A stretch of 32,000 bases of DNA from Gemmata obscuriglobus (GTDB taxonomy: Bacteria; Planctomycetota; Planctomycetia; Gemmatales; Gemmataceae). Under the pieces are notes generated by a model that was not told where the DNA came from, made no database searches, and was given only the letters and a program-made list of their open reading frames with translations. The position numbers were made by a program, and so were the translations under genes. Shown piece after piece: positions 1-32,000 of this stretch (the first letter of the stretch is position 1; each line of letters starts with the position of its first letter). The DNA lies in NCBI RefSeq assembly GCF_008065095.1, contig NZ_CP042911.1, positions 2,430,001 to 2,462,000 on the forward strand, written 5' to 3'.

Positions 1-1315
1 CGAGCAGCGGCGCAACATCGTGGTGAGCCGCCGCAAGCTCATCGAGGACCGCCGCAAGATCCAGAAGGACAAGCTCCTCGGCGAGCTCGAGGTCGGCCAG
101 ATCCGCACCGGCGTGGTCAAGAACATCGCCGAGTTCGGCGCGTTCGTGGACCTCGGCGGCATCGACGGGCTGTTGCACATCACCGACATGGGCTGGCACC
201 GCGTGACCAACCCGCGCGACGTGGTGCAGATCGACCAGACGCTGGAGGTGTACATCCTCCACATCGACCGCGAGAAGGAAAAGATCGCGCTGTCGCTGAA
301 GCACAAGACCCCGAGCCCGTGGCAGAACATCGAGGCCAAGTACCCGATCAACAGCCGCCACACCGGGGAAGTGGTCAACATCATGCCCTACGGGGCGTTC
401 GTGAAGCTCGAGCCGGGCATCGAGGGGCTGGTCCACATCTCCGAGATGTCGTGGATCAAGCGCATCGCCGACCCCAAGGAGATCGTCCAAATCGGCGACA
501 AGGTTGAGGTTCAGGTGCTGAACATCAACCACGACAAGAAGGAAATCTCGCTCGGCATGAAGCAGTGCCAGAGCAACCCGTGGGGTGAGGTGGCCAAGAA
601 GTACCCGACCGGCACGGTCATCACTGGCGTGGTGCGGAACCTCACCAACTACGGCGCCTTCATCGAGATCGAGGAGGGCATCGACGGCCTGCTGCACGTC
701 AGCGACATGAGCTACGTGCGCAAGGTGTCGAACCCGTCCGAGGTGGTCCAGAAGGGCCAGAAGCTCACCTGCGTGGTGCTGAGCGTCGACCAGGAGCGCA
801 AGCGGGTCGCGCTGGGCCTCAAGCAGATGGGCAACGACCCGTGGGAGACCGACATCCCGGGCCGCTACATGCCGGGCCAGAAGGTCCGCGGCAAGGTCAC
901 GAAGCTGACCAACTTCGGCGTCTTCGTCCAACTGGAAGAGGGCCTGGAGGGGCTGCTCCACATCTCCGAACTGACCGACGCCAAGGTCGAGTCGCCGGAA
1001 GAGGTGGTGAAGGTCGGCGACGAGGTCGACGTGAAGGTGCTTCGCGTGGACGCGAAGGACCGCAAGATCGGCCTGAGCATGAAGAACGTGGACGACAACA
1101 CCGTTCCGGACGACGTGCAGGACCTGCCGATCGAGGGGCCGGAGGCCGAGAAGGCCATGGAAGAGCGGGCGAAAGCCACCCGCGAGAAGGAAGCCAAGAA
1201 GGAAGGCGCCAGCGGCAGCATCGGCGGCAAGGACAAGGACCAGCCGCGCGAAGGGCTGCGCGGCGGCATGGGCTCGGCCGGACCGCTGTTCCAGTTGCCC
1301 GGTGACAAGAACTGA
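1..1315 (+). CDS. rpsA: 30S ribosomal protein S1, C-terminal part (5' end lies upstream of the window)
   Basis: The frame is open from the window edge to TGA 1313-1315. It carries at least four tandem S1/OB repeats with the recurring G-x-V-x-N-[IL]-x-x-[FY]GAF[VI]xL...G[IL][DE]GL[LV]H[IV]S[DE][ML] signature. It ends in a charged Lys/Glu-rich tail. Confidence 0.9.
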   Translation, partial: EQRRNIVVSRRKLIEDRRKIQKDKLLGELEVGQIRTGVVKNIAEFGAFVDLGGIDGLLHITDMGWHRVTNPRDVVQIDQTLEVYILHIDREKEKIALSLKHKTPSPWQNIEAKYPINSRHTGEVVNIMPYGAFVKLEPGIEGLVHISEMSWIKRIADPKEIVQIGDKVEVQVLNINHDKKEISLGMKQCQSNPWGEVAKKYPTGTVITGVVRNLTNYGAFIEIEEGIDGLLHVSDMSYVRKVSNPSEVVQKGQKLTCVVLSVDQERKRVALGLKQMGNDPWETDIPGRYMPGQKVRGKVTKLTNFGVFVQLEEGLEGLLHISELTDAKVESPEEVVKVGDEVDVKVLRVDAKDRKIGLSMKNVDDNTVPDDVQDLPIEGPEAEKAMEERAKATREKEAKKEGASGSIGGKDKDQPREGLRGGMGSAGPLFQLPGDKN

Positions 1316-1366
1316 GTGCCCCGGACCGCGGACGACTGACCGCGGTCCAGAAATACAGAATCCGCT

Positions 1367-1408
1367 CACCCCGGCCCCGGCGAATACCCGGGGCCGGGGT
1401 GTTTTTAT
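1367..1408 (+). terminator. Rho-independent terminator after rpsA
   Basis: A perfect 14-bp GC-rich stem pairs CACCCCGGCCCCGG (1367-1380) with CCGGGGCCGGGGTG (1388-1401). The loop is 7 nt and TTTTTAT follows at 1402-1408. A second 8-bp hairpin (GGACCGCG 1323-1330 / CGCGGTCC 1341-1348) sits just upstream. Confidence 0.8.
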
Positions 1409-1916
1409 CCCGGTTGCAAACCTGCGACCGGCGGCCGAACGTGACAAAAACGGAAGCGGTTCGGGCGATTTTTTCGGGCTTTAAGGGTTTTTAAATTGTC
1501 GGTCCGTGAGTAGGTTGTGCTAGCTCCCAAGTAATTGCTTGCCGCGGGCGGAACGGAGCGTGCCGTTCCGTCGGCGCGAGTTGTACGTTCGGTGCGGCCG
1601 CAATTCCCTCCCGTCTCGGGTTTTGCTCGCCCCGAACTCCGATAGTGTGGGCTCCGCCGGGTGTGCCGGCTGTAACGATTCGTTCCGGCGATCGGGTTGT
1701 GTTTTTGGTTCGCTCGACGACGCCCGAAATCCCCCTTACTTGGGCGTTCCACCCGCGCGCCGATCCAGGTTATCGTTTCAGCGGTCGATACGTCCCTGCG
1801 GGTTCGTCCGTGGGCGAGTAACGGCGCACGCGGCGATTCCCGACCCGGCCCGCTACCGGCAGGTGGCTGCGGACTCGCTCGACGACCGCGACCGAATCGG
1901 ACCTTTTGTAGACAGG

Positions 1917-2765
1917 ATGCTCGTTACCATGTCGCGACTCCGCCGCTATCGCCCGGACGTAGTCCAGTCCCCGCTGGAAACGTACCTGCGCGAGATCAAC
2001 GAAACGGCCCTGCTCACCGCCGATCAGGAGAAGTCGCTGGCCCGCGCCATCGCCCAGGGGGACACCGAAGCCCGCGACCAGATGGTGCGCGCCAACCTGC
2101 GCCTGGTGGTGAACATCGCCCGCGGCTACACCGGCAAAGGGCTCGCCCTCCAGGACCTCATCGAGGAGGGGAACCTCGGCCTGCTGCGGGCGGTCGAGGG
2201 GTTCGACCCGACGATGAACACGCGGTTCAGCACCTACGCCAGCTACTGGATCAAGCAGAGCATCAAGCGGGCGCTGGTGAACACCGCGAAGACGATCCGC
2301 ATCCCCGCCTACATGGTCGAGCTGCTCGCCAAGTGGCGCCGGGCCACCAACAAGCTCAGCGACGAGCTGGGCCGCCCGCCCACCCACGAGGAGGTGGGCA
2401 AGCTGCTCGGGCTGCCCAAGAAGAAGCTCGCGATCATCAAGAAGGCCATCCGGGTGTACAACGCCGCCCCGCAGGCGGACCAGGGCGATCAGGGGTGGAG
2501 TATCGAAGAGATGCTCATGGACAACCGCGCCAAGACGCCCGACACCGAGATGGTCGAGACCGACGACCTCAAGCAGGTGCTGATCCTGCTGGAGAAGATG
2601 GACCAGCGCGAGGCGACCGTGCTGCGGATGCGGTTCGGGCTCAACGACGAGGAGCCCAAGACCCTCAAGGAGATCGGCGAGTGCCTGGGCCTCACCCGCG
2701 AGCGGGTGCGCCAGATCGAGGGCGAGGCGCTGGCCAAGCTCGGCGAGGACCTGAGCGGCGAGTGA
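1917..2765 (+). CDS. Sigma-70 family RNA polymerase sigma factor (RpoD/RpoS-like regions 1.2-4, no region 1.1)
   Basis: Region 2 reads DLIEEGNLGLLRAVEGFDPTMNTRFSTYASYWIKQSIKRAL. Region 3 reads IRIPAYMVELLAKWRR. The region 4 HTH reads LKEIGECLGLTRERVRQIEGEALAKL. The ORF opens at 1539, but that N-terminal stretch looks non-coding. In-frame ATGs at 1917 and 1929 give a 278-282 aa protein; which one is used is uncertain. Confidence 0.85.
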   Translation: MLVTMSRLRRYRPDVVQSPLETYLREINETALLTADQEKSLARAIAQGDTEARDQMVRANLRLVVNIARGYTGKGLALQDLIEEGNLGLLRAVEGFDPTMNTRFSTYASYWIKQSIKRALVNTAKTIRIPAYMVELLAKWRRATNKLSDELGRPPTHEEVGKLLGLPKKKLAIIKKAIRVYNAAPQADQGDQGWSIEEMLMDNRAKTPDTEMVETDDLKQVLILLEKMDQREATVLRMRFGLNDEEPKTLKEIGECLGLTRERVRQIEGEALAKLGEDLSGE

Positions 2766-2810
2766 CCCGGCGCGCCAGACGTTGAGACTGGTTCCCTCTG
2801 AGTGACTCGC

Positions 2811-2927
2811 GCGCCGGAGCGCGGGCCTCTGGCCCGCTCGACGTTGGCGGTTCGGTTCGGCTCTGCGGGGACCCGGGGCTCACACTTCTCGCCCATACCA
2901 GCGGGCCAGAGGCCCGCGCTCCGGCGC
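2811..2927. repeat. Perfect 28-bp inverted repeat with a 61-nt spacer, downstream of the sigma gene
   Basis: The left arm is GCGCCGGAGCGCGGGCCTCTGGCCCGCT (2811-2838). The right arm is its exact reverse complement AGCGGGCCAGAGGCCCGCGCTCCGGCGC (2900-2927). Each arm also contains a mini-palindrome, GGGCC-TCT-GGCCC. Confidence 0.85.
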
Positions 2928-3108
2928 CGGCACGACTCTACCCGATTGGGTATCACTTCCTCGCCACGTGCGGCGGTTCGGCTCGGTACGAGCGGAACGA
3001 CACGCAGAAATTACCCATCTTCGCTCGCGACTTCGCCGCGTTCTCCAGATCGCCTCGGTTCACACAAACCGCGCAGTCGATTCCTCCGGTGCCGACCGGA
3101 GGGCTGCA

Positions 3109-3888
3109 ATGCGGGTGGCACTACTGTTCGTTCTGCTCGGGGTGGTTGTCGGGTGTGAATCGCTGCACGCCCCTGCGCCCCCGTCCCCGCCCAAGCAGCC
3201 GCCTCCGGTCACGGCCCCGGTGCGCGTCGTCGGCCGGCCCCCGGAGGCGCCGAAAACGGCGGTCGAGGTGCTTCGCGCGTCCGCGACATCCGCGGCCCCA
3301 CAAGACCCGCCAGAAGAGGACCAGCTCGCCCTGGTCGCGCAGTGCCTGGAGCGGTCCGACCACCTCGGGGCCGCGGGGCACCTCGAGACCTACGTGAACG
3401 GGCACGCGGACCAGCACCTGTTCCGGCTCCAGCTCGCGGAGTTGTACTTGCAGGCCGATCGTGTTACAGACGCGCGCGGCCACTACGAGCGGTTCGCCGC
3501 CGCCGCACAGGCCGGGCCGCCGGCGCTGTACCCGCACCTGGTCACCGCGCACATCAAGTTGCGCGAGATCGCGATGCGCAGCGGGGACCGGTTCGCCGAA
3601 CCGTTTCACCGCGGGGTGGGGCTGCTGCTGCTCGTGCGCGAGCAGGACGGGGCGAAGGCGCGCGACGCGGCGTTCTGCGAGGAGCTGCTGTGCAAGGCGC
3701 TCGCCGCGCTGACCGAGGCGAAGGCCCGCAAGCCCGGCGACGCCCGGGTGCTCGTGTACCTGGCCGAGGTCCACGAGCGCGCCGGCAACCGGAGCGCCGC
3801 CGGCGCCGAGCGCGCCGCCGCCCGGTCCGACGTGATCGGGGGCGAGCTGACGGGGGCCGAGCGCCGGCCGCTGTTACTGCGCGACTGA
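3109..3888 (+). CDS. Putative lipoprotein with helical TPR-like repeats (hypothetical)
   Basis: The in-frame ATG at 3109 gives MRVALLFVLLGVVVGC, a signal peptide with a lipobox-like VVGC. A Pro-rich linker and Ala/Leu-rich helical repeats follow. The ORF track start at 2968 looks too early. Confidence 0.55.
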   Translation: MRVALLFVLLGVVVGCESLHAPAPPSPPKQPPPVTAPVRVVGRPPEAPKTAVEVLRASATSAAPQDPPEEDQLALVAQCLERSDHLGAAGHLETYVNGHADQHLFRLQLAELYLQADRVTDARGHYERFAAAAQAGPPALYPHLVTAHIKLREIAMRSGDRFAEPFHRGVGLLLLVREQDGAKARDAAFCEELLCKALAALTEAKARKPGDARVLVYLAEVHERAGNRSAAGAERAAARSDVIGGELTGAERRPLLLRD

Positions 3889-4806
3889 CAGCGCCGCGGC
3901 CACTTCGCCCGCCAGCCGGGCGTTGGCCACGATCAGCGCCCGGTTCGCGGCCAGGGTGCGCCCGCCGCTCAGGGCCGCGAGGCGCGACAGCAGGAACGGC
4001 GTCACCTTCGCGCCGGTCACGCCCGCGGCCCCCGCCTCGCGGCTCGCCTCGGCGAGCCACCGGTCGAACTCCCCGGCGGGCACCGCGACCTCCGCGGGGC
4101 ACGGCTGCGCGAGAACGACCCCCGCACCGCCCATGCGCACGTGCGCCGTGAACAGGGCGGCGGCTTCGCCCGGCGCATCGACCCGGGCGGACACCGGCAG
4201 CGGCGGGGCGTGGTCGCCCACATAGAACGCCGGGAACGCGTCCGTGCGGTAACCGACCACCGGCACGCCGAGCGTCTCAAGGATCTCGATCGTGCGCGGC
4301 AGGTGGAGTATGCTCTTCGCCCCGCTGCACACCACCAGCACCGGCGTGCGCGCCAGTTCGGTGAGGTCCGCGGAGATGTCGAACGGCTCCGCCTCCCGGT
4401 GCGCGCCCCCGAGCCCGCCGGTGGCGAACACGCGGACGCCCGCGGCGTGCGCGAGCGCCATCGTGGCGGAAACCGTGGTCGCGGCGTGGCGCCCGAGCGC
4501 GACCGCGGCGCCGAGGTCGCGCCGGCTCGCCTTTTGCACGCCCGAGCGGGTCGCGAGTTCTTCGAGCTGGGCGCCCGAGAGGCCCACGGTGGGCGCCCCG
4601 CCGAGAACCGCGATCGTCGCCGGCGTCGCCCCCGCGGCGCGGCACGCGCCCTCGGCCGCGCGGGCCGTTTCGAGGTTGACCGGGCGGGGCAGCCCGTGAG
4701 CGATCAGCGTGGACTCGAGCGCGACCACCGGCCCGCCGGCCGCGACCGCCGCCCGGACCTCGTCGCTAACGGCTAACCATTCTGGAATCGTTTGCGTCTG
4801 GTGCAA
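3874..4806 (-). CDS. psuG: Pseudouridine-5'-phosphate glycosidase
   Basis: Resemblance to YeiN/PsuG runs along the full length. Matching stretches include PVVALESTLIAHGLP, ATIAVLGG, SRRDL, ATTVSATMALAHAAGVRVFATGGLGGAHR, FDISADLTEL..VVCSGAKSIL and TPFLLSRLAALSGG. Confidence 0.85.
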   Translation of the reverse strand: MHQTQTIPEWLAVSDEVRAAVAAGGPVVALESTLIAHGLPRPVNLETARAAEGACRAAGATPATIAVLGGAPTVGLSGAQLEELATRSGVQKASRRDLGAAVALGRHAATTVSATMALAHAAGVRVFATGGLGGAHREAEPFDISADLTELARTPVLVVCSGAKSILHLPRTIEILETLGVPVVGYRTDAFPAFYVGDHAPPLPVSARVDAPGEAAALFTAHVRMGGAGVVLAQPCPAEVAVPAGEFDRWLAEASREAGAAGVTGAKVTPFLLSRLAALSGGRTLAANRALIVANARLAGEVAAALSVAQ

Positions 4807-4840
4807 AGGCGTTCACCGGGCGAATTTGAAAAGGTCCGCA

Positions 4841-4869
4841 TCGACAGGCCGCGCGGAAGCACACATAAT
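4841..4869 (+). promoter_or_regulatory. Candidate sigma70-type promoter for the rhomboid gene
   Basis: TCGACA (4841-4846), a 17-nt spacer and CATAAT (4864-4869) each match consensus at 5/6 positions. The implied start site near 4876-4877 coincides with the in-frame ATG at 4877, so the mRNA may be leaderless. Confidence 0.35.
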
Positions 4870-6541
4870 GCCAGCTATGGAACCGGGACACGAGACCCAA
4901 ACGCCCGCGAGCGTCGACGAAACCCCCATGCCGATTCAGGTCGGGCTGGTGGTGCCGCCCGCCGCCGCGCCCGCGCCGGTTCCCGCGGCGCCGACCGCGG
5001 CCCTCGTTCTCCGCCAGATCGCGGCCGCCGCCGGGCCGTGGTTCCCGGCCCAGTTCGCGGCCGAAAGCGGCGTCCCGCGCGACAGCCTCGATGAGCCCCT
5101 GTCCGAGCTGCGGCTCGCGGGGCTGGTTCTGGCAACGGATTGGGTCCGCGGGGTGGGCCAGGGGTTCGCGCTGACGCCCGCCGGGAAGATCACCGCCGCG
5201 GACGCCGGGGCGCTGGAGCGCCTGAGCCAGGGGGTGCCGGCCGCGGCCGTCGCGGCGCAGGTCGCCCCGGCGGAGGACGAGGGGGCCGCGGAGGCGGCCG
5301 CGGCCGTCGCCCCGGCCGCCGGGGCCGAGGACGGCGTCTCGCGCCCGCCGGTCGTGGTGCCCGCCCTGCTGATGGCGAACGCGGTGTGGTTCTTCATCTG
5401 CGCGGTGTGGGGCATCCGCTGGGGGCTGACGCTCTCGCGCAGCTTGAGCGAGGGGCACCCGGAGGTGCTGCACCGGTTCGGCGCGGTCAACGGGCTGGAC
5501 CTGCTCGCGGGCGAGTGGTGGCGGCTGTTCACGTGCTGCTTCGTCCACGTCGGCGCCCTGCACCTGTTGGGGAACCTGTTCGCGCTCGCGATGATGGGGC
5601 CGCTGGCGGAGCTGCTCTGGGGCCGCTGGCGGCTGCTGCTCATCTACACGATCTCGGGCCTCGCCGGCAGCGCGCTGGCGATGGCGCTCGAGCCCAACGC
5701 GCTGCTCGCGGGCGCGTCCGGGGCCATCTGGGGCGTGCAGATGTCGCTGTTCGTGTGGCTGTACGCGTTCCGCGACCGGCTCCCCACGGACGTCGCGGCC
5801 GACTGGTTCCGGCGGCTGATGGTGGTGTTCCTGCTGAACGGGGCGGTGAGCTTCCTGCCGAACGTGAGCTGGGAGGGGCACCTCGGCGGCGGGCTGGCCG
5901 GGCTGCTGACCGCCGGGCTGCTGAACGCGGCGCGGCTCGGGGACCGCCCGCGCCGGCTGGGGGCGTGGCTGCTGCTGACGATGCTGCCGGCGCTGTGCGT
6001 GGCCGGCGTGGCCGGCGCGATGGGGGCGGAGGGGCTCCCGGGCTGGCGGAAGCTCCGGCAGCAGCTCGCGGCCGAGCGCAGTGTGGCGGAGGGCGGGGAG
6101 CGGCTGACCGCCGCGCACGAGACCTACGTCCGCCAGATCGGGCCGCGGCTGGTGCGCCTGATGCCGGCCGGCCCGAACAGCATCACGAGGGTCGGCGGCA
6201 CGTTCCTGAACCTGCTGCCCGAGGAGCGCGAGCTGCTGGCCCTGCGCCGCTCCCCGGACGCGACGCCGCAGCAGCGAGCGGCGGCCCGCGCGAAGGTGTT
6301 GGCGCTCAAGGCCGTCGCCGAGGAGCTGGCCGCGGCGACGCCGCGCGAGCCGGTCGGCGCGCCGCCGCTGGACGAGCAGTTCGCGCGAATGGGCCGGTTC
6401 GCCACCGCGCAGGCGGCGGCGCTCGAGTGGCTGCTCGTGCTCGACGGAAGCGGGAGCGGCCCGGCCCGGTCACTCGTGTGGGCCGCCTGGGCGAAGACGC
6501 GGCTGGAATCGCACCAACTGTGGCTCGAACTGACCAAGTGA
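4868..6541 (+). CDS. Rhomboid-family intramembrane serine protease with N-terminal cytoplasmic domain and long C-terminal extension
   Basis: The rhomboid core reads WWRLFTCCFVHVGALHLLGNLFAL, with the catalytic Ser motif GASGAIWG and the His motif EGHLGGGLAGLL. The ORF track start at 4709 overlaps the divergent psuG. In-frame ATGs at 4868 and 4877 are more plausible starts. Confidence 0.8.
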   Translation: MPAMEPGHETQTPASVDETPMPIQVGLVVPPAAAPAPVPAAPTAALVLRQIAAAAGPWFPAQFAAESGVPRDSLDEPLSELRLAGLVLATDWVRGVGQGFALTPAGKITAADAGALERLSQGVPAAAVAAQVAPAEDEGAAEAAAAVAPAAGAEDGVSRPPVVVPALLMANAVWFFICAVWGIRWGLTLSRSLSEGHPEVLHRFGAVNGLDLLAGEWWRLFTCCFVHVGALHLLGNLFALAMMGPLAELLWGRWRLLLIYTISGLAGSALAMALEPNALLAGASGAIWGVQMSLFVWLYAFRDRLPTDVAADWFRRLMVVFLLNGAVSFLPNVSWEGHLGGGLAGLLTAGLLNAARLGDRPRRLGAWLLLTMLPALCVAGVAGAMGAEGLPGWRKLRQQLAAERSVAEGGERLTAAHETYVRQIGPRLVRLMPAGPNSITRVGGTFLNLLPEERELLALRRSPDATPQQRAAARAKVLALKAVAEELAAATPREPVGAPPLDEQFARMGRFATAQAAALEWLLVLDGSGSGPARSLVWAAWAKTRLESHQLWLELTK

Positions 6542-6563
6542 CCGCGCCGACCCGGAACCGGAA

Positions 6564-7520
6564 TCACCACCACAGCTTGTCGAGGTTCACGTTCCCGCCG
6601 CTGAACACCACGCCGACCTTCGCCAGCCCCGGAAGTGACTTGAACGCTTCGCTCAGCGCCACCGCGGCGCCGACCGCCCCGCTCGGTTCCACGATCAGCT
6701 TCATGCGCTCCCACACCAGCCGCATCGCGGCGCGGATCTCGTCGTCCGACACGGTGAAGACGCGCTCCACGAGGTCGCGGATCACCGGCCACGTCAACTG
6801 ACCGGTGCTCGTGAGCAGCCCGTCGGCGATGGTGTTCGGGCCGGTTTGCGGGAGCCACTCTCCGGCCGCCTTCGAGCGCGCGGCGTCGTCGGCGCCAAGC
6901 GGCTCGGCCCCGAACACGCGGGTCCCGGGCTTCACACCGGTCGCGGCGATCGCGCACCCCGAGACCAGCCCGCCGCCGCCCAGGCACACGACCAGCGCGT
7001 CCAGGTCGGGTACGCCTTCGAGCAGTTCGAGTGCGACCGTGCCCTGACCGGCGATCACGTCGGGGTGGTCGAACGGCGGGATCAGGGCGGCCCCGGTCCG
7101 CGCGACCAGTTCGTTCGCCGCGCGCTCGCGGTCGGCGAGGTTCGGCTCGCAGAGCGTCACCTGCCCGCCGTAGCCCTCCACCGCCGCCCGCTTCACCGCC
7201 GGGGCGGTCTTCGGCATGACGATGTACGCCGGCACGCCGCGCTCGCGGGCCGCCAGGGCGAGCGCCTGCGCGTGGTTGCCGCTGGAGTGCGTGACCACGC
7301 CCTTCGCGGCGTCTGTGTCGGACAGCTTGCGCACCGCGTTGGCCGCGCCGCGGTACTTGAACGCCCCGACCTTCTGGAGGTTCTCGCACTTGAAGAACAG
7401 CCGCCGGCCCGCGAGGCGGTCGAGGGTCGCACTCGTCATCACCGGGGTGCGGTGGGCGGCCCCCTTGAGGCGCTCGGCGGCGGCGCGAACGGCGGCCAGA
7501 TCGCAGGCGTAAGTCGGCAT
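6564..7520 (-). CDS. PLP-dependent serine/threonine dehydratase family enzyme (serine racemase / threo-3-hydroxyaspartate ammonia-lyase-like)
   Basis: The gene starts at the ATG complementary to 7518-7520: MPTYACDLAAVRAAAERL. The PLP-lysine motif is FKCENLQKVGAFKYRGA, followed by HSSGNHAQALA and the glycine loop GGGGL. The upstream extension of the 732-aa track ORF is an artefact. Confidence 0.85.
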   Translation of the reverse strand: MPTYACDLAAVRAAAERLKGAAHRTPVMTSATLDRLAGRRLFFKCENLQKVGAFKYRGAANAVRKLSDTDAAKGVVTHSSGNHAQALALAARERGVPAYIVMPKTAPAVKRAAVEGYGGQVTLCEPNLADRERAANELVARTGAALIPPFDHPDVIAGQGTVALELLEGVPDLDALVVCLGGGGLVSGCAIAATGVKPGTRVFGAEPLGADDAARSKAAGEWLPQTGPNTIADGLLTSTGQLTWPVIRDLVERVFTVSDDEIRAAMRLVWERMKLIVEPSGAVGAAVALSEAFKSLPGLAKVGVVFSGGNVNLDKLWW

Positions 7521-7534
7521 GGCCGGAACTCGGT

Positions 7535-7562
7535 TTGACCAGGAAACAGCGGCAGGGATAAT
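7535..7562 (+). promoter_or_regulatory. Candidate sigma70-type promoter of parDE
   Basis: TTGACC (7535-7540), a 16-nt spacer and GATAAT (7557-7562) precede the SD GAGGAG (7575-7580) and the ATG at 7588. Confidence 0.5.
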
Positions 7563-7587
7563 ACACGGACCGAAGAGGAGAACGGCC

Positions 7588-7851
7588 ATGACCGTGACGT
7601 TGACTCCGGAGCTGGAGCGGATCGTGAACGCACAACTGGCGACCGGCCAGTTCGCAACCCAGGAAGAGGTGATTGCCGCCGGCCTGCGCATGCTCCAGCG
7701 GTCCGAGGCTGGCAAAGAGGCCGACCTGCGTGCGCTGCTGGACGAGGCGGATGAGGACGTGGTCGCCGGCCGCGTCGGGCCGTTCGATCCGGTCGCGACG
7801 GCCGCGCGAGTCAAGGCCGCGCTGGCCGCCCGCGCGGAGAGCCGCTCGTGA
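7588..7851 (+). CDS. parD: Type II antitoxin, ParD/CopG-like ribbon-helix-helix
   Basis: The 87-aa product opens with LTPELERIVNAQLATGQFATQEEVIAAGLRML, typical of ParD-family antidotes. GAGGAG lies 7 nt upstream, and the stop overlaps the toxin start (GTGA). Confidence 0.75.
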   Translation: MTVTLTPELERIVNAQLATGQFATQEEVIAAGLRMLQRSEAGKEADLRALLDEADEDVVAGRVGPFDPVATAARVKAALAARAESRS

Positions 7852-8147
7852 GACGTGTCACCCGAACGGCCGTCGCAGAGCGAGATCTTGAACAGATCAT
7901 GGAGTGGCTCTATGAGCACCGCCCGGCCGTTGTCGAGCGGTTCCCGGCCGCGCTCGCGGCCCGGTGCCACTTGCTCGCCTCGCAACCGACGACGGGCCGG
8001 GCACGCGACGAGTTGTACCCGGGAATGCGCAGCGTGGTGATCGAATACTACACTGTGTTCTTCACCGTCACCGACGAGGAAGTCCTCGTGCGCCGTATCA
8101 TCCACACCGCCCGAGACGTGCAGGCGGCTGCGTTCGACGAGGGCTAG
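7848..8147 (+). CDS. parE: Type II toxin, ParE/RelE superfamily
   Basis: The 99-aa product contains A.RDLEQI..WL, ..F...L......L...P..GR.R.EL.PG.R and the end motif VVIEYYTVFFTVTDEEVLVRRIIHTARD, all typical of ParE. The GTG start overlaps the parD stop by 4 nt. Confidence 0.8.
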   Translation: MRRVTRTAVAERDLEQIMEWLYEHRPAVVERFPAALAARCHLLASQPTTGRARDELYPGMRSVVIEYYTVFFTVTDEEVLVRRIIHTARDVQAAAFDEG

Positions 8148-8965
8148 TTCGCTCGCCCGGTCGGCCACGTGTACCCGCGCGGGTCCATCGCCCGCCACGC
8201 CTTCCCCATCTGCGCCCACGCGCCGCCCCAGAAGCGCCGGAACGTCAACCCGCCGGCCCGCAGCGCCCGCCGGTGCCCCGCCCAGATCGCCACCGTCACC
8301 CCGGCGAACAGCACCCGCTGAACCCCCATCGTGAGCGCGCGGAGCGCGCGCCCGCGGTTGCGGTGAATGATCGCGAGCCGCTCGCACTGGAACCGCAGGT
8401 GCGGCACCTCGTCCCGCAAGATCTGGTGACAGATGCGGCGCAGCACCGCGGAGCCCGTCGCGCGCCGCACCGCCGCGTAGTAGAGCATCGCGTGGACCTC
8501 CACCATGACGACCACCGTCGTCCACACCTCCATTCGCAACCGCAGGTGGCGGAACAGCCGGAAGATCGAGTCGCCCCAGTCGCGGCCCTTCCGCGGCACG
8601 CCGGCGAGGTCGAGGAACCGGCCGAGCATTTCCCCGTGGCGCTGCTCCTCCGCGATGAACCGCTTGATCGCTTCGACGTAAGCGGGGTCGTAGGTCTGCG
8701 CGGCGTGCCGCTCGGCCGCCCGCGTCAGCCGCGTCCCGTCGGACGTTTCGCCGAGCTGCCACGCCCGCAGCGATTCGATGATCTCGGCCAGCTCCTCGCG
8801 CGTTGCACCGGCGCCCGCGCCCCAGGGAATCGGCATGAGGTTGGTCGCGTTATGCTCGAAGTACGCGACCCACTCCTCGGACGTCCACACGACCGGTTTC
8901 ACGGGCACGGCGGTCGCGGCGTCTTCGGTACTCAGGCCCAGAGCTTCCAGCATTGCACTTCGCAT
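8144..8965 (-). CDS. Ferritin-like diiron-carboxylate domain protein, function unknown
   Basis: Two ExxH motifs are present, EEQRH and DEVPH. Intervening conserved Glu residues (QLGE, VEVH) fit the E / ExxH / E / ExxH four-helix-bundle ligand pattern. A GGAG SD lies 7 nt upstream of the ATG. Confidence 0.7.
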   Translation of the reverse strand: MRSAMLEALGLSTEDAATAVPVKPVVWTSEEWVAYFEHNATNLMPIPWGAGAGATREELAEIIESLRAWQLGETSDGTRLTRAAERHAAQTYDPAYVEAIKRFIAEEQRHGEMLGRFLDLAGVPRKGRDWGDSIFRLFRHLRLRMEVWTTVVVMVEVHAMLYYAAVRRATGSAVLRRICHQILRDEVPHLRFQCERLAIIHRNRGRALRALTMGVQRVLFAGVTVAIWAGHRRALRAGGLTFRRFWGGAWAQMGKAWRAMDPRGYTWPTGRAN

Positions 8966-8986
8966 GTGTTACTCCAGTAGCGGTGC

Positions 8987-9013
8987 AGAATACTTTGTGA
9001 TGCAAAGTTAAAG
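8987..9013 (-). promoter_or_regulatory. Palindromic operator-like site (copy A) next to a -10-like TATTCT, upstream of the ferritin-like gene
   Basis: The palindrome is ACTTTG-TGATG-CAAAGT (8992-9008). The plus-strand context is GCAGAATACTTTGTGATGCAAAGTTAAAG, nearly identical to copy B at 10784-10811. On the minus strand a TATTCT abuts the palindrome; the -35 is poor. Confidence 0.45.
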
Positions 9014-9057
9014 GCCAAAAAAGAAGCGGGCGAAAGCCCGCGCTGGACCAAATAGCG

Positions 9058-9537
9058 CTACGACGGGTGGCGGTGCGGGTGCCCTGCGAACACCGCAACG
9101 AGCATCCGGAAGAAGAGGCCGCCCGCGAGCGCGGTCGCGAGGAGCAACCCGCCGGTCACGACGGTAACAAGGAAGCCCATCCATTCAGTCATTTCTGGCG
9201 GCGGGGCCACGCGCTGCGCGCACAGTTCAAGGGCCGCCCCACCCGCCATGAATTGTGCGATAGGTAAGATTTGCGATAAAGAGAACACTCCGGCGCCGTA
9301 CAGCAGCGGCCGCCGTACCCACGGCACCCGCGCGACTGTTACGGCGCCCGCCAGCCACAGGGCCGCGATGCCCGCGAGCATTCCGAAGAAGCCGCCCTTG
9401 GCGGTGACGGCGAGGCCGAAGGCGAACGGGACCGGCAGGTTCGCCAGCACCACCAGCGCCCACCCCCACTGCCACTCGGACCCCGCCGACCGGGGCGAGG
9501 TGGGAGCGGGTTCGATGTGTTCGGTTCCGGTACTCAT
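9058..9537 (-). CDS. Small integral membrane protein (about 4 TM, His-rich C-terminus HPHRHPS), hypothetical
   Basis: The ATG at 9537 has GAAGGAG 6 nt upstream. Hydrophobic helices include WALVVLANLPVPFAFGLAV and GMLAGIAALWLAGAV. The track ORF start at 9630 runs into the inverted repeat and is unlikely. Confidence 0.55.
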   Translation of the reverse strand: MSTGTEHIEPAPTSPRSAGSEWQWGWALVVLANLPVPFAFGLAVTAKGGFFGMLAGIAALWLAGAVTVARVPWVRRPLLYGAGVFSLSQILPIAQFMAGGAALELCAQRVAPPPEMTEWMGFLVTVVTGGLLLATALAGGLFFRMLVAVFAGHPHRHPS

Positions 9538-9575
9538 GGCCGCTCCTTCGCGTTGTGTTCCGGCCAATTCGGTGC

Positions 9576-9715
9576 GTCGGTGGTGTTCCCCTGGGACCGC
9601 GGACGTCCCGTCCGCTGCTTCAGAGGTCAAGGGCGCTTGGCGGGTGATCGCGACGCGACACTCGGCGCGTGCCGGCGGACGGGACGTCCGCGGTCCCAGG
9701 GAAACACCACCCGAC
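9576..9715. repeat. Long inverted repeat (about 37-40 bp arms, 59-nt spacer) between the regulator gene and the next membrane-protein gene
   Basis: The left arm is GGTGGTGTTCCCCTGGGACCGCGGACGTCCCGTCCGC (9579-9615). The right arm is GCGGACGGGACGTCCGCGGTCCCAGGGAAACACCACC (9675-9711), with 1 mismatch. The flanks GTCGG/CCGAC extend it with a 1-nt indel. Each arm has an internal GGGAC..GTCCC mini-hairpin. Confidence 0.85.
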
Positions 9716-9752
9716 TGCGCTATGCGACTTGAAACTGCTGAAGCTCTTCGTG

Positions 9753-10166
9753 TTACGCCCCGGCCAGCCCGGGGCGGGCGGTCCCGCCCGCGGTGTCGGT
9801 GGCGTCGGCCTCCTGGGCAGCGTCGCGCAGCACCCGTTCGAGCTGGGCCAGGTACTCGCGGAACCGCTTCCGCCCGCTCGTCGTAATCACCACCGTGGTG
9901 AGCGGGCGGCGGTCCTGAAACGTCTTGGTGATCTTCACCAGCGGGTGCTTGGCGTCGTCCTCACGGGCCAGCATTTCGAGGTGCTTGCTCAGGTTCCCGT
10001 CGGTCAGGCTGCACAGCCGCGCGAGGTCCGAGAACGACAGCCCGTCCGGGTGCGTCGCGAGGGCCGTGAGGATGCCGATGCGGGCCTTCGAGTGCAGCAC
10101 CGGGTCGAGGCCGTCGTAGGCGAACCGGCCCGCGTCGCCGTCGGGCTCTTTGTCGGCGTCACTCAT
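9753..10166 (-). CDS. Winged-helix (MarR/ArsR-like) transcriptional regulator
   Basis: The protein has 137 aa. The HTH-like core is HSKARIGILTALATHPDGLSFSDLARLCSLTDGNLSKHLEMLA, followed by a wing and a coiled tail (KRFREYLAQLERVL). The start overlaps the upstream membrane-protein gene by 8 nt. Confidence 0.75.
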   Translation of the reverse strand: MSDADKEPDGDAGRFAYDGLDPVLHSKARIGILTALATHPDGLSFSDLARLCSLTDGNLSKHLEMLAREDDAKHPLVKITKTFQDRRPLTTVVITTSGRKRFREYLAQLERVLRDAAQEADATDTAGGTARPGLAGA

Positions 10167-10752
10167 CTCGGTATTCCTTCGTGGAGTGCAGCGCGAGCGC
10201 CGTTAACAGGTGGCCGATGCCGAAGACGCCGCCGACGCACCACCCGGGCGGCTCCGGCGGCTGCCACGCGAGCAGCATTGCGCCGGCGAACACATAACCC
10301 GTCCCGAGCAGCGTGATCGCGCGCGGCATGTGCGGGCGCACGGCGATGAACCCCAGTCCGAACAGCACCGCCCACAGCCCGGGGAGCAGCGGCACGAAGC
10401 CGTCCGTGCGGGCGAGCGCGACCGTGACCAGCGCGCCGGCGAGCAGGCACGGCAGGAACTGACCCATCACGCGCCGGGTGCGGCGCCGCTCGAAGTCGTC
10501 TTCGCGGAACAGGTACGACCGCACCGCCGCCGAGAACCCGACGCACCCGCCGAGCATGGCGACCGCCGACCAGTACCCCGCGAACGCGGCCGGCACCCCC
10601 GCGGGGAGCACCCACCGCTGCGCCGCGGCGGCGAACAGCCCCACGGCGCCGATCACCGCCACCGCGGGCACGCGGAACCCGCGGTACACCTCGCCCTTGG
10701 TGAGCTGGTCGTGGATGCGGTCGAGCTGGGCTAGCGCGTCGCGGACTTCCAT
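10159..10752 (-). CDS. Integral membrane protein (about 5 TM), hypothetical; first gene of the regulator operon
   Basis: The in-frame ATG at 10752 gives MEVRDALAQLDRIHDQL. Several hydrophobic helices follow. The gene is translationally coupled to the regulator gene. Confidence 0.6.
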   Translation of the reverse strand: MEVRDALAQLDRIHDQLTKGEVYRGFRVPAVAVIGAVGLFAAAAQRWVLPAGVPAAFAGYWSAVAMLGGCVGFSAAVRSYLFREDDFERRRTRRVMGQFLPCLLAGALVTVALARTDGFVPLLPGLWAVLFGLGFIAVRPHMPRAITLLGTGYVFAGAMLLAWQPPEPPGWCVGGVFGIGHLLTALALHSTKEYRDE

Positions 10753-10785
10753 TCGCTCGTCACCCGTCAGAGGGAAGTTGGCGGC

Positions 10786-10815
10786 AGTATACTTTGCACC
10801 GCAAAGTAAAGTCAA
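10786..10815 (-). promoter_or_regulatory. Sigma70-like promoter with embedded palindromic operator (copy B)
   Basis: The minus strand reads TTGACT (10815-10810), an 18-nt spacer and TATACT (10791-10786). The spacer holds the perfect palindrome ACTTTGC-ACC-GCAAAGT (10791-10807). It lies about 35 nt upstream of the ATG at 10752. Confidence 0.55.
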
Positions 10816-11503
10816 GGGTGAAGGTGGAACAACTCGTCCGGAGGCAGAGCCGTTCCGCATCTCACCTACGCCGCGGACGAGCGCGGTGTCATCGGATTGG
10901 TATGGGATCGCGCCAGACGCACCGCCGTAGGAGCCAACCCGCGCGACGTGCGCGGCCCACGTCCGCTCGGGTGATTCGAGCGAGATTGGGCCGCGAGGCT
11001 GTCACGGAGATTACAGCATGGCGCGCGGGACCGACGGGGGCTCGACGGGACATTCGCGGGCGGTTCGCTGCCGATTCGCTACCCGGTCGCTGGTGCGTTG
11101 CTACCACCGAATCGTGCCCGCAAAACACAAATAACGCACCCGTTCGCCCGGAGGGTGCTTCCGGAATCATTGCGGGATACGTGCCGCAAAGTGTGATTGT
11201 GAAATCGATTGCGGCGGTTATGGCCCGACGTGTCGTTTCACCACTGTGGACGGGAATCGGTGTCACGGGCTCTGTTCGAGGTCGCGCGAGTTTCCGGAAC
11301 TGCCGCGCGAGACGAAATAGGGTGCGGAAGTGCCGGTGCTGCTGGCAGTATGACGCGAGGTCACCGTGAATACGCCGCGTCGCTACGCTTCGACCACGGG
11401 GCACGGGAAGGGGAGGGCGGACATGATCGCGCATTTCCTGCATCAGTTTGCCGGCCGCCGGGCAAACAATGACGGAACCGGTCGTTCGCCGAAGGGAGCT
11501 GCG

Positions 11504-14500
11504 ATGTCCGCAACCGCCGTCCGCAGAGTCGTCTCACGGCTTCAGCCCGGGGGCGCACTCACCGACGCCGAACTCGTCCTCGCGATCGGGGCGCCGGGCA
11601 CGAGCCGCGAAGCCGCGTTCGCGGAACTGGTGGGGCGCTATGGGCCGATGGTGCTGGGTGTGTGCCGCCGGGTACTCGGCGACGCGCACGCGGCCGAGGA
11701 CGCGTTTCAGGCGGTGTTCCTGGTACTCGCCCGGAAGGCGGAACTGGTTCGGCCGCCCGGAGCGGTCGGGGGCTGGCTGTACGGCGTTGCGGTGCGCACG
11801 GCCCGGAAGGCGAAGGTCGCTGCCGCTCGGCGGCGGAGGTACGAGATGGCGGTCATCACTCCGGCGAACGTCGATGGCCGGTGCGTCGCCGGTGCCCTCG
11901 ATCACACCGAGCTGCGAGCGGTGATCGACGAAGAACTGGCCGCGCTGCCCGAAACGCACCGGGCGGCGATCGTCCTGTGCGACCTCCAGGGCAAGACCCG
12001 CGCGGAAGCGGCGTGCGAGTTGGGCCGGGCCGAAGGGACCGTGGCGTCGTGGCTCGCGCGCGGCCGCAAGGCCCTGGCCGTGCGGCTCGCGCGGCGAGGC
12101 GTGGCGCTGCCCGCCGCGGGGCTTCTGGCGGTCGCGGTGCCTTTCGTTGTGTCGGCCGAACTGAGTTCCGTTGCGGTCGGCACTTTAGCCGGTCGCGGCG
12201 CGTCACCGTTCGTTCTCGCACTCGCGGAGAGCGTGATGAAAAGCTTCGCGTTCGCTCCGAAGAAGCTGTTCGCTGGTGCGTGTGCCGTCGGGGCGCTACT
12301 GGCGGCCGTTGCGACGGCCGCCGCGTGGCCGGGGCGCCCGCCCGTTCCGGACCTGCCCGCGACACCGCCCACTGCCGTTGCCGCGCCGGTGCCCAAGCCG
12401 GAGGCGGGCTCCAACGGCTTCCTCGACCACGACGGGCGCATTCATTCGGTGTCCTACGCCCCGGGTGGGAAGGCGTTCGTTTCGGTCGGTGGCGGGCGCG
12501 CGGTCGTGTGGGAGGCCGGAACGCAGAAGCGGCGGTTCAGTGTGCCGGCCGAGTTCGCGGCGTTTTCGGCCGATGGTAAGTCGCTGTTCGTACTGGCCGA
12601 GGACGAGTTTCGCACGCTCGATGCGGGCACCGGCAAGGTGCAGGCCACGAAGAAGCGTGACAAACCCGAGGCGATCTACCGGGGTACCACCGCAGCGTTC
12701 ACCGCCGACGGATCGAAGTGGGTCGAGTTCGACGGCAACGTGCATCACCTCCGCGGCGATTTCAAGGGCGGGGCGCCGGCGCTCGCGGGGCAAAGGGTGT
12801 CCACCCGGGACGAGTACAAGCGGATCTTCGGGCGGGGCGGCGCGTTCAGTCCGGACGGAACGCGGTTCGCCGGCATCCACTGGAAGCACGCCCCTGAAGA
12901 TGCGAACGGTGTCCTGAGCGTCTGGGACGCCGTGACCGGTGTGCGGACCGGGGCACTTGCGCTTCCGAACTCCGAGGCTCCGGCCTTTTCGTTCGCCTGG
13001 TCGCCTGACGGGACGGAATTGGCGGTCGGTCGGTACAGCGTGGAAGTGTACGACGCAAAGACTCTCAAACTGTCGCGCCGGTTCGACGCGGGCTGGGAAG
13101 AAATGACCGGGCGGTTCAGTGCGCTGGCGTGGTCGCCAGACGGCAAACGCCTGGCTGCCGGGCGCCGGGTCGAACGCAGCACCAGCCCGCCCGGTCGGAC
13201 CGGCGGCGTCATCACGGGAGATACCGCGAACGTCCAACTGCTCGACGCGCGGACGGGGGCCGAGTTGCAGTGGTTCGATGGGTTCCCTGACAATTTGCCG
13301 GTGATGTCGCTCGCGTTTAGCCCCGACGGTAAACGGATCGTGTGCGGGGCCGGCAACTTCCCGGATGTGATCGGTTTCGACCCGCCGGCGGGGGCGAAGA
13401 CGCTGCGCGTACTGAACGTCGAAGAGCCGAGCGTGCGGGGCATGCGCGGCGTCGCGTTCGGCCCGGACGGCTCGCGCTACATCGTCTTCCGCGACGGCAT
13501 CATCGAGGTGTTCGACGCCGCGACCGGAAAACCTCTGTACACGGCCGGGGGCGAAGCGGGGTGCTTACTCGCGGACAACGGTCTCGTTGTGCTGGAACCC
13601 CGGCTGATCTCGCTGTACGACGCACGGGGCCACCGGACCGCCGGGCGGCGTCCCCCGAACACGAAGGCCAAGTGGGAGCATGCGGTGTTCAGCCCGGACG
13701 GTAAGCGGTACGCCCTTCATTTCGGCCAGAACGTGCGGGTGTACGACATCGCGACCGGCGCCGAAGCGTTCTGGCTGGAAGGGCAGCTCGAAGCGTCTGG
13801 CATGTCCTCCGGACACCAGATCGCGCCCACGGTCCAGTTCACCGACGACGGGAAAGGGCTCATCGTGTCGCGGGTGAAGCTCACCGCCGACGGGCCGCTC
13901 GGGGCGGGTGTGTGGTCGGCGACGGACGGCAAACGGCTCGACACGTTCGTGCCCAACGGGAAGGAACAGATGGAGTGGGCCGTTCCCGCACCGTCGGGCG
14001 GTACGGTCGCGATCTCGTTCGGAACGCGTGTCGAAATCTGGGCGACCGGAAACGGTGCGAAGAACCCGGTTCACCGCTTTGCATCGTCGTGGCGGGTGGA
14101 CTCGCTCGCGTACTCGCCGGACGGAACGCGGATCGCGGTTGGCAGTCGGAAGGAAGTGGGTGGCGACGGCGGGAAGGCGAACCGCGTTCGGGAAACGGTG
14201 ATTCAAGTGTTCAACGCGACCACCGGGAAAGAGCAGCACCGGTTCGCGGAGCGAGCCGTGGGGAGGGACTGCGCCGCGCTGCACCTGGCATTCGCCCCCA
14301 ACGGCAACCAGCTCCTGGCCGGGTTCAGTGCGGCTGTGGGACCGGGCGGGGCGGTCAAGCTGTACGACGTGACGCCGCCTGCTCCCGCGGTAGCACAGGA
14401 TTGGGCCGAAGTGGCCACTCTGACCGACCTCAAGGGGAATGTGAACGGGGTGGCAGTGTCGCCCGACGGTAAGCTGTTGGCCGCAACCGATCACATGGGG

Positions 14501-15388
14501 ATGATTGCGGTTTGGGACGCCAAAACGCGCAAGGTGCTCGCCACGGTGAACCGGGCCACGAAGGGCGCGTACGGGGTGGCGTTTTCCCGGGACAACAAGC
14601 ACCTTGCGGTCGGCAGCGACACGGGCGTTCTGGGCTACGAACTGCCGGGTACGAAGCTCGCGGCGTGGAGCGAGAACAACGTCAAATTCGGTCGGGTGAG
14701 CGAGGTGGCGTTTTCGCCGGACGGCACCCGCCTCGCTGCGACCGACGGGTATGTGACCCGGGTCCGCTCGCTCGCCGGCAAGGAACTGTGGTCGTTCCAG
14801 TCGCACCCGCGCCCGAAAGGTGAGTCGGTGGCGCGGCGTATCGCGCCCGCGTGGTCGCCGGATGGGAAGTGGCTCGCCGTTCCGTCCAAGGGCCAAGACT
14901 CGGGTGCGTGGGGCGTCAGCCTCAGCCCCAAAGGTGAGGGGGCACCCACGCGAGTGCTGACCGGTCCGAAGGCGCCCGTGACCTGCGTGGCGTGGGCGCC
15001 GGACGGCTCGTTCTTCGTGGCAGGCGATGAAGACGGAACCGTGATCGCGTGGGACGCAAAGACCGACAAGGAGATCTGGCGACGGACGTTCCACGGGCGC
15101 GACATGCCGGCCGGTCGGGTGCACGCACTGGCCGTGTCGCCCGCGGACGGCACCGTCGCGGCAGCCGTGGACATGCTCTCTGGCATGTGCCCCCAGCGCG
15201 TGGTTCTGCTCGCACCGCGGGACGGCGAAGCGGTGGCGTCGGGGCTGTGGCGGATGGCACCGGTGACTTCGGTTGCGTGGGCGCCGGACGGGCGGTCGTT
15301 CGTGGCCGGGTACGGCGTGTCCGAGTTCGAGCGGCTCCCGGCGGGCGGCGGTGCGGGCGCGGTGGTGGTGTGGGGGCGCAAGCCGTGA
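11504..15388 (+). CDS. ECF-type sigma factor fused to a TM segment and a very large WD40/PD40-like beta-propeller region
   Basis: The sigma2 region reads FAELVGRYGPMVLGVCRRVLGDAHAAEDAFQAVFLVLARKA. The sigma4 region reads LPETHRAAIVLCDLQGKTRAEAACELGRAEGTVASWLARGRKAL. The hydrophobic helix is LFAGACAVGALLAAVATAAAW (nt ~12265-12327), followed by a Pro-rich linker. About 19 repeats then carry [FWY][SA]PDG[KTS]x[LFI][AV]. The start at 11504 has GAAGGGAG upstream; the ATG at 11423 (GGGAGGG upstream) is an alternative. Confidence 0.85.
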   Translation: MSATAVRRVVSRLQPGGALTDAELVLAIGAPGTSREAAFAELVGRYGPMVLGVCRRVLGDAHAAEDAFQAVFLVLARKAELVRPPGAVGGWLYGVAVRTARKAKVAAARRRRYEMAVITPANVDGRCVAGALDHTELRAVIDEELAALPETHRAAIVLCDLQGKTRAEAACELGRAEGTVASWLARGRKALAVRLARRGVALPAAGLLAVAVPFVVSAELSSVAVGTLAGRGASPFVLALAESVMKSFAFAPKKLFAGACAVGALLAAVATAAAWPGRPPVPDLPATPPTAVAAPVPKPEAGSNGFLDHDGRIHSVSYAPGGKAFVSVGGGRAVVWEAGTQKRRFSVPAEFAAFSADGKSLFVLAEDEFRTLDAGTGKVQATKKRDKPEAIYRGTTAAFTADGSKWVEFDGNVHHLRGDFKGGAPALAGQRVSTRDEYKRIFGRGGAFSPDGTRFAGIHWKHAPEDANGVLSVWDAVTGVRTGALALPNSEAPAFSFAWSPDGTELAVGRYSVEVYDAKTLKLSRRFDAGWEEMTGRFSALAWSPDGKRLAAGRRVERSTSPPGRTGGVITGDTANVQLLDARTGAELQWFDGFPDNLPVMSLAFSPDGKRIVCGAGNFPDVIGFDPPAGAKTLRVLNVEEPSVRGMRGVAFGPDGSRYIVFRDGIIEVFDAATGKPLYTAGGEAGCLLADNGLVVLEPRLISLYDARGHRTAGRRPPNTKAKWEHAVFSPDGKRYALHFGQNVRVYDIATGAEAFWLEGQLEASGMSSGHQIAPTVQFTDDGKGLIVSRVKLTADGPLGAGVWSATDGKRLDTFVPNGKEQMEWAVPAPSGGTVAISFGTRVEIWATGNGAKNPVHRFASSWRVDSLAYSPDGTRIAVGSRKEVGGDGGKANRVRETVIQVFNATTGKEQHRFAERAVGRDCAALHLAFAPNGNQLLAGFSAAVGPGGAVKLYDVTPPAPAVAQDWAEVATLTDLKGNVNGVAVSPDGKLLAATDHMGMIAVWDAKTRKVLATVNRATKGAYGVAFSRDNKHLAVGSDTGVLGYELPGTKLAAWSENNVKFGRVSEVAFSPDGTRLAATDGYVTRVRSLAGKELWSFQSHPRPKGESVARRIAPAWSPDGKWLAVPSKGQDSGAWGVSLSPKGEGAPTRVLTGPKAPVTCVAWAPDGSFFVAGDEDGTVIAWDAKTDKEIWRRTFHGRDMPAGRVHALAVSPADGTVAAAVDMLSGMCPQRVVLLAPRDGEAVASGLWRMAPVTSVAWAPDGRSFVAGYGVSEFERLPAGGGAGAVVVWGRKP

Positions 15389-15400
15389 GCGCAGGGGATC

Positions 15401-15438
15401 AATAAAACGGCACGCGGACACGAGCGTTCGCGTGCCGT
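15401..15438. terminator. GC-rich hairpin between the ECF-WD40 gene and fabI; its U-tract is only on the minus-strand side
   Basis: A 10-bp stem pairs ACGGCACGCG (15407-15416) with CGCGTGCCGT (15429-15438), with a 12-nt loop. AATAAAA precedes it on the plus strand, which reads TTTTATT after the stem on the minus strand. No T-run follows on the plus strand. Confidence 0.45.
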
Positions 15439-15460
15439 CCAGCTTCCGAGGTCAACGTTA

Positions 15461-16363
15461 ATGATCCCCATCGATTTCACGGGTAAAGTCGCGCTGGTTA
15501 CCGGCGTGGGTGACAACAAGAGCTTCGCGTGGTACATCGGCAAGGCGCTCCAGGCGGCCGGGGCGAAGGTGGTGCTGGCGGTCCACCCGCGGGTGCTGGA
15601 CATCGTGCAGAACCTGCTGCGCACCACCAGCGACCCCGACGACGTGGCGGCCCGGAAGCTGCCGGACGGCTCGGACTTCGCGCCGGTGAAGCTGGTCCGC
15701 TGCGACGCCAGCTACGACACGATGGCCGACGTGAAGCTGGAGGAGATGCCGGACGCGCAGCGGCGGCACTACTCGAAGTACACCGAGGACTACAGCATCA
15801 CCGGCGCGGTGAACGCGGTGGCCCAGGAGTTCGGCGGTATCGACATCCTGATCCACTCGGTGGCGTTCAGCCGGGAGATCACGAAGTCGCTGCTCGAGAC
15901 GAGCCGCAAGGCGTACCACGAGGCGATGGGGATCAGCGCGTACTCGCTGGTGAGCATGGTCCGCGCGGCGGCGCCGCACATGGCGAACCGGCCGGGCGGT
16001 GCGAGCGTGGTGGGCCTCACCTACGTGGCGGGCGAGAAGGTGGTGCCGCACTACGGCGGCGGGATGGGGACGTGCAAGGCGGCGCTCCAGATGGACGCCA
16101 AGCAGCTCGCGTGGTTCGTTGGGGACAAGAACGTCCGGGTGAACCTGATCTCGGCCGGCCCCTACGGGAGCCGGGCGGCGCGGGCGATCAACAAGGACTT
16201 CGACAAGCTGATCCAGCACGCCGCGGACCACTCGCCGCTGCGCCGCGCGATCGAGCCGGAGGAGGTGGCGAACACGACGCTGTACCTGTGCAGCCCGCTG
16301 GCCAGCGCGGTGACGGGGCAGATCATGTACGTGGACTGCGGGTACAACGTGATGGGCACGTGA
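15461..16363 (+). CDS. fabI: Enoyl-[acyl-carrier-protein] reductase (NADH), plant/chlamydia-like type
   Basis: The N-terminus has the Rossmann motif GKVALVTGVGDNKSFAWYIGKAL. The active-site region is HYGGGMGTCKAALQMD, followed by ISAGPYGSRAA and the C-terminal GQIMYVDCGYNVMG. A GAGG SD lies 9 nt upstream. Confidence 0.9.
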   Translation: MIPIDFTGKVALVTGVGDNKSFAWYIGKALQAAGAKVVLAVHPRVLDIVQNLLRTTSDPDDVAARKLPDGSDFAPVKLVRCDASYDTMADVKLEEMPDAQRRHYSKYTEDYSITGAVNAVAQEFGGIDILIHSVAFSREITKSLLETSRKAYHEAMGISAYSLVSMVRAAAPHMANRPGGASVVGLTYVAGEKVVPHYGGGMGTCKAALQMDAKQLAWFVGDKNVRVNLISAGPYGSRAARAINKDFDKLIQHAADHSPLRRAIEPEEVANTTLYLCSPLASAVTGQIMYVDCGYNVMGT

Positions 16364-16537
16364 TCGTAATGCCGAACCCGATCGTCGCACGTTCCATGAC
16401 CGGAACCCGCGCGATCGAGTCAGGAACGGTCGGACGCCGCCCCGCCGCGGGGCGCGTCACATGCCGCCGTTAGGCGCTTGCAATGCGCCGCTCCGTGCCT
16501 CATTCTGCACCTCTGGCACCCGCACGGAGCCCACCCC

Positions 16538-19500
16538 ATGCTGCGCTCGCTGCTTTCGTTTTGCGCGCTGCTCGCCGGCGCGTCGCTCGCCCGGGCCGAC
16601 GGCCTCACGCCCGAAGAGGCGGCGAAGCGGTTCAAGCTGCCCGCGGGGTTCTCGGCCCGGCTCGTCGCGTCCGAGCCCACGGTCCGACAGCCTACGAGCA
16701 TCAGCTTCGACGCGCGCGGCCGCATGTGGGTGCTCCAGTACCTCCAGTACCCGAACTACGCAGGACTGAAGGCCGTCAAGCAGGACCAATACCTGCGCAC
16801 CGTCTGGGACAAGGTGCCCGAGCCGCCGCCCAGGGGGCCGAAGGGGCTCGACAAGATCACCATCCTCTCGGACCCGGACGCGAGCGGCGTGTTCACGAGG
16901 TCCAAGGACTTCGTGACCGGGCTCAACATCGCCAGCGGGTTCTGCATCGGCAACGGCGGGGTGTACGTGGCGCAGCCGCCGTACCTGCTGTTCTACCCCG
17001 ACAAGAACGAGGACGACGTTCCCGACGGCGACCCGGAGGTGCTGCTCTCGGGGTTCGGGATGGACGACACGCACTCGCTCGCGAACTCGCTCCAGTGGGG
17101 GCCGGACGGCTGGCTCTACGGCGCCGCCGGCAGCACCAGCACCTGCAAGATCGCGAACCCGGCGAACCCCAAAGAGGTGGTCGAGTTTCAGCAAGGCGTC
17201 TGGCGCTACCACCCGAAGACAAAGCGGTTCGAGCTGTTCAGTGAAGGCGGCGGGAACACCTACGGCCTCGACTTCGACAAGAACGGGCAGGCGATCGCCG
17301 GAACCAACTGGGGCGGGTTCGCGTGCCTGCACCAGATGCAGGGCGCCTACCACGTGAAGGGCTTCAGCAAGCACGGCCCGCTTCACAACCCGTACACCTA
17401 CGGCTACTTCGAGCACGTCCCGTACACCGGCTTCAAGGGCGGTCACGTCACCTGCGGCGGGGTGCTGTACGAGGCCGACGTGTACCCCGAGCCGTACCGG
17501 GGGCAGTACATCGCGGCGAACATCCTGTCGAACGCGGTCTACTGGCACAAGCTCGAGCCGGGCAAGTCGTCGTTCCAGGCACGGCACGGCGGCGAACTGA
17601 TGGAAACCGACGACACCCACTTTCGGCCCGTGGACCTGCTGCTCGGTCCGGACGGGTGCGTGTACGTCGTGGACTTCTACGACCGCCGCGCCGCGCACCT
17701 GGACCCGGTCGACAACTGGGACAAGGCCACCGGGCGCATCTACCGCATCGAGTACGGGGGTGCCACGAAACGCGAGCCGTTCGACCTGCGCAAGAAGACC
17801 GCCGCGGAGCTGGCCGAACTGCTGAAGCACCCGAACATGTGGTGGCGCAAGGAGGCCCGGCGCCTGCTGTCCGAGCGCCCCGACGCCGCGGCCGCGCACC
17901 CCAAACTGCGCAAGTGGCTGCTGACCGAGAAGGGACCGCTCGCGCTGGAGGCGCTGTGGGCGCTAGCCGCTTCGGGCGGGTGGGCGGAGGGCGACTTCGA
18001 CAACGTCGGCGAGCACCCCAACGAGTACGTGCGCGCCTGGATGGTTCGCCTCATCGCGGACGAGGTGGGCGCGTCGGAGGCGACGCCGGCGGTGCTCGCG
18101 AACGTCGCGCGCACGGAGAAGAGCCACGCGGTGGTGGCGCAGATCGCGTGCAGCGCCCGCCGGTTCGCCCCGCAGCAGGAGGCCGCCGTCATCGCGGCCG
18201 TGATGGACAACCCGATCCTCGGTGACGACCCGCAACTGCCGCTGCTCGTGTGGTGGGGGCTGGAGGACAGCAACCGGCGCGATACGACCGACACGGTGCG
18301 GTTCCCGTACCCGGTTGGGCTGAGCCCGCCACTTAGGGCTTTTTTCAACGAGCGGGTCGCGCGCCGCTTCATGTCCGGGAACATCACCCGCGGCACCGAG
18401 CGCATCGGCGCCTTGTTCAATCTTGTGACGGACTACGGCGACGACATCGAACCGGTACTCCGGGGCGTCGCGACGGCGCTCCAGGCCAAGCCGCTCGACG
18501 CGGTGCCGCCGGCGCTGCGTCAGCCGCTCGCCGAACTTCGCAAGCAGCGCCCGAAAGACTTGCTGGTGCTGGAGGTGCTGGCGCGGATGGGGGACGAGGC
18601 GGCCCGCACGGCCCTCCGGGGGCTCGTGACCGACGGGGCGGTAGGCGACGCCGGTCGGCTGAGGGCCGTGGCGCTACTGCGCGACGTGCGCGACCCGAAA
18701 GCCGAACCCCTGTTCCTCGATCAGTTCGCCGCCGCGAAGTCCGATGCGCTCCGGGTCGGGCTGCTCGGCGGGTTGGAGGCGTTCGACGGCCCCGCAGTCG
18801 GTGCGGCGGTGCTGGAGGGGTACGCCGGCTACTCGCCCGCGGTGAAGAAGCGGGCGGTTCAACTGCTCCTGACTCGGCCGAGTTGGGCGCTGGCGCTCTT
18901 CAAGCGACTTGACGCCAGCACGTTCCCCAAGGCCGACCTGCCGGTTGAGGGCGCGCGGGTCGCCGCCGCACTTGGCGATAAAGGCGTCACGATTCTGGTG
19001 GAGAAGCACTTCGGGAAACTGGCCCCGGCGACCGCGGGCGAGAAACAGGCTCGCATTGCTTGGCTCAGCACCGCGCTCGGGCGCACCAAGTCCGGCGATC
19101 CGGTGAGGGGGCAGGTGCTGTTCACGAAGCACTGTGCCGCGTGCCATCAGTTACATGGAGCGGGTGGCCAGGTAGGACCGGACCTCACCACCGCGGACCG
19201 CAAGAACCGCGGGTACATGCTGGCGCAGATCGTGGACCCGAGCGGCTACATCCGGCCCGAGTACGTCGTCCACACCGTACTGACGAACGACGACCGCAAG
19301 CTGTCGGGCATCGTGACGGAGCAGGGCGGGGCGATCGTGGTGACCAACTACGCCAACGAGCAGGTCACGAAGGTTACGATCGCGAAGGCGGACGTGGCGG
19401 ACCTGAAGCCGTCGCCGGTGTCGATGATGCCCGAAAAGCTGCTCGACTCGCTTACGGAACCGGAGATCGCCGACCTGTTCGCGTACCTGTCAGCGGACGC

Positions 19501-20200
19501 GCCCAAGGTGGCCGTTCCTCGGAAGGACGGGCCGGCGGTGAAGAGGCTCCGGCTCGCTCTCGTGTCCGGGTCGTTCGAGTACAAATCGGACGAATCGCTC
19601 GGGGCGTTCCAGAAGCACCTGGAGGCGAACTACGCGGTCGAGTGCGTCCTCATTTCGGCCAAGGCCGAAAAGGACCGCGCGCTCGCCGGGCTGGAGCAGT
19701 TGGAGAAGTGCGACGCTGCGCTGTTCTTCACCCGGCGGCTCCAGATCGAGGGCGCGTCGTTGGATCATGTGAAGGCGTTCGTCAAATCCGGTAAACCGCT
19801 CGTGGGCGTCCGAACCGCCAGCCACGGGTTCCAGAAGTGGCTCGAAATGGACGCGGAGGTGTTCGGGGGCAACTACAAAGGGCACTTCGGGGCCGGCGTC
19901 GCGGACGTGAAGCCGGTGGAGAAGGCGAAGGAACACCCTATCTTGAAGGGGGTGAAGTCGTTTAAGACGAACGGGAGCCTGTACAAGAACCCCAACGTCG
20001 CGACCGATGTTAACGTTCTGCTCCAGGGGACTATGGGCAAGGAATCGGAACCCGTGGCGTGGACCCGTGAGAAGGACGGGCGCCGCGTGTTTTACACCTC
20101 CCTGGGCCACCCGGACGACTTCAAGGACGAGAACTTCGTCCGCCTGCTCGTTAACGGGCTAACTTGGGCGACGAAGGGCGAGTTGAAGCCGGCGAAGTGA
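16538..20200 (+). CDS. PVC-type heme-binding CxxCH protein: dehydrogenase-like propeller, HEAT-like repeats, cytochrome c, C-terminal ThuA-like domain
   Basis: The signal peptide is MLRSLLSFCALLAGASLARA. The N-terminal F.LP.GF...VASEP motif is followed by DGWLYG and GRIYRI propeller motifs, then a long helical repeat region. A single heme site CAACH lies at nt 19133-19147 (LFTKHCAACHQLHG.GG.VGPDL). The C-terminus, RVFYTSLGHPDDFKDENFVRLLVNGLTWA, is typical of ThuA. Confidence 0.85.
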   Translation: MLRSLLSFCALLAGASLARADGLTPEEAAKRFKLPAGFSARLVASEPTVRQPTSISFDARGRMWVLQYLQYPNYAGLKAVKQDQYLRTVWDKVPEPPPRGPKGLDKITILSDPDASGVFTRSKDFVTGLNIASGFCIGNGGVYVAQPPYLLFYPDKNEDDVPDGDPEVLLSGFGMDDTHSLANSLQWGPDGWLYGAAGSTSTCKIANPANPKEVVEFQQGVWRYHPKTKRFELFSEGGGNTYGLDFDKNGQAIAGTNWGGFACLHQMQGAYHVKGFSKHGPLHNPYTYGYFEHVPYTGFKGGHVTCGGVLYEADVYPEPYRGQYIAANILSNAVYWHKLEPGKSSFQARHGGELMETDDTHFRPVDLLLGPDGCVYVVDFYDRRAAHLDPVDNWDKATGRIYRIEYGGATKREPFDLRKKTAAELAELLKHPNMWWRKEARRLLSERPDAAAAHPKLRKWLLTEKGPLALEALWALAASGGWAEGDFDNVGEHPNEYVRAWMVRLIADEVGASEATPAVLANVARTEKSHAVVAQIACSARRFAPQQEAAVIAAVMDNPILGDDPQLPLLVWWGLEDSNRRDTTDTVRFPYPVGLSPPLRAFFNERVARRFMSGNITRGTERIGALFNLVTDYGDDIEPVLRGVATALQAKPLDAVPPALRQPLAELRKQRPKDLLVLEVLARMGDEAARTALRGLVTDGAVGDAGRLRAVALLRDVRDPKAEPLFLDQFAAAKSDALRVGLLGGLEAFDGPAVGAAVLEGYAGYSPAVKKRAVQLLLTRPSWALALFKRLDASTFPKADLPVEGARVAAALGDKGVTILVEKHFGKLAPATAGEKQARIAWLSTALGRTKSGDPVRGQVLFTKHCAACHQLHGAGGQVGPDLTTADRKNRGYMLAQIVDPSGYIRPEYVVHTVLTNDDRKLSGIVTEQGGAIVVTNYANEQVTKVTIAKADVADLKPSPVSMMPEKLLDSLTEPEIADLFAYLSADAPKVAVPRKDGPAVKRLRLALVSGSFEYKSDESLGAFQKHLEANYAVECVLISAKAEKDRALAGLEQLEKCDAALFFTRRLQIEGASLDHVKAFVKSGKPLVGVRTASHGFQKWLEMDAEVFGGNYKGHFGAGVADVKPVEKAKEHPILKGVKSFKTNGSLYKNPNVATDVNVLLQGTMGKESEPVAWTREKDGRRVFYTSLGHPDDFKDENFVRLLVNGLTWATKGELKPAK

Positions 20201-20204
20201 CCCG

Positions 20205-22145
20205 GTGGCGGGTTCGCCACACCATCTGGAGATTCATTTGACTCGCCTTCATCCTCTTGCGGTTGCGGTATGCGTCGCGCTCTCGGGCGCCACCGCGTTC
20301 GCAGCGCCGGTCGATGTGGCGGACGTGTTCCCGGCGAACACGCTCGCCTACGTCGAACTGCACAACCCCGCCGAACTCGGGCCGCAGGTCGCTGCGGTGC
20401 TGAAGGGCACCCCGCTGCAAGACAGCGTGCCGTTCATCCACGGGAAGAAGGACGAGGCGAAGACGCTCCCGGAACTCCGAGCGAAGGAGGACCTCGCGGC
20501 GCTCGCGCTGTTCGCGTCGCCGGAGGTGGTCGCGGAGTTCCGCAAGCTCGGCGGCGTCGCGGTCGGTTTGCTCGGGTTCACCGAACGCGGTGAGCCCGAA
20601 TTCGCGCTCGCGGTGCTCACCGGGGACAGCGCCGCGGCAGGGCTCGCGGCCCGCGCGTTCGTCACCGCGACCCCGAACGTGCGGACGGTCGGTGAGGTGT
20701 CGAAGGTGCCGGTGTTTCAGCGCCGCCAGCCGGTCGTCACGTACGACATGAACGGCACTCCAAAACTGAGCGGCGAGAAGCCGAAGGAGGAGCCGCGCGA
20801 TTTGACCTATGCGTACACTCCGGGGCTGTTCGTCGTGGGCACGAGCAAGGCGGCCCTGGCCCCGGTTATCAAACGGTTCCGAGCCGAAGAAAAGGACGCG
20901 CTGGGTGCGACGGCAGGGTTCAAAGAGGCCGCGGCCGAGTACCGAAAACCCGGGCTGTTCTTCTACGCGGCCGCGCCCGGGTTTTTCGCCGCCGCCAGCG
21001 TGGCCGATCGCGCTCGCGGTGCCGACACCGGCGCCGACCTGCTGGCGTGGCTCAAGCTGACCACCAACCCCAAAGCGCTCAAGTCGATCGCCGGGAACGC
21101 GCGGGTTCGTGACGGTGGGCTGTCGCTCGTGGCCGGGGGACGGTTCGATCCGGCGGAAAAGAGCCCGCTGGTTGACTTCTTTTCGGGGCCGGGGGTGAAG
21201 GTTGAGGCTCTGCACCACGCGCGCAAACCGGCTGCGTTCGCCGCGACGATGACCCTGCCCGAGAAGGACCGCGCCGCTGCGCTGATCGGGTTCCTCGACG
21301 CGCTCGCGAAGGGGGCGGGCCAGCTCGGACGGCTGCCCGGTGATATCGCGAAAGACATCGGCGTGAAGCACAAGGTGGCCGTCAACGACCTGCTCGCCAA
21401 GGTGAACGCGGTCACGGTCGTGGTTCCGGCAAAGCCGGATCTGCCGAAAGGCGCCACGCCGGTCCCGATGTTCGTGATCCACACCGCGGACGCCTCGGCG
21501 GCGGCCGCTCTGGAGGATCTTGTTCCCAAACTGATCGCCGAGATCGCGGGCGAGCCCGCGCCGGCCCAGCCGTCGACCGAAACGGTTGGCGGCGTGCAGG
21601 TGCGCTCGCTCGCGGGCACCGGGCTGCCGTGGAGGGCCGCGGTCCACTACGCGCGCAAAGACGCCGTGCTGGCGTGGGGGCTCGACCGCAAGCTGGTCGC
21701 GGCCGCGCTGACCCCGGACGCCGCCGGCTCGGTCGTCGGCGAAAAGGGCGGGACCGTTCCCCCGGGTGCGGCGCTCGCGGGCGCGTTCGACCTCGGCGCG
21801 CTCGTCGGCGCTCTTGGCGAGAAACCAGCCAACGGCCCGATTCGGCCGGCGCCCCCCGCACCAGCGCCGGGCACGGTGACGGAGCTGATCCCACCCGATG
21901 TACTTCTGAAGGACGCGGACAAGGCCCGCGCTGCACTCACGGCCGCGTTCGGCCAACTGCCGCCGGCGGCTGTGACGGTCCGGCGCGATCGCGATCGGCT
22001 ATTGTTCGAGGTGTTCCAGCCGAAGATCACGGACGGCGGCCTCAAGCCGGTGGTCGACGCCTGGCTGGATTTGTTCGACAAGGAACTGAGCCTGCGCGAC
22101 CCGAGCCGGTCGGCGCCGGGGTTCCTGCCGCCGCCGGAGCGGTAA
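20205..22145 (+). CDS. Secreted protein of unknown function, tightly linked to the heme protein gene
   Basis: The ORF starts 4 nt after the upstream stop. The signal peptide is LTRLHPLAVAVCVALSGATAFA-AP. The start is either GTG 20205 or, perhaps better, TTG 20238, which has GGAG 7 nt upstream. The product is Ala/Pro-rich with no motif I can name. Confidence 0.6.
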   Translation: MAGSPHHLEIHLTRLHPLAVAVCVALSGATAFAAPVDVADVFPANTLAYVELHNPAELGPQVAAVLKGTPLQDSVPFIHGKKDEAKTLPELRAKEDLAALALFASPEVVAEFRKLGGVAVGLLGFTERGEPEFALAVLTGDSAAAGLAARAFVTATPNVRTVGEVSKVPVFQRRQPVVTYDMNGTPKLSGEKPKEEPRDLTYAYTPGLFVVGTSKAALAPVIKRFRAEEKDALGATAGFKEAAAEYRKPGLFFYAAAPGFFAAASVADRARGADTGADLLAWLKLTTNPKALKSIAGNARVRDGGLSLVAGGRFDPAEKSPLVDFFSGPGVKVEALHHARKPAAFAATMTLPEKDRAAALIGFLDALAKGAGQLGRLPGDIAKDIGVKHKVAVNDLLAKVNAVTVVVPAKPDLPKGATPVPMFVIHTADASAAAALEDLVPKLIAEIAGEPAPAQPSTETVGGVQVRSLAGTGLPWRAAVHYARKDAVLAWGLDRKLVAAALTPDAAGSVVGEKGGTVPPGAALAGAFDLGALVGALGEKPANGPIRPAPPAPAPGTVTELIPPDVLLKDADKARAALTAAFGQLPPAAVTVRRDRDRLLFEVFQPKITDGGLKPVVDAWLDLFDKELSLRDPSRSAPGFLPPPER

Positions 22146-22532
22146 CCACCCGAGGCGGTCTCGGACCGGGCGGCGGCGAGTACCGGCCGCCGCAGTCGGC
22201 CGATACACCATTCAACCAGCAATCAAGTTTGCCAATTTCCCGAGTTGCGCCCGGCGAACAGGATACTGGGCGCGACCGCCGGCCGCGAGGTGACGCGGCA
22301 CATCAATTGTCAGCGCTCGCAGCAAATCGGCTCGCGCGGAAGCCATTTTTACCCCTCAATTCGGCTCCGGATTCGCGCCGCATTGCAATCGTGAATTAGC
22401 TTACGGCGTGAACCTCGAGCGCCCCGCTCGGTTCGCCGTGGGTTCGAGCACCCGCGAATCGCACCACCCCACGGACGGGTGAACGACGGTCCCCCGAACG
22501 CGGGCCGGACCGGTCGAGAAAGGTGAGACACG

Positions 22533-23741
22533 GTGGAAAGGTCGCCGCGCGGTCGGACTGTTTTGCTCGGGTGGGAGCTGGGCGGCGGTTTCGGGCACGC
22601 ACACAATCTGCTCCGGGTGGCCCGCGCGTTGGCCGCCGACGGGCACCGGCCGGTCCTCGCCGCCCGGGAGGCGGTGGCGGCGTGGCCCCTCTTGCGGGAC
22701 GCTCCCTTCCCCGTGCTCCCTATTCCGGTCTGGTCGGAGCCGGCCCCGGCGGGCTTCGTCGCCGCCTCCTTCGCCGACATCCTCCGGCTCCACGGCTACG
22801 CGTCCGACCGCACGCTTCTCCCACTGCTGCGGCAGTGGGACGGCATCCTGGACGTGGTCCGGCCCGACCTCGTCGTCCTCGACTACGCCCCCACCCTCGG
22901 GCTCGCCGCGGCCGGTCGGGTGCCGACCGTGGACATCGGGAACGGGTTCTGCCAGCCGCCGGCGGACCTGCCGGTGTTCCCGCCGTACTTCCGCGACCAG
23001 TCGACCCAGCCCCCGCGCGGCGCGCCGGAGGACCTGCTGGCCGCGGTCCGGGCCGCGCAGGCCGCCCGCGGCCGGCCCGCGCCCGCCGCGCTGCCGGGCA
23101 TCGCGGCGGGGGTCGAGGCGTTCGTCACGACCGTTCCGGAGTTGGATCCGTACCGGGAGGCCCGGCGCCGCCCGCCGGTCGGGCCGCTCGCCCCCCCGGT
23201 GGCGGCCGACGGGATCGCCCCGCGGCGCTTCTTCGCGTACCTGAGCGCCGAGGTGGCCAGCACCGAACCGGCGCTGACCCTGCTGGCGGCCGCCGGGCTT
23301 GACGGGGAAGTGTACGTGCGCGGGGCGACGGCCGGGCAGCGCGAGCGGCTCCGGGGCCGCGGGCTGACCGTCCACGACGCCCCGCCCCCGCTGGCGGAGG
23401 TGCTCCCCCGCGTGCGGGCGGTGGCCCACCACGCCGGGCTCGGCACCGCCGAGGCCGCGCTCCTGGCCGGGCGCCCGCAGTTGCTCCTCCCGGAGCACCT
23501 GGAGCACCAGTTGTACGCGTCCGCCGCTCACCGGCTCGGGGTCGCCCACTACCTCGCGGGAACGTACCCGGCGTCGGACGTTGCCGAAGGGATGCGGCAG
23601 TTGCTCGACGACCCGGCGTTCGCCCGCCGGGCGGCCGAGGTGGCCGCCGACCTGCGCCGGCGGTGGCCCGACGGCTCGCTCGGAACGATCGTCGGCCGCT
23701 GCCGCGAACTGCTCGACCAACCGGCCGTGGCGGTGGCCTGA
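22533..23741 (+). CDS. GT-B fold glycosyltransferase (GT1/GT28, MGT/EryCIII-like)
   Basis: The N-terminus is VLLGWELGGGFGHAHNLLRVARAL. The C-terminal nucleotide-sugar motif is VAHHAGLGTAEAALLAGRPQLLLPEHLEHQ. The start is a GTG with AAAGGTGAG upstream. Confidence 0.75.
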   Translation: MERSPRGRTVLLGWELGGGFGHAHNLLRVARALAADGHRPVLAAREAVAAWPLLRDAPFPVLPIPVWSEPAPAGFVAASFADILRLHGYASDRTLLPLLRQWDGILDVVRPDLVVLDYAPTLGLAAAGRVPTVDIGNGFCQPPADLPVFPPYFRDQSTQPPRGAPEDLLAAVRAAQAARGRPAPAALPGIAAGVEAFVTTVPELDPYREARRRPPVGPLAPPVAADGIAPRRFFAYLSAEVASTEPALTLLAAAGLDGEVYVRGATAGQRERLRGRGLTVHDAPPPLAEVLPRVRAVAHHAGLGTAEAALLAGRPQLLLPEHLEHQLYASAAHRLGVAHYLAGTYPASDVAEGMRQLLDDPAFARRAAEVAADLRRRWPDGSLGTIVGRCRELLDQPAVAVA

Positions 23742-23843
23742 CCGCCCGGCCGGAACCCAACCCCCCACGACCCGGCTGCGGCCGGGCGCTTTCCGTCCCG
23801 TTGAGTGTTTTTCATCCTGCAAAATTGGAGAGACCGAGAGATC

Positions 23844-26600
23844 ATGGCGTTTCATAACAGCCGTTCGCTGCGCAAGAGCCTGTTCGGACGCCTCGCGATC
23901 GAACAGATGGAAGACCGATGCGTCCCAGCATTTTTGGCCGTAACCGGGTTTGCCGACGGCCCCGCCGGGCCGCCGACCGCCGGTACCGGGACGCAGAACG
24001 ACCCGTACCTGTTCGGCAGCCTGCGGGCGGCGGTCCAGTACGCGCAAGCGGCGGGCGACGACACCATCACGCTGTCCGCCGGCACCTATCTGCTTACCGA
24101 CACCACCGACTTCGGCCTGGACATCGTCGACGCGGCAACGACCGGGAAGCTGACGATCGGCGGGGCCGGAGCAAGCCAGACCTCCATCACGGCCAGCTTC
24201 GGAGCGCCGAACGCGAACACCCGCCTCTTCAACCTCTCGGGCGGGGCCGACCTGACGCTCACGAACATGACGCTCAGTGGCGGAAACGTCACCGATATCG
24301 GCGGTGCCATCGTAGCGTACGGCGGCTCCGCGGGAACCCATCTGGCGCTCACCGGCGTCGACCTGTTCGCCAACCAGGCCCAAGATCTGGGCGGAGGGGT
24401 CGCGCTCATCGGGATCGACGGAAGTGTCACCGCGACCCTGACGAACGTAAACGTGACCAACAACCAGTCCGGATATGGCGGCGGGATCGGGATATTTTAC
24501 GGCGGTATCTTGACGGCCACTGACAGCTCGTTCACCGGCAACCAGGCTGTCGTGATCGGCGGCGGGATCGCGACATACTACGGCGGGTCGGTGACGATCA
24601 CCAACAGCACTCTGAGTGGGAACACCGCAATTTACGGAGGCGCGGTCGGGGTGTGCTTAGACATCGGCGGGTCGGTGACGATCACCAACAGCACTCTGAG
24701 TGGGAACACCGCACATTACGGAGGCGCGGTCGGGGTGTTCTCAGACATCGCCGGTACGGTGTCGGTGACCAACAGCACCCTGAGCGGGAACGCCGCAGAT
24801 TACGGCGGCGCGGTCTTCACGGCCGACGACTACGGTGGGGCGACCACCCTGACCAACAGCACGGTGAGCGGCAACACCGCCACATACGGCGGGGGCGGGC
24901 TCGCCGCTCTGTACGGCGGGAACGACGGCACGCTCGACCTGGTAAACAGCACCGTCAGCGGCAACGCCGCTGCTTACGGGGGCGGTGCCCTCTTCACCGG
25001 CGCGCAGGGGACGCTGACCAACTCGACCGTGACCGCCAACCGGGGGTACGGAGGCGGGCTGTCGGCCGACGGCTGGATCGCGGTCACCGTCCGGAACTCG
25101 ATCGTCGCCGGCAACTTGGACCCGACCGGAACCACCCCGGACGACCTGTTCGTGGACTCCGGCATCCCGTTCCTCTTCAACTACTCGCTGATCGGCGTGG
25201 GTGACAGTCTGGTGCTGGCCCCCCCGCCGGTGGGCACGGGCAACCAGATCGGGACATTAGCGAACCCGCTCGACCCGCGGCTCGGGCCGCTGGCGAATAA
25301 CGGCGGGCTGACGCACACGCACGCCCTTCTGGCGGACAGCCCGGCCCGCGACATGGGCGACCCGGACGCCTCGAACCTGCCGCCCACGGACCAGCGGGGA
25401 CAAACCCGGGTGCTCGGCGGCCGGGTGGACATCGGCGCGGTCGAGTTCGTCGCGGTCGCCATCGGCCCGGACGCGCTCCCGGCGGGCACGGTCGGGACCG
25501 CGTACGCGGCGACGCTCACCGCGGCCGGCGCGAGCGGTCCGTTCGTGTACACCGTCACCGCCGGGGCGCTGCCGCCCGGCGTGACGCTGAGCGCGGCCGG
25601 GGAGCTGACCGGCGCTCCGACGGCGGCCGGGGCGTACACGTTCACAGTTGCGGCGACCGACTCGAGCGGGGCCAGCGGCGCGCGCGAGTTCGCCCTCACG
25701 GTCGCCGCGGCCGCCACGCCGCCCAAGTTCGTGCTGGGGGCCGGGAACAACGGTCGGGTCCAGCTCGCCGGCGGCGACGGCACCTCGATCCCGGCCTTTA
25801 ACGGGTTCCAGGGTGAGGTGCGGGTCGCCACCACGGACCTCAACGGCGACGGCGTGATGGACATCGTCGCCGGGGCCGGTGCGGGCTCGGCGGGCGGGCA
25901 CGTGAAGGTGTTCGACGGGGCCACCGGCGCCCTGATCCGCTCGTTCCTCGCGTTCGACGGGTTCGCCGGCGGGGTGTACGTCACCACCGGCGACATCAAC
26001 CGGGACGGCGTCGCCGACCTGATCGTGGGGGCCGGTGCGGGCTCGGCGGGCGGGCACGTGAAGGTGTTCGACGGGGCCACCGGCGCCCTGATCCGCTCGT
26101 TCTTCGCGTTCGACGGGTTCGCCGGCGGCGCCCGGGTGTCCAGCGGGGACGTGAACGGGGACGGGGCGGACGACATCATTGTGGGGGCCGGTGTGGGCTC
26201 GGCGGGCGGGCACGTGAAGGTGTTCGACGGGGCCACCGGCGCCCTGGTCCGCTCGTTCTTCACGTTCGACGGGTCCACCGGCGGGGTGTTCGTGGGGGCC
26301 GCCGACCTGGACGGCAACGGCACCGACGAGATCCTCGTGGGGGCCGACGCCGGGGCCGACCCGGTGGTGAACGTGTACGGCGCCGCGGACCGGCCCCAGT
26401 TGAGTTTCCTGGCGTACGCCCCGGCGTTCCGCGGCGGGGTCCGGGTGGCGGGCTTCGACGTGGACGGGGACGGCCGGGATGAGATCCTCACCGGCAGCGG
26501 GGCTGGGGCCGCGGGCGACGGCCGCGTGTTCGACTCCGCCGGCCGGGTGCTCAGCTCGCAGATCGTCGCCGACGTGCTCAGCGGCATCTTCGTCGGGTGA
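23844..26600 (+). CDS. Giant secreted protein: Pmp-like parallel beta-helix, choice-of-anchor-Q-like end, Ig-like (He_PIG-type) domain, FG-GAP/VCBS propeller
   Basis: The N-terminus is MAFHNSRSLRKSLFGRLAIEQMEDRCVPA. Many [ST]N[ST]T[LV]SGN.A..YGG[AG] repeats follow, then LDPRLGPLANNGGLTHTHALL..SPARD.G...DQRG..R...VDIGAVEF, then GTAYAATLTA.G..GPFVYTV..GALPPGVTL. At least 5 repeats of D[LIV][ND]GDG..D[IL][IL]VG...GS.GGHVKVFDG close the protein. Confidence 0.8.
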   Translation: MAFHNSRSLRKSLFGRLAIEQMEDRCVPAFLAVTGFADGPAGPPTAGTGTQNDPYLFGSLRAAVQYAQAAGDDTITLSAGTYLLTDTTDFGLDIVDAATTGKLTIGGAGASQTSITASFGAPNANTRLFNLSGGADLTLTNMTLSGGNVTDIGGAIVAYGGSAGTHLALTGVDLFANQAQDLGGGVALIGIDGSVTATLTNVNVTNNQSGYGGGIGIFYGGILTATDSSFTGNQAVVIGGGIATYYGGSVTITNSTLSGNTAIYGGAVGVCLDIGGSVTITNSTLSGNTAHYGGAVGVFSDIAGTVSVTNSTLSGNAADYGGAVFTADDYGGATTLTNSTVSGNTATYGGGGLAALYGGNDGTLDLVNSTVSGNAAAYGGGALFTGAQGTLTNSTVTANRGYGGGLSADGWIAVTVRNSIVAGNLDPTGTTPDDLFVDSGIPFLFNYSLIGVGDSLVLAPPPVGTGNQIGTLANPLDPRLGPLANNGGLTHTHALLADSPARDMGDPDASNLPPTDQRGQTRVLGGRVDIGAVEFVAVAIGPDALPAGTVGTAYAATLTAAGASGPFVYTVTAGALPPGVTLSAAGELTGAPTAAGAYTFTVAATDSSGASGAREFALTVAAAATPPKFVLGAGNNGRVQLAGGDGTSIPAFNGFQGEVRVATTDLNGDGVMDIVAGAGAGSAGGHVKVFDGATGALIRSFLAFDGFAGGVYVTTGDINRDGVADLIVGAGAGSAGGHVKVFDGATGALIRSFFAFDGFAGGARVSSGDVNGDGADDIIVGAGVGSAGGHVKVFDGATGALVRSFFTFDGSTGGVFVGAADLDGNGTDEILVGADAGADPVVNVYGAADRPQLSFLAYAPAFRGGVRVAGFDVDGDGRDEILTGSGAGAAGDGRVFDSAGRVLSSQIVADVLSGIFVG
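24581..24748 (+). repeat. In-frame tandem duplication, 2 x 84 bp (28 aa) inside the beta-helix region
   Basis: Copy 24581-24664 and copy 24665-24748 differ at 4 of 84 positions by my alignment (GGSVTITNSTLSGNTA[IH]YGGAVGV..DI). A more diverged third unit follows. Confidence 0.9.
25872..26339 (+). repeat. In-frame tandem repeat, 3 x 156 bp (52 aa) FG-GAP blades
   Basis: Units start at 25872, 26028 and 26184. The first ~100 nt of units 1 and 2 are identical except for one base. The last ~56 nt of each unit are clearly diverged. Confidence 0.9.
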
Positions 26601-26695
26601 GGCCGAGAATCTGCCCGCCGCCCGGCCGTTCGGAGTTGCTCCCGGCCGCGGCGCGCTGTAATCTACCGGTGATACCTTCGCACGAGACGGATACC

Positions 26696-26773
26696 GTGAC
26701 CGCGTCCCTGCTCCTTCTGAACCTTCCGCTTCTTGGACCGTCACGGGGCCATTGTCCTTCGCGCGTCGGCTGA
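26696..26773 (+). CDS. Candidate leucine-rich leader peptide of leuA (25 codons)
   Basis: GTG 26696 to TGA 26771-26773 encodes (M)TASLLLLNLPLLGPSRGHCPSRVG. Seven of 25 codons are Leu, four of them consecutive, and four of the seven are CTT, which is unusual in this GC-rich DNA. The SD is weak (GAGACGGA). The peptide is too short for the ORF track. Confidence 0.4.
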   Translation: MTASLLLLNLPLLGPSRGHCPSRVG

Positions 26774-26794
26774 TCCGATCCACGAGGTAACAGC

Positions 26795-26831
26795 GGCCCC
26801 GGAACTCAAGTTCCGGGGCCGATTTCGTTTC
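26795..26831 (+). terminator. Terminator-like hairpin (putative attenuator) 12 nt before the leuA SD
   Basis: A perfect 12-bp stem pairs GGCCCCGGAACT (26795-26806) with AGTTCCGGGGCC (26809-26820). GATTTCGTTTC follows. The upstream segment GTCACGGGGCC (26740-26750) can pair with the same left arm, which would form an antiterminator. Confidence 0.55.
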
Positions 26832-26842
26832 AGGAGCGCGTT

Positions 26843-28429
26843 ATGTCCGTTCCGGCCGATCCGAACCGCGTCATCATCTTCGACACCACGCTGCGCGACG
26901 GCGAGCAGAGCCCGGGCTGCAGCATGAACCTCGCCGAGAAACTCGAGATGGCCCGCGCGCTCGCGGACCTCGGCGTGGACGTGATCGAGGCCGGGTTCCC
27001 GATCGCCTCCCCGGGCGACTTCGAGAGCGTGCAGGCCATCGCGCGGCAGATCCACGGGCCGGTCATCGCCGGCCTCGCCCGGTGCAACCCCACGGACATC
27101 GACCGCGCCGCGGACGCCGTAAAGGACGCCGAGAAGCCGCGCATCCACGTGTTCCTCGCCACCAGCGCGATCCACCGCGAGTTCAAGCTGAAGATGACCT
27201 CGGAGGAGGTGGCGCGGCGGGCCGTCGAGGGCGTCAAACGCGCCCGCGACCGGTGCGCCGACATCGAGTTTTCCCCCGAGGACGCGGCCCGCACCGAACT
27301 CGACTTCCTGGCAGAGGTGGTCGAGCGTGTGATCGAGGCCGGGGCCACCACGCTCAACATCCCCGACACCGTCGGGTACGCGGTGCCGCAGCACTACGCC
27401 GCCATCATCCGGCACCTCAAGAAGAACGTCCGCGGGATCGACAACTGCGTGCTCTCGGTCCACTGCCACAACGACCTGGGCCTGGCGGTGGCCAACAGCC
27501 TCGCGGCCCTGGGCGAGGGCGCGCGGCAGGTCGAGTGCACCATCAACGGCATCGGTGAGCGGGCCGGCAACACCTCGCTCGAAGAGGTGGTGATGGCGCT
27601 GCACACCCGCCGCGACTACTACGGGCTGACCACCGGGATCAACACCCGGCACCTGTACCCGGTGAGCCGCAAGCTGTCGCACGTCACCGGGCAGACGGTG
27701 CAGCGGAACAAGGCGATTGTGGGGCAGAACGCCTTCGCGCACGAGGCCGGCATCCACCAGGACGGGATGCTCAAGGAGCGCAGCACCTACGAGATCATGC
27801 GCCCCGAGGACGTGGGCATCCCGCAGACCGAGCTGGTGCTGGGCAAGCACAGCGGCCGGCACGCGCTCAAGCAGCGGGTCGCCGCCCTGGGGTACGGCCT
27901 GTCCGACGAGCAACTGAACAAGGTGTTCGAGGAGTTCAAGAAGCTCGCGGACAAGAAGAAGGAGATCTACGACGCGGACATTGAGGCGCTCGCGGAGAAC
28001 CAGCTCCAGGAGGGCACGGGGAACCTGTGGACCCTCGTCGGGTTCACCAGCACTGCGGGCACCGGGTCGCAGACCTCGGCCGCGGTGACGCTCAAGCACC
28101 TCGACGGCTCGGTGCGTCGCGACGCCGCCGTCGGCAACGGCCCGATCGACGCGCTGTTCAAGGCAATCAACCGGGTCACCGGGGCGGCCGTGCGGGTGGT
28201 GGACTACCGGGTGCGGTCAGTGAGCCAGGACATGGACGCGCTGGGCGAGGCGAGCATCGAGATCGAGTACTCGGGCAAGAAGTCGCGCGCCCGGGCGGTC
28301 AGCGTGGACGTGGTGGAGGCGAGCGCCCTGGCGTACCTGGAGGTGGTGAACCGAGTCGCCTCGCGCCAGCTCCGCGACCGGCTCAAGCCGACCGACAACG
28401 TGCCGACCGAGGCCGTCCCCGCGGGCTAA
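26843..28429 (+). CDS. leuA: 2-isopropylmalate synthase
   Basis: The N-terminus [15 protein letters not shown], then [16 protein letters not shown], the GIGERAGN motif and the C-terminal LeuA regulatory domain are all present. An AGGAG SD lies 7 nt upstream. Confidence 0.95.
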
Positions 28430-28465
28430 TGCCGGTGCGGCTTTCGACTGCACGCGCGTGTAATC

Positions 28466-28526
28466 GGCACACCCGGCGCCAGGTTGCGGTCCTACGGTTT
28501 GCGGCTTGTTGTGTGCCTGCTTTTTC
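28466..28526 (+). terminator. Possible leuA terminator (weak)
   Basis: GGCACAC (28466-28472) pairs with GTGTGCC (28511-28517). TGCTTTTTCG follows. The loop is very large (38 nt), so the call is tentative. Confidence 0.3.
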
Positions 28527-28647
28527 GTGCGGTTCGCTTGTGGAGCAGCGGCGCTTTGGGCATCCGATCTGTTTCACGCCGCGCACTCGGTGCTCCTTGC
28601 TACCGTCCACGTGGCAAACGGACCACACTGAAAAACAGGTACGCGGC

Positions 28648-29091
28648 ATGCAACGCAATTCTCGGCAAGGAGGGCGTGTGGCCGATTCGCCGAAGTGGAT
28701 GCGCGGCGTGCTCGCCCTTGCGGGCGTGTACAACCTCGCGTGGGGCGCGTGGGCGGTATTGCTCCCCGAGCGGTCGTTCGCCAACTCGGGGATGCAGCGC
28801 CCGGACCAGCCGCTCCACTACCCGGAGCTGTGGCAGTGCATCGGGATGATCGTCGGCGTGTACGGGGTCGGGTACCTGATCGCGGCCAGCGACCCCGCGC
28901 GCCACTGGCCCGTTGTGCTGGTCGGGTTCCTCGGTAAGTTCTTCGGGCCGGTCGGGCTGGCTTACGGCGTACTCACCGGCCGCTCGAGCGCCGAAGGTTT
29001 GCTCACCTGCGTTCCGAACGATCTGATCTGGTGGGCGCCGTTCGTGCTGACCCTGCGGCACGCGTACCGGTCGCGAGGAGGTCGCGAATGA
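28648..29091 (+). CDS. Small integral membrane protein, hypothetical; translationally coupled to the downstream oxidoreductase
   Basis: Hydrophobic helices include GVLALAGVYNLAWGAWAVLL, IGMIVGVYGVGYLIAA, VVLVGFLGKFFGPVGLAYGVL and LIWWAPFVLTL. The stop overlaps the next start (ATGA at 29088-29091). The start is uncertain among ATG 28648, GTG 28678 (just after AAGGAGGG) and ATG 28699. Confidence 0.55.
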   Translation: MQRNSRQGGRVADSPKWMRGVLALAGVYNLAWGAWAVLLPERSFANSGMQRPDQPLHYPELWQCIGMIVGVYGVGYLIAASDPARHWPVVLVGFLGKFFGPVGLAYGVLTGRSSAEGLLTCVPNDLIWWAPFVLTLRHAYRSRGGRE

Positions 29092-30341
29092 ATGACCCTG
29101 ACGTGCTGATCGTGGGCGCCGGGCTGGCGGGTCTGGCGTGCGGGCGGGAGCTGGCGCGGCGCGGGGTGCCGTTCCGCATCCTCGACGCCGCCGACGGGGT
29201 CGGGGGCCGGGTCCGCACGGACCTCGTGGACGGGTTCCGGCTCGACCGCGGGTTCCAGATCTACCTGACCGCGTACGCCGAGGGGCGGCGGGTGCTGGAC
29301 CTCCCGGCGCTCGATTTGAAGCCCTTCGCCCGTGGGGCGCTGGTACGGTTCGGCGGCCGGTTCCACCGGGTCGCGGACCCGCGGAGCGAGCCGCTCGCCG
29401 CCGTCGCGTCGCTGTTCAACGCGGTCGGCTCTCCGCTCGACAAAGCGAAGCTCCTGAAGCTCTACCGTGACGTTCGGCGCGAGGCCCCGGACGCGCCGAA
29501 CCCCGACCGCACGACAACCGAGCAGCTCCGCGCGGCCGGGCTCGGCCCGAAGCTCGTGGAGCGACTGTTCCGACCGTTCCTGGGCGGGGTGTTCCTCGAA
29601 CGCGAACTCACCACGTCCGCGCGGTTCTTCCGGTTCGTGTTCGGGGCGTTCGCGGCTGGCCCCGGGGCGGTCCCCGCCCTCGGGATGCAAGCGATCCCGG
29701 AACAGCTCGCGGCGGGGCTGCCCGCCGGCTCGGTGCGGCTGAACGCGCCCGTCGAGGCCGTGGCCGACGGCGCGGTGTCGCTGGCGGGCGGTGAGCGCCT
29801 GAGCGCGCGGGCCGTTGTCGTGGCGACCGACGGCACGGCCGCCGCGCGACTGCTCGGCGCCGCGGTGCCCGATCCGGCCTGGAACGGCACCGTAACGCTG
29901 TACTACGCCGCCGACGCCGCACCCCTTACCGAGCCCATCCTGGCGCTCGACGGAGAGGGCCGCGGCCCGGTGAACAACGTGGTCGTGATGTCGGCGGCGG
30001 CGCCCGCTTACGCCCCGCCGGGCAAGGCGCTGGTCGCGGCGTCGGTCGTGGGTGTTCCCGCCGATGGAGATGGGGAACTCGACCGGCGGGCGCGGGAGCA
30101 ACTGGCGGAGTGGTTCGGCCCCGCGGTCGCCGGCTGGAAGCTGTTGCGCGCGTACCGGATTCCGCACGCGCTACCGGCCCAACCCGCCGGCACGCTCGAC
30201 CCGTGGCAGCGCCCGGTGCGGCTGCGGAGCGGGCTGTACGTGTGCGGCGACCACCGCGACACCGCCAGCATCGACGGCGCGTTGACCAGCGGCCGGCGCG
30301 CCGCCGAAGCGGTGGCGGAAGACTTGGCCCGAACTAGCTGA
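29088..30341 (+). CDS. NAD(P)/FAD-dependent oxidoreductase (amine oxidase / phytoene-desaturase-like fold)
   Basis: The N-terminal dinucleotide motif is DVLIVGAGLAGLACGREL...G..F.ILDAADGVGGRVRT. The C-terminal motif is GLYVCGDH....SIDGAL.SG. A GAGGAGG SD lies 6 nt upstream. Confidence 0.8.
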   Translation: MNDPDVLIVGAGLAGLACGRELARRGVPFRILDAADGVGGRVRTDLVDGFRLDRGFQIYLTAYAEGRRVLDLPALDLKPFARGALVRFGGRFHRVADPRSEPLAAVASLFNAVGSPLDKAKLLKLYRDVRREAPDAPNPDRTTTEQLRAAGLGPKLVERLFRPFLGGVFLERELTTSARFFRFVFGAFAAGPGAVPALGMQAIPEQLAAGLPAGSVRLNAPVEAVADGAVSLAGGERLSARAVVVATDGTAAARLLGAAVPDPAWNGTVTLYYAADAAPLTEPILALDGEGRGPVNNVVVMSAAAPAYAPPGKALVAASVVGVPADGDGELDRRAREQLAEWFGPAVAGWKLLRAYRIPHALPAQPAGTLDPWQRPVRLRSGLYVCGDHRDTASIDGALTSGRRAAEAVAEDLARTS

Positions 30342-31026
30342 TCAGTTCCGCGAGGCCGGCCGCGCGGTGGAGAACGTGTGTGTGCCGCGCGTCCGGATCG
30401 AGGAGGAGGGCGTGCATTCCGGCCGCGGTCGCGCCCTCGTAATCGTTTCGCAGGTCGTCCCCGACGAACAGCACTTCCGCGGGCGCGCAGCCCGCGATGC
30501 GGCTCACTTCCGCAAAGAACTCGCGTGCGGGCTTCCGCCAGCCCACTGCGGCACTTACGACGACGCGGTCACGGAGCGGGGCCAGTTCCGGGAGCCCGTC
30601 GAGTACTGTGAGCAGCCGGGCGTCGTAGTTGGAACCCATACCCAGGACGAACCCTCGCGCCGACAGCGCCGCGACCACCCCCGCGGCGGCGGCGGGAACG
30701 CGCCAGGCGCCGGGCCGCGCGTAGTGCTCAAAGAGGTGAGCGAAGCACGCCCCGGGGTCGGACACGCCGGCGAGCGTGCTCGTCACGATTGTGCGCCAGC
30801 GGTCGCGCTCGCGGGCCTCGCTCGTGGCCCAACTCCGGTCGGCATCGGCCGCCTCTTCTTGCCGATAGGCGGTGAGGAACCGCTCGCGCACTTCGGACGC
30901 GGGGAGGTCCAGGCCGTGCCAGCGTGCGACCGCGGCGTAAACCGCCGGGGCCGACGGCTCGGGGAAAATGAGCGTGCCGACCGCGTCGAAGAACACGGCC
31001 CGCACGCCGGACGGGATTCGTGCCAC
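30334..31026 (-). CDS. HAD-superfamily hydrolase (subfamily IA-like)
   Basis: Motif I is AVFFDAVGTL, and motif IV is LFVGDDLRNDYEGATAAGMHALLLD. The GTG start lies 4 nt after the upstream gene's stop; an internal GTG a few codons in is also possible. Confidence 0.8.
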   Translation of the reverse strand: MARIPSGVRAVFFDAVGTLIFPEPSAPAVYAAVARWHGLDLPASEVRERFLTAYRQEEAADADRSWATSEARERDRWRTIVTSTLAGVSDPGACFAHLFEHYARPGAWRVPAAAAGVVAALSARGFVLGMGSNYDARLLTVLDGLPELAPLRDRVVVSAAVGWRKPAREFFAEVSRIAGCAPAEVLFVGDDLRNDYEGATAAGMHALLLDPDARHTHVLHRAAGLAELIS

Positions 31027-31030
31027 GGCG

Positions 31031-31366
31031 TCAGTTCGCCGCGCCGTTGGCGGACGCGGCGCGGCTCCGCGGTCCCGGGACCACGGACTTCGTGGGCGTC
31101 GGCGCGACCGACTTCACCGCCATCCGGCTCGCCTTGCGGGTCGCCGGCTGGGCGCCCTCGGGGAGCGACCGCGCCGCCTGCGCCGCCACCGCCACCTTTA
31201 GCAGGTGCAGGCCCGAGCGGAAGATGATGAACGCGATGAACGCGGACGGTCCGGCCTCGAAGATGCGGCGGTTCGAGATCAGCCCGTAGGTGTTCCAGAA
31301 CTGCCACAGGCCGACGCCGATCAGTGCCCAGCCGGCCAGTTCCCGGCTCCAGTACGCGAACCTCAT
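31031..31366 (-). CDS. Small membrane protein (2 TM) with Ala/Pro/Ser-rich tail, hypothetical
   Basis: The ATG complementary to 31364-31366 gives MRFAYWSRELAGWALIGVGLWQFW...PSAFIAFIIFRSGLHLL. The rest of the 299-aa track ORF upstream is Arg/Gly-rich artefact. Confidence 0.5.
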   Translation of the reverse strand: MRFAYWSRELAGWALIGVGLWQFWNTYGLISNRRIFEAGPSAFIAFIIFRSGLHLLKVAVAAQAARSLPEGAQPATRKASRMAVKSVAPTPTKSVVPGPRSRAASANGAAN

Positions 31367-31431
31367 GTTGATGCGCTCTCTCGGGTTTGGAACTCGGCCG
31401 GACGGCGGGAGCGGCCCGGTGGTGTTTTGCG

Positions 31432-31977
31432 TCACTTCTGGTCGTCGCGGCGCGCTCGCTTCGGACGCTTGCGCGCGGCCCGTTCCTCTTCGGCGGCGCG
31501 CTTGCGCGCGGCCTCTTTCTCGCGCTGTCGGGCGTCCTGCGCGGCGGCCTCGGCCCGCTCGCTCGCGCGGCGCCGGCCCCAGACGCGCCACTTCTCCAGC
31601 CGCACCCGCTCGCGGTGCGACTCGCTCCAGCTCGTGTCGGCGAGCACCATCGCCCCCTCGGAGGCGTTCATCACCCGCAGCCGCCAGTACCCGAACACCA
31701 GCCGCACCAGCAGCGTGCCGAAGAACAGGATGCCCAGCAGCACGAAGAAGCGGTTCTGGCCGGGGCGGAACTCGCCCGGCGGTTGGTCCCGGCTGAACGC
31801 GCGGAGCGAGCGCGTGTCCGCCCACCGGAACGGCACCCCGCTCTCCATCGGGACGAACTCCAGCGCGTTCACGAGCCACCAGACCGCCTGGCCGATCAGC
31901 ACCAGCGCGCCCGAGGCGGCCAGCATCCACGCGAGTTCGTCGGGCCGGATGTGCGCCGTCGGGCGGCGGACCGGCAC
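31432..31977 (-). CDS. Membrane protein with highly charged Arg/Glu/Lys/Ala C-terminal tail, hypothetical
   Basis: There are two hydrophobic helices, WMLAASGALVLIGQAVWWLV and FFVLLGILFFGTLLVRLVF. A coiled, charged tail follows (RRRASERAEAAAQDARQREKEAARKRAAEEERAARKR). The start at 31977 lies near the window edge, so the true start could be further upstream. Confidence 0.5.
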   Translation of the reverse strand: MPVRRPTAHIRPDELAWMLAASGALVLIGQAVWWLVNALEFVPMESGVPFRWADTRSLRAFSRDQPPGEFRPGQNRFFVLLGILFFGTLLVRLVFGYWRLRVMNASEGAMVLADTSWSESHRERVRLEKWRVWGRRRASERAEAAAQDARQREKEAARKRAAEEERAARKRPKRARRDDQK

Positions 31978-32000
31978 TTCGCCCTTGCGCTTGAGGGCGC

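Follow-up and report, generated by a model that had tools for sequence, protein, structure and literature searches.

How could a sigma factor be held back and put to use when it is encoded in one chain with a membrane helix and a large array of β-propeller blades? The window analysed here, a stretch of 32,000 nucleotides from Gemmata obscuriglobus (contig NZ_CP042911.1, positions 2,430,001 to 2,462,000), contains such a gene, encoding WP_010046492.1. We propose, giving the idea roughly even chances of being right, that this protein belongs to ECF57 as a 'one-component' ECF sigma factor, anchored in the membrane by a single pass, and that its sigma domain would be released by intramembrane proteolysis upon sensing by its propellers. 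The gene, its parts and its flanks are as follows, with positions counted within the window.

10753..11503, no strand: upstream intergenic region of ~750 nt, between the sigma gene and a divergent gene (start 10752, minus strand)
11504..15388, + strand: whole gene for the ECF sigma / membrane anchor / propeller fusion WP_010046492.1, 1294 aa, stop codon at 15386-15388
11564..11875, + strand: sigma2 domain, aa 21-124 (Pfam Sigma70_r2 at aa 42-106, E 1.6e-10)
11903..12094, + strand: sigma4 domain, aa 134-197 (Pfam Sigma70_r4_2 at aa 140-191, E 2.2e-13)
12095..12265, + strand: juxtamembrane stretch, aa 198-254, conserved in the family
12266..12328, + strand: predicted single transmembrane helix LFAGACAVGALLAAVATAAAW, aa 255-275, Ala/Gly-rich, with KK just before it
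12329..12433, + strand: Pro-rich linker, aa 276-310, read from the sequence, of low information content and modelled as coil
12437..13423, + strand: blades 1-7, inferred propeller 1, aa 312-640 (HMM matches at 312, 348, 442, 493, 537 and 599 plus one blade-size gap)
13442..14407, + strand: blades 8-14, inferred propeller 2, aa 647-968, the most degenerate repeats (HMM, AlphaFold2, Foldseek)
14438..15385, + strand: blades 15-21, inferred propeller 3, aa 979-1294, the clearest WD40 matches (Pfam, HMM, AlphaFold2, Foldseek)
15461-16363: fabI, downstream of the sigma fusion gene

The N-terminal part, aa 21-197 overall, is an ECF sigma2/sigma4 module, as a preliminary description of this DNA had claimed for residues ~30-200. 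Pfam detects r2 and r4_2 only, without r1 or r3, which is the domain content of ECF (group 4) sigma factors, and with the NCBIfam model TIGR02937 (sigma70-ECF), whose cutoff is 42.9, the score is 58.5. Comparison with solved ECF sigmas by phmmer retrieved Mycobacterium tuberculosis SigE (1.5e-13), AlgU (1e-10) and Escherichia coli sigmaE (2e-9), each alignment covering aa 35-196 and with them both sigma domains. Foldseek matches to an AlphaFold2 model (pLDDT 81.8) were likewise solved ECF sigmas, and aa 21-120 are modelled as helices with a mean pLDDT of 86-95 per 10-residue block. Two cysteines stand out in an alignment of 110 family sequences: Cys54 (nt 11663-11665), located in the sigma2 motif 'GVCRRVL', is invariant and Cys159, located in the sigma4 motif 'VLCDL', is kept in at least 90%. 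As 'VLCD' is also present in sigma4 of M. tuberculosis SigE, Cys159 is not specific to the family.

ECF57, formerly ECF01-Gob, comprises planctomycete ECF sigmas with a WD40-rich C-terminal extension and has no characterised member (PMC7826278, PMC8999054). It was described by Jogler et al. 2012, Pinto & Mascher 2016 and Casas-Pastor et al. 2021 (PMC7826278) as well as in a review (PMC8999054); the literature gives ~5 copies per planctomycete genome, and the group has two conserved cysteines, one each in sigma2 and sigma4 (PMC8999054). WP_010046492.1 fits ECF57, an assignment made by published group traits rather than by a group HMM score: planctomycete origin, WD40 extension, Cys54 and Cys159, no anti-sigma gene and no conserved neighbourhood. 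There is no essential difference between the two, the organism being the group's name-giver and the sigma2/sigma4 core, WD40 extension, cysteines and presence of several paralogues per genome being shared. The published group description thus bears out the link to a Gemmata 'ECF01-Gob' group that had been made in the preliminary description, and the statement made there that no mechanism or ligand is experimentally established agrees with the literature. The fusion type is already described, it is abundant in planctomycetes, and WP_010046492.1 is no new kind of system. At E<=1e-30 the sigma-to-anchor module retrieves 11,443 representative proteins, with a conserved sigma-to-anchor cassette and a variable outer domain as the family pattern. 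New for this ECF57 member are one anchor helix instead of two, ~21 blades and a juxtamembrane stretch common to paralogues with other domains.

This juxtamembrane stretch opens with 'RRGVALPAAGL' and closes with an amphipathic helix, 'LAESVMKSF' (family consensus L.EGV.K.M). Its information content of 1.6-2.4 bits per column lies between that of the sigma domains (3-3.8) and that of the region after the anchor (at most 1.4, down to 0.3), and it is conserved among paralogues whose outer domains are unrelated. Across the family the segment between sigma4 and the anchor spans 45-70 residues, is Ala/Gly/Pro-rich and varies in length; in the AlphaFold2 model, aa 205-216 are a coil of pLDDT <50 and helices occupy 218-228 and 235-249. 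No Pfam match was found for aa 195-300 at E<=10, and the family profile of the stretch, compared with the PDB, returned no solved anti-sigma and one chance match (E 0.036). Fused sigma/anti-sigma proteins carry a FecR-type or zinc-finger domain between sigma4 and the helix, which is absent here, and one helix with the sigma domain inside and a sensor outside, which is predicted here. We infer that a built-in anti-sigma role may reside within the WP_010046492.1 chain, whose juxtamembrane stretch has no match among known anti-sigma domains. Neighbouring genes have no anti-sigma Pfam match, with unannotated ones scanned to E<=10, and an anti-sigma gene is also absent beside four relatives of WP_010046492.1, in agreement with what had been claimed for the flanks.

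In the proposed mechanism, the sigma2/sigma4 module and the juxtamembrane stretch would be cytoplasmic, one Ala/Gly-rich helix would span the membrane and ~1000 residues of WD40/PD40-type blades would form the input domain on the extracytoplasmic side. The anchored state would keep the sigma domain from productive use. Once an extracytoplasmic partner binds to the propellers or leaves them, the outer domain would be trimmed, after which an intramembrane protease would cut the anchor and the freed sigma fragment of ~27-30 kDa would join RNA polymerase. Ala and Gly make up 57% of the anchor (family median 42%), a composition that suits site-2 protease substrates. The model is patterned by analogy on IutY, released via Prc and RseP, and on the proposal made for SCO4117 (PMC8999054). 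IutY from Pseudomonas putida (ECF243) likewise has its sigma domain, one membrane helix and a domain outside the cytoplasm in one chain, but has a FecR-type anti-sigma part and a TonB-dependent receptor, whereas the Gemmata protein has propellers and no detectable anti-sigma domain or linked receptor gene. SCO4117 from Streptomyces coelicolor (ECF52), together with ECF48 and ECF53, likewise has an ECF sigma joined to membrane helices, Pro-rich sequence and a binding domain outside the cytoplasm, and proteolytic activation has been proposed; what sets these groups apart is an anti-sigma segment of the zinc-finger (ZAS-like) type and a domain that binds carbohydrate, neither of which Pfam detects in the Gemmata protein. 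Planctomycete Ser/Thr kinases and BlaR1/M56 proteins also carry WD40 arrays, in the kinases predicted to be periplasmic behind one helix (PMC11032199), but their cytoplasmic output is a kinase or metalloprotease domain and not a sigma domain. Counting against release are the lack of a protease gene consistently linked to the fusion gene across the relatives compared and a juxtamembrane stretch without a known anti-sigma domain. In the ECF57 literature consulted, proteolysis is reported for no member, nor are a released fragment, a ligand or a target promoter, and the review files the group under 'protein interaction / conformational change', stressing the two cysteines and not proteolysis (PMC8999054).

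It is also conceivable, though we regard it as unlikely, that the uncut sigma domain stays anchored and that a propeller signal, such as partner binding or oligomerisation, would change the cytoplasmic conformation, possibly via Cys54/Cys159, and recruit RNA polymerase near the membrane. ToxR/CadC-type regulators act while membrane-bound; however, we know of no sigma factor that acts in holoenzyme in this state, and, given the reach that sigma must have on RNA polymerase, a tether of ~55 residues is short. The Ala/Gly/Pro-rich stretch, 45-70 residues long and variable in length, could nonetheless be a flexible tether, and the missing linked protease gene, the strong conformational change under which ECF57 is filed with mention of its two cysteines (PMC8999054), and the conservation of both cysteines all favour action in place, as do the heavily invaginated membranes described for Gemmataceae (PMC8567305). 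Of the two cysteines, however, Cys159 is shared beyond the family, and IutY, the characterised fused sigma/anti-sigma, relies on proteolysis (PMC8999054). More doubtful still is a version in which sigma is never released and, tethered, brings RNA polymerase to DNA beside the invaginated membranes, the juxtamembrane helix (L.EGV.K.M) and Cys54/Cys159 forming a new built-in switch that replaces the anti-sigma. ECF57-type proteins rank among the most numerous Gemmataceae regulators, and to establish whether their sigma domain is released by proteolysis or acts in place would account for much of planctomycete signalling.

The release model places the propellers outside the cytoplasm, in line with the N-in/C-out topology that had been claimed and that is supported by predictions from hydropathy, Hessa dG, charge bias, conservation and AlphaFold2. 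The hydrophobic helix quoted in the preliminary description was recovered as aa 255-275, followed by the Pro-rich linker also described there. Its Kyte-Doolittle score is 2.09 and its summed Hessa dG +0.27 kcal/mol, AlphaFold2 places a helix at 251-273, and across the family hydropathy peaks nowhere but at aa 255-273. What had been overlooked is another hydrophobic stretch, aa 200-218, with a Kyte-Doolittle score of 2.19. As a membrane helix it was rejected: it contains two prolines, has a summed Hessa dG of +3.18 kcal/mol, lacks hydrophobicity when the family is averaged and is modelled by AlphaFold2 as low-confidence coil. Among 109 homologues, a summed dG <1.5 was found for the anchor segment in 89 and for the first segment in none; the Frigoriglobus orthologue reads 'LPARAPAGPA' in the latter, which is not hydrophobic. 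The predicted topology with cytoplasmic sigma and extracytoplasmic propellers therefore stands. Lysine and arginine residues number 2.68 preceding the anchor and 1.46 following it in the homologue comparison, and paralogues carry other domains behind the same anchor, some of them typically periplasmic (HlyD-like adaptor domains, Big_5, PSCyt2).

Two membrane passes or none would instead leave the propellers in the cytoplasm, as an intracellular scaffold for a partner protein controlling the sigma domain. Classical WD40 domains in other organisms are indeed mostly cytoplasmic, the hydropathy of aa 200-218 rivals that of the accepted helix, and the review mentions only protein-protein interaction for ECF57, without a membrane helix (PMC8999054). 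We nevertheless consider this arrangement very improbable given the properties of the first segment listed above, the lysines ahead of the second segment, which fit an N-in orientation, and two observations on related proteins: WD40 arrays of planctomycete single-pass kinases are predicted to be periplasmic (PMC11032199), and ECF sigmas of Tuwongella, a family mostly WD40-associated according to the authors, were found in Triton X-100 and SDS fractions, that is, with detergent-soluble proteins (PMC8567305).

The putative input domain matches WD40 (E 8.9e-42) and PD40 (E 4.4e-21) in Pfam. The AlphaFold2 model of the repeat region is all-beta with ~82 strands, and Foldseek matched it to tandem WD40 propellers. 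The strict blade motif of the preliminary description occurs 9 times and a looser motif 17 times, while a self-built blade HMM finds 18 repeats and three one-blade gaps. The blade array itself was correctly recognised, but the count of ~19 given for it should be raised to about 21, based on the HMM repeats plus gaps and the number of modelled strands. These ~21 WD40/PD40-like blades would most simply form three seven-bladed propellers, within the two or three that had been suggested. Blades 15-21 are 98.8% identical to those of G. algarum, and the next-best relatives of the C-terminal repeats are the WD40 arrays of planctomycete Ser/Thr kinases and BlaR1/M56 proteins.

Sigma module, helix, linker and repeats do form a single uninterrupted ORF as originally described, borne out by the reading frame, coding signal and Pfam matches. 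The open and coding-biased frame extends over 11366..15388 on the + strand; the ATG at 11504 is preceded by AAGGGA, a ribosome-binding-like sequence, and homologues also start there. In-frame GC3 is 0.75-0.88 for each 180-nt window of the gene, including the junction at 12100-12450 for which an assembly frameshift had been considered and none is indicated. The exact protein has accessions from three G. obscuriglobus genome records, the syntenic G. algarum orthologue has 1294 aa and 94.9% identity, and dozens of full-length sigma-WD40 fusions are present in other genomes and metagenomes. That a frameshift or assembly error fused a normal ECF sigma gene with an independent WD40 gene, or that the gene is decaying, is suggested by the Frigoriglobus tundricola orthologue, in which a 1-nt deletion within sigma4 has led to an annotation of two overlapping genes, 205 aa and 1162 aa long, but has next to no probability and is rejected for the G. 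obscuriglobus locus on the strength of the three records, the G. algarum orthologue, those other fusions and a coding signal that keeps to one frame throughout 11504-15388, the Frigoriglobus break itself sitting inside a sigma4 helix and not at a domain boundary and therefore looking like a lesion or sequencing error rather than an ancestral split. With its intact gene, its close orthologue and its origin in a cultivated strain, the locus is a reasonable model for mechanism work.

Judged from gene order, the fusion gene appears monocistronic, with no same-strand gene directly upstream and fabI separate downstream; the ~750 nt of non-coding DNA on one side and fabI on the other are as first described. 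The gene neighbours are not conserved: Frigoriglobus, a metagenome contig and Urbifossiella have other ones. A rhomboid gene lies 5 kb upstream of the fusion gene, its synteny limited to Gemmata. Within 10753..11503, no gene, RNA family (Rfam) or recognisable ECF promoter was found; ORFs there have a flat GC3 of 0.61-0.62, and the sole sigma70-like promoter site, 10815-10786, points toward the divergent gene. The region is 92-93% identical to its G. algarum counterpart except for a ~300-nt insertion in G. algarum.

Features of the window referred to in the text are:

1539-2765 (+), sigma-70 gene of group 1/2 type, full length (regions 1.2, 2, 3 and 4), adjoining rpsA
4709-6541 (+), rhomboid intramembrane protease gene, unusually long (610 aa), about 5 kb upstream of the sigma gene
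8993-9007, copy with one mismatch of the CTTTGC palindrome, upstream of a 273-aa gene
10786-10815 (-), promoter-like site of a divergent operon (197-aa protein and HTH_34 regulator), whose spacer holds the perfect palindrome CTTTGC-ACC-GCAAAG
11504-15388 (+), sigma gene
16478-20200 (+), 1240-aa protein in which DUF7133, HEAT, cytochrome c and ThuA domains are combined, second gene after the sigma gene (fabI being the first), a position kept in Gemmata algarum

The preliminary description had read the sigma gene as a single uninterrupted reading frame, and it is one: ORF 11366..15388 (+) contains no interruption, and its in-frame GC3 is 0.83 overall and 0.75-0.88 per 180-nt window, the junction at 12100-12450 included, in a window of 64-76% G+C. 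The start ATG at 11504 is preceded by an RBS-like AAGGGA and is where homologue N-termini begin; exact-sequence look-up of the resulting 1294-aa product returned WP_010046492.1 from Gemmata obscuriglobus. Accessions from three genome records of G. obscuriglobus carry the same protein (QEG27338.1, VTS04191.1 and AWM39568.1, the last with a longer start call), and G. algarum encodes an orthologue of equal length and 94.9% identity with its surroundings arranged alike (psuG, rhomboid, PALP enzyme, small divergent operon including the HTH_34 regulator, sigma gene, fabI, DUF7133/cytochrome c/ThuA gene); an assembly frameshift is therefore excluded. In Frigoriglobus tundricola CP053452.2 (locus L001, 8001-12049), the annotation divides the orthologue between two genes that overlap, one for a sigma factor of 205 aa and one for a WD40 protein of 1162 aa. 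This split is due to one base missing near 8570-8585, inside the sigma4 recognition helix (CGC-A-GGCG vs CGC-AAG-GCC in Gemmata), a gap that may reflect a sequencing error, pseudogene formation or a true split of the gene.

The N-terminal part is an ECF sigma2/sigma4 module, as had been claimed. Pfam places Sigma70_r2 at aa 42-106 (E 1.6e-10) and Sigma70_r4_2 at aa 140-191 (E 2.2e-13), with no Pfam match to sigma region 3 in the 1294-aa protein; the score against TIGR02937, the NCBIfam ECF superfamily model, exceeds the cutoff, and in a phmmer search of PDB sequences aa 35-196 aligned to M. tuberculosis SigE (1.5e-13), AlgU and E. coli sigmaE. AlphaFold2 modelling of aa 1-330 from an input alignment of 110 sequences (mean pLDDT 81.8) predicted both domains confidently, sigma2 at aa 21-124 and sigma4 at aa 134-197, and the structural neighbours of this model are solved ECF sigmas. 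As a hint of contacts between juxtamembrane helices and sigma domains, Foldseek rmsd values of 9-12 A to anti-sigma-bound ECF structures vs 22-24 A to polymerase-bound ones were given no weight. Cys54 occurs in all family sequences and Cys159 in at least 90% of them.

The C-terminal region (aa 301-1294) was modelled by AlphaFold2 as all-beta, with about 82 strands and a mean pLDDT of 82.0, and matches tandem WD40 propeller proteins, 2ymu being the top hit (E 1.6e-30). With a blade HMM derived from the protein's own sequence, 18 repeats and three one-blade gaps were found, which together form three groups of seven (aa 312-640, 647-968 and 979-1294). The earlier estimate of about 19 repeats in two or three propellers was thus close, but HMM and AlphaFold2 model together give 21 blades, from which we infer three seven-bladed propellers. 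The nearest relatives of this region are without exception sigma-WD40 fusions, 1300-1736 aa long, followed by kinase-WD40 and BlaR1/M56-WD40 proteins.

Sigma module and propellers had been described as separated by one hydrophobic helix. Such a helix at aa 255-275 (the anchor) holds, but a second stretch at aa 200-218 with about the same Kyte-Doolittle score (2.19 compared with 2.09) had been overlooked; were both to span the membrane, the propellers would lie in the cytoplasm. Hydropathy over 110 relatives has a single family-wide peak, at aa 255-273 (mean 2.04); the aa 200-218 stretch averages 0.8-1.24. Hessa values, added as a simple sum, are +0.27 kcal/mol for the aa 255-275 segment and +3.18 for the aa 200-218 segment, the latter due to two prolines; sums below 1.5 were obtained for 89 and 0 of 109 homologues, respectively. 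In the Frigoriglobus orthologue, whose sigma part is 73% identical, the counterpart of aa 200-218 reads LPARAPAGPAVV and that of the anchor stays hydrophobic, and AlphaFold2 predicts coil for aa 205-216 (pLDDT <50) and a helix for aa 251-273. Hydropathy, Hessa sums, Frigoriglobus sequence and AlphaFold2 coil argue against aa 200-218 as a membrane helix, and cytoplasmic propellers are very improbable. Lys+Arg counts average 2.68 over the 12 residues that precede the helix, compared with 1.46 behind it. Paralogues sharing the cassette have different domains beyond the anchor, including typically periplasmic ones (HlyD-like adaptor domains, Big_5, PSCyt2). In planctomycete single-pass kinases, WD40 arrays are predicted to be periplasmic (PMC11032199), and ECF sigma factors of Tuwongella immobilis, mostly WD40-associated according to the authors, were found in detergent (Triton X-100, SDS) fractions (PMC8567305). 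A single pass with the N-terminus inside and the C-terminus outside is the best prediction, in keeping with the cytoplasmic sigma and extracytoplasmic propellers originally proposed, and we hold identity and topology of the fusion jointly with high confidence.

Searching 1.84 billion proteins with the first 300 residues returned 11,443 representative proteins at E<=1e-30. For the best 150 of these, the match mostly covers about aa 1-295 and so takes in sigma module, juxtamembrane stretch and anchor. Alignment columns carry 3-3.8 bits in sigma2/sigma4 and 1.6-2.4 in juxtamembrane stretch and anchor; beyond the anchor, conservation falls from 1.4 to 0.3 bits. The juxtamembrane stretch is 45-70 residues long, rich in Ala, Gly and Pro, and has the family consensus RRGVALPAAGL ... 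VP..L...TV.AA ... S..V..L.EGV.K.M...K. WD40 arrays make up 22 of 73 genome-derived family extensions, the remainder being other domains; this survey covers paralogues, which the genome scan found instead of orthologues. The only match labelled as lying outside Planctomycetota is from a MAG labelled Lentisphaerae (L061, 5935-12681), where a family member of more than 2248 residues, a lower bound, continues past the locus end.

The group ECF01-Gob, to which the protein had been linked, has reportedly been renamed ECF57 by Pinto and Mascher in 2016. ECF01-Gob figures, in papers that cite Jogler et al. 2012, as one of the ECF groups with an added C-terminal domain. According to a review (PMC8999054), the extension of ECF57 proteins has WD40-like repeats, and a pair of conserved cysteines may connect sigma2 with sigma4; the group is classed under 'protein interaction' and is without any characterised member. 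Casas-Pastor et al. give 5.3 ECF57 copies per planctomycete genome (PMC7826278). Since all descriptive features of ECF57 examined are shared by the Gemmata protein, it is filed, by these features, as a predicted member of this known group, and the suggested link stands; G. obscuriglobus is the very species behind the group's first name. The observation is accurate and its interpretation sound, yet the finding is not novel, as this class of proteins is abundant and had been catalogued before. The remaining value of the locus is as a clean model for work on the activation mechanism.

The flanks are as described, with fabI as the next gene downstream and about 750 nt upstream (10753-11503) that lack coding signal, Rfam match and plus-strand promoter-like site. 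Rfam had no match in the entire window, and the only hit of the sigma70-type promoter scan was the divergent gene's site (10815-10786). A k-mer comparison of forward against reverse strand, over 300 nt of upstream sequence from each of 78 family genes, singled out only RBS-like GGAGG strings. The G. algarum upstream region, 92-93% identical throughout, is too close to tell conserved blocks; it is about 300 nt longer (L083, 7070-7368). Pfam scans of neighbouring genes, at E<=10 for unannotated ones, found no anti-sigma family, and the reported absence of a nearby anti-sigma gene extends to relatives: none was found beside those in Frigoriglobus, Urbifossiella and a metagenome contig, whose neighbours are unrelated to each other.

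The protein combines a complete ECF core with one anchor and a big propeller domain on the outside, and it has no anti-sigma partner. By analogy with IutY of Pseudomonas putida, a sigma/anti-sigma fusion cut by Prc and RseP, and with SCO4117 of Streptomyces coelicolor, regulated proteolysis would release the sigma domain; this could well be the activation step, a proposal we hold tentatively and regard as nearly balanced. The anchor, 57% Ala+Gly (family median 42%), is consistent with it. Against it count the lack of a protease gene consistently linked at the window locus and in four relatives, a juxtamembrane stretch that matches no known anti-sigma domain in Pfam (aa 195-300, E<=10) or, as a profile, in all PDB sequences, and the preference in the literature for a conformational switch. 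A tethered or conformational mechanism instead of cutting is rather unlikely in our estimate. The neighbourhoods of four relatives have nothing in common, protease or target genes included, except within Gemmata. The rhomboid gene is syntenic in G. algarum and not found beside relatives in other genera, so that no functional tie to the sigma gene is indicated.

The palindrome of the divergent operon could serve as an operator for the HTH_34 regulator, but its two matches are no more than chance (24/100 shuffles). The rpsA-adjacent sigma-70 sequence, read from the chosen TTG start, is absent from the protein collection, so that its annotated start probably differs.

Follow-up and report, generated by a model that had tools for sequence, protein, structure and literature searches.

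A candidate leucine leader-peptide attenuator upstream of leuA in Gemmata obscuriglobus and its Gemmataceae relatives

Leucine attenuators have been known since the 1980s and their regulatory principle is an ordinary one; in the leu leader of E. coli the control codon is the rare CUA. The enterobacterial leader leuL (Rfam RF00512, Leu_leader) has a short ORF in which Asn follows a run of four Leu codons, uses rare Leu control codons, and selects between a terminator and an antiterminator according to ribosome position, with leuA as the first regulated gene at the head of leuABCD. Leu leader attenuators before leuA in Proteobacteria are reported by Vitreschak et al. 2004, as cited in PMC1262725. 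The actinobacterial LEU element contains a Leu-run ORF upstream of leuA whose Leu codons complement the Shine-Dalgarno sequence of leuA; it forms a pseudoknot or base-stem, lacks an obvious terminator, and presumably acts at translation initiation (PMC1262725). Mutants of the similar-looking leuA and ilvB leaders of Streptomyces coelicolor do not behave as classical attenuators (PMC1262725), a precedent that counts against an attenuator reading of such loci. The Corynebacterium ilvB-II uORF motif is lineage-restricted and rich in branched-chain amino-acid codons, with a P1 stem that contains the antiterminator sequence, a P2 intrinsic terminator, and start and stop codons that are conserved and in frame (PMC10272879, PMC11109978). 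No planctomycete leader-peptide attenuator was found in Rfam 15 or the searchable literature (Lopatovskaya et al. 2010 lies outside its coverage), in keeping with a remark in the first-pass annotation that attenuation appeared undescribed in this phylum.

The window (the whole 32 kb stretch of Gemmata obscuriglobus DNA that was analysed) contains a leuA gene preceded by a compact series of putative regulatory elements (Table 1). These are most likely the parts of a candidate ribosome-mediated leader-peptide transcription attenuator in which leuA expression would be set by charged tRNA-Leu (probability roughly 0.75), a reading that rests on the sequence elements and their conservation, the coding signature of the leader ORF, and predicted alternative folds with their energies. 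From these we infer leader translation, ribosome stalling, termination and the response to leucine. The leuA product matches the profiles NF002086 (767.6 bits; cut-off 532) and TIGR00973 (728.7 bits; cut-off 598.7). The gene appears to stand alone, between an unrelated FG-GAP/He_PIG protein gene upstream and an amine oxidase gene downstream.

Table 1. Coordinates of the predicted features of the leuA upstream region (window positions).
Feature	Start	End	Strand	Remarks
Promoter -35 hexamer, TTGCTC	26636	26641	+	same place in relatives' leaders
Promoter -10 hexamer, TAATCT	26659	26664	+	aligns with TACACT, TAAACT and TAGACT of relatives
Shine-Dalgarno-like GAGACGGA (putative)	26684	26691	+	weak; assigned from position before leader start
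Region 1, CCGTGAC	26694	26700	+	includes GTG start; pairs with GTCACGG (26740-46)
Leader ORF	26696	26773	+	GTG start, 25 codons, TGA stop (26771-26773); peptide (M)TASLLLLNLPLLGPSRGHCPSRVG
Leucine control codons	26708	26734	+	CTG CTC CTT CTG (26708-19), CTT (26723-25), CTT CTT (26729-34)
Region 2, CGGGGCC	26744	26750	+	5' strand of antiterminator base; pairs with 26795-26801
Whole antiterminator hairpin	26744	26801	+	58 nt; 2:3 base, UUGU:ACAG, apical hairpin; -31.4 kcal/mol alone
Apical hairpin of antiterminator	26757	26787	+	-11.0 kcal/mol alone; loop CUGAU (26770-74)
Intrinsic terminator hairpin (regions 3 and 4)	26794	26821	+	12 bp, loop TCAA, -25.6 kcal/mol
U-rich tail, ATTTCGTTTC	26822	26831	+	6 T in 10; interrupted by C and G
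leuA with Shine-Dalgarno	26832	28429	+	AGGAG 26832-36, ATG 26843 to TAA 28429; profile matches

The Gemmata element shares with leuL the leader features listed above and departs from it in having a GTG or ATG start, CTT as the rare codon, leuA alone rather than as the head of leuABCD, and a leader ORF that crosses region 2 and has its stop in the apical loop of the 58-nt antiterminator. It also matches no Rfam model in sequence or structure: over 26300-27100, a scan relaxed to E up to 10 gave only chance matches to the bare hairpin, 20 related loci gave no family in Rfam 15 at gathering score, and the T-box covariance model did not match in either scan. Proteobacterial-type leaders likewise combine a Leu-run peptide with alternative hairpins directly 5' of leuA, and leaders of that type are present in metagenomes (L095, L173 and L191, with peptides such as MALSRGLSLLLLLPRKGD). 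However, their sequences and helices are unrelated to those of the Gemmataceae element, and the two are therefore probably independent inventions or have diverged beyond recognition. The ilvB-II motif differs in gene (ilvB), phylum and sequence, and its codons are a mixture of Ile, Leu and Val instead of a motif centred on Leu.

The Leu-rich leader ORF reported by the first-pass annotation is confirmed in sequence, has coding signatures, and has a homologue of 22–29 codons in each of 22 relatives. Seven of its 25 codons specify Leu (CTG CTC CTT CTG, then CTT, then CTT CTT); four are consecutive and four are CTT. Runs of four Leu codons occur only three times across the 32 kb window when all six frames are read, and only 0.08% of open 25-codon windows contain such a run together with at least seven Leu codons. 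CTT had been expected to be rare in this DNA, and in 13 window genes it accounts for 33 of 761 Leu codons (4.3%), versus 4/7 in the leader (Fisher p = 1.4e-4). Across loci, 63 of 123 leader Leu codons (51%) are CTT versus 63/764 (8%) in the leuA genes of the same loci, the leuA counts being approximate (the leuA frame is wrong at ~5 loci) and the window-gene count unaffected. The leader frame is open further upstream, to a GTG at 26597, and all starts upstream of GTG 26696 in this frame lie at or before the predicted promoter. The GTG start and weak Shine-Dalgarno sequence of the window leader count against the attenuator reading; the relatives have GAGG, GGAGG or GAGA 8–13 nt 5' of a conserved ATG or GTG.

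The 22 relatives, all Gemmataceae with LeuA identities of about 75–93%, were fetched via LeuA without reference to the leader, using a LeuA search of genome contigs (at least three close relatives), a metagenome DNA pattern, and exact-protein look-ups. All 22 have the leader ORF, the Leu motif, a CGGGGC-type region 2, the stop-codon hairpin and the terminator. The structural parts put forward in the first-pass annotation, namely the leader ORF, the terminator, the competing antiterminator and an upstream promoter, are all borne out by the window and its relatives. The ORFs of the core sequences are 72, 75 or 78 nt long, and the leader stop is 21–30 nt from the terminator in the relatives. Each relative's leader has at least four Leu codons and an L-x-L-L motif encoded by CTT, CTC, CTG, CTA or TTG; the column entropies at codon positions 1, 2 and 3 of this motif (0.36, 0.33 and 0.94) place the variation mainly at third positions. 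Relatives L157 and L175 have two non-triplet indels (-2 and -1 nt) that jointly restore the frame at the stop, such that the intervening CGGGGC is kept and read in a different frame. CGGGG is invariant and the next C is kept in 14/17 core sequences, at -27 to -21 from the stop, and at the apical position L117, L205 and L081 keep a hairpin with a different sequence. Conservation of CGGGGC and the stop-codon hairpin irrespective of reading frame points to constraint at the RNA level. A functional conserved peptide (C-terminal SSRVG) was considered and ruled out, because L157 and L175 retain the nucleotides but read them in another frame.

Constraint of this kind raises an alternative in which an untranslated structured RNA, acting as a protein or small-molecule site, controls the terminator, and the ORF and its Leu codons are by-products of RNA conservation. 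Nucleotide-level conservation does extend over much of the ORF's 3' half regardless of frame, the sequence CTTCG in the Leu region is found again as the 5' arm of the apical hairpin, and at 70% GC, where stops are scarce, frames of 25 codons are often open. This explanation is nonetheless improbable given the coding behavior of the ORF: the start varies between ATG and GTG alone, indels (among them the compensating pair in L157 and L175) put start and stop out of frame in none of the sequences, variation at Leu codons falls at third positions, and both the Leu enrichment and the shift to rare CTT are specific to the leader frame. The recurrence of the same logic with unrelated sequences in other PVC lineages (below) and the lack of any Rfam family match also argue against it.

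A promoter is predicted upstream of the leader. The first-pass annotation paired TTGCTC with TGTAAT (15-nt spacer), and both hexamers are present, but comparison with the relatives shifts the -10 element by 2 nt to TAATCT, leaving a 17-nt spacer (26642-26658). The pattern TTGnnn, 17-nt spacer, TAnAnT is found in 22 of 23 Gemmataceae elements with the window counted in, 26–33 nt 5' of the leader ORF, and transcription is predicted to start near 26671, ~7 nt past TAATCT. A generic sigma-70 promoter scan made no call at this promoter, because each hexamer matches the consensus at only three of six positions; the promoter became clear only through the comparison of relatives.

The genes upstream of the element vary among the relatives, encoding a protein kinase, ThuA/DUF7133 or unknown proteins, and in L203 and L205 the upstream gene is on the opposite strand; the element therefore belongs to leuA. 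These data bear on the possibility that the hairpin is a plain terminator of the upstream gene, which encodes the 931-residue FG-GAP protein, and that the Leu-rich ORF is coincidental. The hairpin is the sole terminator-like site past the stop of that gene at 26600, which is what a plain terminator would predict. It nevertheless lies 194 nt beyond the stop, with the conserved promoter between the upstream gene and the leader, and remains with leuA where the upstream gene differs or is inverted, so this explanation is very improbable.

The terminator hairpin (left arm CGGCCCCGGAAC, 26794-805; right arm GTTCCGGGGCCG, 26810-21) is the only terminator-like site within 26000-27500. The hairpin and its 12-bp stem were correctly recognized in the first-pass annotation, although the span given there (26795-26820) holds 11 bp and the full stem occupies 26794-26821; the positions of the leuA Shine-Dalgarno and ATG directly after it were right. 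A repeated element was considered and ruled out, since GGCCCCGGAAC is found only here within the window. In 16 relatives the stem has 96% of its cells paired, with compensatory changes at two positions (e.g. C-G to U-A in L196 and L197). The tail has more T than expected for a window with 70% GC (6 versus 1.5 in 10; p = 0.0014), and the family mean is 5.6 T in 10. T is invariant at three tail positions in the core alignment. The U-tract is interrupted and in some relatives poor (only 4/10), which counts against the attenuator reading.

The imperfect U-tract is also one of several features consistent with a translated leader that affects leuA by another route, namely Rho-dependent polarity, leuA translation initiation or mRNA stability, with the hairpin being a stabilizer or a terminator of weak or constitutive activity. 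In the window there is no gap between the tail and the leuA Shine-Dalgarno sequence; when 26690-26845 is folded, the minimum-energy structure has the first leader codons paired with the leuA Shine-Dalgarno/ATG region; and CUCCU in the Leu codons is complementary to AGGAG, as in the actinobacterial LEU element. The inconsistency of the Streptomyces leuA leader mutants with classical attenuation (PMC1262725) points the same way. However, unlike the LEU element, the Gemmataceae have a conserved terminator and U-rich tail, and the distance to leuA is variable, ranging from 23 to 189 nt between the hairpin and the leuA start. With this range to the ribosome-binding site, no fixed stem linking the Leu run to the Shine-Dalgarno sequence is conserved, and sequestration of the ribosome-binding site is ruled out as the conserved mechanism. 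Despite the 70% GC background, relatives retain the T enrichment that follows the stem; region 2 is conserved along with the left arm, and the antiterminator loop keeps the stop codon. On balance a non-classical route is unlikely.

The proposed antiterminator depends on the perfect complementarity of CGGGGCC (26744-50) and GGCCCCG (26795-801). The first-pass annotation had noted that the segment 26740-50 (GTCACGGGGCC) mimics the terminator right arm (GTTCCGGGGCC) and can pair with the left arm, and both points hold (9/11 positions match and 7/7 pair, respectively). The competing pairing is not just a 7-bp duplex but the base of a 58-nt hairpin (26744-26801) whose apical loop, CUGAU, contains the leader stop TGA (26771-73). 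This hairpin is the minimum-energy structure of nascent RNA extending to 26805 or 26809, either free or with ribosome masks on the Leu codons; its formation by free RNA, with no ribosome mask, counts against the attenuator reading. With a ribosome mask on the L-x-L-L motif, the left arm pairs with region 2 in 16/17 core sequences. The folding comparison suggested earlier bears out the two-state arrangement: the full-length minimum is the terminator state, at -64.5 kcal/mol versus -54.9 with the antiterminator forced, and nascent RNA that stops short of the right arm folds into the antiterminator.

A third helix pairs 26694-700 with 26740-46 and is present in the minimum-energy folds of nascent RNA to 26750, 26760 and 26793 and of the full-length RNA; folded locally, this 1:2 helix of the window has an energy of -15.6 kcal/mol. 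In the relatives region 1 is supplied by other segments, and their 1:2 helix covaries (0/500 shuffles reach its score). The window is outside the relatives' covarying register, and this is counted against the attenuator reading.

Alignment of the Gemmataceae sequences thus gives conservation of the ORF, the Leu motif and both pairings, and compensatory changes in the terminator, but no covariation in the 2:3 base of the antiterminator, which is uninformative because its columns are nearly invariant. For the whole antiterminator, 76.5% of cells are paired versus 25–55% with the partners slid, and the covariation score was reached by 36/500 shuffles. The RNAalifold consensus contains only the terminator and a short alternative region 2 hairpin (with GCG..CGG just downstream). 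For the window by itself, the complementarity between the left arm and the RNA upstream of it was equalled in 8/100 shuffles (z = -1.5), which is not significant; the weight placed on this pairing comes from its conservation rather than from a single sequence of 70% GC. The same shuffle test is weak or non-significant in many of the sequences and is not used as support, because GC-rich RNA pairs readily. RNA of this composition has many alternative pairings, which is also counted against the attenuator reading.

In the proposed mechanism transcription would start near 26671, ~7 nt after the -10 TAATCT, and a ribosome would initiate at GTG 26696 and trail RNA polymerase. When leucine is plentiful the ribosome would reach TGA 26771, where it would melt and occupy ~26756-26785, the top of the 26744-26801 hairpin. 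The freed CGGCCCCGGAAC (26794-805) could then pair with GTTCCGGGGCCG (26810-21), and the 12-bp terminator with its U-rich tail would end transcription at ~26830, just 5' of the leuA ribosome-binding site. When leucine is scarce the ribosome would stall on the Leu codons of 26708-26734, which include the four rare CTT codons, and hold region 1 apart from region 2. CGGGGCC (26744-50) would then pair with GGCCCCG (26795-801) once this is transcribed, and the long antiterminator would preclude the terminator and allow leuA transcription. Without a ribosome, the start-codon region 26694-700 would pair with 26740-46, with the terminator state as the overall minimum.

The spacing of the elements fits this model. 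The last Leu codons of the core sequences are 4 codons (12 nt) before CGGGGC, so that a stalled ribosome would end just short of region 2; the footprint sizes used here are general knowledge. A ribosome on the control codons would thus free region 2, and a ribosome at the stop would prevent the antiterminator. The first-pass annotation anticipated that a ribosome at the stop blocks the antiterminator, but placed it over 26740-26750, whereas in the model it would cover the apical half of the hairpin (~26756-26785).

The Gemmataceae element is apparently a lineage-specific leucine attenuator of known kind that is uncatalogued for the phylum Planctomycetes. For amino-acid control in Planctomycetes it provides a cis-regulatory element that is concrete and testable, and it adds a candidate RNA family for Gemmataceae annotation and a short ORF missed by gene callers. 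The mechanism, if true, needs a ribosome within a few tens of nucleotides of RNA polymerase, and its conservation would then be genetic evidence for transcription-translation coupling. [quoted passage not shown] 2014, as cited in PMC5394234 and PMC5287468), and the conservation of the element bears on this claim because the ribosome must follow closely behind the polymerase. The element could serve as a simple reporter for the separation question.

Leu leaders are also located before leuA elsewhere in the PVC bacteria, including L004, L010, L013, L015, L016 and L019 in the Planctomycetota and L021 and L034 in the Verrucomicrobiota, and these are absent from Rfam 15. It is an even question whether uncatalogued leucine attenuators of leuA extend PVC-wide (Gemmataceae, Pirellulales, Planctomycetales and Verrucomicrobiota), with the Gemmataceae version as evidence of coupling. 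The other PVC leaders have a short ORF with 5–9 Leu codons and a strong terminator 20–50 nt later. They differ from the Gemmataceae leaders in sequence and in having canonical tails of ~6–7 T, with the terminator 29–222 nt before leuA. In Pirellulales-type loci a further conserved hairpin element separates the terminator from leuA.

[quoted passage not shown] The LeuA product exceeds the curated cut-offs of both NF002086 (767.6 bits) and TIGR00973 (728.7 bits). The short ORF proposed in the first-pass annotation is present, as is the hairpin (-25.6 kcal/mol folded alone), which is the only terminator-like site within 26000-27500. The seven Leu codons of the leader are, in order, CTG CTC CTT CTG; CTT; CTT CTT. 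CTT had been expected to be rare in this DNA (69.9% GC) and makes up 33 of 761 Leu codons (4.3%) in 13 window genes versus four of the seven here (p = 1.4e-4). LLLL runs occur only three times in the six frames of the whole 32 kb, and 0.08% of open 25-codon windows combine at least seven Leu with such a run; the Leu content, the LLLL run and the CTT bias are together unlikely to have arisen by chance.

Features of the leuA leader in the window and of a second conserved element in Pirellulales-type loci
Feature	Position	Description
Upstream gene	stop TGA 26598-26600	FG-GAP/He_PIG repeat protein, 931 residues
Predicted promoter, -35	26636-41	TTGCTC
Predicted promoter, -10	26659-64	TAATCT; from comparison with relatives
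Leader ORF	GTG 26696 to TGA 26771-73	peptide (M)TASLLLLNLPLLGPSRGHCPSRVG
1:2-type helix	26694-700 : 26740-46	CCGUGAC (with start codon) : GUCACGG
2:3 pairing	26744-50 : 26795-801	CGGGGCC (region 2) : GGCCCCG (region 3, terminator left arm)
Predicted antiterminator	26744-26801	58 nt; base upward: 7-bp 2:3 pairing, UUGU:ACAG, apical hairpin 26757-87 (-11.0 kcal/mol)
Predicted terminator hairpin	26794-26821	12 bp, loop TCAA
3' of hairpin		ATTTCGTTTC, then AGGAG (26832-36), then leuA ATG (26843)
Second Pirellulales-type element	L004:2865-2945, L010:2825-2905, L013:2858-2938, L014:2836-2916	variant in L011

A genome scan with LeuA gives at least three close relatives (L001, L002 and the incomplete locus L003) and many other Planctomycetota, and a protein search returns more than 120 LeuA clusters at 80-93% identity, of which the named ones are Gemmataceae, Gemmata, Fimbriiglobus or Urbifossiella. 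Metagenomes were scanned with a DNA pattern encoding 11 residues of the LeuA N-terminus, a query blind to the leader, and further loci were retrieved by exact sequence for eight LeuA proteins and one later. The same kind of upstream element is found in all 13 metagenome-scan loci with LeuA at least 83% identical to that of the window over at least 90 residues, in L001 and L002, and in seven non-redundant loci from the exact-protein retrieval, for a total of 23 elements including the window. The genes 5' of it vary (protein kinase, ThuA/DUF7133, unknown proteins), and at two loci (L203, L205) the neighbouring upstream genes lie on the opposite strand; this places the element with leuA, and it is very improbable that the hairpin is the upstream gene's terminator, with the ORF a coincidence. 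The contig of L001 (CAZKIQ010000003.1) bears the MAG label 'uncultured Alcaligenaceae bacterium', encodes a LeuA 83% identical to the window's and has a leader and terminator of the Gemmataceae type; either mislabelling or contamination of the bin is probable.

The 23 elements share a common anatomy. A promoter of the form TTGnnn, 17-nt spacer, TAnAnT is present in 22; in the window the -35 originally proposed is correct and the -10 was placed off by 2 nt. Transcription would then start near 26671, which would leave the earlier in-frame starts (26597 and 26636) outside the transcript. The leader ORFs (22-29 codons, at least four Leu each) begin with ATG or GTG only, usually preceded by a GAGG-like sequence. 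They contain a conserved L-x-L-L motif (most often CTT CGA CTT CTC), which in the 17 core sequences ends four codons before CGGGGC; CGGGGC is invariant or nearly so, and the leader stop codon lies in a hairpin loop. The terminator (CGGCCCCGGAAC-loop-GTTCCGGGGCCG) begins 21-30 nt past this stop and has a U-rich tail (mean 5.6 T per 10 nt versus 1.5 expected). In the Fimbriiglobus-like L209 (672-1000), 189 nt separate the leader and terminator from leuA, compared with 21 nt in the window, and the intervening AT-rich stretch of ~170 nt has the look of an insertion.

Within the L-x-L-L block, column entropy is 0.36, 0.33 and 0.94 at codon positions 1, 2 and 3, with the synonymous codons CTT, CTC, CTG, CTA and TTG all seen, and core ORF lengths are 72, 75 or 78 nt. 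In two relatives (L157, L175) the ORF is 2 nt shorter from the Leu codons to CGGGGC, and a further 1 nt is missing close to the stop; CGGGGC and the next hairpin are read in another frame, with the stop still in the same loop. These indels point to two constraints acting together, RNA motifs kept in any frame and a frame open from the start to that stop, and from such patterns we would say that the leader frame is under selection. An untranslated structured RNA is quite unlikely. A functional C-terminal peptide was also considered, and the retention of the RNA motifs regardless of frame argues against it. CTT accounts for 51% of leader Leu codons (63/123) versus about 8% in leuA at the same loci, an approximate figure as a few leuA frames are mis-picked; the enterobacterial leu leader likewise has rare control codons (CUA). 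The codon between the Leu codons of L-x-L-L (alignment A2, columns 44-46) is usually the rare Arg codon CGA, which forms 30 of 111 leader Arg codons versus 5.8% in window genes, and rare ATT Ile codons adjoin Leu codons in many relatives, with none in the window. Both could serve as additional control codons, slow to decode or multivalent.

The full leader RNA (26672-26832) reaches its minimum, -64.5 kcal/mol, in the terminator conformation, and forcing the 2:3 pairing raises this by about 10 kcal/mol, to -54.9 kcal/mol. RNA ending at 26805 or 26809, before the terminator right arm, forms the antiterminator hairpin (-31.4 kcal/mol alone), whose apical loop CUGAU includes the leader stop codon and which survives computed 30-nt ribosome masks over the Leu codons. 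Masking the L-x-L-L codons leads to pairing between the left arm and region 2 in 16 of the 17 core relatives. In nascent RNA before region 3, the 1:2-type helix forms. With ample Leu-tRNA, a ribosome would arrive at the stop within the antiterminator loop and block that structure by occupying its upper half; the terminator would form, ending transcription some 12 nt short of the leuA ATG. When Leu-tRNA is scarce, the ribosome would stall on 26708-34 and leave region 2 free, the antiterminator would form first and leuA would be transcribed. A ribosome at the stop had been thought to cover 26740-50, but usual footprint sizes place it at about 26756-26785.

Among the relatives, where the reading frame and Leu motif are kept, the terminator is 96% paired with compensatory changes at two positions, e.g. 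C-G to U-A in L196 and L197, where a wobble pair between the left-arm U and the region 2 G is still possible. The proposed antiterminator is 76.5% paired versus 25-55% with partners slid; its base is invariant and its overall covariation score is not above shuffles. Tested in each sequence against shuffled upstream RNA, left-arm pairing gives weak z-scores only (-1.5 in the window, 8/100 shuffles as good), and RNAalifold offers an alternative partner for region 2, many pairings being possible in GC-rich RNA. The helix upstream of region 2 (1:2) covaries in relatives, with a score reached by 0/500 shuffles, in a register that does not fit the window. The case for the predicted antiterminator is thus one of frame-independent positional conservation, not covariation.

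A translated leader acting by another route is unlikely but should be taken seriously: similar-looking Streptomyces leuA and ilvB leaders departed from classical behaviour when mutated (PMC1262725) and the interruption of the U-tract here also favours it; occlusion of the ribosome-binding site as a conserved mechanism is opposed by hairpin-to-leuA distances that range from 23 to 189 nt. When 26690-26845 is folded, the minimum-energy structure pairs the first leader codons (26695-26715) with the leuA SD/ATG region (26832-26845), and the Leu codons CUCCU (26711-15) are complementary to AGGAG, an arrangement reminiscent of the base stem in the actinobacterial LEU element. That element lacks an obvious terminator (PMC1262725), whereas the Gemmataceae element has one.

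The logic of a classical attenuator is shared with enterobacterial leuL, proteobacterial leuA leaders and the Corynebacterium ilvB uORF (PMC11109978, PMC10272879), and we rate the Gemmataceae leader as a lineage-specific case of a kind of control already known. Neither the window leader, at E up to 10, nor the related loci match an Rfam family. According to Naville and Gautheret, leader-peptide systems were known in 2010 only from Proteobacteria and Actinobacteria, to which they added Firmicutes (PMC2965389), and Korolev et al. 2016 counted planctomycete leader genes statistically only (PMC4833913). The first-pass annotation was aware of no attenuation reports in Planctomycetes and none came up in the part of the literature that was searched. 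[quoted passage not shown] 2014, as cited in PMC5394234 and PMC5287468); a conserved attenuator needing a ribosome close behind RNA polymerase would argue for coupling in Gemmataceae and offer a simple assay for it.

Upstream of leuA, Leu-rich leader ORFs followed by terminators are also seen in retrieved loci of Pirellulales, Planctomycetales and Verrucomicrobiota (L021 and L034 in Verrucomicrobiota; L004, L010, L013, L015, L016, L017, L019 and L030 in other Planctomycetota), with peptides such as MNNNLHLLLALRLLRLASETAG, MIRSGLLRRLLLLLLLEG and MNTNSLLLNLLLCLPLPGRS and, in most, strong terminators with GGGGTTTTTTT-type ends; none is in Rfam 15. The principle thus appears widespread in the PVC group, which suggests leucine attenuation of leuA across it. 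In Pirellulales-type loci a second conserved element, a 7-bp hairpin with variable loop (GAGGGCGYGGYTGGYGTTGCCCGGGCCGACC-loop-GGTCGGCC), sits past the Leu-leader terminator, some 90-130 nt upstream of the leuA start; it has no Rfam match and could be a second regulatory RNA. Metagenome contigs of another lineage (L095, L173, L191, L098, L092, L124, L138, L186, L105 and others) carry a distinct, highly conserved leuA leader, with a peptide resembling MALSRGLSLLLLLPRKGD; its DNA includes a CCCCCGCAAGGGGG hairpin as well as a segment, GGAGAAGAAG, that is complementary to the Leu codons.
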